Source: a bacterium (lineage in GTDB: Bacteria; Bacillota; DTU030; JBMNJR01). Taken from it: 64,000 bases of DNA. The stretch covers positions 8,547-72,546 of the forward strand of contig JBMNJR010000009.1 of the NCBI GenBank assembly GCA_050951765.1, given 5' to 3'. A program made the position numbers and the translations under genes. The notes under the pieces were generated by a model. The model did not search any database. It saw only the letters and a list, made by a program, of their open reading frames with translations, and had not been told where the DNA came from. Shown piece after piece: positions 1 to 64,000 of this stretch (positions are counted from its first letter, which is position 1; every line of letters starts with the position of its first letter).

Positions 1-282
1 GATGGTAGTGTAGTAGCAAACATCAGCACCAATACAGCAATATCTATTTGTGATCTTTATAAGAAACTTGTGGATATTATTGGATTTAATTCGAAGCTTG
101 TCTATGAACCTTTTAGAACCGGCGATTTGAAATCTAGCCAATTGGCGAATGAAAAGGCGAAACAATATCTTGGTTGGCAGCCACGGTTTATGATCGGACA
201 AGGCTTAGTAAAAACAATAACTTATTATGAAAAGAAGCTTGCTAGGATTATAAATAAAGAGCAAATTGACGCAAGTCTTTAA
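1..282 (+). CDS. NAD-dependent epimerase/dehydratase, C-terminal part (5' truncated by window)
   Basis: Frame open from base 1: ...NISTNTAISICDL...EPFRTGDLKSSQLANEKAKQYLGWQP, a typical GalE-like C-terminus. Confidence 0.8.
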   Translation, partial: DGSVVANISTNTAISICDLYKKLVDIIGFNSKLVYEPFRTGDLKSSQLANEKAKQYLGWQPRFMIGQGLVKTITYYEKKLARIINKEQIDASL

Positions 283-284
283 GG

Positions 285-1712
285 ATGAGATATATGAGAA
301 ATGGTAGGCTAACAAAGTCATTACGAATAGGGTTAATTGTTGGTGATATAGTACTTATTACATTGGGTTACTTCTTAGCCTTTTGGATTCGATTTGCTTT
401 CCAACCGCCAACAGTAAACTTACAACCTTACATACGCTTGTTACCTTTAATTGTATTTTTTGCTTTAGCATTTTTTAACGTATACGGTTTATACCAAATA
501 GAACGAAAGAATTTTGTAGATATTGGTTCTTCATTGATTTTATCTATTTTTTTACTTGGTATTTTTATAATGGCATCATCTTTCTTTTTTCGTGCTTTTT
601 CCTTTCCCCGTAGTGTTATTTTACTAGGCGGTATTATCCAATTAATATTGTTATTAATTTGGCGGAGGCTTGTTTGGATTTTTAGCAAAGCGCTGCATGG
701 TACCAAGAAGATTTTAGTGGTGGGTAAACAAGATATCGCCGCTCAAGTAATTGAGAAGTTTAGTTCTCATACAAAAGACTGGTTTAAGGTTGTAAGTGTT
801 ATTAGTGGGGAAAATAAAGAAATCTTAAAGCAAAAGTTAGAGGAAGTTGATTTAGTAATACTTTGTCCGGATTTATCCGCTGAAGTTAAGTATCAGGTAA
901 CTAGCCTCTGCGTTGCCGAAAATAAGTCTATGTTAGTAATTCCTGAACTATACGATATTCTTCTCTTTAAGGCAAAAACATTTCGCGTTGATGACCTGCC
1001 ATTGTTTGAGTTAGAACCAATTGCTTTATCATGGGATCAACAAGTAACGAAGCGTTTGCTAGATATTTCAGTGGCGAGTATAGCTTTATTATTTGCCATT
1101 CCATTATTCATAGTTGTAGCTATTCTAATTAAAGTTACATCTCCGGGACCAGTATTCTTCATTCAAGAGCGTATCGGTGTGAATGGCGATAAATTCGCTG
1201 TCTATAAATTTCGGACCATGATCGATAAAGCAGAAAAATTGACAGGACCGGTTTTAGCTACAGAGAATGACCCTCGCATTACAAAGATAGGTAAAATTCT
1301 CCGCAATACCAGAATGGACGAGCTACCCCAATTAATTAATGTACTTAAGGGCGACATGAGCATTGTCGGCCCGCGACCGGAAAGGCCTGTGTTTGTAAGT
1401 GAGTTTACTGCCTCAGATCCAACATTTGGACATCGGCTGAAGGTTAAACCAGGGATTACCGGTTTAGCTCAGGTATCGGGGAAATATAGTACTGAACCTG
1501 AGAACAAGTTGCGTTACGATTTATTATATATTCGAAATTATTCTCTCGGATTAGACTTAAAAATCATCTTACAAACTTTAAAAACAGTATTGACCAAAGA
1601 ACAGGCAAATGGTGTTCAAATACTGAACCAAGGCAATAAATATGAAAACCCAAGCAGGTCGTCAATCAGACCAGCACCACAGGTTAGCAAATCGAATAAC
1701 CCTACTATGTAA
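285..1712 (+). CDS. Polyprenyl-phosphate sugar phosphotransferase (WcaJ/WbaP-type priming glycosyltransferase)
   Basis: N-terminal TM helices, KRLLDI, KFRTM, DELPQLINVLKGDMSIVGPRPER, KPGITGLAQV motifs. Confidence 0.93.
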   Translation: MRYMRNGRLTKSLRIGLIVGDIVLITLGYFLAFWIRFAFQPPTVNLQPYIRLLPLIVFFALAFFNVYGLYQIERKNFVDIGSSLILSIFLLGIFIMASSFFFRAFSFPRSVILLGGIIQLILLLIWRRLVWIFSKALHGTKKILVVGKQDIAAQVIEKFSSHTKDWFKVVSVISGENKEILKQKLEEVDLVILCPDLSAEVKYQVTSLCVAENKSMLVIPELYDILLFKAKTFRVDDLPLFELEPIALSWDQQVTKRLLDISVASIALLFAIPLFIVVAILIKVTSPGPVFFIQERIGVNGDKFAVYKFRTMIDKAEKLTGPVLATENDPRITKIGKILRNTRMDELPQLINVLKGDMSIVGPRPERPVFVSEFTASDPTFGHRLKVKPGITGLAQVSGKYSTEPENKLRYDLLYIRNYSLGLDLKIILQTLKTVLTKEQANGVQILNQGNKYENPSRSSIRPAPQVSKSNNPTM

Positions 1713-1766
1713 TAACCTTAAAATTTTTTGGGAGCATTGTCAGTAGCAGAAACTAGCAAGGAAGGT

Positions 1767-3341
1767 ATGGACAAAATGACCTCATACAAATCCATGGCAA
1801 AAGCAGCAGCAATGATATCTGTTTTAAGTGTTATAAGCAAGATACTAGGCTTTGGCCGGGAAGTCGCCTTAGCTGCGGTGTTTGGAAATAGTTATCAAAC
1901 AGACGCCTATTTGGTGGCCATGGCTATTCCAACTGCTATTCTGGCTAATGTTTTTGGTTCACTAAAGACTACCATAATCCCTGTCTATACCAAGAGGTTA
2001 GATAAAGATCCCGCAGATGCTAAGCAATTTGTAAACTCTTTATTTATTGCAACTGGGGCTGTTGCCTTGGTTGTAATGGCAATAGGTTATCTTTTTGCCC
2101 CGTTTATCGTACATTTGTTAGCACCCGGATTTACAGATGAAGTATATAACCTAACTGTAAAGTTGTCGCGAATTCTTGTACCGGCAGTACCTTTTGTTGC
2201 TTTAACAGCAGCTGCTACCGGAGTTTTACACTCCCATAAAGCCTTCTTTTGGCCGGCAGTAATCGGGTTCCCTTATAATATTATTCTTATAACAGGTATG
2301 TTAGTTTTTGGTGCCCGTTATGGGGTTGAAGCTGTAGCGGTAGCATTAGTTTTGGCTATTGCCAGCCAGTTTGCTATGCAGGTACCGGGTCTAATAAAAG
2401 CGAAGGCTTTTAGCCGGGAAAGGTTTCAAGCATTTCATCCCGGTCTAATAGAAATAGCTGTACTCACCGGTCCGATCTTGATTGGTCTTATAGGTAATGA
2501 AATTAATTTAATTGTAGATCGAATGCTGGCATCCACTTTAGCCGAGGGTAGTATTTCAGCCCTAAATTTCGCTAAGCGCCTCTGGCAAATGCCCAATGGT
2601 CTTTTTGGTGTGGCGGTATTTACCGTATTTTACCCTGAGCTGTCCCGCTTGGCAGCAGCTGCACAAAGTAAAGAATTTAAGCGCTGTTTTCAGCGGGCAG
2701 TGACATCAGTATTGTTTATGCTTACGCCCATGATGGTTGGGCTCATGGTACTTAGAAAACCAATAGTGGAGGTGCTATTTGAGTGGGGCGCTTTTGACCG
2801 GGCGGCTACCGAAGCTACAGCCATAGCTTTGTTATTTTACTCTCTCGGGTTAGTAGCCGTAGCCCTGCGCCAACTTTTAGCCCGGACCTTTTATAGTTTG
2901 CACGATACCAGAACACCGGTGCTCATTTCCCTCAGTTGCATATCGTTGAATATTATATTTAATTTATTATTAATTAGGCCAATGGGTCATGGTGGTTTAG
3001 CCCTGGCAACATCTTTAGCCAATTTATTGGTTTTAGTGCCTATGTTTTATCTCCTTCGTCGTAAAGTAGGCAGCATTAACGGTCTAAAAATAACCAAGGA
3101 TGCCCTTAAGCTATTTACAGCTGCGGGGATTATGGGTCTTGCTGTTTGGTTTATCTATATAAATGTTGCCATTCTTTGGGCAACTGCATCGCGGTTTTTA
3201 CAGGCCGGTATCTTAGGGCTAATGATTGGATTTGGAGCAATGGTTTATTTTATCCTTTGTTATTTGTTTGGGATAGAAGAATTAATATTGTTGCTTAAAA
3301 CAATGCGGAAAAAGTTATTGGTTTTATGCAGGGCAAATTAA
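1767..3341 (+). CDS. murJ: MurJ/MviN-family lipid-linked glycan flippase
   Basis: SKILGFGRE, DAYLVA, FYSLHDTRTP, GHGGLALATS; start moved to ATG after AAGGAAGG. Confidence 0.9.
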   Translation: MDKMTSYKSMAKAAAMISVLSVISKILGFGREVALAAVFGNSYQTDAYLVAMAIPTAILANVFGSLKTTIIPVYTKRLDKDPADAKQFVNSLFIATGAVALVVMAIGYLFAPFIVHLLAPGFTDEVYNLTVKLSRILVPAVPFVALTAAATGVLHSHKAFFWPAVIGFPYNIILITGMLVFGARYGVEAVAVALVLAIASQFAMQVPGLIKAKAFSRERFQAFHPGLIEIAVLTGPILIGLIGNEINLIVDRMLASTLAEGSISALNFAKRLWQMPNGLFGVAVFTVFYPELSRLAAAAQSKEFKRCFQRAVTSVLFMLTPMMVGLMVLRKPIVEVLFEWGAFDRAATEATAIALLFYSLGLVAVALRQLLARTFYSLHDTRTPVLISLSCISLNIIFNLLLIRPMGHGGLALATSLANLLVLVPMFYLLRRKVGSINGLKITKDALKLFTAAGIMGLAVWFIYINVAILWATASRFLQAGILGLMIGFGAMVYFILCYLFGIEELILLLKTMRKKLLVLCRAN

Positions 3342-3354
3342 GGAGGAATCAACT

Positions 3355-4227
3355 ATGCAGCCAGTACGTAAGGCTATTATACCTGCAGCGGGGTTAGGTA
3401 CGCGTTTTCTGCCAGTAACTAAGGCACAGCCGAAGGAAATGCTGCCGATCTTAGATAAACCCACTATTCAATATATTGTGGAAGAGGCTATAGATTCGGG
3501 GATCGAAGATATTCTAATTATTACCGGTCGCGGGAAGAGGGCTATAGAAGATCATTTTGACCGCTCACTAGAGTTAGAACGAATTTTGGCTGAAAAAGGT
3601 CAAAACCATCTATTAGAGGCTATTCAGGAAATCGGCAATATCGAGATTCACTATATTAGGCAAAAGCAGCCCTTAGGTCTCGGACATGCTATTTATTGTG
3701 CTCGCAAGTTTATTGGAGAAGAGACGTTTGCAGTTTTATTGGGGGATGATATTGTAGCTGGCGGACCTAAGCCAGGTCTAAAACACCTGCTCGACTATTA
3801 TAATGATTTTGGTTACTCAGTTATAGGTGTTCAGGAGGTTAGCCCTCAAGAAGTAGAACGTTATGGCATTGTCAGGGGTGAAAAGGTAAAGCAAGACTTA
3901 TGGCGGGTTAAGGAATTGGTTGAAAAACCGCCGGCGGAGAAGGCGCCTTCCCGGGTAGCTATCATGGGTCGATATGTTATCACCCCGCGAATTTTTTCTT
4001 TATTAGAAGAAGCTAAGCCGGGGGCCGGTGGTGAAATTCAACTAACTGATTCTCTAAATAGATTGGCGCAAGAAGAACCAGTATATGCTTGTACATTTGC
4101 TGGTAAAAGATATGATGCTGGTGATTTATTAGGCTATTTACAGACTACAGTAGAATTTGCCTTACAGCGGGAAGACATAGCTGATGAATTCGCGGAATTT
4201 CTCCAGCGAGTTTTACAGAACAGATAG
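3355..4227 (+). CDS. galU: UTP--glucose-1-phosphate uridylyltransferase
   Basis: KAIIPAAGLGTRFLPVTKAQPKEMLP, GGEIQLTD. Confidence 0.95.
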   Translation: MQPVRKAIIPAAGLGTRFLPVTKAQPKEMLPILDKPTIQYIVEEAIDSGIEDILIITGRGKRAIEDHFDRSLELERILAEKGQNHLLEAIQEIGNIEIHYIRQKQPLGLGHAIYCARKFIGEETFAVLLGDDIVAGGPKPGLKHLLDYYNDFGYSVIGVQEVSPQEVERYGIVRGEKVKQDLWRVKELVEKPPAEKAPSRVAIMGRYVITPRIFSLLEEAKPGAGGEIQLTDSLNRLAQEEPVYACTFAGKRYDAGDLLGYLQTTVEFALQREDIADEFAEFLQRVLQNR

Positions 4228-4250
4228 GTTAGCAGAGGAAGTGGTTTTTT

Positions 4251-5678
4251 ATGGTGCAGATTAGATTTGGTACTGACGGATGGCGGGGTATTGTAGATGC
4301 AGATTTTACTGACACCAATGTTGCGCGAGTGGCAGAGGCTATTGTTGCTTATCTTTACCAGCAGACAGAAGTTAACTATAAGCAAGGTGTTGTAATAGGT
4401 TACGATAACCGCCCTTCATCTAACGGTTTTGCTAAGCTTGTAGCTGTGATTCTCACAAAAAATGATATTCCAGTTTATCTTAGTCGCAAAACAATACCGA
4501 CACCTGCTGTTGCATATGCCATAAAAGAAAAATGTTTGGCTGGGGGAATAATGATTACAGCTAGCCATAACCCTCCGCAATATAATGGCATAAAATTTAT
4601 ACCTCATTATGCAGGCCCTGCTACTGAAGATATTACCAAAGTTATAGAAGAAATATTGCCTGTGGAGACATGTAGTTTTACTGCGGAAGTAGAATCACTA
4701 CCTGATACTGTCGACATTTTTGATTGTGGGAAGCTGTATCTTGATTGTCTGCGCAGGCTTTCAGTTTATAATAATCATGATAAGAAGTTACGTATAGTGG
4801 TTGATCCCATGTACGGAAGCGGCAGCGGATATTTAGAAAAGCTGTTATGGGAATTAAACCATGAAGTAATAGTTATCCATGGGAATGAAGATGGCAAATT
4901 TGGTAGCTTGTTGCCGGAACCAAAGGAAAGCAATCTACATGAGTTAAGTAAAGCAGTTTTAGCTAATAAAGCAGATTTGGGGATTGCATTAGATGGTGAT
5001 GCCGATCGGTTCGGTTTTATTGATAGTAATGGAAAATATATTAGCCCTAACCAAATTTATGGACTAATGGCAGACTATATTGGGTCAAAGGCCCCGCAGA
5101 AAGCAACTTTTGCTCGCACCGTAGCTACTACCCATATGATTGATCGGGTAGGAGAAAGCCTTGGTTTAAATATTATTGAGACTCCGGTTGGGTTTAAGTA
5201 TATTGCGCAAGCAATGTTAAAAGAAAATGCAATTTTAGGTGCCGAAGAGAGTGGGGGTTTGGGGATTAATCAAGCAATACCAGAAAAAGATGGGATAACA
5301 GCGGGCTTATTGCTCGTACAAGTTTTATCTCGTTATAATGGTGGTATAAGTGAAGCATTAGAGTATATGCATAATAGATATGGGCGTTTAGTTAGTAAAC
5401 GGGTTGATATTTTATGTTCAGAAACGGAAAAAAGTAGGGTTCTTGTTAAGTTGGCGTCAGAACCACCATATCAATTGGCTGAACGTAGGATTAAAAGTGT
5501 GCTGAAGATTGATGGCTTAAAAGTAGTTCTTAGCGATAATGCTTGGTGTTTAATCAGACCTTCCGGTACAGAAAATATGATTCGGCTTTATGCGGAAGCT
5601 GAGAGCCAAGAGTTATTGGATCAGATCTTAGCTGAAGCAGCTAATTATTATCAACTTAAGGAGAAAAATGATGATTGA
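4251..5678 (+). CDS. Phosphoglucomutase/phosphomannomutase
   Basis: FGTDGWRG, TASHNP, DGDADR, RPSGTE. Confidence 0.93.
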   Translation: MVQIRFGTDGWRGIVDADFTDTNVARVAEAIVAYLYQQTEVNYKQGVVIGYDNRPSSNGFAKLVAVILTKNDIPVYLSRKTIPTPAVAYAIKEKCLAGGIMITASHNPPQYNGIKFIPHYAGPATEDITKVIEEILPVETCSFTAEVESLPDTVDIFDCGKLYLDCLRRLSVYNNHDKKLRIVVDPMYGSGSGYLEKLLWELNHEVIVIHGNEDGKFGSLLPEPKESNLHELSKAVLANKADLGIALDGDADRFGFIDSNGKYISPNQIYGLMADYIGSKAPQKATFARTVATTHMIDRVGESLGLNIIETPVGFKYIAQAMLKENAILGAEESGGLGINQAIPEKDGITAGLLLVQVLSRYNGGISEALEYMHNRYGRLVSKRVDILCSETEKSRVLVKLASEPPYQLAERRIKSVLKIDGLKVVLSDNAWCLIRPSGTENMIRLYAEAESQELLDQILAEAANYYQLKEKNDD

Positions 5679-6438
5679 TTTAAGTCAGGTCTCAGGACTT
5701 CCGATAAAATTGAATAAAGATTGTACTCTCACATTTGGGCGCGGGTTGCCTGTTGTAGAACCGGCAGTGCGAACAGGAAAACAAATGAAACCAGTATTGT
5801 TGGCTGCCAATGCTGTGGCAGATAAGGAAATTCTTTATTATATGTACCGGGATATATGCTTACCAGAGCAGCGTGAACTTTTTACGAAATATCGGGTTCG
5901 TTATGATATCACTATTTTGAAGCCAGGAAAGATTGGAGATGAATTTATTAAAACCTTTGGCCATTATCATCCTAAAAAGCCGGGAACGTCTGTTACATAT
6001 GGGGAGTTATATCAAGTTTTGTATGGAACGGCTGGCTTTTTACTTCAAGAAAAAGGGCAAAAACCACAGGAAATAATAGATGTGATTTTTATTGAAGCTG
6101 ATCCAGGCGCTGTTATTACCATACCACCAGGCTATGGACATATAACAGTAAATATTGGTTCTGAACCTTTGGTAGTAGCAAACCTTGTTTGTCCAGATTT
6201 TAAGTCTGATTATGTTACATATGTAAAATTTGGTGGTGGGGCAGTTTATATAAGCTCAACAGTTGAGGGTATTGAGTTTATAAATAATAATAACTATTTA
6301 TCCATACCTCAATTACGCCATAGTAAAGTTTTTGTGAAAGAGCAAGGTATTTATCAGCGTTTTTTTACACAGCCACAGGAGATGCGTTTTTTAGTTGAAC
6401 CGGAATGGTATGAAGCTAAAGCACTGCTGGGCAGTTAG
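5668..6438 (+). CDS. Cupin-type (archaeal-like) glucose-6-phosphate isomerase family protein
   Basis: RYDITIL, KTFGHYH, ELYQVLYG, IPPGYGH cupin motifs. Confidence 0.85.
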   Translation: MMIDLSQVSGLPIKLNKDCTLTFGRGLPVVEPAVRTGKQMKPVLLAANAVADKEILYYMYRDICLPEQRELFTKYRVRYDITILKPGKIGDEFIKTFGHYHPKKPGTSVTYGELYQVLYGTAGFLLQEKGQKPQEIIDVIFIEADPGAVITIPPGYGHITVNIGSEPLVVANLVCPDFKSDYVTYVKFGGGAVYISSTVEGIEFINNNNYLSIPQLRHSKVFVKEQGIYQRFFTQPQEMRFLVEPEWYEAKALLGS

Positions 6439-6485
6439 CTCTATTGAAATAATAGGTTGTTCATTTTACCGTTAGGGATTTTGTA

Positions 6486-7445
6486 ATGATGTCTCCTGTA
6501 GGGGGTATAAATTTGATAATAAAAACCGGTAGCTCTGGTAAAGTAAATGATTTCGCTAAATTCATCCTTGAACCGGTATTGCCGAAAATAGATAAATTTA
6601 CTAATTATAGTTTAACAAAGTGGAGATTTAAAAAGAAGTTAGGTTATGAGCTTAATCTGCAAAATCCGAGAACATTTAATGAAAAGATTGTATGGAAAAA
6701 ACTAAATGATCGAAACCCACTTTTGCCAATAGTAGCAGATAAATACCGTGTATGAGAATATGTTGAAGAAGTATTAGGTGCTGAACTGGCAAAAGAAGTT
6801 ATGATACCCTTAGTGTGTGTTACAAATAACCCTGCAGAAATACCAAATAAAGAATTACCTGAAGAATATATTATTAAGCCAAACCATGCTTCAGGTCGCT
6901 ATATTATTGTTGAAAAAGGTGATGTCCCTGATTGGAAAAAAATAATTGCTATTTGTGAGAAATGGCTTCGCATGCCATATGGTTTAGCTAAGCATGAATG
7001 GGCATATCAACAGATTAAACCAATGATTGTTGTAGAGATATTATTGAGGGATGAAGATGGTAAGGTACCAATGGATTATAAATTGTTTATGTTTCAGGGC
7101 AAATGTAAGTTAGTGCAAGTCAATTGTGATCGTTTCTCTATGCATACAAAGAGTCTTTTTGATGAAAACTGGAAATATTTAGACATTATGTATAACTTGC
7201 CTAAAGGGTTTTATGTTGAGAAACCAGCCAACTTTTCAAAAATGTTAACCGTTGCTGAGAAATTAAGTAAACCATTTGACTTTGTGAGGGTCGATTTTTA
7301 TTCTATTGGAAATAAATTATTTGTTGGAGAATTGACTAATTATCCTGAGTCCGGTATGGGTCGGTTTTATCCACAAAGTTTTGATGTAGAGCTAGGTGAA
7401 TATTTAGTTATACAACCTAAGTATTGGGAAAATAGAAGGTGCTAA
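6486..7445 (+). pseudogene. TupA-like ATP-grasp amidoligase interrupted by an in-frame TGA at 6753-6755
   Basis: NPRTFNEKI..ADKYRV*EYV..IIKPNHASG..DYK..FVRVDFY..GELT, all in one frame. Confidence 0.85.
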
Positions 7446-7577
7446 GCTCTAATATTTTGTGAAATTATACTTATACTTGTTCTTTGCGGAGGATTATAAA
7501 TACTATAAGTATCTTTGGTAAAAATCAAAGAGGTTATTACAGTGAATTGTGCATGAAGTGATGCGAGGGGGTAGTAC

Positions 7578-8735
7578 ATGGTGGAGGGAGAACTGGTTTA
7601 CACTGCTTATGCAGATTTAGGATCAACTTATGGTGGCGGCCCCCAAAGCACTTTTATTTGGCGTGCATTATTAGATGAAGGGCTTTTAGCGCAGGCATAT
7701 TTTAGAATGGTTAAAGGTGAAGGGCCTTTTCAAAAAACAAGTGGTATATATCCGTTTGGACAATTCGGAGGCAAAATAGTAGGTGTAGCTAGCGAGTTAT
7801 TTGGTTATTCTTCTAGATTTGTAAATGAAATGATCTTTGATTTTTTCGTTGCGAGAGTATTGCGGAAAAAGGAGAGAAAAATCTTATTAACATCCGCTAT
7901 AATGCCGAAAAGTGCTAATATAGTTAAAGAGAATGGTGGCAAAATAATCTTTATCGCTAAAAACTCGTTGGGTTATGCAACTATTGTTGAAGAGGAAAGT
8001 AAATATTGGGACTATCCGATTAAACCAGCACAATTAGTATATGGTCGTGAATATGATAAATGGGTTTTAGATATTCCAGATTTGGTATTAACTTTAGCCC
8101 ATAAAGATGTAGATTTTTTGAAGTCGAAAGGCATAAATGCGGTGCATATCCTGAATGGTGTAAATTCGAAAAGGTTTGCATTTAATGCCATGAAAAAGAG
8201 TACAGACTGTCCAACATTCTTATTTTTAGGTGCTGAACCACTGAGAAAAGGTTTATTTTATTTACTTTCAGCTTGGAAGATGGCGGGCGAACCAGGTCGT
8301 TTAGTGGTTGGTGGTGTTGGCAGTCAAATGAGAAAAATTAAAAAGTACATACATTATAAGTTGGGCAATTTTAAACGTCTTGAATTATATCCATATTTAG
8401 ACTCTTTATCTGCATACTATAATGCAGACGCATTTGTTTTTCCGACTCTCGCTGAGGGTATGCCGCGTGTAGTATTAGAAGCTGCTAGCTGTGGTCTTCC
8501 AGTTATTACGACTGATATAGGTTCCGGTGGAATAATAAATCATCTTAAGACAGGTTATATAGTTATGAAAAGGGATATAGCTGGTTTAGCTAAGGCGATA
8601 TTATATTTGGCGGATAATGCGAATGTTAGACGAGAACTTGGTTTATCTGCTAGGCTTATAATTGATTCTGTACAATACAATAATTTTGCAAAACAGATAG
8701 CAGATAATGTGAAAGAATTTATGAATTTTGCTTGA
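7578..8735 (+). CDS. Glycosyltransferase family 4
   Basis: EGMPRVVLEAASCGLPVI (EX7E) motif. Confidence 0.88.
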   Translation: MVEGELVYTAYADLGSTYGGGPQSTFIWRALLDEGLLAQAYFRMVKGEGPFQKTSGIYPFGQFGGKIVGVASELFGYSSRFVNEMIFDFFVARVLRKKERKILLTSAIMPKSANIVKENGGKIIFIAKNSLGYATIVEEESKYWDYPIKPAQLVYGREYDKWVLDIPDLVLTLAHKDVDFLKSKGINAVHILNGVNSKRFAFNAMKKSTDCPTFLFLGAEPLRKGLFYLLSAWKMAGEPGRLVVGGVGSQMRKIKKYIHYKLGNFKRLELYPYLDSLSAYYNADAFVFPTLAEGMPRVVLEAASCGLPVITTDIGSGGIINHLKTGYIVMKRDIAGLAKAILYLADNANVRRELGLSARLIIDSVQYNNFAKQIADNVKEFMNFA

Positions 8736-8804
8736 TATTGTTTTATATGTATAAAATTATTTTTATTATGCCCGGCTCTTGAAAAATTAGAAAAATAATT
8801 TGAA

Positions 8805-10040
8805 TTGGGGTTTAACAATGGAGGAATTATGTTGGCAAAGTTTTCATGTGATAAGTCACGGATATATGAGGGAATAATTTTACTAGCTATTTTTTTGTCC
8901 CCATTCCTAACTTGGCGAATTGGTGCGATTAATTATAATTATAGTGATTTACTCTTTTCACTTAGTGCGGTATTTTTGTTTATACAGTATTCTTATAAAA
9001 TATCATTCAGTATGCCTATTTTATTATGGTTTTTAGGTAGTAATATATTGATATTATTTTTGGGTGTTAGTTCTTTAATTCAAGCTAATAATATACAAAA
9101 TTCTATTATAGTAATTTTACAGTATGGATTTTCCATTTTTTTATTACCTATAATATTATTAAAATTAGATGATAAAGCATTATGTAAGTGTATTAAAGCG
9201 TGGTTAATTGCTGTTGCGATAATTGGTTTTAAAGCATTATTAATGGCTTATGGTTTTATTGATCCGGCGCTTTTATCAGGAAATATGATGTCAGGATACC
9301 GATATGCAAGTTTTATGGAAAATCCTAATACATTAGCTAAAGCTATTTCAATTTCTATAGCATTAATTTTATTGTTAAATAGTACTACTTATAAAATAAA
9401 ATCGAAGTTTAATTGTGGATTTATTTTTTTAGGCTATATTGGTGGACTAGTAGCTTCAAGTTCCTTCGCGGGATTGATATCCGCATTATTTGTAATATGT
9501 ATATATAGCATGTTTTCATTAAATAGGAGAGTAATTTTTACTTTATTTATATTAGTGCTTGCAATGATATTGTTTATTGTTTGGTTTGATTTTTTAATTC
9601 CTGATGTTTTTCAAAGACGGGTAATTAGATTAATATATTCAAGAGACTATAGCTCTGCTGGAAGCTTTTTAGAAAGGGTTGATAGAATTTACGAAGCTTT
9701 GTTAATAATTGATAGAGATGTGCTCTTTGGAATTGGAGCGGATGGGTATCGTGATATTGCTCCGTTAGTTCACAATACTTTTTTACTTGTTTTTGCGGAA
9801 GGTGGTATTTTTGCATTATTAGGTTTTTTATTGTTGTTGTTAAGTGTTAGTATTTCTGCTGTGAAGTTATGGTTAATAAATTATTCATTAGGTGTAGCTG
9901 CAGTAGCTGTGATTAGTGTCTTCGCCTTAAATGCTTTGACGACTAACCATTTATATGGACGACACTGGATTATTCCTCTATTTTTGGGTTTTGTATTAAT
10001 GGAAAGGATAATTCATAATAGTAGTTTGTTAGAGGAGTAG
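8805..10040 (+). CDS. O-antigen ligase/Wzy-like polymerase
   Basis: Polytopic membrane protein with NPN and HNTFL..AEGGIF motifs; very AT-rich. Confidence 0.8.
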   Translation: MGFNNGGIMLAKFSCDKSRIYEGIILLAIFLSPFLTWRIGAINYNYSDLLFSLSAVFLFIQYSYKISFSMPILLWFLGSNILILFLGVSSLIQANNIQNSIIVILQYGFSIFLLPIILLKLDDKALCKCIKAWLIAVAIIGFKALLMAYGFIDPALLSGNMMSGYRYASFMENPNTLAKAISISIALILLLNSTTYKIKSKFNCGFIFLGYIGGLVASSSFAGLISALFVICIYSMFSLNRRVIFTLFILVLAMILFIVWFDFLIPDVFQRRVIRLIYSRDYSSAGSFLERVDRIYEALLIIDRDVLFGIGADGYRDIAPLVHNTFLLVFAEGGIFALLGFLLLLLSVSISAVKLWLINYSLGVAAVAVISVFALNALTTNHLYGRHWIIPLFLGFVLMERIIHNSSLLEE

Positions 10041-10089
10041 TATAGTGTGTATTCTAATAAATTATAGTGAAGCTGGTGATCTTAAATTT

Positions 10090-11227
10090 ATGTTAATTTC
10101 CTATTTGGTGACAAGTTTAAATGTAGGCGGGGCAGAGATGATGCTCTATAGGCTATTACAGAAATTAAATAGAGAAAAATATGAGCCTGTTGTAGTTAGT
10201 TTATTGCCTTTAGGCGAGATAGCGAAAAAAATAGATTCTATTGGGGTTAGAGTATATAGCTTAAATATGCAAACAAAATTTGATATTACTGTGCTTCTTA
10301 AACTGTATGTTTTACTAAAGAAGCTACAACCTGATATTCTTCATACTCAACTTTTCCATGCTAATTTTTTAGGCCGCATTATTGGTAGAGCAGCTGGCGT
10401 ACCTGTAATAATCTCTAGTATTCGTAATACAGTTTTTGGTGGGAGGTTTAGAGAGCTTTTAATAAAATGGACAGATTGGTGTGCCATGAGAACAACCACT
10501 ATTTGCAAGGCAGCAGGATGACAGGATGGTTGAGCAGGGGATTGTCCCTGCAAACAAGTTGGAAGTAATATATAATGGTATTGAGATAAAAGAGTATGAC
10601 AATTTGATATCTACTGAGGAAAAACATCAGTTACTTAATGAAATAGGCATATCTGATGATCGACCTCTGATTTTAGCAGTAGGAAGATTAGAGCAACAGA
10701 AGGGATATCCATATCTTTTAGAAGCTATGAGGCTGTTGAAATTACAAGGTCAGCCTTTTTTTCTCGCTATAGCCGGTCGAGGAAAGCTCAAAGCTGAACT
10801 AGAAAAGAAGGTTGGGGAATATGGTTTACAAAGTGAAGTTTGTTTTTTAGGGGTAAGGGATGATGTACTCCGCTTAATGGCTGTTGCCGATATGCTTGTA
10901 TTGAGTTCTATTTGGGAAGGACTTCCGGGGGTAGTGTTAGAGGCGATGGCTTCAGGGTTACCGGTAGTCGCTACTGCTGTTGGGGGTTCGCCGGAACTTG
11001 TAATAGAAGGCAAAACCGGTTTTCTTGTACCACCTAAAGATCCGGTGTCTTTAACAGAGTCTATTGCTAAAGTGTTATCTTTATCAGCAGAAGAACGTTT
11101 GCAAATGGGACAAGCAGCTAGAGTTCGAGTGAAAGAGAATTTTACCTTAGAGAAAATGGTTGCTTCTTATGAGGAACTTTATAAAAAGTGCTTACAAGAA
11201 AAAGGTTTATGGATGATTAGGAGGTAA
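10090..11227 (+). CDS. Glycosyltransferase family 4, +1 frameshift near 10517 (probably a sequencing error)
   Basis: N-half GGAEMML..HTQLFHA (ORF to 10521) and C-half EGLPGVVLEAMA (10526-11227) are contiguous halves. Confidence 0.85.
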
Positions 11228-11231
11228 CAAG

Positions 11232-12605
11232 ATGTCTAAAGGGAAATTAAAAGTCGTAATAGTGGGCACTGGTTATGTTGGTCTGACAACAGGTGTTGGT
11301 TTAGCTTATTTAGGCCATGAAGTTACTTGTGTGGATGTTAACCCTGATATAATAAGTAGGTTGCAAAAGGGACAGGCTACAATCTATGAAAATGGCTTGG
11401 CGGAGTTAATGGAAGCAGCTTTTGAGCGCTTAAGTTTTACTACTTCTTTGCCGGAAGTACTACATGGTGCCGACGTAATATTTATAGCGGTAGGTACACC
11501 ATCTAAAGCGAATGGTGATGCTGAGATATCTGCGATAGAGAAGGTAGCTAAGACAATTGGCAATAACCTGAAGGAAGGGGATTCTCCGGTAATAGTTAAT
11601 AAGTCAACCGTTCCCATTGGTTCTTGTCGCCGGGTGGAAACGGTAATTAGAAAAGAATTGGAACGGCGGAATATGCAAGGGCAATTTTTTGTTGTATCTA
11701 ACCCTGAGTTTTTACGGGAAGGTGTTGCTGTTGGCGATACATTATATCCCGACAGGATTGTAATAGGGGCAAATGAAGCAGAAGCGGTTAATAAGTTGAG
11801 GCAGCTTTATGCTCCTATTTTAGAACAAACCTTTACTCCGCCAACTTGCGCGCCGCGGCCGCAAGGTTATGAAAAACCTGCTTTTATTGTTACTGATCCA
11901 GTAAGCGCAGAACTGATAAAATATGCTGCTAATGCCTTTCTGCCGATGAAGATTTCTTTCATTAATGAGATTGCGGGGCTGGCAGAAAAGGTAGGGGCCG
12001 ATATTAAGGAAGTGGTACGGGGTATTGGTACCGATAAGCGTATCGGGCCTCACTTTTTAGGAGCTGGCATAGGCTGGGGCGGCAGCTGTTTTGGGAAGGA
12101 TACTAGGGCTATTTTAGCTACTGCAAAGCAGTATAATGTTCCCTTGGATTTAGTGGAAACTGCTATTGCTGTCAACTATCGGCAGCGTCTAAGTGCTGTG
12201 GAAAAACTCCAGGGGGTATTGCAAAATATCCGTGGCTGTACTATCGGTATTTTAGGTCTTGCTTTTAAACCCGGTACAGATGACCTGCGGGATTCCCCGG
12301 CTATAGATATTATTGAGAGGCTATTAGAGTTTGGTGCTTTTGTTAAGGTTTATGACCCAGTAGCTATGGCAAATTTCCAGAAGCAGTATGGCAATTTGCC
12401 AGTGGAATATGCAGATGGTGTAGACGGTCTTGGACAAGGCTGTGATGCATTGTTACTAGTAACAGATTGGCCTCAATTTGTCGATATAAATTGGAAACAG
12501 GTTGGTGCTGTTATGCGGCGGAAGGTCTTGATTGATGGCAGAAATATGTTTGACAGACATGAACTTGAACAGGCAGGGTTTGTTTACCGGGGGGTGGGCA
12601 GGTAA
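11232..12605 (+). CDS. ugd: UDP-glucose 6-dehydrogenase
   Basis: GTGYVG, NPEFLREG, GWGGSCFGKD, FKPGTDDLRDS. Confidence 0.93.
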   Translation: MSKGKLKVVIVGTGYVGLTTGVGLAYLGHEVTCVDVNPDIISRLQKGQATIYENGLAELMEAAFERLSFTTSLPEVLHGADVIFIAVGTPSKANGDAEISAIEKVAKTIGNNLKEGDSPVIVNKSTVPIGSCRRVETVIRKELERRNMQGQFFVVSNPEFLREGVAVGDTLYPDRIVIGANEAEAVNKLRQLYAPILEQTFTPPTCAPRPQGYEKPAFIVTDPVSAELIKYAANAFLPMKISFINEIAGLAEKVGADIKEVVRGIGTDKRIGPHFLGAGIGWGGSCFGKDTRAILATAKQYNVPLDLVETAIAVNYRQRLSAVEKLQGVLQNIRGCTIGILGLAFKPGTDDLRDSPAIDIIERLLEFGAFVKVYDPVAMANFQKQYGNLPVEYADGVDGLGQGCDALLLVTDWPQFVDINWKQVGAVMRRKVLIDGRNMFDRHELEQAGFVYRGVGR

Positions 12606-13579
12606 TGTTTTATAATAAAGTTATGGTCACCGGTGGTGCCGGTTTTATTGGCAGCCATTTGGTGGACAGGCTTTTAGCCGATGGTTGTGCTGTACTTTGC
12701 GTTGATGATTTCAATGATTATTATGATCCAGACTTAAAGAGAGAAAATGTGAAACAGCATTTACAGGATGAGTTTTACCGGTTGGTAGAAGGTGACATTA
12801 GAGATAAAGAACTAATTTCTAAACTAGTAAAGGAGTGGCAGCCAGAGGCTATCGTACATTTGGCAGCCAGGGCAGGAGTTAGGCCTTCATTAAGTGAACC
12901 GGAATTATATCAGGCTACTAATGTGGCGGGGACATTAAATCTTTTCGAAGCCGCTAAAGATAATGGGGTAAAGAAATTTGTTTTTGGTTCATCTAGCTCT
13001 GTATATGGGTTGAATAATAAGGTACCTTTTGCGGAAACAGACCCTTTGTTAAAGCCGGCTTCCCCTTATGCAGCTACTAAGATAGCCGGGGAAGCGCTGG
13101 CACATACCTATGCTCATTTATATAATATTTCGGTGGTAGTGTTACGGTTTTTTACCGTTTATGGTCCACGGCAGCGGCCTGATTTAGCTATAAGAAAGTT
13201 TGCCGAAAAAATGCTGCGAGGTGAAGAAATAACTTTATTTGGTGATGGCAGCAGTGCTAGAGATTATACATATATAGGCGATATTGTTAATGGTATTGTA
13301 GCTGCTATAAATTATGATGGTTCAAAATATGAGGCCTTTAATTTGGGAAATTCTTTTCCTGTTAAGCTCATTGAATTAGTAAGGAATTTAGAAGAGGTTA
13401 TTGGTGTGAAGGCAAAGATAATTTGGGCTCCTGATCAACCGGGAGATGTGCCAATTACCTTTGCGGATATTGGAAAAGCGGCTGAATTGCTGGGTTATTA
13501 TCCGGAAACGTCAATTAATGAAGGACTTGCAAAATTTGTTCAATGGTTGAAGAACTACAATACTGAGGTGAACCGTTAA
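12605..13579 (+). CDS. UDP-glucuronate 4-epimerase-like NAD-dependent epimerase
   Basis: TGGAGFIG, HLAARAGVRPS, YAATK, RFFTVYGPRQRPDLA. Confidence 0.9.
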   Translation: MFYNKVMVTGGAGFIGSHLVDRLLADGCAVLCVDDFNDYYDPDLKRENVKQHLQDEFYRLVEGDIRDKELISKLVKEWQPEAIVHLAARAGVRPSLSEPELYQATNVAGTLNLFEAAKDNGVKKFVFGSSSSVYGLNNKVPFAETDPLLKPASPYAATKIAGEALAHTYAHLYNISVVVLRFFTVYGPRQRPDLAIRKFAEKMLRGEEITLFGDGSSARDYTYIGDIVNGIVAAINYDGSKYEAFNLGNSFPVKLIELVRNLEEVIGVKAKIIWAPDQPGDVPITFADIGKAAELLGYYPETSINEGLAKFVQWLKNYNTEVNR

Positions 13580-14724
13580 TGGTTGTCGCTAACCCCAAAC
13601 TTATTCATGTATCAACAGTAGGTGTGACTGCTACAAGATTATTACTTCCGCAGTGTAATTATTTTCGTGAACAGGGGTTTGATGTTGGTTTTGTTTTTAG
13701 CCCTGGAGCAGAGGCGCAGGAATTACGGGCTAAGGGTTTTTCTGTGGGTGAGATTGCTATAGATAGGAAGATCGCCATATTTAAAGATTTACGGAGTATT
13801 AAAGAGTTAGTTAGCTATTTTAAGCAAGAAAAACCTGATATTGTTCATACCCATACATCTAAAGCAGGCATAGCCGGTCGGGTGGCAGCTTATTCAGCCC
13901 AGGTACCGGTTATTATTCATACGGTACATGGTTTTCCTTTTCATGAAGGAATGCCGGTGAAACAACAACTTATATATCAGAATTTAGAGCGAATAGCAGC
14001 AAGGTTATCTACCGCAGTATTGTCACAGAGTAAAGAAGATGTTGAAAATGCAGCCCGGCTTAGGATTAAATCTAAAAGTGGCGGGCTTGTTCATATTGGA
14101 AATGGTATTGATCTTACGAAGTTTGCGCCTGAACAGTTTAGCTTAGATCATCGCCGGGAGATTAAGCAAAAGTTAGGCTTAGCGCAAGATACGTTAGTAT
14201 TAATTACAGTGGCTAGATTAAACCCCTTAAAGGGTTATTTTGATCTGATCGATGCAGCAGCTAAGTTACCTAAAGGGAACTGGCATTTGTTATGTATTGG
14301 TGAGGACGAAGGACAGTTAAAGGAGGTTCAAGAAAAGATAAAGACACTAGGTTTACAGAACCGAGTGTCATTGTTAGGTCGGAGAAATGATGTTGTTGAT
14401 ATTATGTCCATTGCCGATATTTTTATTTTGGCTTCTTATCGGGAAGGTGTTCCCCGGTCAGTTATCGAGGCCCAGGCAATGGAACTCCCAGCGGTAGTGA
14501 CTGATGTGCGAGGGTCAAGGGAAATTGTGGTAGATAACGAAACAGGATTTATTGTCCCCCCCCATGATCCTGAAGCTTTAGCGCGGGGTATAAAAAAGCT
14601 GATGGAAGATAAACAGATAAGACAAAAGTTTGGTCGAAGAGGAAGAAAACGTATGCAAGAAAAATTTGATGAAAAAAAGGTTTTTGAACTGATCATAGCA
14701 GTATATAAGCGATTTCTGATATAG
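13579..14724 (+). CDS. Glycosyltransferase family 4
   Basis: HTHTSKAG, SYREGVPRSVIEA. Confidence 0.9.
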   Translation: MVVANPKLIHVSTVGVTATRLLLPQCNYFREQGFDVGFVFSPGAEAQELRAKGFSVGEIAIDRKIAIFKDLRSIKELVSYFKQEKPDIVHTHTSKAGIAGRVAAYSAQVPVIIHTVHGFPFHEGMPVKQQLIYQNLERIAARLSTAVLSQSKEDVENAARLRIKSKSGGLVHIGNGIDLTKFAPEQFSLDHRREIKQKLGLAQDTLVLITVARLNPLKGYFDLIDAAAKLPKGNWHLLCIGEDEGQLKEVQEKIKTLGLQNRVSLLGRRNDVVDIMSIADIFILASYREGVPRSVIEAQAMELPAVVTDVRGSREIVVDNETGFIVPPHDPEALARGIKKLMEDKQIRQKFGRRGRKRMQEKFDEKKVFELIIAVYKRFLI

Positions 14725-15138
14725 TTTAGTTTGGAGAGGAAAAAGGGGACAGTTCATACGCGTTACCGCACTACTAACCGAAAACAGCAACTACGCACTT
14801 ATATCTTAAATAATATTGTTACTATTTTTGGAGGGGTTAATTTATTTCTCTATTATTCCCAGCAAAGGATACAAAAAACACCACTATCCTTTGCAATGAG
14901 ATAGTTAAGATCCCCTCCGTGGTTATCATCCTAAAGTATTTATGCACTAAACTGGGAAATGCAATGTTATCTATGGCATCTTCAGGATATTTAGATGATA
15001 TATACACCCACGCTAACTTCGGCTTCAATTGTAAATTTTAATGTCAAATGCCTTTCTCCCACCAGCTTTTTCAATAAGGGGATTATGGGGCACCTAACCC
15101 ATTAATGAATCTTTTCCACTGGCGCAAGGAAAGGAAGA

Positions 15139-16329
15139 CTATTGTCTCCTTCCCACCCACTTACTATATAGCTTCCTGCCGCTATTGGAGATAGCCAACA
15201 GGGTGGGGCCGAGGAAGTGGGTGTGTTTTATTTGCACTGCCTTTTGGGGACACAGTTCGTGACAGCAGAGGCATTCGATGCAAACTGTGTAGTCGATATT
15301 TTTTGTTTTTTTGTTAATAGCATTGACGGGACAGCTGCCGACACAGATGTTACAGTGTTTGCAGCTTTTTTTATCGATCACCGGCCGGGTTTTTAACAGG
15401 TGCAGAATGTAATTAAAGGAAAAGAGGGTCTGGCTGCGCTCCGGTACCCCGGGGGGAATGTTAAAGTCATTTACGGCAGGGAAAGAGAATTGATCACCCA
15501 AAAGGGTAATTTTTTCAAGGTCTCCTTCGCCAAAATTTTGGGCACGGGCAACTGCTAAGGAGGGAATTTTAGCTGGCTCGATCCCGATCAGCTTGGTAGC
15601 TACTGTATCTAGAGCTAGTGCGTCAGGGCTGATCAGCACGGCACCCACCTGTCTGGGGCTGCCGGCAGTTGGCCCAGCCCCTTCCATAGCTACAATACCG
15701 TCCATGATATGCAGGCCTATATTGCATGCCCGGTTTATCGCCAATAAAATCTGGGCAAAGGATTCCTGGTTCGGGGCCAGCCGGTGCAATTCGGCCTTTC
15801 GGAGTCCGGGGATACATCCAAAGAGGTTTTTGATTGCCCCGGTATAGGTGGCTGCCATATGGGTTTTTAGTTTAGGCAGGTTGATCACAAAGTCTGCTTC
15901 CCGGATAGGTTTGGCAATATGTAAGGTAGGCAGTATTTGCTCAGAGCCGGTTTGGACCGGGACTGTGCCGTGGCGGTCAAAGTTTTTGATTATTGCCCCT
16001 TCTTCAGCAGCTACTTGTTCCATTCCGGTTATTTTTAAGGTTTGGGCGGTTACAGCCCGACCAATAATGGCACCGCCGGAGCTGTCGCCGATCCACACTT
16101 CGCAGCCTTGTTTTTTTAATAACCGTGTTAGGGCTCGAACCAACTCTGGGTGGGTGGTGGCAGCTGCTTCCGGAGGTAGAGGGCTGATTAGGTTTGGCTT
16201 AAGTAAAACACGCATGCCCGGGCGCAGCCATTGTTCCCATCCCCCTAAAAGATCAATACCCCGCTGCAGGTTTTGTTCTAATTCGGTCACATCATAGCTG
16301 GTGTTATTTAATAAGACTACTTGGCTCAT
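15139..16329 (-). CDS. DUF362 domain protein with C-terminal 2x[4Fe-4S] ferredoxin domain
   Basis: LLKPNL, TTHPE, LPKLKTH, KNLFG; CxxCxxCxxxCP twice. Confidence 0.88.
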   Translation of the reverse strand: MSQVVLLNNTSYDVTELEQNLQRGIDLLGGWEQWLRPGMRVLLKPNLISPLPPEAAATTHPELVRALTRLLKKQGCEVWIGDSSGGAIIGRAVTAQTLKITGMEQVAAEEGAIIKNFDRHGTVPVQTGSEQILPTLHIAKPIREADFVINLPKLKTHMAATYTGAIKNLFGCIPGLRKAELHRLAPNQESFAQILLAINRACNIGLHIMDGIVAMEGAGPTAGSPRQVGAVLISPDALALDTVATKLIGIEPAKIPSLAVARAQNFGEGDLEKITLLGDQFSFPAVNDFNIPPGVPERSQTLFSFNYILHLLKTRPVIDKKSCKHCNICVGSCPVNAINKKTKNIDYTVCIECLCCHELCPQKAVQIKHTHFLGPTLLAISNSGRKLYSKWVGRRQ

Positions 16330-16633
16330 AGTTTCCCCTGCCTTTCTGAGTTTGTTTCCTTCGTTAAATACCTTGTTCTATTATTGCTACATATTTTCCT
16401 CTATATTACCTGTACTAAAAATTAAGAGTTCAACTGCAAGATAGCAAGTATCAATAGAAAAATGATTTATAAAGGTTGCCAGTATAATGTAGGAAGGGTT
16501 TGGCAGGATTGCTTGGCCCTTTTTTTATGGATTGTTTATGGATTTTGCCTCATTTTCTCATTGCTTCGCGGGAGTGGTCATGTTAAAATGGAGATGGTAA
16601 AAAATGTATAGGGATTAAAGGTTGAGATGTATT

Positions 16634-16835
16634 ATGGGAATCGACTTAATGGTGATGAAAAATATAGCTGAGCACTATAAACTACAGCTGTTGGTTTTGC
16701 CGGGAAGTTATGGAACAGAAGATTTTCCACAGGGGGAACTGCTTGCGGTATTATTATGATTCGGGAAAATTCCGTCGCTATCGGGATTGCTATGCTGACT
16801 ATATAAAGATTATTAATGAGTACATAAACAATTGA
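16634..16835 (+). pseudogene. Collapsed relic of MNT nucleotidyltransferase antitoxin (possibly with HEPN toxin C-terminus)
   Basis: IAEHYKLQLLVLPGSYGTEDF, then in another frame LRYYYDSGKFRRYR..DYIKIINEYINN*. Confidence 0.5.
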
Positions 16836-16869
16836 GGACATGGGCGAAAAAAATGGGGAGGTTGTAGCA

Positions 16870-17820
16870 ATGACAGATAAACAAGCCCTTGCCGCTGCCA
16901 CGGTAGTGGAAGTTTGTATGGGTGCGAAAGCAGGGGAAACGGTGTTGGTTGTCAGTGATGAAGGGACAGAACCGATTGGCAGGGCTTTTGTTGCTGCTGC
17001 TCGCAAGGCAGGTTTAGAGGCGGTGCTCATGTTAATGCAAGCCCGGGAGATTTCCGGCGCCGAACCGCCGGCTGCTGTGGCGCAAGCCATGAGCGCTGTG
17101 GATATTTGCTTGCTGGCCACAACAAAATCATTATCCCACACCAGTGCCCGGCGGGAAGCTTGCGCCCGGGGAGCTAGAATTGCTTCCCTACCGGGTATTA
17201 CCGAAGAAATGATGAATCGCACCTTAACAGGAGATTATGCGGAGATTGCTGCAGTCAGTAAAAAGGTGGCAGAGATTATGGATAAGGCTGCAACAGCCCG
17301 GGTAGTTAGCCCGCTGGGTACAGATATCACCATGAGTCTTGTGGGGCGCAAAGCAAAGCCCGATACCGGCATACTCACTCAGAGGGGAGATTTTGGCAAT
17401 CTTCCCGCTGGCGAGGCTTATATTGCGCCGGTGGAAGGTACCGCCCAGGGTATAATTGTAGTTGATGGTTCGATGTTGGGCGGTTTGATGGCAGAGCCGT
17501 TAAAATTGGTGGTGGAGGATGGCTATGTGGTATTTGTGGCAGGGGGCGCAGATGCGGAGAAACTGCGGGGGATTTTGGAAAAATACGGCCGCGAAGCGGG
17601 GAATATTGCCGAATTAGGTGTGGGAACCAATCCGCTGGCTGTGCTTACCGGTAATGTATTGGAAGATGAAAAGGTAGCCGGTACGGTGCACCTGGCTATA
17701 GGCAACAATATGGGCTTTGGCGGCAAAGTAGATGTACCGGTACACTTAGATGGTGTTTTGAAAAATCCTACCCTTTATTTGGATGCGCAGGTTGTGGTCA
17801 AAGACGGGAAATTGGTGTAA
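16870..17820 (+). CDS. Aminopeptidase (M29/leucyl aminopeptidase T-like)
   Basis: NLPAGE, AELGVGTN, LEDEKV.GTVHLAIG, HLD; ATG after GGGGAGG. Confidence 0.88.
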   Translation: MTDKQALAAATVVEVCMGAKAGETVLVVSDEGTEPIGRAFVAAARKAGLEAVLMLMQAREISGAEPPAAVAQAMSAVDICLLATTKSLSHTSARREACARGARIASLPGITEEMMNRTLTGDYAEIAAVSKKVAEIMDKAATARVVSPLGTDITMSLVGRKAKPDTGILTQRGDFGNLPAGEAYIAPVEGTAQGIIVVDGSMLGGLMAEPLKLVVEDGYVVFVAGGADAEKLRGILEKYGREAGNIAELGVGTNPLAVLTGNVLEDEKVAGTVHLAIGNNMGFGGKVDVPVHLDGVLKNPTLYLDAQVVVKDGKLV

Positions 17821-17908
17821 GGGCATAACTGTGATATATATTTTGCGTCTGCAGGTGAAATAATGATTTAGACTGGGGAGATAAAAGTGGAAGGAAGGAG
17901 GTTTTAGC

Positions 17909-18667
17909 ATGCCTATTTGCCAAGTTAAAGGGGTTGGCATTCATTATCTGGAGGCAGGAGTGCGGGTGCAAGGGAAACCGAATATTGTCTTTATCCATGG
18001 CGCCACAAGCCATGGTCAAAAGTGGGCACACCAGTTAGATGCCATAGCAGATATTGCTTACGGGGCAGCCCTAGATCTGCCCGGTCATGGCCGGTCAGAA
18101 GGCAATCCCTGTGATCAGGTGTTCTTATACCGGGAGTGGGTAAAGGAGTTTGTCAGTGCGTTAGATCTTGCCAATCCGATCATAGCCGGTCATTCCATGG
18201 GTGGCGCCATTGCTATGGATTATGCTTTGAAATATCCGGAACAGGTGCAAGGGTTGGTTTTGGTCGGCACGGCACCACAATTTCAGGTGGCAGCAGGATT
18301 TTTAGAAGAATTGCGGCAAGGGAAATTTGATGAAAAGCGAGCCCGCAGCGGCTACTCTGCTTCTACGCCGGCAGAGTTTATTGATAAAATGATTGAAGAG
18401 AGTAAAGCTGTGGATCCATGGGTACGGTATACAGATTACTCTGCCTGTTCCCATTTTGTAGTGGGAGATCTGGGGGAGATTAAAGTTCCCACCTTGATTA
18501 TTTGTGGCGTAGAGGATATCAGTACCCCGCCCCAGGCATCCCGCTATTTGGCAGATCATATTAGCGATGCGAGGCTTGTTTTAGTGGAAAGGGCAGCCCA
18601 TAATGTGATGGTGGAACAGCCACAAAAGGTAAATCAGGCGCTTGTTGATTTTTTACAGCGTTTTTAG
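17909..18667 (+). CDS. Alpha/beta hydrolase
   Basis: DLPGHG, GHSMGG nucleophile elbow, terminal His. Confidence 0.9.
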   Translation: MPICQVKGVGIHYLEAGVRVQGKPNIVFIHGATSHGQKWAHQLDAIADIAYGAALDLPGHGRSEGNPCDQVFLYREWVKEFVSALDLANPIIAGHSMGGAIAMDYALKYPEQVQGLVLVGTAPQFQVAAGFLEELRQGKFDEKRARSGYSASTPAEFIDKMIEESKAVDPWVRYTDYSACSHFVVGDLGEIKVPTLIICGVEDISTPPQASRYLADHISDARLVLVERAAHNVMVEQPQKVNQALVDFLQRF

Positions 18668-18786
18668 AAATCCCGCTTTATGAGGAATGGTTGCGTCAAT
18701 TTGTTTCGCATGGAGATCTCAGGGAACGTCAGCTTTTCCCTCCACTCCATACAATTATGAATAACAAGTAAGAATCATTCATTATA

Positions 18787-18833
18787 AGCATTAAAAGGGG
18801 CCGCTGTATAATACAGCAGCCCCTTTTAATGCT
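18787..18833. terminator. Bidirectional intrinsic terminator between convergent genes
   Basis: AGCATTAAAAGGGGC..GCCCCTTTTAATGCT long hairpin. Confidence 0.8.
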
Positions 18834-18846
18834 CCGGTTGGCTCAC

Positions 18847-19518
18847 TTACAGAAGAATTTCAATCTCACTATCAGCCCGCAGTTCTTCAATCAAGGCGCT
18901 GAGTAATTGGTTAGATTTCTCTTGCATTACTTGTAATTTTAGCCCTGCCTTTACCTCTTCGAAATCCGGCGCGTCTTCTGCTTCGCCATAATAAAGTTCA
19001 TATAATTGCTGTAGCTCTTCATCTGTTACAGTAATGCTTTCTTGGTCAATATTTGCCTCCAGATATTTATTGAGCAACAGGGAATTAGTGATATCATTTT
19101 TCAGGTCATCCAGCGTAATATTAGCAGCAGTCAGTGCTTGTTCAAACTCCTCTTCATTAGTAAAGCTTTCTTTAATACTGTCGATTTCCGCAGCAATGGT
19201 TTCATCATCAATGGTGATATTATCTTTTTTTGCCTGCTGGAGGATTATGGTTGTATTGATCATGTCATTTAAAACCTGTTGTTGTAGCATCTCAACCATT
19301 TCTTCATCTGCATCTTCCATGTTTAATCCCATCATGGCATAATTTGCTTTCATTTGTTCGTAATACAGATCAAATTTTTCCTTTGCTATTTCTTCACCGT
19401 TTACTATGGCTACCATATCGTCAATTTCTTTTGGTTTATTTATATTACAGGAGGCCAATGCGATGGGAAGGGTCATTAATAAAATGAGGCCAAATGCCAC
19501 TGCTCTTTTTGTAGTCAA
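18847..19518 (-). CDS. SurA N-terminal-domain lipoprotein (PrsA-like foldase without PPIase domain)
   Basis: Lipobox LASC, VAIVNGEEI, helical acidic body. Confidence 0.8.
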   Translation of the reverse strand: MTTKRAVAFGLILLMTLPIALASCNINKPKEIDDMVAIVNGEEIAKEKFDLYYEQMKANYAMMGLNMEDADEEMVEMLQQQVLNDMINTTIILQQAKKDNITIDDETIAAEIDSIKESFTNEEEFEQALTAANITLDDLKNDITNSLLLNKYLEANIDQESITVTDEELQQLYELYYGEAEDAPDFEEVKAGLKLQVMQEKSNQLLSALIEELRADSEIEILL

Positions 19519-19651
19519 AACTAAACCTCCTTGCTGGTTTAAGCTAATAAAAGTTTAATTCCATAGGGCTAGTATACCTTGTGGTTTTTTCTTTGTCAAG
19601 GTAAATGGGATTATATGCCATTTGGCAGGGGATCAAAAATTTTTCATCAGT

Positions 19652-19694
19652 GGTAACATTTGTTACCGCTTTTAGACAAGAAGGTATTTATAAT
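19652..19694 (+). promoter_or_regulatory. Crp/Fnr (HcpR-like) palindrome plus -10 box
   Basis: GGTAACA-TT-TGTTACC at 19652-19667, TATAAT at 19689-19694. Confidence 0.65.
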
Positions 19695-19735
19695 ACTAAT
19701 TAAGTTAATTAGTTATAAAAGGAGGTTGTCGTAAA

Positions 19736-20065
19736 ATGGCAGCGAAAACTTATCACTTTGCCCAGTCAGCAGGAAGGTTGATTGAAAAAATTGTCGATGA
19801 TGATAACTTGGTTATCAATCACATGATTCTTCCCCAAGGGGAGTCATTGCCCGTGCATTATTCCAACTCCAATGTTTACATGATCGTGGTGCAGGGTAAT
19901 TTAACGCTCAGCTTAAATGACCAGGAGCCGCAGCAATATGCTGCAGGCAGTATAATTAATATCCCTTATAAGACGAAAATGAATGCTACAAATTGTCAGG
20001 AAGAAAGATTGGAATTTTTTGTTGTCAAAGCACCGAATCCGAAAGATTATTCTAAGCAAAGCTAA
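19736..20065 (+). CDS. Cupin domain protein
   Basis: NHMILPQGESLPVHYSNSNVYMIV..FFVVKAP; strong RBS. Confidence 0.85.
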   Translation: MAAKTYHFAQSAGRLIEKIVDDDNLVINHMILPQGESLPVHYSNSNVYMIVVQGNLTLSLNDQEPQQYAAGSIINIPYKTKMNATNCQEERLEFFVVKAPNPKDYSKQS

Positions 20066-20087
20066 TATTAACCAGGGAGGAATAAAA

Positions 20088-20145
20088 ATAGCTAACTCTA
20101 TGTTTAGTTATCAAAGTGAACAAACTGCAGGAGGAAAGGCTGCAG
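20088..20145 (+). pseudogene. hcp: 5' relic of hybrid cluster protein / hydroxylamine reductase
   Basis: RBS AGGGAGG, then ATA-ANSMFSYQSEQTAGGK vs Hcp MFCYQCEQTAGGKGC. Confidence 0.65.
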
Positions 20146-20196
20146 CAGGATCTATTGATTTATCAATTAAAGGGAATTGGGTTTTATGGCCAACAG

Positions 20197-20361
20197 ATTT
20201 CGGCATCCCCGGTCGGGCGGCCATGCTCAGTCGCAGCTTTGCAAAATAGGCTAGCCCCATCTCATTAGCGCACCACGAGGATAGGGTGCACCAAGGTCAG
20301 CACTTCCGTATAAGTATAGAGGTTCCATGGGCTCACGACCCCGCTCGACAAGGAACCGGAA
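20197..20361 (-). ncRNA. 6S RNA-like rod-shaped RNA
   Basis: Ends pair, large central bubble with GAACC..GGAAG, apical hairpin GTGCACC/GGTGCGC; G-U pairs favour the minus strand. Confidence 0.55.
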
Positions 20362-20527
20362 AGAGCGCCAGAAGTGATAGACAATTATTTTTCATTCTTC
20401 TGCTGGTGCTGTATACCGGCAGCAGCGTCTACTTTTTAAATAGCCTGCCCCTTTTTTGTGGTTTTTTTGCCTTTCTCTGCATATAATGCAGCAATTGTGA
20501 TTTTGCAGGGGAAGGGGGAGAGCTGAT

Positions 20528-20809
20528 TTGTGGCAGTGGAACGAGATTGCCGGGGTTTCGGTAACAGGGGTGATTATTGGATTGGTGGAGTTGGCAAAGC
20601 GGGCGGGCCTAAATCCCCGGTATGGCGGGCATTTGGCTTGGCTGTTGGGGGTGTTAATTGTAATGGGGCATGGAATTTTAGGCGGCTCTGAGTACAATTT
20701 GATTGAATTGTTCTTACTTGGTTCCGCATTGGGTTTGTCTGCTTCCGGTTTGTATGGTATTGGAAAAATCCACTATGAAAACTATAAGAATTGGAAAAAG
20801 AAAAATTAA
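20528..20809 (+). CDS. Small holin-like membrane protein
   Basis: IIGLVELAK..GL.P.Y and GLSASGLY motifs, 3 hydrophobic segments. Confidence 0.65.
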   Translation: MWQWNEIAGVSVTGVIIGLVELAKRAGLNPRYGGHLAWLLGVLIVMGHGILGGSEYNLIELFLLGSALGLSASGLYGIGKIHYENYKNWKKKN

Positions 20810-21001
20810 GCGTTAAAGGGCCTGTCATCCCCACTTTTTGCGGGGTTTTTTTCTGGGGATAATTAGTTCAATCTCTCCGGGGCATACTCAAGGTAGGGCT
20901 GAAAATGGCTGTCCTTGACGCTTGTCATTGGCCAGTGTAAAATGGAGGAAGTGGAAAATACCAGAAATTTAAGCTGTTGTAACTAAAAGGTGGGTATACA
21001 A

Positions 21002-22159
21002 ATGATAAGGGAAGTATATTTGGATAATAGTGCCACTACTCCGGTCAGGGAAGAAGTGGCTGAGGCAATAATGGATGTTTTAACCAACCGGTATGGAAAT
21101 CCTTCCTCACTTCATCGCATGGGAATTGTGGCCGAGAAACTGGTTAAGGAGTCGCGGCAGATTTTGGCTCAAGCTTTAGGGGTAAAGGATGATGAAATTT
21201 TTTTTACCTCCGGCGGCACAGAATCCAACAATTTGGCCATTAAGGGTGCGGCCAGAGCCAATTGCCGCTGGGGAAGGCACTTGCTGACAACGGCTGTTGA
21301 GCACCCATCGGTGCTAAATGCCTGTGCCCAGTTGGAGGAGGAAGGTTTCAGGGTTACATACCTGCAAGTAAATGCCGAGGGTGTTATTGCTCCGGAAGAA
21401 CTTGAAGCTGCGCTTACCCCGGAAACTATTTTGGTGAGCACCATGTTTGTCAATAATGAGGTTGGCTCTATTCAGCCCTTGACTGAGATTGGCGCTATCC
21501 TCAAAAAAAGAGAAAATATTGTTTGGCATGTTGATGCTGTCCAGGGTTTCGCCAAATTGCCTATACGGCCCAAACAGTTGGGGATCAAGCTATTGTCTAT
21601 AAGCGGGCATAAATTCCATGGACCCAAAGGGGTCGGGGCATTGTATGTGGCGAAAAACACCCGGTTAGCGCCACTGTTTGGCGGTGGCGGTCAAGAGTTG
21701 GGACTTCGTTCCGGCACAGAAAATGTCCCCGGGATTGTCGGTTTAGGTAAGGCGGCGGCATTGGCATTAGACGAGCGGGATAAAGCGGCGGCCAGGATGG
21801 GTGCGCTGAAAGAGTTGCTGCGGGAGGAGATATTGACCCGGATTCCCGGAACAAGGCTTAATGGCCCGCAAACAGGAGGGGCACCCCATATCTTAAACAT
21901 TTCATTTGCCGGGGTGAAAGGAGAGGTATTGGTCCATGCTTTGGAAGAGGCAGGTATTTACGTATCAACCGGTTCTGCCTGCTCTTCACGGCAGGCTAAA
22001 ACCAATCATGTGCTGGAAGCTCTAGGATTAGATCCGGAATATCGAGAGGGGGCGCTCCGCTTTAGCCTCTCGCCTTTGAATACGCAGGAAGAAATGGAAT
22101 ATACAGTGGCTAAGTTGGCAGAAATTGTACCAGAATTACGCCTTTTTCAACGGAGGTAA
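21002..22159 (+). CDS. Cysteine desulfurase (IscS/NifZ-like)
   Basis: YLDNSATT, TSGGTESNN, SGHKFHGPKG, STGSACSS. Confidence 0.93.
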   Translation: MIREVYLDNSATTPVREEVAEAIMDVLTNRYGNPSSLHRMGIVAEKLVKESRQILAQALGVKDDEIFFTSGGTESNNLAIKGAARANCRWGRHLLTTAVEHPSVLNACAQLEEEGFRVTYLQVNAEGVIAPEELEAALTPETILVSTMFVNNEVGSIQPLTEIGAILKKRENIVWHVDAVQGFAKLPIRPKQLGIKLLSISGHKFHGPKGVGALYVAKNTRLAPLFGGGGQELGLRSGTENVPGIVGLGKAAALALDERDKAAARMGALKELLREEILTRIPGTRLNGPQTGGAPHILNISFAGVKGEVLVHALEEAGIYVSTGSACSSRQAKTNHVLEALGLDPEYREGALRFSLSPLNTQEEMEYTVAKLAEIVPELRLFQRR

Positions 22160-22164
22160 GGCCG

Positions 22165-23343
22165 GTGGGAACAGCACTGTTTTTAATTCGTTATGGGGAA
22201 ATTGGCCTCAAAGGGAAAAACCAAAAGTTTTTTTTGCATACACTTTTGACCAGGATGAAACAGGCATTGGCTCCCCTGGGGAAAGCCCGTTATTGGAAAA
22301 CCCAGGGGCGACTCTTTGTGGAAATGGAAACTGATCATGAGGCGGAAGAAGCATTAACAAGGCTGCAGCGGGTGTTCGGGATTGTTTCCGTTAGTCCGGT
22401 GCGGAGAGCACCCTTAGACTTAGAGTCAATTAAAGATGTAGCTTTGGCTGAGCTAAAGGCGGCCCAAGCAACGGAGGGCGGCTCTACTTTTAAGGTGGAG
22501 GCCAGGCGGGCTGATAAGTCTTTTCCCTTTAATTCCATGGAAATCAACCAATTGGTGGGCGCGCATCTGTTGGAGCATACCGCAGGGCTATCTGTGGATG
22601 TTATAGAGCCTGATTTGCGGGTAAGAGTCGAAATAAGGGAAGAGGCTTATATATATACCCGGATGATACCGGGCCCCGGCGGTTTGCCCTTGGGGACCAG
22701 CGGGCGGGCGGTTCTGCTTTTATCCGGCGGGATTGACAGTCCGGTGGCCGGTTGGATGACAATGAAGAGGGGAGTCAAAATCACTCCCGTATATTTTCAT
22801 AGCTTTCCCTTTACCGGTGATCGGGTAAAGGAAAAAGTGATCGACCTGTGTCAGGTTATGGCCGGTTATGGAGGAGATATGGACTTATACGTGGTTCACT
22901 TTACTGAGATTCAAAAGAGTTTGGCGCAAAACTGCCCCGAGGATTTAGGTACCATTTTAATGCGCCGGATGATGATGCGCCTGGCGGAGAGAATTGCCCA
23001 AAAAGTGGGCGCTAAGGCTTTGGTTACCGGTGAGAGTATCGGCCAGGTTGCCAGCCAAACCTTAGAGTCTTTAATGGTCACCAATGCGGTAGTTCAGTTG
23101 CCGGTGTTCAGGCCGTTGATCGGTTTGGACAAAGAAGAGATCATAAAACGATCGCAAGCCATTGGAACCTATGATATTTCTATTCGCCCTTATGAAGACT
23201 GTTGCACTGTCCTTGTTCCCAAACATCCGGTGACTAAGCCCCGGCTGGAGCAGGTAGAGAAAGCTGAGGAAGCATTGCCTCTGGAAGCGTTATTGCAGGA
23301 GGCATTGGAGCGGACGGAAGTAATTTCCTTGCAGGCGTACTGA
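22165..23343 (+). CDS. thiI: tRNA 4-thiouridine synthase
   Basis: YGEIGLKG, THUMP, LLSGGIDSPVA, GQVASQT, EDCC. Confidence 0.95.
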   Translation: MGTALFLIRYGEIGLKGKNQKFFLHTLLTRMKQALAPLGKARYWKTQGRLFVEMETDHEAEEALTRLQRVFGIVSVSPVRRAPLDLESIKDVALAELKAAQATEGGSTFKVEARRADKSFPFNSMEINQLVGAHLLEHTAGLSVDVIEPDLRVRVEIREEAYIYTRMIPGPGGLPLGTSGRAVLLLSGGIDSPVAGWMTMKRGVKITPVYFHSFPFTGDRVKEKVIDLCQVMAGYGGDMDLYVVHFTEIQKSLAQNCPEDLGTILMRRMMMRLAERIAQKVGAKALVTGESIGQVASQTLESLMVTNAVVQLPVFRPLIGLDKEEIIKRSQAIGTYDISIRPYEDCCTVLVPKHPVTKPRLEQVEKAEEALPLEALLQEALERTEVISLQAY

Positions 23344-23534
23344 CAATTATATTTTGTATTAGACCAGCTAATTAAAGTCAAGGGTTTTTGAAGAAAAAGA
23401 TTTATAAAAGTTGAGAAATCTCTAGCACAAAAAAGGGTATCACAACAAGACCACCTAAGCGAGGTAGACATAATATAGCCGGTCTAAAACAGCAATTTGT
23501 TCTTTGAAAACTAAACATCAAGCAACAAGTATTA

Positions 23535-24824
23535 CTATGCCGCTTTACGCTTTGCTGCAAGCATCTGAGCGTGTTCCTGGGGGCTACGTAGCTCATATGG
23601 CTTTCTGTCTCTTAAAACGGCAAATATGATACAAACAAGCTTACGCATAACAGCACCCAAAGCCACTTTCTTAGGCCTGCTTTGGCACTTGCGCTTGTAA
23701 AACTCCATCAGTACAGGGTTACATGGTTTCTTATCCCGTTTGGTTCGGATATTGGCAAGCGCAACTGTAAAGAGTACTCTGCGCAGCAACTTCGGTCCCC
23801 TTTTGGACATTTTGTTGCGTGTACCGATAAACTCTCCGGATTGCATGACGGATGGGTCAACGCCGAAATAAGCGACCAGCTTGCCCGGTTTTGAGAAGGC
23901 AGAAAAGTCACCGGCCTCTGCAAGAATGGTAGCTGCCGTAAGAAGACCGATACCCGGGATGCTCTGTAAAAGCTCAAGTGTTAATGAGAGCATGGGAGTA
24001 TCCTTAGTCATATCTTCTGTGATTAGCTGACGTATGGCTTTAAGGATTTTTGCGAGGTTTTCGTCCAATGTTTTAATCATGGAAATATATATACCCATCA
24101 TTGCAATGTTCGAGGGGTTATTGATACTAAGGGACGCGAATTCCCTGGCTTTGGATACTAAAAGCTCATATTTGGCGGTTGACCATTCAAGGCTTTTGTG
24201 TGAATTATCCCGGATTAATGAAACCAGGTCGCCTTTATTAGCCTTAAGAATATGCTCGGGAGTAGGGTACTGCTCCAGGACGGCTATAGCAGCTTTTGAG
24301 AATGCATTGGGGAAGACATCCTTAAAGCTTAACATGACTTGGTCAATAATACCGGTAAGCCTGTTTTTGTATACGGTAAGCTCATCGCTTAGTTTGTAGT
24401 ACTGGCGGCATAAGCTTCTTAAGCACTCAATGTCCTCATTGGGAATATTGGTGGACTTAAGTTCCTGAAATCTGCAGAGCAGTGCAATCTTACGGGCATC
24501 CACTTTATCATTTTTCACTTTCCTGATTCCGATATTTTTGATAGAATCAGTTTGGATGGGGTTTGTAACAGAAACCTCAAATCCAGCTTTACAAAGTGAA
24601 TGGAAAAGGATTTTGTGATAGTGCCCGGTAGATTCCATGACTACGAAAGGCCTTGAAGCAAAATCTTTTTCCATTTTTCGAAGCAGCTCAATGGCCCTTT
24701 TCACGTCAGTGTTGGAATCATGGTGGATTTTCAGGCGGGCAACCACTTCATTGGATGGAGAAAGAATAACCATCTCACTGAAGAACTTACCCACATCAAT
24801 TCCTGCAATAGGTCTTAAATTCAT
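23535..24824 (-). CDS. IS110 DEDD transposase/recombinase
   Basis: GIDVGK, MESTGHY, KNDKVDA, IPGIG, QSG, SKRG. Confidence 0.95.
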   Translation of the reverse strand: MNLRPIAGIDVGKFFSEMVILSPSNEVVARLKIHHDSNTDVKRAIELLRKMEKDFASRPFVVMESTGHYHKILFHSLCKAGFEVSVTNPIQTDSIKNIGIRKVKNDKVDARKIALLCRFQELKSTNIPNEDIECLRSLCRQYYKLSDELTVYKNRLTGIIDQVMLSFKDVFPNAFSKAAIAVLEQYPTPEHILKANKGDLVSLIRDNSHKSLEWSTAKYELLVSKAREFASLSINNPSNIAMMGIYISMIKTLDENLAKILKAIRQLITEDMTKDTPMLSLTLELLQSIPGIGLLTAATILAEAGDFSAFSKPGKLVAYFGVDPSVMQSGEFIGTRNKMSKRGPKLLRRVLFTVALANIRTKRDKKPCNPVLMEFYKRKCQSRPKKVALGAVMRKLVCIIFAVLRDRKPYELRSPQEHAQMLAAKRKAA

Positions 24825-24834
24825 CTAAAAGCCT

Positions 24835-25240
24835 CCTTCACAAGATTAATGGACTTAAAAGTCACCATTCCTTTCCGAGTAAGCAAACAACCTTGCATGT
24901 GACACGAGGAACCAGCTAAAGAGCCGGCCTCAACCAGCCAAATCATGTAGACTTACCGGAATGGATAAATACTCTAACTCACGGGTAATCGGCCCGCTAA
25001 GGTCCGTCCCAGGAGGTGTTACACATACCTTCCAAGTCCGAAGAGTATTATACATGACTTTAAAGGTTCAGGCCAGCCAAATGCTGGCAGGCGGCTAAAG
25101 ATATGAAACCGCAAACGACAGAAATTTGAGGCCGCTGCCCTCCCCTAGGAGAGGACACATAGAAGTGCTTGATGTTTAGAAGGGTAATAGATAGAACGTT
25201 ATGTTAACAGAGCTAAACAGTGGCAAAAACCACTGATAAA
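24835..25240 (-). ncRNA. Candidate IS110 bridge RNA in the non-coding end
   Basis: Long non-coding end downstream of the junction promoter; 9-nt match to donor end; stems such as AATACTCT/AGAGTATT. Confidence 0.5.
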
Positions 25241-25273
25241 ACAACTATACTAATTGTACAAGGAGGTGCATAT

Positions 25274-26941
25274 GTGAGTGGGAAGACCCTTTCTTTGATT
25301 CCCTTAGGCGGGATCAGAGAGATTGGCAAGAATATTTCGGTAGTGGAGTATGGGGAAGATATTTTGGTAATTGATGCAGGGATTGCCTTCCCCGATGAAA
25401 ACCAGTTGGGAATTGATCTGGTGATTCCCGATATTACTTATTTAGAAGAGAATAAAGAGCGGGTGCGGGGTATTGTTTTAACCCATGGGCACGAGGATCA
25501 TATTGGAGCCCTACCTTATGTTTTACCTGTGCTCGATGTCCCGGTGTACGGCACCAAATTGACCATTGGCCTGGTAAAACGGAAACTGGAGGAACACCGG
25601 TTATTGAAAAAGGCGAAGTTAAATGTTGTTCAACCGGGGCAGCGATCGTCGATTAAATTGGGCCCGTTTCAGGTGGAATGGATACGGATCAATCACAGTA
25701 TTCCCGATGGGTGTGCGCTGGCCATTCATACCCCCACAGGGATAATATTGCATACGGGAGATTTTAAGATTGATCCTACCCCTATTGACGGACGTTTAAC
25801 CGACTTGCCGCGGTTGGGGCAGTTGGGGCAGGAGGGCGTTTTGGTAATGATCTGTGATGCAACCAATGCCGAGCGCCCCGGTTATACTCCGTCGGAAAAG
25901 GTGGTGGGTGAAACTCTAGATGCAGTTTTTGCATCCACAAAGGGCAGGCTTCTGATTGCCACTTTTGCTTCCAATATTCATCGCCTCCAACAGGTAATTA
26001 GCACTGCCGCCCGTTATGGCCGGCGGGTGGGAATTGTGGGGCGCAGTATGCGCAATAATGTGGCTGTGGCAGAGGAACTGAACTATTTGGACGTGCCGAA
26101 GGGTATTTTAATTGAGTTGGATGAAGCAAACCAGTTGCCGGATGATCAGGTGGTGCTGATTACTACGGGAAGTCAGGGCGAACCGATGGCTGCCTTAACC
26201 TTGATGGCCAACCAGGAGCACCGCCAGGTACAGATTAAACCCGGCGATACGGTGTTATTTTCAGCTACAGCCATTCCCGGCAATGAGCGGTTGGTAAGCC
26301 GTACCATAGATAATCTTTTCCGTTTGGGAGCCAATGTAATCTATGGGAAGACAAGCCAGGTCCATGTGTCCGGCCACGCAAGCCAAGATGAATTGAAGCT
26401 GATGTTAAACCTGGTTAAGCCCGCCTTTTTAATCCCTTTCCATGGTGAATATCGGCACTTAACTGCATTTAAACAGGTGGCACAAGAGGTGGGCATTAGT
26501 AGTGAACGGGTGATTATGCCGGAATTGGGAGAACGTTTGGAAGTTGGTCCGCAGGAAATTATTCGGCGGAAAAAGGTTCCGGCTGGGCCGGTACTTATTG
26601 ACGGCTTGGGAATTGGCGATGTGGGGAATATTGTCTTACGTGATCGGCAGGCCCTGGCAGAAAACGGGATTTTGTTGGCTGTGGTGGTGATGGAAAAAGA
26701 GACAGGCAAATTTATTGCCGGCCCTGATTTGATTACCCGCGGGTTTATTTATGTGCGGGAATCAGAGGAGATGTTAGAAGCAGCCAGACAACAGGTAGTG
26801 CAAGAACTGGCTGCCATTGAAAAAAAAGGGATCACCGATTGGTCGCAGATAAAAACCAGGTTGAGACAGGTCCTAAGTGAGTATTTTTATACTGAAATAG
26901 CAAGACAACCGATTATTTTGCCGATAATTATTGAAGTTTAG
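25274..26941 (+). CDS. rnj: Ribonuclease J
   Basis: GGIREIGKN, THGHEDHIG, HVSGHAS; GTG start after AGGAGG. Confidence 0.95.
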   Translation: MSGKTLSLIPLGGIREIGKNISVVEYGEDILVIDAGIAFPDENQLGIDLVIPDITYLEENKERVRGIVLTHGHEDHIGALPYVLPVLDVPVYGTKLTIGLVKRKLEEHRLLKKAKLNVVQPGQRSSIKLGPFQVEWIRINHSIPDGCALAIHTPTGIILHTGDFKIDPTPIDGRLTDLPRLGQLGQEGVLVMICDATNAERPGYTPSEKVVGETLDAVFASTKGRLLIATFASNIHRLQQVISTAARYGRRVGIVGRSMRNNVAVAEELNYLDVPKGILIELDEANQLPDDQVVLITTGSQGEPMAALTLMANQEHRQVQIKPGDTVLFSATAIPGNERLVSRTIDNLFRLGANVIYGKTSQVHVSGHASQDELKLMLNLVKPAFLIPFHGEYRHLTAFKQVAQEVGISSERVIMPELGERLEVGPQEIIRRKKVPAGPVLIDGLGIGDVGNIVLRDRQALAENGILLAVVVMEKETGKFIAGPDLITRGFIYVRESEEMLEAARQQVVQELAAIEKKGITDWSQIKTRLRQVLSEYFYTEIARQPIILPIIIEV

Positions 26942-26989
26942 AGGCAGAATGGTAACAAGGGCTATTTTCATTTCCGGGAGGTGATACCC

Positions 26990-27184
26990 TTGTTTACCTC
27001 TGCCAGATTTGGGCGGCAAAGGGCATTTCTGCAGGGTCGCAATGTCAGCCGTTTAACCAGCCTTTCCGCCTATGCGACTAAAACCCATCCGCGTTTACGG
27101 GTGGATACAATTGCCGCGGAACCAACCTATCCCCATTTTTCTTTGAGTACCAGCGGTGATGATCTTATTTATCGGGAACCGTAA
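26990..27184 (+). CDS. Hypothetical small protein (64 aa)
   Basis: GGAGGTGA RBS before TTG; fills intergenic gap. Confidence 0.4.
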   Translation: MFTSARFGRQRAFLQGRNVSRLTSLSAYATKTHPRLRVDTIAAEPTYPHFSLSTSGDDLIYREP

Positions 27185-27212
27185 ACAGTAAACATAAGTA
27201 ACACTCTGTTGG

Positions 27213-28016
27213 CTACAGGGTGTTATTTTTTGTTAACAGGTATCTAGTCATAATATCCCAGCGTCGGTAAGGGTTATAACCGCGAAATTCCCGGTTGAGA
27301 TAGGTGCGGGATGGAGTTCTGCCGCGGTAAATACACATTGCCTCCAGGCAGTCGCCAATAATTGTTTCCGCAATTAAGTAAGCGTGTTGTTCATTTTTAA
27401 TGGCTGATCCCAGTTGAAAATGGGGAATTGTTGTGGCCAATTGAATTTCCAAGCAGGCCAGGTGAGCCAAAACCATTCCCAGGGGCGGGATAGCCAAAGC
27501 AGGTAGCGGTATCTCCTGCAAAAATTTTTGCGAAACAGCCATGGGACCGTGGGAGGGCGAGGCTACATCCAATTTTTTTTCTAGATCGCAGACACGGTTT
27601 AGTTTGCGCCGGAAACTGAGGACCAGTTGGGCAAGTTGGGATTGGCCGGTAAAAGAGGGATAGCAGTTAGTCAGGGCAAGGTCTCCTCCCGCTGCGATGG
27701 TTTCGCACAAATCGGTTAATGCATCTTGTAGGTCTCCTACCAGATCTCCGTCCACAAACAGAGTAGTATCCGCCTTGAGGTTTTTGGCTATACTTGCGCC
27801 AATTACCCGGGGGATATCAATACCCAGACTCTCAGTGAAATGTATTATCTTTATTTCCGGCCAGCCCAGGGCTTCTGTTTCTGTTAAGGTATTGTCACTG
27901 GAACCATTGATTACCGGGATAATCAGATCTGCGCCGATTGTTTTCAGTTGTTTTAGCACTGTGGTAATTCTTCCTGCTTCATTTTGGGCGGGTACCACCG
28001 CTGCCCACATGATCAA
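27213..28016 (-). CDS. Glycosyltransferase family 2-like protein (probably spore-associated)
   Basis: VVPAQNEA, NGSSD, FVDGD; divergent from yabG. Confidence 0.75.
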   Translation of the reverse strand: MIMWAAVVPAQNEAGRITTVLKQLKTIGADLIIPVINGSSDNTLTETEALGWPEIKIIHFTESLGIDIPRVIGASIAKNLKADTTLFVDGDLVGDLQDALTDLCETIAAGGDLALTNCYPSFTGQSQLAQLVLSFRRKLNRVCDLEKKLDVASPSHGPMAVSQKFLQEIPLPALAIPPLGMVLAHLACLEIQLATTIPHFQLGSAIKNEQHAYLIAETIIGDCLEAMCIYRGRTPSRTYLNREFRGYNPYRRWDIMTRYLLTKNNTL

Positions 28017-28045
28017 AACCCCCTCTTTCGGTTAGCATCTGTTTT

Positions 28046-28114
28046 AGCATATGTACCAGGCGGAGGGAAGTTGCTGTCCACGGCGTTCACCATAATCCCG
28101 GCGGGGCATAAAAT
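28046..28114. promoter_or_regulatory. Back-to-back sigK-like promoters
   Basis: AC-N16-CATAAAAT (+, 28089-28114) and AC-N16-CATATGCT (-, 28071-28046). Confidence 0.6.
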
Positions 28115-28148
28115 AAGGTAACTAATTGTTGAAAACCGCGGCCAGGAC

Positions 28149-28197
28149 AAGGGGACCTTCTCCCGTCCCGCTTTCCTGGGACAGGGGAAGCTCTCTT
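28149..28197. repeat. Degenerate REP-like palindrome
   Basis: AAGGGGACCTTCTCCCGTCCC..GGGACAGGGGAAGCTCTCTT resembles copies at 56832 and 57547. Confidence 0.55.
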
Positions 28198-28236
28198 TTT
28201 TGTTCTTGCCTGGCTCCTGGAAAGGATGGGGTTTGG

Positions 28237-29109
28237 GTGCAGAAAATCAGCGTAGGTGATATAGTTGGGAGAAAATCTTACCAAATGGATATATATTTTA
28301 AGGTAATGGCAGTTTACAGGGATGAAAAGCATGAGATTGCTCTCTTAAAAGGGTTGGATGTCCGGCTGCTGGCTGATGCTCCCCTTGATGATTTAATCCA
28401 GATTTCCGGGGATGCCCTGCGGGCATTTCGCCAAGCAGTGGTGCGGAAAAATCAAGACTGTTTGGGGGGTGTGTGTGAACGTAGGGATAAAGAAAGGATG
28501 GCATTATTAAGGAGCTCCAATCCCAATGGGAAGGTGGAGATGCCTTTTTTTGAGATACCGGGGCGGGTGCTGCACATAGATGGAGATAAGGATTATCTGG
28601 AAGTTTGTCTCAGTGCTTACAAACAGCTGGAGATAAAAGCTGAGGGATTTTACATTGCAGAGGAAGAGCAGCCTCTACATGTTGCTAAACTTTTGGATAC
28701 TTATAAACCTGACATTTTGGTATTGACAGGGCATGACGGGCTGTTAAAGGGGCGCAGGAACTTTCAGGATTTAGACAGTTATCGTACTTCTTCCGCCTTT
28801 GTCAAAGCAGTACAGATTGCCCGGCACTATGAACCAGGATTGGATGATTTAATCATTATTGCCGGGGCCTGTCAGTCTCATTATGAGGCATTATTAGCTG
28901 CCGGGGCTAATTTTGCCAGCTCGCCCCAAAGGATCTTAATTCATTGTTTAGATCCGGTGCTGGTTTCAGAAAAGGTGGCTTTTACACCCTTTGGCCAAAC
29001 TGTGTCGATCAAAGATGTATTAATAAGCACCATTACCGGTATGGACGGAATTGGGGGCGTGGAAACCCGGGGTAAGTTTCGGTTGGGTTTTCCTAAGTCA
29101 CCCTATTAG
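28237..29109 (+). CDS. yabG: Sporulation peptidase YabG
   Basis: GDIVGRKSY..D, RLLADAP, LHIDGD, TGHDG, AGACQS, AGANFASSP. Confidence 0.93.
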   Translation: MQKISVGDIVGRKSYQMDIYFKVMAVYRDEKHEIALLKGLDVRLLADAPLDDLIQISGDALRAFRQAVVRKNQDCLGGVCERRDKERMALLRSSNPNGKVEMPFFEIPGRVLHIDGDKDYLEVCLSAYKQLEIKAEGFYIAEEEQPLHVAKLLDTYKPDILVLTGHDGLLKGRRNFQDLDSYRTSSAFVKAVQIARHYEPGLDDLIIIAGACQSHYEALLAAGANFASSPQRILIHCLDPVLVSEKVAFTPFGQTVSIKDVLISTITGMDGIGGVETRGKFRLGFPKSPY

Positions 29110-29209
29110 CCTATTGAGTTATAAATCTTTGTTAATTTTGCCGGAGCAGTAAAGGGGTTGGATGCGGTGTAAAAGGCGAAAAACCTCTAGATAGGGGGGA
29201 ATATTTTAC

Positions 29210-29278
29210 TTGACAGCCGCGGCATCAATGTGTATAATATAATATTTTGTTGACAATATGCAGGGGATGTGCTATACT
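29210..29278 (+). promoter_or_regulatory. Tandem sigA promoters of veg
   Basis: TTGACA-N17-TATAAT (29210-29238) and TTGACA-N17-TATACT (29250-29278). Confidence 0.85.
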
Positions 29279-29324
29279 ATTAACATAAATTGGTGCAGAA
29301 TTAGGGAGGAAAGAAGGTGAGTCG

Positions 29325-29597
29325 ATGCCAAATAATTCATTACAGGCTATTAAAGCTAATCTGGAGAAATATTTAGGATATCATATTCGTCTCAAGGCTA
29401 ATCGTGGGCGGCAGAAAACGGTAGTTCGTGAAGGAGTTTTGGAAAAGACTTACCCTCATATTTTTGTGGTTAAGTTAGATGAGAACAAGTACCCGGTAAA
29501 ACGCGTTTCTTATTCATATGCCGATGTATTGACAAAAACAGTGCAGCTAACAATTTATCCTCCTGCAGGTGGAGATATTAGTATAGCGTATAAGTAA
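29325..29597 (+). CDS. veg: Veg family protein
   Basis: KANRGR, GVLEKTYPHIFVV, VSYSYADVLT; follows yabG. Confidence 0.93.
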   Translation: MPNNSLQAIKANLEKYLGYHIRLKANRGRQKTVVREGVLEKTYPHIFVVKLDENKYPVKRVSYSYADVLTKTVQLTIYPPAGGDISIAYK

Positions 29598-29602
29598 ATT
29601 AT

Positions 29603-29631
29603 CCCTTGGACATAGGTCCGAGGGTTTTTTC
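29603..29631 (+). terminator. Intrinsic terminator after veg
   Basis: CCCTTGGAC-ATAG-GTCCGAGGG-TTTTT. Confidence 0.8.
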
Positions 29632-29742
29632 TTTGTGCCACTTTTAACACCTCTGGCAGGGGTGGCGAATAGGATGTAAGTATAAAGTTTAAGCGTTGTT
29701 CATTGCCGCCCTGCTAAAGGGGGATGTATTACCAGAGGGAGG

Positions 29743-30810
29743 GTGTGGATTTTGAAAGGGCTGATCATAACTAGGGAAGAAAGTGATGCATTACGTTCAC
29801 TAGCACAGAACCAAATTATTTCCCTCTTGCCTGTGGCTAATCGCAGTATCCTGGAATATCAGGTGGATTTATTTGCCCGTTGTGGGATTAAGGATATTTT
29901 TATTATTGTCACAAGGGGTGTGGAAGAAGATATTGAAAATCGTTTAACCATGCGCCAGGATATCAACTACCAGGTGATTCAGGGGAAAAAGTTGGAAGCA
30001 AACAAGGAATTAAACCAGGTATTCACTGCTAATCCGGTGGTAGCCCTATTAGGCCCTCTGCTTACCGACATTGATTTAGTTCGGGTAATTGGCTTTCATC
30101 GGGGGCGTGGCAGCAGTGCTACTCTAATTTTGCGTTCTGTCTGGCAACAACCCCATCGCAATTTGGTTATTACCGACAATCAAGGGCGAGTAACCGGTGT
30201 CCTACCACAGGTTGTGGCAGGAGGGCAAATAGCCTGTACCATAGGCAGTTTATATATTTTAGAGCCGCCATTTTCCCGCTCTGCCATTGACATGTTGCTG
30301 GCTGGCAAGGAGGAGGATATTTGTCCGCACCTGTTGGCCACCGGTTTTCCAGTTTATGGGTTTTTCAGTGAAGAGTATTGGCTGCAAGTTAAAGATCCAG
30401 CTACTTACTTGCAGGCTAATCGAGATTTTCTTTTTGGGCTGTTAAGAATAAAGCCCTCGGGTAAACAGGTGGCTCCCGGTATTTGGCTTGGTAAAGACAC
30501 TAAGATTGCCGGCAATGTCAAGTTGGAATCGCCGGTAATTATCGGCGACGGGGTGGAATTAAAAGAAGGAGTGCGGGTAGGGGAGTCGGTTTTAGGAGCT
30601 GAAACCTGTATTGATAAAGGCTCTGTAGTGATAGGTTCGGTATTGCAGGAAAGGTGCTATGTGGGGAAAGAAGTGCGGGCAAAGGGTATAATTTTAGGGG
30701 AATGTACTATTGTTGCCAATGGTGCGGTGCTTGACCCGGGAGTATTTCTCTCACCCCACAGCGTGATCAGTAGGGGGAGTCTGTTGGGTGGTCCCGGTCT
30801 GTCGCTGTAG
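29743..30810 (+). CDS. Sugar-phosphate nucleotidyltransferase-like protein with hexapeptide tail, degenerate active site
   Basis: LLPVANRSILEY, YW..V.....YLQAN, left-handed beta-helix repeats; lacks GGxGTRL. Confidence 0.75.
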   Translation: MWILKGLIITREESDALRSLAQNQIISLLPVANRSILEYQVDLFARCGIKDIFIIVTRGVEEDIENRLTMRQDINYQVIQGKKLEANKELNQVFTANPVVALLGPLLTDIDLVRVIGFHRGRGSSATLILRSVWQQPHRNLVITDNQGRVTGVLPQVVAGGQIACTIGSLYILEPPFSRSAIDMLLAGKEEDICPHLLATGFPVYGFFSEEYWLQVKDPATYLQANRDFLFGLLRIKPSGKQVAPGIWLGKDTKIAGNVKLESPVIIGDGVELKEGVRVGESVLGAETCIDKGSVVIGSVLQERCYVGKEVRAKGIILGECTIVANGAVLDPGVFLSPHSVISRGSLLGGPGLSL

Positions 30811-31564
30811 TAGGTTGCAGCCATAGTTGATTAGGGTCGACGTTATGGAGCGCAGCTAAAAGGTTATGCCTGATGCGGGGTATTTTCGTTTCCAGATTTT
30901 GAATCAGATTTTTTATTTCTTGTCGCTTTGAATGGCCGCAGTTAGGGCATGGGCTAGGGATAACAGGAAGGTTTAAGGTAGAGGCAGCTTCAGCGATTGT
31001 AGCTTCGGTGAGATAGACAAGGGGGCGAATTACTGTTGTATCGGTGCGGTCCAAATATGTGACCGGTAGAAAACATTTGATGCTGCCGTTATAAAACATA
31101 TTGAGCAGCAAGGTTTCAATTGCATCGTCTAGGTGATGGCCGAGGGCGATTTTCTTTATGCCTAAACGTTGTGCTGTTGTACATAATGCACCCCGGCGCA
31201 TATTGGCACAGAGAGAACAGGGCTTTTTTTCCTGCCGGTGTTCAAAAACAATGGGACCAATTTGGGTAGGCTCGATCACAAAGGGGACGTTTAATTGTCG
31301 GCAAAACTCCCGGAGGGGAGTTACATCGGTATGCCAACCGAAGTCAATGTGGATTGCAATTAAGTGAAAATGGATCGGTGCGATGCGCTGGAAGTGAGTT
31401 AGTATATAAAGCAGGGTGCTGCTATCCTTGCCACCGGATAGTCCCACAGCAATTTTTTCGCCGTTTGTGATCATGTGCCAGGTGCCGATAGCTTTGCCTA
31501 CCTTGCCGGTGAGGTATTTCATGGCTTTCTCCTTTGCTTTTAGCTGTATTATATCACATGCCAA
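30767..31564 (-). CDS. ttcA: tRNA 2-thiocytidine biosynthesis TtcA-family PP-loop ATPase
   Basis: SGGKDS, CSLCANMRRG, GHHLDD, IRPL, CPNC. Confidence 0.88.
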   Translation of the reverse strand: MACDIIQLKAKEKAMKYLTGKVGKAIGTWHMITNGEKIAVGLSGGKDSSTLLYILTHFQRIAPIHFHLIAIHIDFGWHTDVTPLREFCRQLNVPFVIEPTQIGPIVFEHRQEKKPCSLCANMRRGALCTTAQRLGIKKIALGHHLDDAIETLLLNMFYNGSIKCFLPVTYLDRTDTTVIRPLVYLTEATIAEAASTLNLPVIPSPCPNCGHSKRQEIKNLIQNLETKIPRIRHNLLAALHNVDPNQLWLQPTTATDRDHPTDSPY

Positions 31565-31710
31565 TTATAGCATAACCCAACTAAAGTTGAAGGAATTGGC
31601 AAACTTTTTTTCGATAATAATTTTGCCTGATATTATTTATCGCCTTTGTCACATATCATCAAAGGGATGCATATTTTACAGTGAGAAAAACGTAAAGGAG
31701 GGACATTTGC

Positions 31711-33294
31711 ATGCACGACTATTATAAACCAAAGCAGATAGAAGTTGAAAAGCGCTTGCTTAGGGTACAGCGGGTTGTCGGTGAAAACGTGGAGCAAAAG
31801 ACCATAACTGCCAAGGTTGATTTACCGGTCGCAGCGATTAAAATAATGGATGTTATTGCTGACCTTGAGAATGTGCGGGGCGAGGTCAGAGAAGATGGTG
31901 TTATGGTTACAGGCATTATCCACAAACAAGTTTTCTTTGTTGACCAAGGGGACCTGGTACGCCATGTTCCTGAGGATATTCCCTTCCGCATATTCGTGGA
32001 CGTTGAGGGCGCTGATCCTCACATGCGGGCGCAAGTGGATGCCAGCATTGAGGATGTGTCTTGGAGTCTGGAACATCATGGGATGCGGGTCAAACAGGAT
32101 ATAGTTGTCCGTGTGTTTGCAAAGGTGACGGAAACAGAACAGGTGGAAGTGGTAGTGGATGTGCCGGGGGTGGAGGTCATCACCGAACACCTGCGGGTTG
32201 AGAGTGTAGTCGGCGAAACTACGGAACGGGAAACTATAACTCCCACCATTACTTTGCCCATGCCTGCAGTAAAGATTTTCGACATTAAGGCAGAGGTAAG
32301 GGATGTAACCTTTGATATCAAGCGGGATACGGTTTTAGTACGGGGTACGATTCACAAACAGATCTTCTTTGTGGATAAAACCAATGTGGTTCGCCACTTC
32401 CCTGAGGATGTAACCTTTAGTATCGGTGTTGATATTCCCGGTGCCACAGACGACATGGATGCCCAAGTGGATGTAGATGTTTTTATCGATGACTGGCGGC
32501 TTGTGGGCGGAAGGGATCATGATAAGGATAAGGATCGGGATCGTAAAGACCACGATGACGATCATCATCACGGTTTCGGGCAGGAACTGCGGCAGACAGT
32601 GGTTGTGGAAGCCTTTGTGAAAGTGGTTGAACCATTGCAATTGGATGTTGTTGTGGATGTGCCCGGGTTTGAAGTGGAGACAATGCTGCTTAAGGTTGAC
32701 GAGGTTGTGGCTCATGTGAAGGATTCGGAAACCATTGATGCTGATGTTACCTTGCCAATGGATGCGATTAAAGTTTATAGCATTATGGCCAGCATCCGGA
32801 ACCTCCGCTATGAAATCCGCGATGGTACTGTAGTTGTCCGGGGTGTAATTCATAAACAAATCTTCTATGTGGATAGTAATAATCTATTACGCCATTTCCC
32901 GGAGGATGTGCCGTTCAGCATTGCCGTAGACGTACCTGGGGCTGAACCGGATATGAGGGCTTTTGTCCGCGCCCGTATCAACGGCGATATTGATTGGAGC
33001 TTGGGCCGGCGCAATACGGTTATGCAGTCAGTCTTGGTGGCGGTAGATGTTAAGGTTACCCAGGAGGTTCAGCTTGAGGTTGTAACCGATGTGCTTGGAG
33101 ATGTAGAAGATACCGGTGTTTGCCCGCCTGGTTCAAAGACACATGTCGTTCAACAAGGTGAGACCATGTGGTCCATAGCGCAAAGTTATTCCGTGCCACT
33201 GGATGCTCTCATCCGTGCAAACCCGCAGATAAAGGATCCTGATCATATCTCTGTTGGCATGCGGGTATGCATTCCCCCCAAATGGAAAGGATAA
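31711..33294 (+). CDS. Spore coat morphogenetic protein SipL-like (3 SPOCS/DUF3794 + LysM)
   Basis: Three GxIHKQ(V/I)F(F/Y)VD..EDxPF repeats, C-terminal LysM; CATATTTT promoter upstream. Confidence 0.88.
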   Translation: MHDYYKPKQIEVEKRLLRVQRVVGENVEQKTITAKVDLPVAAIKIMDVIADLENVRGEVREDGVMVTGIIHKQVFFVDQGDLVRHVPEDIPFRIFVDVEGADPHMRAQVDASIEDVSWSLEHHGMRVKQDIVVRVFAKVTETEQVEVVVDVPGVEVITEHLRVESVVGETTERETITPTITLPMPAVKIFDIKAEVRDVTFDIKRDTVLVRGTIHKQIFFVDKTNVVRHFPEDVTFSIGVDIPGATDDMDAQVDVDVFIDDWRLVGGRDHDKDKDRDRKDHDDDHHHGFGQELRQTVVVEAFVKVVEPLQLDVVVDVPGFEVETMLLKVDEVVAHVKDSETIDADVTLPMDAIKVYSIMASIRNLRYEIRDGTVVVRGVIHKQIFYVDSNNLLRHFPEDVPFSIAVDVPGAEPDMRAFVRARINGDIDWSLGRRNTVMQSVLVAVDVKVTQEVQLEVVTDVLGDVEDTGVCPPGSKTHVVQQGETMWSIAQSYSVPLDALIRANPQIKDPDHISVGMRVCIPPKWKG

Positions 33295-33300
33295 GTGAAA

Positions 33301-33330
33301 GCAAAACCACGGAGCAATCCGTGGTTTTAG
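33301..33330 (+). terminator. Hairpin after SipL-like gene
   Basis: AAAACCACGGA-GCAA-TCCGTGGTTTT. Confidence 0.7.
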
Positions 33331-33542
33331 CATAATATTTAATGGTAGTGGATACCAGTGGCGTCCAGGTATGAAGTAAATGTTAAATATGTGAGTAAAT
33401 GCCATGGCAATAGACTAGGTCCTTAATGCAGGGTTAATACGCTGCATTGTGGCCTAGTTGTATTTTTGTTTGTTATTAGCAAAAAAGGTATAATTTAGTG
33501 TAGGGGGCCAGCTTATGGAAAAAAACAGAGAGGAGTGCTAAG

Positions 33543-34328
33543 ATGAATCTAAGGAAGAAGTTGCTGGTAATAACATTAGTTGTGGCTATTTTCAGCACAT
33601 TGTGGACAGGTTTTGTGGTCGCTGCTCCAACGAAAGTAGAAATATCGGTGCGTACCAATTTTGGTAACTTTAGCATCAGTATACCAGTAGATACTTCGGC
33701 AGACAAGCTGGCAGATGAAATCTATCAACAAGCATTGGCACAGATTGGGCCGAACCTGAGTAGGCAGTACGGTTCCCAACTGGGGCAGGCTATTGTGCAA
33801 AGCATTGCCCGTCAGTTAGCACCCCAAGTAAAGCAAATATTAGATCGGCAACCAACGCCAAAACCGGACCCGAAACCGGAACCAAAACCGGATCCGAAGC
33901 CTGATCCCAAACCGGAACCAAAACCAGATCCGGAACCGGCAGGATTAACTGCGGATGAAGCACAGATGCTCAAGTTAATTAACCAAGAACGGGTACAGAG
34001 GGGCCTTAAGCCGCTCTCAGTTGATTTGGCAGTCACAGCTGAGGCCAGGAAAAAAAGCCAAGATATGATTACCAATAATTATTTTGGCCACACTTCACCT
34101 ACATATGGCTCGCCTTTTACCCAGTTGTCCCGGGCGGGAATCAGCTACCGGGCTGCCGGTGAGAATTTGGCCGGAGCGCCAACAGTAGATCGGGCCCATA
34201 CCGCCTTGATGAACAGTCCCGGGCACAGGGCCAACATTTTGAATGCAAGCTATACCCATGTGGGGATTGGAATTATTGATGGTGGTCCTTACGGGAAAAT
34301 GTATACCCAGATGTTTATCCAAAAATAA
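33543..34328 (+). CDS. Secreted CAP/SCP-domain protein (YkwD-like) with Pro-rich linker
   Basis: Signal peptide, INQER, YFGHTSPTYGSPF, GENLA, MNSPGHRANIL. Confidence 0.9.
   Translation: MNLRKKLLVITLVVAIFSTLWTGFVVAAPTKVEISVRTNFGNFSISIPVDTSADKLADEIYQQALAQIGPNLSRQYGSQLGQAIVQSIARQLAPQVKQILDRQPTPKPDPKPEPKPDPKPDPKPEPKPDPEPAGLTADEAQMLKLINQERVQRGLKPLSVDLAVTAEARKKSQDMITNNYFGHTSPTYGSPFTQLSRAGISYRAAGENLAGAPTVDRAHTALMNSPGHRANILNASYTHVGIGIIDGGPYGKMYTQMFIQK
33851..33939 (+). repeat. Imperfect 12-nt tandem repeat encoding PKP(D/E)
   Basis: PTPKPDPKPEPKPDPKPDPKPEPKPDPEP. Confidence 0.85.
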
Positions 34329-34342
34329 AAGGTCGGCTGGAG

Positions 34343-34386
34343 AGGTCAAGTATTAACTATGTAGTTAATGCCTGGCCTTTTTTTTG
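34343..34386 (+). terminator. Intrinsic terminator
   Basis: AGGTCAAGTATTAACT..AGTTAATGCCTGGCCT followed by T-run. Confidence 0.7.
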
Positions 34387-34463
34387 CCTAAAACCGGTGG
34401 TAATTTCTCTGTTTTTAGACATATATATTAGAAAATAAGCAGTGTTTATCGGGAGGGGGTGGC

Positions 34464-35699
34464 ATGGAGATAGAAGTTAAGGCCGCAGTAATTGTAGACC
34501 AGGCGGAGGTGAACCAGATCCTCGAGGTGTCTTTCCCAATGGTTCAGGAGGCGGTGCAGATCAAGGAAAAACGCGCCCGAGTAAAGGAAAAAAACGCCCA
34601 GATTATTGGCGAGAAGGTAATTATTACTGTGGTTATGCAGGCGGAGGTTTTTTATATTGGCAGGGATAATCGCATTTACCACCAACAGGAGTTCTTTCCG
34701 GCGCAAATTCTATGCGGCATTGTGGGCGCCCAGGCAGGGATGGATGTGTGGTTGGAACTTAATGCCGAGGAATTTTACATTTCGCAGGTGAGCAGAGGTA
34801 AAGAACTGGCAGGGAAGCTATTTGTAACTGGTCGGGTGATCTTAACGAAAAGTGAGCCTTTGTCTATTAAGCAGGGTACAGACTACCAGCTTTTAGTGGC
34901 AGAGATAGTTGCCCAATTGCAAGAGGAGGTGTATATTCGCCACCCCATCTCTCCGGCGCCGCGGTTAAAAAAAATAGAGGAAATTAAGGTCGAGCTGGCG
35001 CAGCTTGAATGTAAAGTTTTGCCTGACCGCTTGCTGGTATCCGGTGAGCTGAAGGAGGATGTTTATTATGTGGAGGAACATGATTTAGCATGTTATTGGC
35101 AGGAACAGTTCCCTTTTAGCAGTTATTTCCGGTTATTTGGGATTGTTGAGGGGCTGGATAAAGGGGAAATAACGGGGAGGGTAAAGGGGGTTATTACTGA
35201 AGCGGAGGGCAAAGATGGCGATAATATGGTAGTTAAGGTTGTTGTGGAATTGGCGGCTTTGGTGTATAGGAAGGTGCAAGTGCAAGTGCAAAAAGGTACT
35301 ACACCGGTGTGGGGCACTTTGATCCTGGGCGAAAATATCCGGGAACGGTTATTGACCGATACCTGGGATTTGACTGCAGGGGGTAAGATTGTCCGTAATT
35401 TGGAAACTAAAGTGTCGCAAATCAAGGGGCAGGCTGTGGCAGGGCAGGTATTGGTAGAGGGGGTCTTAGAGAAGGAGGTTTTTTATATCGGTGAGGATAG
35501 GTTGGAATACCGGCAGCGCAAGTCATTGCCCATTACTGATTTTATTCCCATACCTGAAGCAGAGGAAGGCTTATGGGTGCATACCTCCGGTCGGGCTAGT
35601 TCGGGGGGGTGGGAAATAAAAGCGGGGAACAGGTTGGAGGAAAGAAGCATATTGGAGCTTCATGCCTGTGTCTTAAAACCGGCGGTTGTTTATTTGTAA
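34464..35699 (+). CDS. SPOCS/DUF3794 multi-domain protein
   Basis: Repeats EVFYIGRDN, EDVYYVEE, EKEVFYIGED. Confidence 0.8.
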   Translation: MEIEVKAAVIVDQAEVNQILEVSFPMVQEAVQIKEKRARVKEKNAQIIGEKVIITVVMQAEVFYIGRDNRIYHQQEFFPAQILCGIVGAQAGMDVWLELNAEEFYISQVSRGKELAGKLFVTGRVILTKSEPLSIKQGTDYQLLVAEIVAQLQEEVYIRHPISPAPRLKKIEEIKVELAQLECKVLPDRLLVSGELKEDVYYVEEHDLACYWQEQFPFSSYFRLFGIVEGLDKGEITGRVKGVITEAEGKDGDNMVVKVVVELAALVYRKVQVQVQKGTTPVWGTLILGENIRERLLTDTWDLTAGGKIVRNLETKVSQIKGQAVAGQVLVEGVLEKEVFYIGEDRLEYRQRKSLPITDFIPIPEAEEGLWVHTSGRASSGGWEIKAGNRLEERSILELHACVLKPAVVYL

Positions 35700-35723
35700 G
35701 GGAGAGCCAAATATGGAAAGAAG

Positions 35724-37919
35724 GTGAAAGTGGTGGGAGGGGAGGCTGGCTTTCCTAAGGTTTTGCGTGTGGTGACATTAACAGAGCTCGCTTTTACCCT
35801 GCAAGGGAAATGTGCACTAAAACGGCCCCGTCCCTTGTTGCTGAAAGAAGTTATCCCCTCTCTGGAATCTTTAGCGTACCAGCTACAGGATCAGGACTTG
35901 TGGTTGACAGGGCAACTTAAGCTATTGTGCCTTTATGTTGGGGTTGATCAGGGTGTTCATTCCCGGGAGTTTAACCTGCGCTTTGCCCGCATCTTTCCCC
36001 GGCAGGACTTCGACGCTTATCTCCCCTTGGAATTAAAATCTAGGCTTAATGTCCTTAACTTTGGCTTAGAATCTGTTGCGGGGCAAAGGAATGAAGCGGG
36101 GATTTTTGCGGAAATTGCGGTGAACGTGGAGGTAAAGGGGAAGGAAGTGGTGCCGGCAGCATTATGTTTGCCCGGTGGCTCCGGGCAAGAGCGGGTGCTG
36201 GTGGAAGGGGAACGGGTGATTGGCGCCAAGACCTTGCGTTTTATGCATGAACACCGGTGCAAGCTGTTTTATGTAGCCAAAAGGGTGGGTGAGTTGAAAA
36301 CGCAAGTTTTACAGCTGCAAGCCCGCCCCGTTAAGGGCCAGGTTTTGCTGGAAGGAGTTTTGTGGCAAGAGGTTTTTTATGTGGGTGCTGATGATGTATT
36401 GCACCATCAAGAGGAGAAGATACCCTTTCAGTATACAGCCGTCCTGGCGGGGGCTGCGGAGGGAATGAATTTACAGCTAAAACCGCGGGTTACCGGAGTC
36501 AAGTATAGTATCGAAGGGGAGCATGGAGATACGATCGCGGAGAAGATATTCTTGGAAGTGGCGATTAAGGTTACCGGCAGAGGACGGGTCAGTGTTGTGG
36601 TTGGCACCGAGCAGCCGGTTCCGGCTCTAGAAAGAGAGTTGCTCTACTTGCAAAAGATTGTTGCTGAAGGAAGAGAGCAAGTTGTGGTCGAAAGTAGCAT
36701 TAATCTGAAGTTCCCCGGCCGTGAATTAGGCAGCGTGGAGGCCACGGTGGAAGAGATTCATTGTGAGATCTTACCGGGGAAGGTATTGTTGCAGGGAATT
36801 ATGCATGAGGATATATATATTATTGGGGAGGAAGGGATTGAGTATCACCAGGAACAGCAGCTTTCCTTTAGTGCCCACCTAGAGCTGGCAGGTGTTTATC
36901 CTGGTATGGAAATCAAAGCTAAAGGTATTGTGGATAACATATACCCCTGTCTTCATGGCAACGGGCTAAAATTGGAACAAAAAATTTTAGTAACTGTTGC
37001 CGTCACGGTAATGGAGGGAGATTTTCTCCCTGTTGTTGTTGCTGTGAAGGCACCTGGATGGGAAGCGGACAGTGAGTTGTTAGAGGTGGAATTATTGGTG
37101 GCAGAGGTCAGCGGCAAGGTATTGGTGGAAACAGAAACAAATCTGGTCCGCTATGCCAGAAAGATTGGTCAGATTGAAGCAGAGGTAATAAATGTTACTT
37201 GGGAAGTGTTGGAGGATAAGTTATTGGTGGCAGGGGAAATAAGGGAGCGGATTTTTTATATTACGCGGGAATTGGTGGAGTACCACCAGCAGTATGTGCA
37301 TGCCTTTACCCATTTTTTCGAGGTGCCGGGGGCCCGTTTGGGGATGAGGGTACGGGTGGTAGAAGCAGTGGTAGAATACCTGCAGCATACCCTCAACCCC
37401 GATGGCGATCTGGTAAATCAACAAATAATGTTAAAATTGCGGGCTCAAGTCAGTGAAGGGGTGCAGCGGGAGGTGATAACGGACCTAAAACCTCTTTACT
37501 TAAAAGAGGCTTTATTTTTGTTAAAAGAAGAAAAATGTACAATTATGCTGGAAAAATGGCTGGAATTATCCCGGCCATTCCCCAAACAAATTATTGAATG
37601 TAAGGCTCACTTACAAGATGTGCAATACAAGTGCCAACAAAACCAGGTTGAGGTAAGCGGCACCATAGTACAGGAATTATATTATGTGGGCATTAATAAC
37701 CGTTTGCTTTATTACCGGGAAGATATCCCCTTTGCCCAAGGGCTGGACCTGGGGATGGCGGATCCGGAAGTAATTTTAGAAGGTGATGCCAAGTTGTGTT
37801 GCAAAGGTAAGGAGCAAATGTTGCTGCCTGGCGGAAAATTGGAAAATCGGATCAAACTGGCATACTGTTTGCAATGTACTTTAAGGTTTATGGGACAATA
37901 CAATGTTATCCCAGGCTAA
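35724..37919 (+). CDS. SPOCS/DUF3794 multi-domain protein (about 5 repeats)
   Basis: LYVGVD, QEVFYVGAD, EDIYIIGE, ERIFYIT, QELYYVG repeats. Confidence 0.8.
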   Translation: MKVVGGEAGFPKVLRVVTLTELAFTLQGKCALKRPRPLLLKEVIPSLESLAYQLQDQDLWLTGQLKLLCLYVGVDQGVHSREFNLRFARIFPRQDFDAYLPLELKSRLNVLNFGLESVAGQRNEAGIFAEIAVNVEVKGKEVVPAALCLPGGSGQERVLVEGERVIGAKTLRFMHEHRCKLFYVAKRVGELKTQVLQLQARPVKGQVLLEGVLWQEVFYVGADDVLHHQEEKIPFQYTAVLAGAAEGMNLQLKPRVTGVKYSIEGEHGDTIAEKIFLEVAIKVTGRGRVSVVVGTEQPVPALERELLYLQKIVAEGREQVVVESSINLKFPGRELGSVEATVEEIHCEILPGKVLLQGIMHEDIYIIGEEGIEYHQEQQLSFSAHLELAGVYPGMEIKAKGIVDNIYPCLHGNGLKLEQKILVTVAVTVMEGDFLPVVVAVKAPGWEADSELLEVELLVAEVSGKVLVETETNLVRYARKIGQIEAEVINVTWEVLEDKLLVAGEIRERIFYITRELVEYHQQYVHAFTHFFEVPGARLGMRVRVVEAVVEYLQHTLNPDGDLVNQQIMLKLRAQVSEGVQREVITDLKPLYLKEALFLLKEEKCTIMLEKWLELSRPFPKQIIECKAHLQDVQYKCQQNQVEVSGTIVQELYYVGINNRLLYYREDIPFAQGLDLGMADPEVILEGDAKLCCKGKEQMLLPGGKLENRIKLAYCLQCTLRFMGQYNVIPG

Positions 37920-38351
37920 CCGGTCCCCGCGGTGATTAAAAAATATGAAGTGGAGCCGGTCTTTATAATAATAGCGGCGCGTTAAGCTAAAGAGATGATA
38001 AGCGCCGGGTATTTCTTTTCCTACTAAATAAACGGTATAAGCGCGGTATTTTACATCTTGTACTTGGCCGTTTAGCACCAAGACAGTTGTCCGGGAACTA
38101 AAATCCACAGCTGTAGGCGGAAAGGGAACCCCCAGACGGGATAAGCCTTGCCGCATTTCTGCTTCTGTCTGCCATACCTGCACATAGGGGCGTCTATCTT
38201 GACCATTGTTGCGCCAGTTAGAGTCAAATTCGATGTTATATAGATATAAGGGTATATATTGTACAGGCGGATGTTTATAAATGTCCGGATTAAAGCTCAT
38301 TGCTTCGATCAAGGATATTCCTCCTCTCTCTAGGGAACAGGTAGCGAACAA
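37881..38351 (-). CDS. Hypothetical protein
   Basis: ORF downstream of LDT gene; GAGGAGG RBS suggests a start near 38312. Confidence 0.6.
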   Translation of the reverse strand: MFATCSLERGGISLIEAMSFNPDIYKHPPVQYIPLYLYNIEFDSNWRNNGQDRRPYVQVWQTEAEMRQGLSRLGVPFPPTAVDFSSRTTVLVLNGQVQDVKYRAYTVYLVGKEIPGAYHLFSLTRRYYYKDRLHFIFFNHRGDRLAWDNIVLSHKP

Positions 38352-38364
38352 AATCAGGTGCCGG

Positions 38365-38910
38365 CTAGCCGGGGATAATAATTTCTTGACCGGGATAGAG
38401 CAGGTCAGGATTACGGATGTGGGGGTTTAATTTGAGCAGGTGGGATACGGTTGTTCGCAATTGGGTGGCGATTGACCAGAGGGTATCTCCCGGTCGCACA
38501 TAGTAAATGGCAGTACTGCTGCCGGTTCTTTTTTCTTTCGGCGGGGCAGGTTGGTGCCAGTATTCCGCATGGTCAGGGATGCGAACTATGGTTCCGATGT
38601 CTACCAAGGGAAACAATTCCTCTACATGGTGGTTGTACATGCGTACGCAGCCGTTGGATACCGCCTGCCCGATCAATTCGGGAGCATTGGTGCCGTGGAT
38701 ACTGTAGTAAGGTTTACTTAAGGCAAGTAAGCGGGTGCCGTAGATTTCACCGGGGTACGTTAGTTTATCAACTATGGTAAAGGTGCCGCGGGGTGTCGGT
38801 GTGGAAGGTTTGCCCACAGCTACCGGATAGGAACGGAACTTGCGGTTTGTCTTTTGTAGGTGCAAGGTACGGGCCGGGACATCAATGACAATCGAAAATT
38901 CCTTCGGCAT
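38365..38910 (-). CDS. L,D-transpeptidase (YkuD) with C-terminal LysM
   Basis: YPVAVGK..TPTP.G, IHGTN, SNGCVRM; VRPGDTLW. Confidence 0.9.
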   Translation of the reverse strand: MPKEFSIVIDVPARTLHLQKTNRKFRSYPVAVGKPSTPTPRGTFTIVDKLTYPGEIYGTRLLALSKPYYSIHGTNAPELIGQAVSNGCVRMYNHHVEELFPLVDIGTIVRIPDHAEYWHQPAPPKEKRTGSSTAIYYVRPGDTLWSIATQLRTTVSHLLKLNPHIRNPDLLYPGQEIIIPG

Positions 38911-39076
38911 ATTTTTCCTCCTTTCTTTGGTTTTGCCTTTTTATTGCATGGTAAAACGGCTATTATTTAGTTTATGATCATGTTATGCTAGGGGTAACTA
39001 AAAATTAAAAAAAGTTTTTCCGTACAAAAGTGGAAAAAGCACCAGGGGGCGGTGCTTTTTCCGCTGGGGTTCTTAT

Positions 39077-40474
39077 TTACCTTTGCGGGTAGTAGCCTAA
39101 AGGGACTTTTGCGATCTTGGCTGTTTCCGGGTCGAGGGCAAAGAGATCTGTTTTATCTACCTCTGTGACTGATGTTTTTCCCAGGGCGCGGGTTGCTTCT
39201 TCTATTTCTTCCTTACAGGAACAGAGGAAACGGGCTAAGTTTTGGGCTCCCAATTGGGGATTAAATTTTGCCCGGTAAACTCCATCATACCAGGCAATTT
39301 GGGTCGGGGGTTCCCAAGGCAGGGCATAAAGTGCTTGCATGTGGGAAACGGCGAAAAGGGCAGTACTGCCGATACAGACTGCATCTGCGCCCAGGGCCAA
39401 GGCTTTCAGGAAATCACCGGGGGTGTAAAGGCCACCGGAAATAAGCAGGCTTACCCGTTTTTTTGCCCTTTTCCGCTGGAAAAAGTTAGTTGCGCGGCAG
39501 AGAGCAAAAAGGGTTGGCAAGCCAAAATCATCAGCCAATATGGGAGGCCCTCCTTTTGTTGCTGCTTGGGCTCCATCGAGGGTGATAAAATCAACATTAC
39601 CCCGGAGAACAATATCTAAATCTTTTTCTAAAAATTTACTTGGAGCTAACTTTACGCCAATGGGGACACCGTTAGTTACTCCTCTAAGATAGCTAACCAG
39701 TTTATGTAGATCAGAAGCCGATTCGATTCCTTCCTGGCGGGATTCAGTGACGGCGTCCTGGCCGGGCTTTAAGTTCAGTTGTCGGCGCAATTTCAGGTCT
39801 ATATCCTTTGCTTTCATCAGGTGCCCAACTCCAGCTAAGGCGCCTTGTCCAAATTGAATTTCAATGGCATCCGCCTGCCGCAGGATTTCTTCTTCTTTAT
39901 TCCAGGTGCTGCGATTATATTGCAGGATAAGTTTTTGGGCAGCTTTCCGTTCTGCCGGTAAAAATGGTCCTTCCCCTGTGTTGATGGCAGTTCCTGCCAG
40001 GGTTGCACCTTGGGCTAAAGCAATTTTTATGTCTTCTGTTAGGGCTTCCCCATAGGCCATACCCGAAATTATAATGGGGATATCAATGGTAAGTGGTCTT
40101 TTGGCTTTGGTGCCGATTGTAATCTTTGTTGTCACCTCGGTTTTAATCGGGGTAGGAAGGGTATGGAGTTGGGCCGCATTAAACATGAGCCCGGAAAAAT
40201 TAGGAAAGCGCTTGGGGCTACCTAGGGGGCGTTGAATTGCTTTGCCTTCGTGGGTTCGGATCATGTTTTCCTGTAATATATAAGGCCCAGTACGGGCAGC
40301 GGCAGAAACAAATTCCCACAGGTTTTCCGCATAAGCTTCGGACATAAGCCGGTGCAGGAAATTGTCAAAGGTGATATTTACTAGTTTGCGTCCCATCCAT
40401 TTTATACCCCGAGGGAGGGTGATGGCGGCTAAGCCCGCCATTCCTAACCAGCGTAAGGTTCTTTTTTGCATCAA
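39077..40474 (-). CDS. FMN-binding glutamate synthase family protein
   Basis: ISGMAYG, NTGEG, EIQFGQGA, KALALGADAV. Confidence 0.88.
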   Translation of the reverse strand: MMQKRTLRWLGMAGLAAITLPRGIKWMGRKLVNITFDNFLHRLMSEAYAENLWEFVSAAARTGPYILQENMIRTHEGKAIQRPLGSPKRFPNFSGLMFNAAQLHTLPTPIKTEVTTKITIGTKAKRPLTIDIPIIISGMAYGEALTEDIKIALAQGATLAGTAINTGEGPFLPAERKAAQKLILQYNRSTWNKEEEILRQADAIEIQFGQGALAGVGHLMKAKDIDLKLRRQLNLKPGQDAVTESRQEGIESASDLHKLVSYLRGVTNGVPIGVKLAPSKFLEKDLDIVLRGNVDFITLDGAQAATKGGPPILADDFGLPTLFALCRATNFFQRKRAKKRVSLLISGGLYTPGDFLKALALGADAVCIGSTALFAVSHMQALYALPWEPPTQIAWYDGVYRAKFNPQLGAQNLARFLCSCKEEIEEATRALGKTSVTEVDKTDLFALDPETAKIAKVPLGYYPQR

Positions 40475-40700
40475 TGTTGTTCCCCCTTGGGAAACATGCG
40501 GGATTTAAGGTAGCATATAATAGACATGTATAGTGTTTGCAGTTGAGTTTTGTTTATCCGGAGGCGGCTTTAGTTTTCCGGTGCTGGAAATTGAGGATGA
40601 TTACTGGTATTTCCACGAGGTTTTTTAAATTTAGTGTTGAAAAAGAAAAGGATATAGTTCATTATTGTTTATGAAGGTTAAGTTGGGGGAGGGAATTTTT

Positions 40701-42066
40701 GTGCGCATTATCGTGGTAGGGGCGGGGGAAGTCGGTTTTGAAATAGCGGCCCGCCTTTCCCGTAGCAATCAAGATGTGGTAGTAATTGAGCAGGATCAAA
40801 ATTTAGTAAATAAAATGGAAAATGCCCTGGATGTTTTAGTTATTCAGGGTAATGGTGCCAGTGCCAAGGTTTTGGAGGCTGCAGGAATCAAGCAAACCAG
40901 GCTTTTGATTGCAGTAACCGGATTGGACGAATTAAATATTATGGCTTGTATGTTGGCCAAAAGATACGGAGTAGAAAAAACTGTTGCCAGGGTGCGTAAT
41001 CCGGAATATGGGGCGAAAAACCCGGTTTTGGCCAATGAAACCTTGGGTATTGATTTGGTTATTAACCCGGAACGGGTGGCAGCATCGGAAATAATTAAAC
41101 TAATTAAGACCCCTGCTGCTACAGAAGTGGAATATTTTGCCCACGGCCGCGTACAAATATTGGGCTTTCGGGTCGATGTTGAGGCCCCCATTGCGGGGAA
41201 AAAGATCAAGGATTTATCCTTATCTAGTCTTATTGTTGCCATTACCCGCAATGGTGAAGTAATTATTCCCGGCGGTAATGATATGATCCTGCCGAATGAC
41301 ACTCTGTTCGTCATCGGCAAAACCGGGTCCATGTCTGAGATAGGTTTTCTGGTGGGGAAAAGCAGTGAACGTATTCGGCGGGTAATGGTTGTAGGGGGGA
41401 GTATTGTCGGCTACAACCTGGTGCAAATGTTGCAAAAATATAAGGCACTGGGCGTGACAGTTAAACTCATTGAACAAAATAAAGAACGCTGTCAGCAATT
41501 GGCAGAGGAATTACCGGATGTGTTAGTATTGCATGGCAGCGGGACAGATCTGGAATTATTGAGGGAAGAGGGAATTGAGGAGACAGACGCCTTTATTGCA
41601 GTGACCGGAAATGATGAAGTTAATATTCTCTCTTGCTTATTGGCAAAGCATTTTAGGGTGCGAAAAGTTATCTTAGAGGTGGGTAAGTCGGAATACGCAC
41701 CTATGGTAGATACCTTAGGGATTGATTTGGCAGTCCACCCGCGCCTGATTACTGCCACTACTATCTTAAATTTGATCAAAAAGCAACAGGTACTTTCCAT
41801 AGCGATTTTGAAGGAGGAGCGGGTTCAGGCTCTTGAGGTGAAGGTGCCGCCTGGATCTGCCCTTTTTGCAAAAAAAAATACGGGACCCTGCAATGGCCCG
41901 AGGGAGCATTGGTCGGCTGCATTTGGCGCAATGGGGAGGTAATTATTCCCCGGGGGAATGATGTGTTGCTGGCTAATGATCATTTAATTATTATTTCCCT
42001 CCCGGAGGCAAGTGAAAGCTGTTACAAACTATTTCACACCGCGGTCTTAGGAGGAAGCTACAATGA
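40701..42066 (+). CDS. trkA: Trk potassium uptake RCK subunit, frameshifted near 41870-41890 (3' end approximate)
   Basis: IIVVGAGEVG, two RCK units; C-terminus continues in ORF starting 41909. Confidence 0.88.
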
Positions 42067-43546
42067 GGGTAGGTGTGGTTTTTCATATATTAGGCAATTT
42101 GCTGATCTATTTAGGTGCATCGATGTTACTTCCCCTAGCTTGGGCTTTATATTTTGGGGAAAACTTACTGCCATTATTTGCGGCAAGTGTGTTCACTGTC
42201 AGCAGCGGACTGCTACTGCGTTTTTTTACTGCCCCGGCTAACTGAGTTAACCAACCGGGAAGGATTTGCCATTGCTACGTTTGGGTGGATTACAGCAGCA
42301 CTGTTTGGCTCACTGCCTTTCATTTTTGCCGGGGTAACGCCAAATCTAATCGATGCATTTTTTGAGTCCATGTCCGGGTTTACAACTACCGGCGCTACCC
42401 TGCTTTCCGATATTGAAGCAGTGCCGCGGGGTATTCTGTTTTGGCGGAGTTTTACCCACTGGTTAGGGGGTATGGGGATAATTGTTCTTTCGGTGGCAAT
42501 TGTGCCCCGCTTAGGAGCAGGCGGGCTACAGCTGTTTAAGGCTGAAGTTCCCGGGTCCCACAACCGACCGGTTATTGCCGCGGATAGCAGCTACTGCCCG
42601 TGTTCTCTATTTAGTATATATAGGACTTTCCCTGGCACAGACCTTTTTATTATATGTGGGCGGGCTTTCACTTTTTGAAGCATTGACCCATACCTTTGCC
42701 ACCATGGGTACAGGGGGTTTCTCGACAAAAAACTTGAGTGTGGCTGCCTTTAATAACCTGTATCTGGAAGTAATAATAATCTGCTTTATGTTTTTGGCAG
42801 GTACCAATTTTTCTTTGCACTACCAGGCTTTTATGGGCAAGCCCCGTTCCTTTTGGGAGAACAGTGAATTTCGTTTTTATACCTTTGTGGTGGTCAGCGC
42901 TACTCTCTTGATTACGTTAAATTTATGGTGGTTTTACTACGATGATATTTTAATTTCCTTGCGCCATGCCGCTTTCCAGGTTGTTTCCATTGTTACAACC
43001 ACTGGTTTTATTTCCGCAGATTATGAGAGCTGGCCGGTTTTTTCCCAAAGCATATTATTGCTGTTAATGTTTTTGGGCGGCTGTGCCGGCTCCACCGGCG
43101 GGGCGATCAAGCAGGTCCGAATTCTGGTATTATTAAAATACGGCTGGCGGGAGCTTTACCGCTTGCTCCATCCCCGGGCAGTTATCCCGTTGCGCCTAGG
43201 CAATACAAAGCTGTTCCCGATTCTGTGGTCGCCGAGATTGCCGGCTTTATCTTTTCTGTACGGTGTAATTTTTGTGCTCAGTGTTTTGTTGCTAACAGCT
43301 TTTAATATTGATTTAGTCAGTTCTATTTCTGCGGTGGCGGCAACATTAGGCAATATCGGACACTGGGCTGGGCGTCGTCGGCCCTGGGAGACAACTATGG
43401 AGGGTTGCCGCATGGCGGTAAAGATTTGTATTAAGTTTTTTAATGCTATGCGGGCGCCTCGAGATTTATACGGTTTTAGCGTTATTGATCCCGGATTATC
43501 TGCGGGAACCTGGATTTTTCTCCCGGCGGTCCACTGCCAGTTTTAG
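42063..43546 (+). CDS. trkH: Trk potassium uptake membrane subunit, several frameshifts
   Basis: [38 protein letters not shown] spread over three frames. Confidence 0.88.
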
Positions 43547-43995
43547 TGATAGAGCATAAGCAGGGCACCACCTGCCAGTAAAAGCATCCCTACAAATTTC
43601 CACCAGGTGAAGCAGATGGGCTGGAGTCCGAACAGGCCCAAATGATCAATAGCCAAGGCTGTTGACACTTGGCCAACAATGATGGCAGTTGTGGCCACTG
43701 CCACACCTAATTGGGGAATACTTCTGGCAACCAGGTAGATGATGATTACGCTTAGAATTCCTCCCAAGAGGGTATACCAGGGGACCTGGGTTAATTTGTG
43801 TAGTTCCTGGCGGTCAGAGGAGGATAGCAAAACAATAGCGCTTACAGTTATTGTGCCAATAACATGTACAATTAGGGTAGCATTTACCAGACCGATAATT
43901 TTGCCTAAGGCTGAATTGAGGGAACCTTGCACTGCCATGGCCATTCCGGAAAGAAGAGCAATGAGAAGATAAAGCGGCTTCAGAATCGGTTTCAA
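43543..43995 (-). CDS. DMT family (YdcZ-like) transporter
   Basis: AVQGSLNS, PWYTLLGG, GQ..ALAIDHLGLFG. Confidence 0.85.
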   Translation of the reverse strand: MKPILKPLYLLIALLSGMAMAVQGSLNSALGKIIGLVNATLIVHVIGTITVSAIVLLSSSDRQELHKLTQVPWYTLLGGILSVIIIYLVARSIPQLGVAVATTAIIVGQVSTALAIDHLGLFGLQPICFTWWKFVGMLLLAGGALLMLYH

Positions 43996-44249
43996 CCCCT
44001 TTTTGTTAATTATTATTGAAAAGGACAGTAAGGAGGGGAAGTGGCAACACTTCCCCCATATCGAAAGTCCCGGGACCAGTGCTTGATATTGTACATCCTT
44101 AGCTTTCCTATTCAGAGAGAGAAAAAACTATTAAAATAGAGGGAGCAGAGGTAGTAGTTTACAGAAAAGGGTTTTTCTTTACTTATGCAGAAAATAAAGG
44201 GATAAATTAGGTTATATTTTCCATTTTAAGCGAAAGGAAGGGATGATAG

Positions 44250-45197
44250 TTGGCAATAAAAAAATATCAATTGGGGCGGACAGGGCTTAAGGTTACTGAA
44301 TTGTGCTTCGGTGTTTTGCCCATGGGAAAACTGCAAAAGAATCTACCGGAAGCAGAATGTGTTGCATTGCTGCAAGAAGGTGCTAGATTAGGCATAAATT
44401 TTTTTGATACTGCTGAAGCTTATAATACACAAGCATTTTTAGGTAAGGCTTTCCAGGGAGATAATGAACGGCTGGTGATTGCAACAAAATCCCATGCCAC
44501 CGGATATAAGGAAATGCAGGCCAGTGTGGAAAAATCTTTGGCTGAATTAAAACGGGATGTAATTGATATTTATCACCTGCATGCGGCGCGGGTTGATGAA
44601 AGTGTTTTTGCGGAAAGGGCAGGGGCGCTGGAATGCTTGCTGGATTATAAGGCAAAGGGGAAGATCAGGGCTGTAGGTATAGCTACCCATAATGTGAAGG
44701 TGGTAAAGGCGGCGGCAGAGCGGGAAGATATTGATGTGGTATTTCCCCTCTTAAATAAAGCGGGACGTGGCATCATAGACGGAACAGTAGCAGATATGAT
44801 CGAAGCTATCGGACAAGCAGGTGCGGCTGGTAAGGGTGTTTATATTATGAAATCCTTGGCAGGGGGAAATCTGCTCAATGAGATAAAGGGGGCCTTTGAA
44901 TTTGTGCGGCAGGTTGAGGGCAGTCAGGCTATTGCCGTAGGGATGGTCGATAAAAAAGAGATAGCATATAATTGTGCTTACTTTGCTGGCCAAGAGGTTC
45001 CGCAGCAAAGCATTACCGCGCAGCAAAAAAGACTTTCCATTCAGCGGTTTTGCATAGGGTGCGGCACTTGTGTGGAGCATTGTCCCAATGGCGCATTATC
45101 TTTAAAGGATGGGAAGGCGGTTGTTGATCATAGTTTGTGCATTCTTTGTGGCTATTGCAGTCCTCACTGTCCGCAATTTGCCATTCGTTTGGTGTAG
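44250..45197 (+). CDS. Aldo/keto reductase with 2x[4Fe-4S] domain
   Basis: FFDTAEAY, IATK, C-terminal CxxCxxCxxxCP twice. Confidence 0.9.
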   Translation: MAIKKYQLGRTGLKVTELCFGVLPMGKLQKNLPEAECVALLQEGARLGINFFDTAEAYNTQAFLGKAFQGDNERLVIATKSHATGYKEMQASVEKSLAELKRDVIDIYHLHAARVDESVFAERAGALECLLDYKAKGKIRAVGIATHNVKVVKAAAEREDIDVVFPLLNKAGRGIIDGTVADMIEAIGQAGAAGKGVYIMKSLAGGNLLNEIKGAFEFVRQVEGSQAIAVGMVDKKEIAYNCAYFAGQEVPQQSITAQQKRLSIQRFCIGCGTCVEHCPNGALSLKDGKAVVDHSLCILCGYCSPHCPQFAIRLV

Positions 45198-45214
45198 ATA
45201 AAGTTAAGAGACAG

Positions 45215-45259
45215 AAGGACAGGCTACTTTTATGCAATAAAAGTAGCCTGTCCTTTTTT
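45215..45259 (+). terminator. Long perfect hairpin (terminator, REP-like)
   Basis: AAGGACAGGCTACTTTTAT-GCA-ATAAAAGTAGCCTGTCCTT-TTT. Confidence 0.75.
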
Positions 45260-45428
45260 ACGGTGAACGCCTCACTTCGCCTCCCGGTATATTCCGTTCT
45301 TGTTGCACCTTTTCCCATGAAAATCGCCGGTCTCCCGTCACTTTTCCTGTCACTTATTGCGGGGGAAGGTCTAAAGGGTGGAGGTTGACGTAAAGATATA
45401 AGGAAAAGATGAAAGGGGGGAGGGGAGA

Positions 45429-45911
45429 TTGATAGGACGCAAAGAGGAGTTTTACACATTCCGCGGCTATACCTTGGCACAGTTTGAGCGGGATGATTTA
45501 AGCCCCAGTATGGAAGATTATTTGGAGATGATTTATCGTCTTAGCCAAGGAGATGGTTTTACCCGGGTTAATGACCTGGCCCAATCCTTAAATGTACAGC
45601 CTCCTTCAGTAACAAAAATGAGCCAGCGGCTCAGCATGAAGGGGTTAATTCAATACGAGCGCTATGGTGTTATCGTTTTAACCCGGCTAGGCCGGCAGGT
45701 GGGTGAGTACTTATTTGAGCGGCATGCTATGTTGGAGGAGTTTTTCCGGATCATTGGTGTCAGACAGCGGCTGCTGGAAAATGTAGAACGGATCGAACAT
45801 AATCTCACCCCCGAAGCAACGCAATGCCTATTCCAACTGGTAGGTTTTCTACAGGAAAACCCCGGTATCCGGGAGCAGTTTGCCCGGTACCGGGGTGATA
45901 TGGGTGGGTAG
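45429..45911 (+). CDS. DtxR/MntR-family metal-dependent repressor
   Basis: SMEDYLEMIY, VQPPSVTKM, RH..LEEF, ERIEH. Confidence 0.9.
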   Translation: MIGRKEEFYTFRGYTLAQFERDDLSPSMEDYLEMIYRLSQGDGFTRVNDLAQSLNVQPPSVTKMSQRLSMKGLIQYERYGVIVLTRLGRQVGEYLFERHAMLEEFFRIIGVRQRLLENVERIEHNLTPEATQCLFQLVGFLQENPGIREQFARYRGDMGG

Positions 45912-45921
45912 GAAAGATTTA

Positions 45922-47271
45922 TTACACCAATTGTAGTATCTGCATGATCCGGGTGACGGTAAAGCAGGCGATAATTGCTATACCGGTGGGAAGCAGAGCG
46001 CTGATAAGGGTCCATTTTTTACTCCCTGTTTCCCGGAAAATGGTGAGCAGTGTTGTGGCACAGGGATAGTGCAGGAGGGAAAACAGCATTACATTTACAG
46101 CTGTGAGCCAATTCCAGTCGTTTGCTCTTAATACTGCGCCCAAAGCTTGAAGGCTGGCAAGCTCCAGCATTGTTCCTTCTGCCAGGTAACCCATCAGGGC
46201 AATGGGTAAGACAATTTCATTAGCCGGTAGGCCCAGGATAAAAGCAAGGATGATCATACCGTCCATGCCTAAGGCATGGCCAAAGGGGTCTAACCAATTG
46301 GCCACATGGGCCAAGATTGCCATATCACCACAGGTGACATTGGCCAAGGTCCAGGTAATGGCTCCAGCCGGCGCTGCGACTATGAGTGCTCTGGTAAGGA
46401 CAAAAAGGGTGCGATCTAAAAGGGAACGGATGAGGATCTTCCCAACTTGCGGCGGGCGGTAGGGAGGGAGTTCTAAGGTAAAGGTAGACGGTATCCCCTT
46501 AAGTATAGTGTGGGATAAAAGCCAGGACATGGTTAAGGTAACAGCGATGCCAAAGAGTACCATGAGGACAATTATCCCTGCTGCGATCAGGGAATTGGAA
46601 TGGCTTGTAACCATTTCACCCCAAAAGATGGTTGAAAGGGTGATCATGAGCGGGAAGCGGCCGTTGCAGGGGACAAAGTTATTGGTAAGTATAGCCAAGA
46701 GCTTTTCCCGCGGTGAATCGATGATGCGGCAGGCAATTACCCCGGCTGCATTACAGCCAAAACCCATACACATGGTCAATGCCTGTTTGCCATGGGCTCC
46801 GGCTTGTTTAAAGAACCGGTCTAAGTTAAATGCTACCCGGGGTAGGTAACCTAAATCTTCGAAAAGGGTGAAGAGAGGGAAAAAGATGGCCATTGGCGGC
46901 AACATGACCGCTATCACCCAAGCCAGTCCTCGATATAAACCGTAGACAAATATCCCGTGTAGCCAAGGTGGAGCCCCAAAACCGAGGAAGAGGCTGCTTA
47001 AGTGTCCTTCCAGCCAGGAAAACATAGTTGTCAGAGCTGTTGCCGGGTATTCCGCCCCTACCAGAGTGATCCAGAATATACCGCCTAAGAGTAAGAACAT
47101 GATGGGGAAGCCCAGGTGAGGCGATGTAAGGATGGCATCAAGTTGTTCATCAAAAAACGGCCGGGGGTTTTTCTGGCGGTGGACTACCTTGTTAGCAACG
47201 ATTTCCGCCTGCCGGTAAATTGTGCCGGTTATTTCATCCCGGATGTGCAAGTTGCGGTTTGCCTTCTGCAT
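45922..47271 (-). CDS. feoB: FeoB membrane (Gate/nucleoside-recognition) moiety, separate gene
   Basis: EDLGYLPR, GFGCNA, VPCNGR, ELPPYR, YPCATT; own RBS AAAGGAG. Confidence 0.85.
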   Translation of the reverse strand: MQKANRNLHIRDEITGTIYRQAEIVANKVVHRQKNPRPFFDEQLDAILTSPHLGFPIMFLLLGGIFWITLVGAEYPATALTTMFSWLEGHLSSLFLGFGAPPWLHGIFVYGLYRGLAWVIAVMLPPMAIFFPLFTLFEDLGYLPRVAFNLDRFFKQAGAHGKQALTMCMGFGCNAAGVIACRIIDSPREKLLAILTNNFVPCNGRFPLMITLSTIFWGEMVTSHSNSLIAAGIIVLMVLFGIAVTLTMSWLLSHTILKGIPSTFTLELPPYRPPQVGKILIRSLLDRTLFVLTRALIVAAPAGAITWTLANVTCGDMAILAHVANWLDPFGHALGMDGMIILAFILGLPANEIVLPIALMGYLAEGTMLELASLQALGAVLRANDWNWLTAVNVMLFSLLHYPCATTLLTIFRETGSKKWTLISALLPTGIAIIACFTVTRIMQILQLV

Positions 47272-47337
47272 ATGCTCACTCCTTTGTAGAACAGGGGATG
47301 CTCCACAAAGAACTGTCTCCTGTTTCGTGGGTGTCAG

Positions 47338-48150
47338 TTAACCAAGCGCATACTTTTCCAGCGAAGCTTTGAACACCGGTGCAGGTAATTCGGCTGTGGG
47401 GGGAGTAAAGTCTGTCAAGTAACGATTAATGGCTGCAATCAAGCTTTGGTCACCATCCATCAACCGCAAGGCAAGCCAGCGGGGGTTTAAGTAAGTGGTG
47501 ATTTCGCCGCTGAGATTATTGGCCAGTTTAGCGGCAGCTGCTTCTATGGCCGGGCTGTAGAGGATTTGGCAGGGCGTAGGCAGCAGGCTGCCGGTGGCTA
47601 TGGCATAGACCGTGTCCAGTAATTGGTTTATTCCTGTGCCGGTTCTGGCCACTGTTCCAACTACAGGCACACCTAACTCTTTAGCCAAGGCCGGGAGATC
47701 AATCTGAAAACCTTTGCGGCGGGCTTCATCCAAGAGATTGACACATACTATCACCCGCGAGGTAATCTCTAACACCTGGAGTACCAAGTTCAAGTTTCGC
47801 TCTAAGCAGGTGGCATCGGTCACAACGATACAGGCATCGGGTTGGGCAAAACAAAGAAAATCGCGGGCAACCTCTTCTTCACTGGAGTTTGCCAAGAGGG
47901 AATAAGTACCCGGAAGGTCCACCAGGGTAAAGGTTTTGTCCCGATGGGTAAAGGTTCCTTGGGCTTGGAGGACGGTTTTTCCGGGCCAGTTGCCGGTATG
48001 TTGTTTGAGGCCGGTTAGATAATTAAAGAGGGTACTCTTGCCGGTGTTGGGATTTCCTGCTAAGGCAACTATGGGTTGGCCTTCTATTTTTTCGATATTG
48101 AACTGTTTATTCGGTGTTTTTATCCCTCTATCTGCTGTTTGATGCTTCAT
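47338..48150 (-). CDS. feoB: FeoB small-GTPase moiety, separate gene
   Basis: GNPNTGKST, TGNWPGKTV, DLPGTYS, LERNL. Confidence 0.88.
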   Translation of the reverse strand: MKHQTADRGIKTPNKQFNIEKIEGQPIVALAGNPNTGKSTLFNYLTGLKQHTGNWPGKTVLQAQGTFTHRDKTFTLVDLPGTYSLLANSSEEEVARDFLCFAQPDACIVVTDATCLERNLNLVLQVLEITSRVIVCVNLLDEARRKGFQIDLPALAKELGVPVVGTVARTGTGINQLLDTVYAIATGSLLPTPCQILYSPAIEAAAAKLANNLSGEITTYLNPRWLALRLMDGDQSLIAAINRYLTDFTPPTAELPAPVFKASLEKYALG

Positions 48151-48277
48151 TTCACCTTATCCCCTTCCATGTGGCGGTATGGGTAAAACTGTTAAACCGG
48201 GAATTGTAGAGGTGGTCTTTGACTACCCGCACGAAACTGGCAACCACAGGACTCCTATACTACACAATTTGCCTCCA

Positions 48278-48568
48278 TCACTTATTGACAGGTTGTACCA
48301 AGATCAAATTAGCTTCCTCGGATCTAAGGGCTATGGTTGCTCCCCGAATTAGGTAGGCGGTAGGATCGCCTAAGGGACTGCGGTATAAAATTTGTATTTT
48401 TGTACCGGGGGTTATCCCCAGATCTAAAAGGCGGTGTCTAATTGCCCCCTGTCCTTTTAATTGGACTACTAAGACCTGTGTCCCCGGAGTAAGGTGACCC
48501 AATGGTTTAGCAACAGCGTGACAATGATTATCCGGCAGCATAAAAAGATAATTCCTCCTTTGAGGCAT
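48278..48568 (-). CDS. feoA: FeoA
   Basis: RLLDLGITPG, SPLGDPTAY.IRG..IALR. Confidence 0.9.
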   Translation of the reverse strand: MPQRRNYLFMLPDNHCHAVAKPLGHLTPGTQVLVVQLKGQGAIRHRLLDLGITPGTKIQILYRSPLGDPTAYLIRGATIALRSEEANLILVQPVNK

Positions 48569-48638
48569 ATAGGTTTGCGCAAATAAGGGTGTTTGCGCTG
48601 CTGGTTTTGCCGATAATACTGGTTATCTGCGGTTAATA

Positions 48639-48699
48639 AATTTACCCGTGGCTAAATTCTATACTTCAATGTAGCATATGAAGCTGAAGAAAAAATGGT
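48639..48699 (-). promoter_or_regulatory. DtxR/MntR-like box and sigK-like promoter upstream of feoA
   Basis: AATTTA-N8-TAAATT palindrome (48639-48658); AC-N17-CATATGCT (48699-48673). Confidence 0.55.
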
Positions 48700-48863
48700 G
48701 ACTGGCTTATGCGGTTATCTTTGCTAAGAGGGGAGCAGTATAATTATATATGATAGTAAGAATATTTTGCATATTGTGCGGGCAATCAGATCCGGCCAGA
48801 GAATAATATTATTCAAGGGAGAAAACAATAGCATTATGACACAAGAATAGGGAGGTAGAAAAC

Positions 48864-50277
48864 TTGTGGCTGCTGCAGAGAAAAAGTTTACTCGGGTTTG
48901 GTATTATAGGTATTATATCAATAGCTTTAGTTGCCTGCGGTATGGGCACAGAGCTGGAAACAATAGAGAATAAGGATGCTGTTGTGGAAAGTGAAGGGGT
49001 TATTGTTGTGGGGGCGGGAGCAGCGGGATTGGCGGCAGCCATCGCTGCTGCCGATGCCGGTTCACCGGTAATTTTACTGGAAAAACTGCCGGTGGTGGGC
49101 GGCAGCGCCCTTTGCTCCGGTGGAGTTATATACGGTGCCAATACTCCTGTTCAGGAACGGGCTGGAATTGAAGATTCTGTTGATGCATTATTCGCGTACT
49201 GGCAGGGATATACTGGAGAAAACACTGATGAACAGTTGCTGTATTTGGTGTCAGAAGGCTCCGGTGATACTATTGCCTGGCTGGAAAGCTTAGGGGTTCA
49301 GTTTGGGGAACTCCGCCCTGCCGGAGACAGTCCGGTTCCCCGGGCGCACCAACCGGCGGCAGGCAGGGGAGCAGCTTTAATTAGCCCATTGGAACAGGCA
49401 GCCCGGGAAAAAGGTGTGGAAATCTTGCTGGAAACCCGGGGCAGGGAACTGTTAACTGATGATGAAGGGAATGTAATTGGTGTACAGGTGGAGAATAGGG
49501 ATGGGGAAAGAATGCGTATTTATGGGCGTGCGGTGGTTTTAGCTACCGGAGGATTTGGTTGCAGTACCGGCTTGAAGGAACAATATACTCCGGCTGCCGC
49601 AGGCCAAGTTATGGCCCGTGAGCTGGGAGCAGATATTATTACTCCCGGTAATGTAATCGGCTTTCGCGGTGTGGGACACAATATATCCATTGGCCATCCG
49701 GTGGGCAGTTTGATTACTATCCCTTCGTTATATGTTGACAGCCAAGGGCGGCGTTTTGTCAATGAGGCACTGGATTATCCCTTATTCTATGAGGCAATGC
49801 TGGCAAACGGGGATGATACATTTTACCTGATTTTAGCTGGGAAGCCTGAACAAGAAATCTTAGCCCAGGGGATAGAGTTGGGTGTGGTCTTTAGAGGCGA
49901 AACTATTGTTGAACTATCCCGGGCAGCAGGTATTGATGGCGCTCAGTTAGAGCAAACAATAGCAGCATATAATAGTTATGCCCATGCAGGGGAGGATTTA
50001 CAATATGGTAAAGACCCGCAGTATCTAAATGCCATTGAAGGGCCGGGCTTTTAATGCCATAAAGGTAGTTCTGGCCAACTTGGGGACATTAGGTGGTTTA
50101 CGGATTAACCTCAAGGCACAGGTGCTTGATCCTGCGGGGAACCCGATTCCAGGTCTATACGCTGCCGGTGAGGTGGCAAACGGTCAACTTTTTGCCTCTT
50201 ATCCTGCCAGTGGGACATCACTTCAGGTGGCCTTTTCCCTCGGACGCTTGGCCGGCCAACAGGCTGCAGGTGAATAG
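48864..50277 (+). CDS. Lipoprotein FAD-dependent oxidoreductase (flavocytochrome c/FAD_binding_2), +1 frameshift near 50052
   Basis: Lipobox LVAC, GAGAAG, LATGGF, GRRFVNE, GLYAAGE. Confidence 0.85.
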
Positions 50278-50332
50278 TTGTTAGGACACGCCTCCAGTTT
50301 ATGAAGCTGGGGGCTTTACTTATTTCCAATTC

Positions 50333-51865
50333 CCTAGTGTAAAATAATTGTAGGAAAAAAGAAACAAGAGATCGTCCTTTTTGGTAAAATGAAGTTGCCA
50401 ACAACATTACCAAAGGAGGAGATCTCTTGTTTGATACTATTCTACTACAAATCTGTCAGAATTTCATAAGGGAAGTAGCAGAATTTTTCATTGAAGGTGA
50501 TGGACCTAAAACGATAGCAGAAATGGAAGTAAATCTTAAAGAAAAGGCCGATAATTTCATAGTAGAGATTGTAGAAGCGTACCTTGAGGAGCTGGACAAA
50601 TCCATAGTTGATGATAAAGCAAGTAGAAGACAAGAAGGAATTGTAATTGAGCGTAGGAAAGATAAGCGGGAGCTTTATACACAGTTTGGACAGATAGTAT
50701 TCAGCAGGACCTATTTTCATGCTCAAAGGAACGATGAGCATGTCTATTTATTGGATAAAGCAGTAGGGATAGAGAGATACGAACGAGTATCCACCGCTGT
50801 TACGCAAAGGCTCATAGAATGTGCTAGTGAAAACTCGTACGGTAAAAGCAGTAAATACGTTACAAAGGGCGAAGTAAGCAGGCAAACAGTGATGAATAAG
50901 CTACGCAAGGTAAAAAAATTAAAGATAGATCTGCCCACCGAAAAACGCCAGGCATCGGTATTATATATAAATGCAGATGAAGACCATGCATCCATGCAAG
51001 GCGGTAAAAACAGCATAGTACCGCTGATAAGCATACACGAAGGGATAGAAAGACAAGGAAAGCGCGGCAGCTGCATCAATACCCATTACATAAGCAGTAG
51101 TGGTAAAGACAATGAAGACCTATGGTTAGAGGCGGCAGAATGGATATATGAGGCCTATGAAGCCGAGAAGATAGAACACATCTATCTACATGGTGATGGC
51201 GCGGCCTGGATAAAAGAAGGCCTAAAATGGCTTCCCAACACTAAGTTAGTATTAGATCGTTACCACCTGAATAAAGCAATCATGACTGCTACGAGCCAAC
51301 ACCCGGAAGCAAGAACTGCTATTTACACAGCACTTTCAAACTCTGATAAAGAGGCCTTTAGAGCAATCATCAAAGGCCTATACCAAAAGGCTGGCAGTGT
51401 CTCTGAGAAGGAGAAAATACGCAAATTCCATAGATATATAACCAACAACTGGGAAGCAATAGTAATATATAACCATGAAGAATGCGGCAGCAGCTGTACA
51501 GAGGGTCATGTGAGCCATATTCTCTCGAGCAGAATAAGTAGTCGTCCCATGGGCTGGAGCCCAAAAGGTCTGCAAACAATGGCAGAACTAAGGGCTTTTA
51601 TTGGAAGTGGCGGGAAGATAGAACCAAAGCATTTTAGGGATACCAGTTCAAAGTATAGATTTAATCAGAGTATGACGGCAAAAATGACCCGAGCCTACGT
51701 AAAGGTATCTAATGAAAAGTTCGCCAATATACCCATATTAAAGAGGGGTAAAGTGGTTCCGATGTTTCCCTGTTTACGTGGCCTTCAAGACGGTAATATC
51801 AGGCTCTAGTGACAAAAACCAAAAGGACGATAAAAACAAATATCCTACAACAACTTGACACGATC
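50333..51865 (+). mobile_element. ISLre2-family IS with imperfect TIRs and 9-bp TSD TTCCAATTC
   Basis: TSD at 50324-50332 and 51866-51874; TIR GTGT..TTGTAGGA / TCCTACAA..ACAC. Confidence 0.88.
50427..51809 (+). CDS. ISLre2 (UPF0236) transposase
   Basis: ADEDH, GDGAAWIK, LDRYH, EGHVSH..SSR.SSRPMGWS. Confidence 0.92.
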   Translation: MFDTILLQICQNFIREVAEFFIEGDGPKTIAEMEVNLKEKADNFIVEIVEAYLEELDKSIVDDKASRRQEGIVIERRKDKRELYTQFGQIVFSRTYFHAQRNDEHVYLLDKAVGIERYERVSTAVTQRLIECASENSYGKSSKYVTKGEVSRQTVMNKLRKVKKLKIDLPTEKRQASVLYINADEDHASMQGGKNSIVPLISIHEGIERQGKRGSCINTHYISSSGKDNEDLWLEAAEWIYEAYEAEKIEHIYLHGDGAAWIKEGLKWLPNTKLVLDRYHLNKAIMTATSQHPEARTAIYTALSNSDKEAFRAIIKGLYQKAGSVSEKEKIRKFHRYITNNWEAIVIYNHEECGSSCTEGHVSHILSSRISSRPMGWSPKGLQTMAELRAFIGSGGKIEPKHFRDTSSKYRFNQSMTAKMTRAYVKVSNEKFANIPILKRGKVVPMFPCLRGLQDGNIRL

Positions 51866-51881
51866 TTCCAATTCCTCTGTA

Positions 51882-51937
51882 TTGACATAGTGGATAGGGC
51901 TCAAGTATAATTTATTACAGATTGACTGACCAGTCGG
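51882..51937 (+). promoter_or_regulatory. sigA promoter plus putative TetR operator
   Basis: TTGACA-N18-TATAAT, then TTGACTGACCAGTCGG. Confidence 0.7.
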
Positions 51938-51953
51938 AAGAGGGGATTTCTTC

Positions 51954-53726
51954 ATGGGTAAGCATTTATTACTTACTTTTCTTATTTTGGTTTTGGCAGT
52001 TTCGCTCACAGCCTGTGGAGGCGAACCGGTGGTTGAAGAAGAACCGGTAGTCCCGGTAGCGGTTAAAGCTGTTGGCTACGGGCAGGTTGTACAGCAGGAA
52101 AGGGTTGGCGGTAAGCTTGCGGCACAGGAGCAGGTGAATATTGTGCCTCAGTTGGGCGGTAAAATCGAAGCGGTTAATGTTTCCACCGGCGATTTCGTAG
52201 AAGCCGGTCAAGTATTGGTTCGTTTGGAAACATCTGATCTTGAGCAGCAGATAAGACAAGCGGAAGCCGGGGTAGAGGTTGCCAGTGCTCAGCTCAATAG
52301 GGCTTTGGCTGGCGCCGGTGAGGAAGAATTAATACAGTTGGCTTCGATGGTATCGCAAGCGGAAACAGCGGTAGAGGCTGTTTTATTAAGTCTGAATGCG
52401 TTTGCGGATGATTTTTCTCCTGCCCACCAGCAGGTACTGGCAGCAGAGGCGCAATATCGTCAAGCCCGGTTAGCCCGGGAACAGGCAGAAAATCAGCTCT
52501 ATCAAGTTGCCCATGGCAGTGCGGCAGAACAGGTGGAAATGGGAGTAGACCAGGCTCGAAAGGCCAGGGAGTTGCTGGAAGATGCAATTGAATCAATGGA
52601 GGGAGAGATTGAACAGCTGGCGAAGGCGATTACAGGACTGCAAACGACAATCGCTACATACAAAGAAGAGTTAGAGGGCGAAGAGGATCCGGAAAAAAGA
52701 GCGGAATTAATGGCGGAAATTGAAGCGGCAGAAGAGGAGCTAGCTGTTGCCATAAAGGGAAAAATGGAGCTGGAAGCGTCCTTAAAGAACCTGAAGGCAG
52801 AATATGAGCTGTCTGAATATCAGGTAGATAGTGCGAAATTGGCCCGGCGGAAATTACAATTGGAAACACTAAAACAGGCCGAGTTAGCTGTGGAGCAGGC
52901 AGAGGCGGCGGAAAGTGCAGCCTTAGCGCAGCTACAGATGGCGAGAAAGGGGCTGACCCAACAGGAGCAATTAATTCTAGGGCAAAAACGGCAGGCGGAA
53001 GCTAGTTTGGAGGCAGCAAAGGCGCGGCTTAAGCAGGCGGAAAAGGGAGCGCGGGAAGAAGATCTTGCAGCAGCAGAAGCAGCAGTGAAACAAGCTAAAG
53101 CGGCTCTGGCTTTAGCCAGGAGTCAGCTGGAGAAGAATGTTATCCGGGCGCCGATTGCAGGCCAGGCTATGGCAGTGACGGCGCAAGTAGGGGAGTTGGC
53201 AGGGCCTTCCATGCCCCTTTTAACCATTGTTAACGGGAAAATGCTTAAAGTGGAATTTAATCTAACCCAGCGCTTGATCAATACGGTAGCTCCCGGTGAT
53301 GAAGTAAAGGTGCTTTTCACTTCTATGCCGGATCGGGAGTTTACTGCTGTGATCACTGCTGTTTCGCCAGCAGTTGATCCCAGAACCGGGGTTTTTCCGG
53401 TGGAAGCAGTTTTGGATAATAGTGAGGGCATGTTAAGACCGGGAATTTTTGCTGATGTCCAATTGGTAACTGCCGCCAGCAGTGGCAGTACGGTAGTAAT
53501 TCCGGCAGCAGCAATCTTGAACGAAGGAGAAGAAAGCTATGTCTATATAGTTAAAGACGGAAGAGCAGTAAAACAGTTAGTTACCTTAGGTTTGGCAGAC
53601 GAGGAACAAGTGGAAGTATTGACCGGTTTAGCGGTAGGAGATCAATTGGTGTATAGGGGCCAACACTACCTGGAAGCAGGTATGAAGGTTCGCATTGCGG
53701 AAGGTTCGGGGGGTGCAACCTCATGA
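51954..53726 (+). CDS. RND efflux adaptor (MFP) lipoprotein with very long coiled coil
   Basis: Lipobox LTAC, lipoyl halves (GDFVEAGQ; IRAPIAG), LRPGIF, GL..GD. Confidence 0.88.
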   Translation: MGKHLLLTFLILVLAVSLTACGGEPVVEEEPVVPVAVKAVGYGQVVQQERVGGKLAAQEQVNIVPQLGGKIEAVNVSTGDFVEAGQVLVRLETSDLEQQIRQAEAGVEVASAQLNRALAGAGEEELIQLASMVSQAETAVEAVLLSLNAFADDFSPAHQQVLAAEAQYRQARLAREQAENQLYQVAHGSAAEQVEMGVDQARKARELLEDAIESMEGEIEQLAKAITGLQTTIATYKEELEGEEDPEKRAELMAEIEAAEEELAVAIKGKMELEASLKNLKAEYELSEYQVDSAKLARRKLQLETLKQAELAVEQAEAAESAALAQLQMARKGLTQQEQLILGQKRQAEASLEAAKARLKQAEKGAREEDLAAAEAAVKQAKAALALARSQLEKNVIRAPIAGQAMAVTAQVGELAGPSMPLLTIVNGKMLKVEFNLTQRLINTVAPGDEVKVLFTSMPDREFTAVITAVSPAVDPRTGVFPVEAVLDNSEGMLRPGIFADVQLVTAASSGSTVVIPAAAILNEGEESYVYIVKDGRAVKQLVTLGLADEEQVEVLTGLAVGDQLVYRGQHYLEAGMKVRIAEGSGGATS

Positions 53727-56700
53727 GCCTGTCCGGTTTTGCCATCAAGCGTCCTATTACAGTTTTGATGCTGGTATTAGTTGTTCTCCTAATGGGATTT
53801 GTATCTTTAAGCAGAGTTGGAATTGACCTGCTGCCGGAAATGAATTTTCCGGTCATCGCTGTGATGACCGATTACAGCGGGGTAGGACCGCAGGAGATTG
53901 AATCATTGCTTACGCGGCCGTTAGAAGAGATATTAGGCACAGTGACCAATGTCAATAACATTACCTCCATTTCTTCAGCCGGGAGTTCGATCATAATAGT
54001 GGAGTTTGCTTGGGGCACTGATATGGATTTCGCAGCTTTGGAGATGCGAGAAAAAATCGATATGATTAAGGGCTGGCTTCCAGCTGACGCGGGCCAGCCT
54101 CTGGTTTTTAAGTTTGATCCTTCAATGATGCCGGTGCATGCTAATTGGCCTAGGCGGAATGGATGATATAGCCCGCTTAAAGGACTTGGCTGAGGATACG
54201 ATAAAGCCCCGCTTAGAACGCTTGGAAGGTGTGGCCTCGGTAACAGTTGAAGGAGGGGTACAGCGGGAGATCCAGGTTAATCTACACCGGGCGGCTTTAG
54301 CCGGGTACGGTTTGGATTTAGACCGAATAGTGCAGGTTTTGGCAGCAGGAAACTTAAATCTTCCCGGCGGCACCATTCGCGATCGGGGACAGGAATTTTT
54401 GCTGCGGACTACTGGAGAATTTCGCAGTGTGGAGGATGTTAAAAATCTCCCCTTGATGACCGGTGCTGGTGTACCCATAAAAATCAGTGATCTGGGCACA
54501 GTGGAAGACGGTTTTGCCGATGTTTCTCAAATGGCATACTTAAATAGTAAGCCCGCCATTGGGATCCAAGTACAAAAGAAAACCGGAGCGAATACAGTCC
54601 AGGTGGGTCAAGCAGTAAAGGCTGAACTAAAAAAAATAAACACCCAGTATCCGGAGCTTAGTTTTATTAATGTATTCGATCAATCGGAGTTCATTGAGAA
54701 AACGGTTAATAGTATGGGTCGCAACGCTTTTACAGGAGCATTACTGGCGATTTTTGTTTTGTTATTGTTTTTGCAGAATTTCCGTTCCACCCTTGTTATT
54801 GCCACAGCTATTCCGATTTCAGTGGTGGCGACCTTTATCTTAGTACACTTTGCCGGCCTCACCATGAATATCATGACCTTGGGGGGTGTAGCCTTAGGGG
54901 TTGGAATGTTGGTGGATAATGCCATTGTGGTATTGGAAAACATCTACCGGTTTCGAGAAAAAGGATACGGCCGTATGGAGGCTGCCCGTTTAGGTGCAGA
55001 CGAGGTGGGTCTGGCAGTTACCGCTTCAACTTTGACCACTGTAGGTGTCTTTCTTCCCATTGTTTATATTGAAGGAATGATTTCTGAGATCTTCCGCCAG
55101 TTAGCCTTAACTGTTACCTTTTCCTTATTGGTCTCCCTATTGGTTTCTTTAACTTTGGTTCCGTTACTTTCTTCCCGGTTTCTAAAGCTAGAAGAGAATG
55201 ACAAGAATAATAACGGTATTTTAAAGCGTTATTCCCATAGGTTTTTAGCCAAGTTAGCCCAGTTGGAAGAAAGGTATGGTAAGGCTTTGCGGTGGTGTTT
55301 AGCCAACCGGAAAAAGGTACTGGCACTAGCAGTGGCTTTCTTCATCCTCAGTTTAGTTTTTATTCCCCTGATAGGGGCAGAGTTTTTTCCCGGCTTTGAT
55401 GAGGGTAGGATCAGTATCAATGTTAATTTGCCCATTGGCAGCAGTTTAGCGGAAACGGAAGCAGTAGGGCTGGAGGTAGGAGAAATGGTTGCCCGGCTAC
55501 CGGAAGTGGCGGAGGTGTTCCTGACTGTTGGCAGCGGTGGACAAATGAGTATGGGCGGAAGCAGCTCTGACCGGGCCAATCTTGATATTAGTTTGGTTCC
55601 GTTGGAACTGCGGGAGCAGAGTACAGAAGAGGTGGCGGAGAAACTGCGGCATTTAGTGCAGGATATTCCGGGAGCGGAGATCAATGTCAATTCAATGGGC
55701 ATGTTAAGTGCAGAAGTAGGGGGCGGTGCTGCTGTTAGTATTGGCATTAAGGGTGATGATCTGTTTGTGCTGGGTGAATTGGCGGAAGCAGTTAAGGCGG
55801 CGATTGAAGATATACCCGGGATTCGTGATGTCGAGACATCCTTAAGCGAAGGGCGACCGGAAATACAGATACGTCCCGATCGGAATCGTTTAGCACAAGT
55901 GGGTTTGACCACCGGCCAGATAGCCCGCGCAGTAGATGCTGCTTTGCGGGGTCAAGTGGCAACCAAGCTGCGGCTTGCCGGGGAAGAAATAGATATTAGA
56001 GTGCGGTTGGCTAACATTAACACGGCGCGGGAATTGGAAGGGTTAGTTATTACTACGCCGTTAGGGCAGCAACTGGTTCTAGGAGATATGGCTGAATTTG
56101 TGGTGGCAGAAGGGCCGCAGAGTATTCAGCGGGAAAACCAGGTGCGGGTAGTAACAGTATCAGCCGGTATTACAGGGCGTGATTTAGGCAGTGTGATGGC
56201 TGACGTGCAGCGGCAACTGGCCCTTATTCCCTTACCGGAGGGTTACTACCTGGAATATGGCGGAGAATATCAAGAGATGGCCGACGCTTTTAGTGGGTTG
56301 GGCTTGGCCTTAGTGCTGGCTATTGTCATTGTTTATGCAGTTTTAGCAGCCCAGTTTGAATCCTTACTGCACCCTTTTACCATTATGTTTTCGGTGCCCT
56401 TTGCTTTCACCGGGGCAGTGTTAGGCCTTTTCCTCACAGGACATAATTTAAATGTTCCTTCTGCTATTGGCGGAATAATGTTGGTCGGGATTGTGGTCAA
56501 TAATGCCATTGTGCTGGTAGATTATATTAACATCTTGCGGGAGCGGGGGATGGAATTGACGGAAGCTATCATTACTGCGGGCAAAACCCGGCTCCGACCG
56601 ATTCTCATGACTACATTAACTACTATTTTGGGTTTGTTCCCCTTGGCATTAGGAATTGGCGAAGGGGCGGAAGCGCAGGCCCCCTTGGCAACCGTTGTTA

Positions 56701-56828
56701 TGGGCGGTCTGCTTTGTTCCACTTTACTTACACTGCTCTTGGTTCCTACTCTCTATACTGTTGTGGATGGTATCAGGTTTAATATTAGTTTTGCTAGTTT
56801 GCACAGGGGCATTTCCCGCAGGCAATAA
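53723..56828 (+). CDS. RND efflux permease (AcrB/SwrC-like), +1 frameshift near 54137
   Basis: IKRPIT, GMLVDNAIVVLENI, GIVVNNAIVLVD, RLRPILMT. Confidence 0.92.
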
Positions 56829-56831
56829 AAA

Positions 56832-56885
56832 AAGGGGACGTTTCTCCTGTCCTATTTTTTGTTAAGACAGGAGAAACGTCCCCTT
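56832..56885. repeat. REP-like perfect palindrome, copy 1
   Basis: AAGGGGACGTTTCTCCTGTC-N14-GACAGGAGAAACGTCCCCTT. Confidence 0.9.
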
Positions 56886-56918
56886 AATTTGCCCTTATCC
56901 AGGGTTGCTTACATATTG

Positions 56919-57455
56919 CTAGTAGTTTTCTGCCAGCAGCTCATAGAAGGATTGTGGATGAGCGCAGGCGGGGCAAACTGTTGGTGCTTCTTTGCCCGTA
57001 TGGATATAACCGCAATTGCGGCAGTGCCATTTTACCATTTCATCCCGCTTAAATACCTTACCTTCTTCCAGGTTTCTCAGCAGCGCTAAGAAGCGTTTCT
57101 CATGCTCTTCTTCCACTTCGCCTACCTCTTGGAAATACTCGGCGATTTCATCGAACCCTTCTTCCCGGGCAACTTGGGCAAATTCTTTGTACATTGTGGT
57201 CCATTCGTAGTTTTCGCCGTCTGCCGCAGCTTTTAAATTAGCAGCAGTGTCACCGATTTCCCCTAAGTATTTTGCCCACATTTTTGCATGAGCCCGTTCG
57301 TTCTCAGCTGTCTCCAAGAAAATACCGGCGATTTGCTCAAAACCCTCTTTTTTTGCTACACCGGCGAAAAATGTATACTTGTTTCTGGCCATAGACTCGC
57401 CGGCAAAGGCTGCTTGTAAATTCTTTTCCGTCCGACTTCCCTTCAGTTCTGCCAT
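56919..57455 (-). CDS. rbr: Rubrerythrin
   Basis: [28 protein letters not shown]. Confidence 0.95.
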
Positions 57456-57546
57456 TGGTAAAACCCTCCTTTGGTATGTACTATTGCTATAATAATAATA
57501 TATTATCAGATTTTATTCCAGGTATTTACGAGATTATTTCTAAAAC

Positions 57547-57599
57547 AAGGGGACGTTTCTCCTGTCCTATTTTCGCTGGGACAGGAGAAACGTCCCCTT
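57547..57599. repeat. REP-like perfect palindrome, copy 2
   Basis: AAGGGGACGTTTCTCCTGTCC-N11-GGACAGGAGAAACGTCCCCTT. Confidence 0.9.
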
Positions 57600-57603
57600 A
57601 TTC

Positions 57604-58686
57604 TTAAAGCATATAGTTTATTTCTATTTGGGGATGATGGGTTAAATCAATATCAATGGGTTGAGATAAAGTACGGCCTTCTTGATCTTTGAAAATACGG
57701 ATAATTGGGCGAGTAGTTTGTTCCGGTTTTACTTCTACCACTACTCCCAACTGGCCGTTATTGAGGTGCACTACAGAACCTAAGGGATACATTGCGATAC
57801 ACTTGGTAAAGATTTTTACAAGCTGCTGGTCAAAGTGCGTACCACTGCCGCTGGTAATGAATTTTGCTGCCTGGTGGGGCAGGTAGCGCTTCCGGTAAAC
57901 CCGATCAGAGATAAGGGCATCATAAACATCACAGATGGCGGATAAGCGTCCGAGAAAACTAATTTGTTGATCACGCAAACTGTATGGATAGCCTCTGCCA
58001 TCAACCCGTTCATGATGTTCTAAACTAATTTGTGCACTGGCGGGGGTAATCTCTTTTGTACGACAGAGAAGTTCATAGCCAAGGGTAGTATGTTTTTTCA
58101 TCTGTTGGTATTCTTCCGGTGTCAGGGGCTTTGGTTTAGTTAGGATATTGCCGGGAACCAGTGCTTTTCCCACATCATGGAGGAGGGTACCAATCCCCAA
58201 TTCCCTGATTGTTGCCAACTTCAATCCAGCTTGCTTACCCATCATGATCGCCAAGATACAGACATTTACCGAATGGAGAAAGGTATAATCGTGGGCATTC
58301 TTTAATTCTAAGAAGTCCATCACCAATTTACCGGAGGTGGAGATATCTTGCAAAATGTTTTCTACTGCCTCCTTAATCTGGGGTATGTATTCATCTAGGT
58401 TTAGGTTATCTTTTGGGCCTATTTTAGAGTTTATATTTTTGAGTATTTTTTTCATTAACCGGGCGGTTTGGAGTCTGGTGTGATCTTGAACGGGGCTACG
58501 AATATCCACATCCAGGGTCCGCTCGTCCCAAATATAAACGGAAGGGATGCCTAGCTGGTGCAGCTTTTTGATATAATGGCTGGTCAGTTGTACTCCGGCG
58601 GCTAAAAGTAAGGTACCGTCAACGCCAAGGATGTTCCGGCCAACGATCATTCCCGGTCTAAGGTTATGCAAGTGAATATTTTGCAT
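57604..58686 (-). CDS. HD-GYP domain phosphodiesterase
   Basis: HSVNV, LHDVGK, HHERVDGRGYP, DVYDAL..R.Y; ATG after GGAGG. Confidence 0.92.
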   Translation of the reverse strand: MQNIHLHNLRPGMIVGRNILGVDGTLLLAAGVQLTSHYIKKLHQLGIPSVYIWDERTLDVDIRSPVQDHTRLQTARLMKKILKNINSKIGPKDNLNLDEYIPQIKEAVENILQDISTSGKLVMDFLELKNAHDYTFLHSVNVCILAIMMGKQAGLKLATIRELGIGTLLHDVGKALVPGNILTKPKPLTPEEYQQMKKHTTLGYELLCRTKEITPASAQISLEHHERVDGRGYPYSLRDQQISFLGRLSAICDVYDALISDRVYRKRYLPHQAAKFITSGSGTHFDQQLVKIFTKCIAMYPLGSVVHLNNGQLGVVVEVKPEQTTRPIIRIFKDQEGRTLSQPIDIDLTHHPQIEINYML

Positions 58687-59012
58687 TTTTTGATGCCTCC
58701 GATAATAAATTATGCGCTCCAACACGACCGGGCCAACGGCATAGATATGGCCATCAAATAACTGGTAAACATCTTTTAGAGTAGACGCCTATGCCGGTTT
58801 CCGGCACGGCAAAAAAATAAAATTATGCCTCACGTGCTTTAGGCATCCTCTTTTATAATCGTGGCGGAGTGCTTGTCCAGAACCGTTTATTTAGAACTAA
58901 AGGCGGAAGGTATGTCCGGGGCTCTTCCATTACCTTTTTTTCCAACAGGTCCAATTATTATTACAATTGTATAATTAATGTTTTTATTCGGTACCGGCTA
59001 ATATTTTCCTGC
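58687..59012 (-). promoter_or_regulatory. sigH-like promoter and structured 5' leader with terminator-like hairpin
   Basis: AGGA-N17-GAAT (59010-58986); ATGCCT..AGGCAT hairpin with T-rich tail (58846-58811). Confidence 0.5.
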
Positions 59013-59099
59013 TTAATTATTTCTCTCCATCTTTTCCAGAAAAAAGTCATGCCTAATTGCTGTTGCAGTTAAGCCTGACTAAAATTTATCCGGGACAAA

Positions 59100-59324
59100 T
59101 TAAACTGCTTGCACTTCTTTTACTTCTGGTACTTCCTGTTTGAGGATTCGTTCGATCCCCTGCTTTAATGTAATGCTAGACATGGGGCAACCGGCACAGG
59201 CCCCCTGCAATTTGACCTTAACGATGCCTTCCTTTTCAAGTACCTCTACTAATTGAACATCACCGCCGTCAGCCTGTAGGGAGGGACGTATCTTATCCAA
59301 TACTGCAACAACTTTTTCCTGCAA
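59100..59324 (-). CDS. NifU C-terminal (Nfu) Fe-S carrier
   Basis: [19 protein letters not shown]. Confidence 0.92.
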
Positions 59325-59426
59325 TTATTTTCACCCCCTTATGGATTCATGCAACCATTATAGCACAATTGAGGAGAAAATTACCAGCAGCATGTGGGTT
59401 TCTTTGCAAATATTAGGGGAATGCAG

Positions 59427-59768
59427 TTATTTTTCGGAATTTGTAAAGGTTACAACCATACTTACTTCATTGCCGGCTTGTTCTGCAGTTTCGAACATTT
59501 GCCGCAAACCAGTCCAAACCTTTTCCGGGCTGCCACTGAAGTATGTCCCTGAAGGGCTTACTTGGGTGGTGATCCCTTGGTCTGTTAATTTTTTCAATGA
59601 ATTATTAATGATCGTATCAGAATCAGTAGTTTCCAATGGATATAAAGCTACATGACCGGAAAGCAAATTGAACACCTCCAAGTTATTTTCCTTTATTTTT
59701 ACCCGGAAATTTAGATTTATGCTCTTACCCTTGTCTGGAGGGAAAGAGAATGTTATAATGTCTATCAT
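59427..59768 (-). CDS. Hypothetical protein (possible YkoF/thiamine-binding-like fold; start uncertain)
   Basis: VALYPL..I...L..GI..VSPSGT.F.G pattern. Confidence 0.45.
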   Translation of the reverse strand: MIDIITFSFPPDKGKSINLNFRVKIKENNLEVFNLLSGHVALYPLETTDSDTIINNSLKKLTDQGITTQVSPSGTYFSGSPEKVWTGLRQMFETAEQAGNEVSMVVTFTNSEK

Positions 59769-59791
59769 GCAGATATAAATGTCTATGAAAT

Positions 59792-61099
59792 GTGGACAGG
59801 GAGGAGAAGATTGTGCTGCAGGAGATTAAGATTGGACTTTTAGGTTTGGGCACTGTGGGTTCCGGTGTATACCGTATTTTGACCGAAAGGCAGAAATTTT
59901 TAGCGCAAAAGACGGGATTAAACTTCATTCCAAAGCGGATTTTGGTGCGCGATCTTGGCCGGAAACGTGCGGTTGCGGTTGACCCCGGGTTATTGACAAC
60001 CGATCCTACGCAAGTAGTTGCACATCCGGAGATTGACTTGGTGGTCGAAGTCTTAGGAGGTGTGGAACCAGCCCGGAGTTTGATTGCCGCTGCTCTACAA
60101 GCCAAAAAATCAGTAATAACTGCCAACAAGGAGCTAATAGCGACACACGGGGCACAATTGTACCAATTAGCCAGGGAACAGGGAGTTGATCTTTTTTTTG
60201 AGGCCAGTGTGGCCGGAGGTATTCCAATCCTTGGTCCCCTGCAACATTCATTGGCAGGGGAAGATATTGAAGCTGTCTATGGCATAGTCAATGGGACTAC
60301 CAATTACATCCTTACCGCTATGACTGAGCAAGCTCGTTCTTATGCTGACGTGTTGGCTGAAGCTCAAGCTTTAGGGTATGCAGAGGCTGATCCCACCGCT
60401 GACGTGGCTGGGCATGATGCTGCCCGGAAACTTGCAATTTTGGCTGCCCTGGCTTTTGACCAATACGTCGATTTGGATGATGTTTATTGTGAAGGGATTG
60501 AAAAAATAAAACCTGCTGATATTGCTTTTGCCTCTCAATTGGGTTATGTAGTTAAACTGGTGGCTATTGCGCGGAAAAAAGCTGCCGGATTGGAGGCAAG
60601 AGTGCATCCGGCCTTAGTGCCAGCAGGACATCCCTTAGCAGGAATAAAGGGAGTATTTAATGGTATAATTGTAGAAGGTTGGGCGGTAGGTTCCTTATTA
60701 TTTACTGGTGCCGGGGCCGGGCAAATGCCAACCGGCAGTGCCGTGGTCGGTGACATTGTGGCAGCAGCAAAAAACTATGTAGCAGGGCAGCGTGGCAAGC
60801 CGGGATTGGGTTTTGTGAAAAAGAGCAGGGTCTTGCCAATGGAAGAGGTAGAAAACAGTTATTATCTCCGTTTGCAGGTGGAGGCAGGGACTATGGCTGT
60901 GGCGAAAGTAGTGCGCCACTTAAGCGAAGCAGGGGTAGAGTTGAAAACACTTGAGATCTGCAAAGGGAATGAACAGGTAGATTTAATACTTAAGACCGGC
61001 GCGGTTAAAGAAGGTATTTTCATGCAGGTGTTATCACTTTTGCAGGCAGAGCGTGATATCAAACAGGTAGATGCAGTAATTCGTTGCCTGGTAGAATAA
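59792..61099 (+). CDS. hom: Homoserine dehydrogenase with ACT domain
   Basis: GLGTVG, TANK, FEASVAGGIP, NGTTNYIL, GYAEADP. Confidence 0.95.
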   Translation: MDREEKIVLQEIKIGLLGLGTVGSGVYRILTERQKFLAQKTGLNFIPKRILVRDLGRKRAVAVDPGLLTTDPTQVVAHPEIDLVVEVLGGVEPARSLIAAALQAKKSVITANKELIATHGAQLYQLAREQGVDLFFEASVAGGIPILGPLQHSLAGEDIEAVYGIVNGTTNYILTAMTEQARSYADVLAEAQALGYAEADPTADVAGHDAARKLAILAALAFDQYVDLDDVYCEGIEKIKPADIAFASQLGYVVKLVAIARKKAAGLEARVHPALVPAGHPLAGIKGVFNGIIVEGWAVGSLLFTGAGAGQMPTGSAVVGDIVAAAKNYVAGQRGKPGLGFVKKSRVLPMEEVENSYYLRLQVEAGTMAVAKVVRHLSEAGVELKTLEICKGNEQVDLILKTGAVKEGIFMQVLSLLQAERDIKQVDAVIRCLVE

Positions 61100-61108
61100 G
61101 ATGGAGGC

Positions 61109-61167
61109 TTGACTTGAACGGCTGGCCAGGGCTATAATTTATCTGACAAGGTTGACCTGACGGTCGG
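61109..61167 (+). promoter_or_regulatory. sigA promoter plus putative TetR autoregulatory operator
   Basis: TTGACT-N18-TATAAT, then TTGACCTGACGGTCGG. Confidence 0.7.
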
Positions 61168-61184
61168 GAAGAGGAGGGGCACTG

Positions 61185-61778
61185 ATGGCTGTCAGCTGTA
61201 GCAAAATTAATAAACGGAAAGCAATCTTAACAGCTGCCCGTCAAGTTTTCGCAGCTATGGGATTCCACCAGGCGCGGATAGAAGATATTGCCCGGGAGGC
61301 CGGTGTAGGTAAAGGGACGGTTTATGAGTATTTTAGCAGTAAAGAACAGCTGTATACGAAAATGATATTTGAGGTTGCCGATAGTTACATTACTGGGGTT
61401 GATACGGAGATAAGCAAGGAAGTTACATTGCCGGGGAAACTGGCTGGCATAGCAAGATTTCACCTTCAATTTATTGCCCAACACGGCCAGTTGGCGGAAA
61501 TGGCCATGCAGGATCCAGGCCACATTAATCAGACATTACGAAAAAGGCTGGCTCAGGTCAGTAAGCAGGTAATCCAAAGGGTAGCAGAAATAATTGGCGA
61601 AGCCATGGACACCGGTCAGTTCCGTTCAACCGATCCGGTGCTGGCTGCCAAGCTTTTTCTAGGTGGCCTATCTAATGTCATCAACCCCATGGGTGCGCAT
61701 GAAGGAAAGGTGGCTCCAGACACACTAAATATGATAGTAGACTTATTTCTACATGGAATAACTAAAGGTGAGGGTTAG
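61185..61778 (+). CDS. TetR/AcrR family regulator
   Basis: IAREAGVGKGTVYEYFSSKE HTH. Confidence 0.93.
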   Translation: MAVSCSKINKRKAILTAARQVFAAMGFHQARIEDIAREAGVGKGTVYEYFSSKEQLYTKMIFEVADSYITGVDTEISKEVTLPGKLAGIARFHLQFIAQHGQLAEMAMQDPGHINQTLRKRLAQVSKQVIQRVAEIIGEAMDTGQFRSTDPVLAAKLFLGGLSNVINPMGAHEGKVAPDTLNMIVDLFLHGITKGEG

Positions 61779-61942
61779 AAGAAACTGATTTGATAATAAG
61801 CACTAAGCTGCTGAATTTAATTTTCTCGAACATCTTACTGCTAACCTCTAAGAGCAAGCGTGCTTTGCCGGATAGTCCCCAATTTGAGTCTGTCTATAAA
61901 CTGTATAAACTGTGAGCGTTTAAACCCTCTTTTTTTATGCTA

Positions 61943-61971
61943 ACCCCCACAAATTGTTTTTTGTGTACGCA
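61943..61971 (+). promoter_or_regulatory. sigI-like promoter
   Basis: ACCCCC-N19-CGCA with AAA after the C-run. Confidence 0.5.
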
Positions 61972-62014
61972 TATGTATTACAGCAGGAAACATTGGAGGA
62001 GGGAAAAAGCAGGT

Positions 62015-63709
62015 ATGATGAAAAAGAAAAGCTTTGGTCTGGTAGGATTAGTGGTATTGGTGATTGTAGCCTTGGTTGCGCCAGTGGTGATGGCTGCACC
62101 TCCCCCGTGGGCGGCAGCAGCCAAGAAGGCAAAGTTTACCGATTTGAGAGGACATTGGGGAGAACAGATTATCGAAATGCTACAGGAACGAAATATAATC
62201 ACCGGTTATGCTGACGGTACCTTTCGTCCCGGTGCCACTGTTACCAGGGCTGAAGCATTGGTAATGGTCATGAATGCCCTGGATAGAAAAGGCCAACTGG
62301 ATGCCGATTTGGATGAGTATGAGTTCCCCGATGTTTATATGAAGCATTATAAACAAGCGCTTTGGGCTGTAAAGCATTTGGCCGCAGCATTGGAAAATGA
62401 TATCATATCCCCGGCGGAAATTGCCAATTTCCGGCCGCAACAGGTGGCTAAACGTTACGAGGTTGCCGTATGGTTGTCCAGGGCGTTAAAATTAATGGGT
62501 GTAGAGTCTAAAGTAACTGATAGTGTTTTGGAAGACTATGGTGACTTCATGAACATACCCGGCCATGCCAAAAAATGTATTGCTGCACTGGTAATCAACG
62601 GAATTATGCAAGGTGATGGTTTTGGTTATCTGAAGCCGCTACAACCAATAACCCGGGCGGAAATGGCGGCTTTAATTGCCAAGTTTATCGGCAATGCCGA
62701 TGTGCCGGATGATGAGGATGACGAGGACGAAGCTGAGGATGAGGAAGTAGCAACTGCTTTTTGGGGTGCGGTATGGTCAAGAAATGCCGATGATCATGAA
62801 ATCTGCGTTTTAACTAAAGATGGTCCGCAATGGTTTGCCATTGAAACTGATCGGATTTTTGCCCTTAAAAATGGCAGGCAAAGAGGCAAGTTAAGCTTTG
62901 CCGATATTTTGCCGGATACTTTAGTTTATTTAGAGTTGAATGAGGATGATGAGGTAATATATGTAGGAGTTTGCTGTGATGAAGATCAAGAATATACAGG
63001 TACGATTATTGGACAATATGTTGATACAGAAGAGGTTTTCCGTCGCCAGGCTGTTTATGTAGCCATTGAAACTGAGGATGAAGAAGAGATGACCTTTTTG
63101 CTGCGCAGCGGTACTGACTTTGAAGGAACAGGAATTGACAAAGCCGAAGATTTGCGGGAAGGTATGGAGATCGTAATAACTGCAGCCGGCGGAATCGCAG
63201 TTGAGGTTGCAACGGTAGAAGATCTATTTGAAGGAGAATTAGTAAGGATTAACGAGCGAATTAATGAATACAAAATTGATGATCAATGGTTTTTATTAAA
63301 AGAAAATGCACCGGTTAAAATTAACGGCAGGACTAAAGAAAGGGATGATCTGGCTGCCGGCCTATATGTTGAAGTAATAGCATCCGGTGCTTGGGTATTG
63401 AATGTAGAGGCATGGACACCGGCAAAAGGGAAAGTATTAGGTTATCGGACAGTAAATGATGATGTCAGGCTAATATTGGATAATACAAAAACCACAGACA
63501 ATAAGGCATTGGTATATACCTTGGATGAAAATGCATTGGTTTTCATCGCAGGTAAGCAGGCGCGGTTGGCGGCATTACTGGATTATATCGATGGTCGCAA
63601 TTACACAGGCACAGAAAAGCCGGAAGTTTATGTTACCATCTGCCACAAAGGTGACAATATAGCTTATCGAGTATATGCTACCCGTGACCAGCAAGTTGAG
63701 AGCCGGTAA
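62015..63709 (+). CDS. S-layer homology (SLH) domain surface protein
   Basis: Signal peptide, FTDLRGHW, GYADGTFRP..TRAE, ITRAEMA; ATG after GGAGGAGG. Confidence 0.9.
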   Translation: MMKKKSFGLVGLVVLVIVALVAPVVMAAPPPWAAAAKKAKFTDLRGHWGEQIIEMLQERNIITGYADGTFRPGATVTRAEALVMVMNALDRKGQLDADLDEYEFPDVYMKHYKQALWAVKHLAAALENDIISPAEIANFRPQQVAKRYEVAVWLSRALKLMGVESKVTDSVLEDYGDFMNIPGHAKKCIAALVINGIMQGDGFGYLKPLQPITRAEMAALIAKFIGNADVPDDEDDEDEAEDEEVATAFWGAVWSRNADDHEICVLTKDGPQWFAIETDRIFALKNGRQRGKLSFADILPDTLVYLELNEDDEVIYVGVCCDEDQEYTGTIIGQYVDTEEVFRRQAVYVAIETEDEEEMTFLLRSGTDFEGTGIDKAEDLREGMEIVITAAGGIAVEVATVEDLFEGELVRINERINEYKIDDQWFLLKENAPVKINGRTKERDDLAAGLYVEVIASGAWVLNVEAWTPAKGKVLGYRTVNDDVRLILDNTKTTDNKALVYTLDENALVFIAGKQARLAALLDYIDGRNYTGTEKPEVYVTICHKGDNIAYRVYATRDQQVESR

Positions 63710-63899
63710 CCACCGGCTCTTTACTTATTAATGGCAGATAAAAGTGTTAACAGGATAGCGTGTTCCTGCTCAGCGGCCATGCGAGAGGAATGTTAGTTTT
63801 TTCAGCATGGGTAAAAAGCAGGAATTTTCCCCCTAGGGACAGAACCATGCAGGGAATGGGCGAAAATTCCAGGATAACCTGTTAAGGAGGCATACTAAT

Positions 63900-64000
63900 A
63901 TGGTGAGAGGAAAAAACATGTTGCTGCTGCTGTTCCTTATTTTTCTGCTTTTGTGGGGTCAGGGAGGCGTAGCATTGGGAGCGACAAAATTTAGTGACAT
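63900..64000 (+). CDS. Secreted, probably SLH-domain protein (3' truncated by window)
   Basis: AAGGAGG RBS; MVRGKNMLLLLFLIFLLLWGQGGVALGATKFSD. Confidence 0.65.
   Translation, partial: MVRGKNMLLLLFLIFLLLWGQGGVALGATKFSD

Follow-up and report, generated by a model that had tools for sequence, protein, structure and literature searches.

The DNA analysed here is a window of 64,000 nucleotides, and all positions are counted from its first letter. Between thiI and rnj its minus strand carries an element that, judged by its sequence, is an insertion sequence of the IS110 family (IS110 group) and of the ordinary RNA-guided kind. Together with one copy of its CT core, in the order RD, transposase, LD and CT, the element takes up 1,900 bp (23361..25260), as determined by comparing its copies and relatives. 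The earlier note on this DNA, made from the letters alone, had described a complete IS110 element with a 429-aa enzyme, and this identification holds. The open reading frame running from 24824 to 23535 on the minus strand encodes a transposase/recombinase of 429 aa, which matches PF01548, the N-terminal DEDD RuvC-like domain, over the full profile (3.6e-31, residues 7-164) and PF02371, the C-terminal Tnp domain (2.3e-24, residues 284-363), and scores 250.5 bits, against a cutoff of 140, with NF033542, the NCBIfam model named "IS110 family RNA-guided transposase". Its sequence also matches the solved transposases of ISCro4 and IS621 (9t56, 1.5e-24; 8wt6, 3e-22): the GIDV, MEST and KNDKVDA motifs align with ISCro4, and MSKRG with MSKAG of 9t56. 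From the motif positions the candidate catalytic residues are D10, E64, D106, D109 and S340, the conserved serine of the Tnp domain being presumably the catalytic one. A Shine-Dalgarno sequence for the transposase gene (AAGGAGG) can be read at 24832..24838 (minus strand). The long non-coding end reported in the earlier note, some 430 nt before the ATG, is likewise present; it lies upstream of the transposase, as in elements of the IS110 type and not of the IS1111 type, with an LE of 436 nt and an RE of 172 nt.

Copies, ends and core of the element

The genome contains six copies of the element, five in full and one at a contig end, with 100% identity over 1,909 nt. The single difference among them, CACCACC in the copy designated C6 versus CACCTCC, falls in the outermost bases, 2-3 nt outside the left CT core. 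No copies were found in the 40 related genomes searched. The source genome is the sole member of its family, so that its relatives do not offer an empty site with alignable flanks; none was obtained from them, and two metagenome scans with the exact flank strings gave 0 matches. The boundaries are those of the block shared by the genome's own copies, refined with about 25 related elements; in all, 80 loci of relatives were fetched and about 37 inspected.

The left end defined in this way lies 8-10 nt further out than had been proposed, with RD starting at 25260 and not at 25250/25252. The 16 bases to the left of the proposed end at 25252, CACCTCCTTGTACAAT, are common to 5/5 full copies, and the 18-nt string that they form with the adjoining TA occurs in the 2.26-Mb genome only beside copies of the IS; since this string is shared by the copies and absent elsewhere, TTGTACAAT is part of the element. 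The earlier note had itself held that different ends in other copies would refute its proposal, and for the left end this is what the copies show. The two ends, TGTACAATTAG... and ...TTAGCTGGT, when read against each other, are not inverted repeats. All copies have CT at the left and at the right junction. Its left copy (25261..25262, minus strand; AG on the plus strand, within the Shine-Dalgarno sequence of rnj) precedes RD at all junctions, and its right copy (23361..23362, minus strand) follows GGT, GAT or AGT in all own copies and in 24 of 26 related right ends. The close relatives agree throughout, with ..AGCTGGT-CT-(T/A) at the right end and ..CTCCT/CCCCT-(T/A)GTAYRAT at the left junction.

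In the model of the earlier note the element extended from 23360 to 25252 around a TA core, which would have set it apart from IS621 as a variant, with a circle junction TTGACT-N17-TATAGT, a target TTTTGTAT-TA-ATTGTACA and an internal copy of TTAGCTGGT as donor guide. The strings on which this model was built are real (TTGACT-TTAATTAGCTGGTC-TA, to 23360, and TA-G-TATAGT, 25252-25244, both on the minus strand), the 17-nt spacing is correct for a TA junction, and the internal TTAGCTGGT matches the donor end at 9/9 positions. Nevertheless, we consider the model almost certainly wrong. The outer 16 bases are identical in 5 copies at 5 unrelated loci, and it is implausible that a target would be kept over 16 nt on its one side but 0 nt on its other; in 16/22 related right junctions CT is followed by T, and hence there is no TA there; TATAGT is not conserved in the relatives, whereas hexamers of the TACAAT type at the CT junction are. 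The core is CT, just as in IS621, and the proposed target consists half of flank and half of IS.

What does stand is a predicted promoter split across both ends, although its -10 box is not TATAGT, a choice that rested on the wrong junction. The predicted -35 half (TTGACT, 23376..23381, minus strand) lies 13 nt before the core and the predicted -10 half (TACAAT, 25253..25258, minus strand) 2 nt after it; joining the ends in silico at CT yields TTGACT-17-TACAAT. TTGAC[TA] occurs 13 nt before CT in 19/20 elements and 14 nt before it in 1/20, and in the relatives the core is followed by 2 nt and then by a TANNNT hexamer (TACAAT, TATAAT, TAAGAT, TATGAT). The circle junction would read ...GGT-CT-TGTACAAT, and the joined ends would build a sigma-70-type promoter; only in the circle would it drive transcription of the left end, with its bridge RNA, and of the transposase. 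That a circle forms, that the promoter is active, that the RNA is expressed and how recombination proceeds chemically we infer from IS621 and CazIS110-1. Contigs from four of 24 sequencing runs (3 DNA libraries and 1 RNA library) show neither a circle junction nor any joint passing over the IS, the flank contigs stopping about 25-30 nt inside the repeat, as is usual in k-mer assemblies. One contig of the RNA library, which cannot serve as evidence of transcription, its start or its strand, covers 25030-25263 without differences and continues into 230 nt of unlike sequence.

The predicted bridge RNA and its donor guides

The proposal in the earlier note that the non-coding end specifies a bispecific bridge RNA is borne out by covariation: on the evidence of the aligned relatives, the left end specifies a bridge RNA in which a 5' stem-loop is followed by two stem-loops with internal loops, and which holds all four guides. 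This RNA would be about 230 nt long, the first of its internal-loop stem-loops binding the target and the second the donor. On the minus strand the predicted 5' stem-loop (GCCAG/CTGGC, 25072..25088) is helix 1, with 92.5% of cells paired; the target-binding stem-loop (TBL, 24943..25057), made up of an internal loop and a covarying inner hairpin, comprises helices 2-7, with an RNAalifold consensus as further evidence for it; and the inner hairpin of the donor loop (GAGG-CCGGCT...AGCTGG-CCTC, 24906..24931) is helix 8, 98.3% paired, with compensatory changes at 2 pairs. Over the whole alignment, from which L027 and L047 were dropped because of unalignable upstream regions, pairing extends to 95.7% of 674 cells, against 31-48% in slid controls; compensatory changes are seen in 8 pairs, compared with 3.3 +/- 1.3 in shuffles (0/500 shuffles). 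A scan of 22800-25800 against Rfam 15 (E<=1) matched no family.

Guides were assigned by the orientation rules of Durrant 2024 (PMC11208160). The putative left donor guide (LDG, TTGGCTGGT, 24933..24941, minus strand) agrees with LD, TTAGCTGGT, at 8 identical positions and 1 G-T wobble, and has no match to the CT core, as UG follows GGU; LDG and LD are fully pairable in 21/26 elements, with matching changes in L055 and L064. The repeat of TTAGCTGGT at 24919-24911 and 23371-23363 had been observed correctly, but its inner copy forms the 3' side of the hairpin in the donor loop and is not a donor guide: it covaries with its hairpin partner (alignment pair 186/195), and the segment is missing in more distant relatives although their LD is the same. 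The putative core of the right donor guide (RDG, A-AG-G, 24891..24894, minus strand) is complementary to the core and the first RD base. At 23/23 close junctions its variable base can pair with the first base of RD, with C:G in L059/L062 and G:C in L064, and with distant relatives added all four base pairs occur. In the excised circle, LDG and RDG would recognize the ends where they are joined.

The predicted junction promoter lies about 160-200 nt upstream of the point where the bridge RNA is predicted to start, and this distance counts against the explanation that we prefer. As an internal promoter for this RNA we considered a conserved TATAAT at LE 219-224 (about 25050-25045), whose bases overlap the covarying stem of helix 2. 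In a simple promoter scan no sigma-70-like site was found on either strand of the integrated left end, and the idea was therefore dropped.

Target guides and ribosome-binding sites

The two target guides, which the earlier note had not found, can now be placed on the minus strand at 25019-25011 and 24981-24974. The first, the putative left target guide (LTG, ACACCTC-CT), has the sense of LT and core and matches them at 7-9/9 positions at 5 own junctions; over 23 junctions the mean is 7.35/9, including the non-consensus site of L044 at 9/9. At the locus itself LT (..CACCTC, 25263..25271, minus strand), taken with the core, matches LTG at 8/9 positions. On the plus strand LT reads GGAGGTG, the Shine-Dalgarno sequence of RNase J, whose gene rnj starts with GTG at 25274, and over CACCTCCT LTG is identical to the 16S rRNA of this genome in its anti-Shine-Dalgarno tail. 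The second guide, the putative right target guide (RTG, TGAGTT-AG), is the reverse complement of core and RT. RTG agrees with RT at 82/132 positions over 22 junctions, a count that leaves out the right end of L035 and the aberrant right end of L030 (GGTTCT), and at the first position in 22/22; guides of other elements agree at 2.0/6, and 0/5000 permutations reached the observed total. RTG predicts AACTCA, and RT at the locus (AATACA, 23355..23360, minus strand) fits at 4/6 positions. The six own sites fit at just 2-4/6, which suggests that recognition on the right side past the first base is loose or not required; that first base is A, complementary to RTG, in 6/6 own copies. In two relatives guides and flanks disagree, on the left side in L048 and on both sides in L054.

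Written out, the target is (C)ACCTC-CT-A, which on the opposite strand reads as a Shine-Dalgarno sequence. The visible left flanks, 5/5, read AGGAGGTG or AGGTGGTG and lie 5-10 nt before the start of an ORF (of at least 57 aa); in 5/5 insertions the IS is antisense to the adjoining gene, always in the one orientation and always at a Shine-Dalgarno site. The rnj genes of genomes of the same order that lack the IS have a native GGAGGTG or GGAGGAG, a comparison that, with the gene only about 74% identical, we use solely to show that the Shine-Dalgarno sequence is native.

The same data might be read as an element that extends to 25268 and carries its own outward Shine-Dalgarno sequence, CACCTCC being IS DNA, so that insertion upstream of start codons would be unspecific in sequence and the ribosome-binding site donated. 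The shared block does reach 25268 in 4/5 copies, and every copy abuts a start codon at a distance typical of Shine-Dalgarno sequences. We judge this reading very unlikely, because the sole polymorphism among the 1,909-nt copies falls in the CACCTCC heptamer; the relatives vary there from site to site (ATACCTCCT, ACTCCTCCT, TACCTCGCT, CACCAGCCT), as flanking DNA should; a segment of the internal RNA matches the heptamer bases and covaries with them; orthologous rnj genes without IS already have GGAGGTG; and a junction at 25268 yields no promoter. Another possibility is that the RNA of the left end includes no guide and serves the transposase as a structured regulatory 5' leader, for instance by hiding its ribosome-binding site; CACCUCCU would then resemble the target because it is an anti-Shine-Dalgarno sequence on the transposase mRNA. 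This segment is indeed complementary to the transposase AAGGAGG (24838-24832), but a leader leaves three of the four guides unexplained: RTG, which covaries with the bases upstream of each insertion site (the permutation result above), RDG, whose variable base changes together with the first base of the IS across all four nucleotides, and LDG, which varies with LD in the two relatives noted. For homologous proteins and RNAs, guiding is an experimentally established fact (PMC11208160; 10.1101/2025.10.25.684509). A role as a leader alone is, in our estimate, highly improbable.

We regard it as highly probable that the locus holds an active-looking insertion sequence of the IS110 group with a CT core, whose recombination into ribosome-binding sites is guided by a bridge RNA. 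According to this explanation LTG (ACACCUC-CU), a copy of the 16S anti-Shine-Dalgarno tail, would pair with the sense strand of Shine-Dalgarno DNA, while RTG would read 1-5 bases upstream of the Shine-Dalgarno site. Insertion would occur at CCTC-CT-(A), and the IS would land antisense, directly 5' of the gene's AGGAGG, the crossover being placed so that AGGAGG and start codon would stay intact.

Known systems and wider reading

[quoted passage not shown] The present protein is about 100 aa longer between the domains (429 vs 328 aa), the hosts of its group are Clostridia, and its predicted bridge RNA does not begin directly at the junction promoter as that of IS621 does. The target of IS621 is a REP-type repeat, whereas here it is the Shine-Dalgarno sequence.

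Mycobacterial IS110 members of the IS900/IS901/IS902 type are orientation-specific and insert beside host ribosome-binding sites; their consensus target lies between ribosome-binding site and start codon, and they split the one from the other. The present element, which belongs to another phylum and has a distant protein, sits instead on the far side of the Shine-Dalgarno sequence and leaves it intact together with the start codon. In IS900, also of the IS110 family, the hed ORF is reported to lack its own ribosome-binding site and start codon (PMC8141618). In the seekRNA work on ISEc11 and other elements (Siddiquee et al. 2024, PMC11187229) the target is chosen by the RNA of the non-coding region, and a promoter arises at the circle junction; the non-coding region is upstream of the transposase in the IS110 type, as here, but the RNA is shorter, with the target-recognition part only, and the targets are others.

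CazIS110-1 has been described with 10 copies in the thermophilic Firmicute Caloranaerobacter azorensis, with small-RNA-seq of a bridge RNA containing TBL and DBL and activity in vitro (10.1101/2025.10.25.684509); Shine-Dalgarno, RBS and ribosome binding do not appear in the main text of that report. A C. azorensis locus, L071, which may be CazIS110-1 or CazIS110-2, has the same layout of LDG, hairpin and RDG, a TTGACT...CT right end and a left junction CCCCCT-TGTAAGAT, at just 41% aa identity. Our literature search found no paper linking bridge RNAs to Shine-Dalgarno sequences.

For annotation, the element is defined by the corrected ends (23361-25260, CT core), which explain why all six copies lie directly in front of genes and show that a 573-aa ORF call for RNase J (start 25220) runs into the IS. 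For work on bridge recombinases, this is a natural system with fully assignable guides, and its many close relatives, differing in RTG and RDG, form a useful natural reprogramming series. Homing to Shine-Dalgarno sequences would provide an abundant natural target of defined orientation that spares the translation signals of the host, with the known mechanism unchanged. One might speculate that the same anti-Shine-Dalgarno guide also masks the transposase's own Shine-Dalgarno sequence in the full-length transcript. In a broader reading, whose chances we put at about even, a clostridial IS110 clade (36-85% aa identity) has fixed its LTG as a copy of the 16S anti-Shine-Dalgarno sequence (UCACCUCCU), so that every strong ribosome-binding site of a genome serves as a landing pad and RTG differentiates the lineages. 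Next to the core the present element has A and the 16S gene T; several relatives have a full guide pair that amounts to a perfect extended Shine-Dalgarno sequence, the same string as the 16S 3' end.

Identity, copies and ends of the element

The IS110-family insertion sequence on the minus strand at 23361..25260 is a real, complete element of the IS110 group with a predicted bridge RNA, of an already known kind; the earlier note was right about the element, while its core, left end, target and donor-guide assignment are corrected here. The transposase ORF of 429 aa (24824..23535, minus strand, from the ORF listing) carries PF01548 (3.6e-31) and PF02371 (2.3e-24) in Pfam, scores 250.5 bits against NF033542 ('IS110 family RNA-guided transposase', cutoff 140), and in sequence comparison matches the solved transposases ISCro4 (9t56, 1.5e-24) and IS621 (8wt6, 3e-22) over both domains; it is about 100 aa longer than the IS621 protein, the extra length lying between the two domains. 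The motifs GIDV (D10), MEST (E64), KNDKVDA (D106, D109) and MSKRG (S340) are present, with the residues in brackets being those that we take, from IS621, to be catalytic. A terminator-like hairpin with a T-run lies at 23451-23467 (minus strand), some 70 nt past the transposase stop, and is kept in the right ends of relatives (CTACCTCGCTTAGGTGG region).

A search of the element's own genome (2.26 Mb, 15 contigs) returned five full copies and a sixth that a contig end truncates, all 100% identical. Flank alignment gives a common block from CACCTCCTTGTACAATTAGTATAG... (25268) to ...TTGACTTTAATTAGCTGGTCTA (23360), which extends 16 nt past the left end at 25252 proposed in the earlier note; the alignment of copies suggested there thus yields a different end, with the right donor (RD) starting at 25260. 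Throughout the genome CACCTCCTTGTACAATTA is found solely beside copies of the element, so it is not a natural target conserved five-fold, and TTGTACAAT is DNA of the element. The sole polymorphism, CACCACC in the copy on contig C6 and CACCTCC in the others, identifies the outermost bases as flank.

A search for related loci returned 80, and the core was assigned from the closer ones. Relatives with 63-85% aa identity, from Acetivibrio, Thermoclostridium, Petroclostridium (five copies) and many digester MAGs, can be aligned over both non-coding ends: all their right ends read ..AGCTGGT-CT followed by T or A, and all their left junctions ..C(T/C)CCT followed by (T/A)GTAYRAT. Since these ends are constant and the bases preceding CT vary between sites, CT is the dinucleotide that is duplicated. 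Its copies lie at 25262-25261 and 23362-23361 (minus strand); the left donor (LD) ends at 23363, and the element measures 1,900 bp with one core included. The previously proposed TA consists, on the right, of the core's T and the base with which the target begins and, on the left, of two internal bases; in 16 of 22 related right junctions CT is followed by T, so that there is no TA. Decay or interruption probably accounts for four loci: the right end is aberrant in L030 (GCTGGTTCT) and not recognisable in L035, and in L027 and L047 unrelated DNA replaces the left end and bridge RNA.

No empty site, circle junction or transcript was found among the assembled contigs of four runs or in two metagenome flank scans, and we therefore infer activity from the identity of the copies and from the studied relatives IS621 and CazIS110-1 of Caloranaerobacter azorensis (10.1101/2025.10.25.684509). 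The C. azorensis locus in our set (L071) has the same RNA layout as the element.

Predicted bridge RNA and its guides

An alignment of 18 sequences over positions 172-412 of the left end (LE), with L027 and L047 left out as unalignable, supports a 5' stem-loop, a long target-binding stem-loop and a donor-loop hairpin. Within these helices 95.7% of 674 cells are paired, against 31-48% in a control with slid partners, and compensatory changes occur in 8 pairs, against 3.3 ± 1.3 in shuffles (0/500). On the 3' strand of the target-binding stem, CCATTCC (24964-24958, LE 305-311) has its perfect complement in GGAATGG, which follows the donor loop (24870-24864, LE 399-405); both are conserved in the family with no compensatory change among relatives, and could form an alternative or tertiary pairing.

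According to Durrant et al. 2024 (PMC11208160), the left target and left donor guides (LTG, LDG) pair with the bottom strand and thus read like the top strand, the right guides (RTG, RDG) pair with the top strand, and the core is part of each guide. The LTG, ACACCTC-CT (25019-25011, minus strand), lies directly 5' of the inner target-binding hairpin. It matches left target plus core at 7-9 of 9 positions in five own junctions, with a mean of 7.35/9 over 23 junctions, and tracks non-consensus targets (for example GCCGCCCCT in L044, 9/9). Directly 3' of the same hairpin is the RTG, TGAGTT-AG (24981-24974, minus strand); over 22 junctions with 10 distinct guides, the RTG in reverse complement agrees with the sequence to the right of the core at 82 of 132 positions, and at the first of these bases in 22/22. 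Guides of other elements match at 2.0/6, and 0 of 5000 permutations attain the observed total. The fit of the element's own RTG is weak past the first base (2-4/6).

On the donor side, the RDG motif GC-N-AG-G (24894-24891, minus strand) has an N complementary to the first base of the element in 23/23 close junctions (A with T, T with A), and in distant relatives C stands with G (L059, L062) and G with C (L064). The LDG, TTGGCTGGT (24941-24933, minus strand), forms 8 pairs and one G-T wobble with the strand complementary to LD, TTAGCTGGT; it is fully pairable in 21 of 26 elements, and both lineages with altered LD show the matching change (L055 TTGACTGG, L064 TAACTGGT). All four guides hence follow target and donor in the covariation that the earlier note had put forward as a check. 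The copy of TTAGCTGGT at 24919-24911, there read as the donor guide, forms the 3' arm of the donor-loop hairpin: it co-varies with its hairpin partner (alignment pair 186/195, two compensatory cases), and is replaced by unrelated hairpins in distant relatives with the same LD.

At two loci, L048 (1140-1180) and L054 (1-60), the flanks do not fit the locus's own guides; L054 is mismatched on both sides, and in L048 the LTG GAGTGGCT faces the left flank AAGAGAACT while the right side fits at 5/6. Both may represent off-target insertion, insertion on a half match, or rearrangement at a later time.

Predicted junction promoter

Joining the ends at CT gives TTGACT plus 13 nt, the core, TG and TACAAT, a spacer of 17 nt. 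The distance from TTGAC[TA] to the core that follows it is 13 nt in 19 of 20 elements and 14 nt in one, and in relatives the core is followed by two bases and then TACAAT, TATAAT, TAAGAT or TATGAT. The TTGACT half of the promoter in the earlier note is thereby retained; its TATAGT is another -10-like box, 9 nt deeper in the element, and is not conserved, and the 17-nt spacing between the two is an arithmetical coincidence. A promoter scan of the integrated left end found no sigma-70-like site, which fits the predicted circle-dependent expression. Between the predicted start site and the bridge RNA downstream of it lie about 160-200 nt. The intervening leader contains a GC-rich, hairpin-forming insert of about 55 nt (TCTCCTAGGGGAGG...GCGGT, at about 25161-25109, LE 108-160), common only to L026, L028, L029 and partly L037, and absent from other relatives.

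Shine-Dalgarno targets and the 16S tail

On the opposite strand, left flank plus core read AGGAGGTG (AGGTGGTG in one copy), and in 5/5 copies an ORF of at least 57 aa begins 5-10 nt beyond this Shine-Dalgarno (SD)-like flank; the target is accordingly the SD flank plus the CT core, and not the one first proposed. In every copy the element runs antisense to the gene and lies beyond the SD as seen from that gene, so placed that AGGAGG and the start codon stay intact. The adjoining ORF in the window is RNase J (rnj), which in fact begins at GTG 25274, 5 nt past GGAGGTG. In same-order genomes, rnj genes without the element carry GGAGGTG or GGAGGAG in this position, hence the SD at the insertion site is native. 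The mechanical RNase J ORF of 573 aa starts at GTG 25220 (plus strand), inside the element, and an annotation pipeline could over-extend the gene accordingly (25220-25276, plus strand). Since a scan found no terminator-like site on the plus strand inside the element, read-through from thiI into rnj is conceivable. An assembled contig of an RNA library (run X15, record 15) matches 25030-25263 with 0 differences and continues with 230 nt unlike the window; it would be consistent with a copy of the element at a different site within that community.

The four 16S genes of the genome (contigs C1, C3, C6 and C11) end in GGATCACCTCCTTTCTA, and the LTG of the clade, UCACCUCCU (ACACCUCCU in this element), is the same string; the LTG would read the SD on the sense DNA strand of the gene, as the ribosome does on mRNA. 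Taken together, LTG and RTG give a perfect extended SD in several relatives. In mycobacteria, elements of the IS900 type insert between the RBS and the start codon. IS900 belongs to the IS110 family, and its hed has no RBS of its own (PMC8141618). No paper that connects bridge RNAs with the targeting of SDs turned up in our literature search; the target of CazIS110-1 may already be given in 10.1101/2025.10.25.684509.

Next to the core, this element has an A and the 16S gene a T. The gene end TCACCTCCTTTCTA matches the LTG at 8/9, with T where the element's RTG expects A. No insertion in rDNA was seen among those examined; in relatives such as L023, L029 and L046, the guide pairs would agree with the 16S tail at about 13 of 15 positions.
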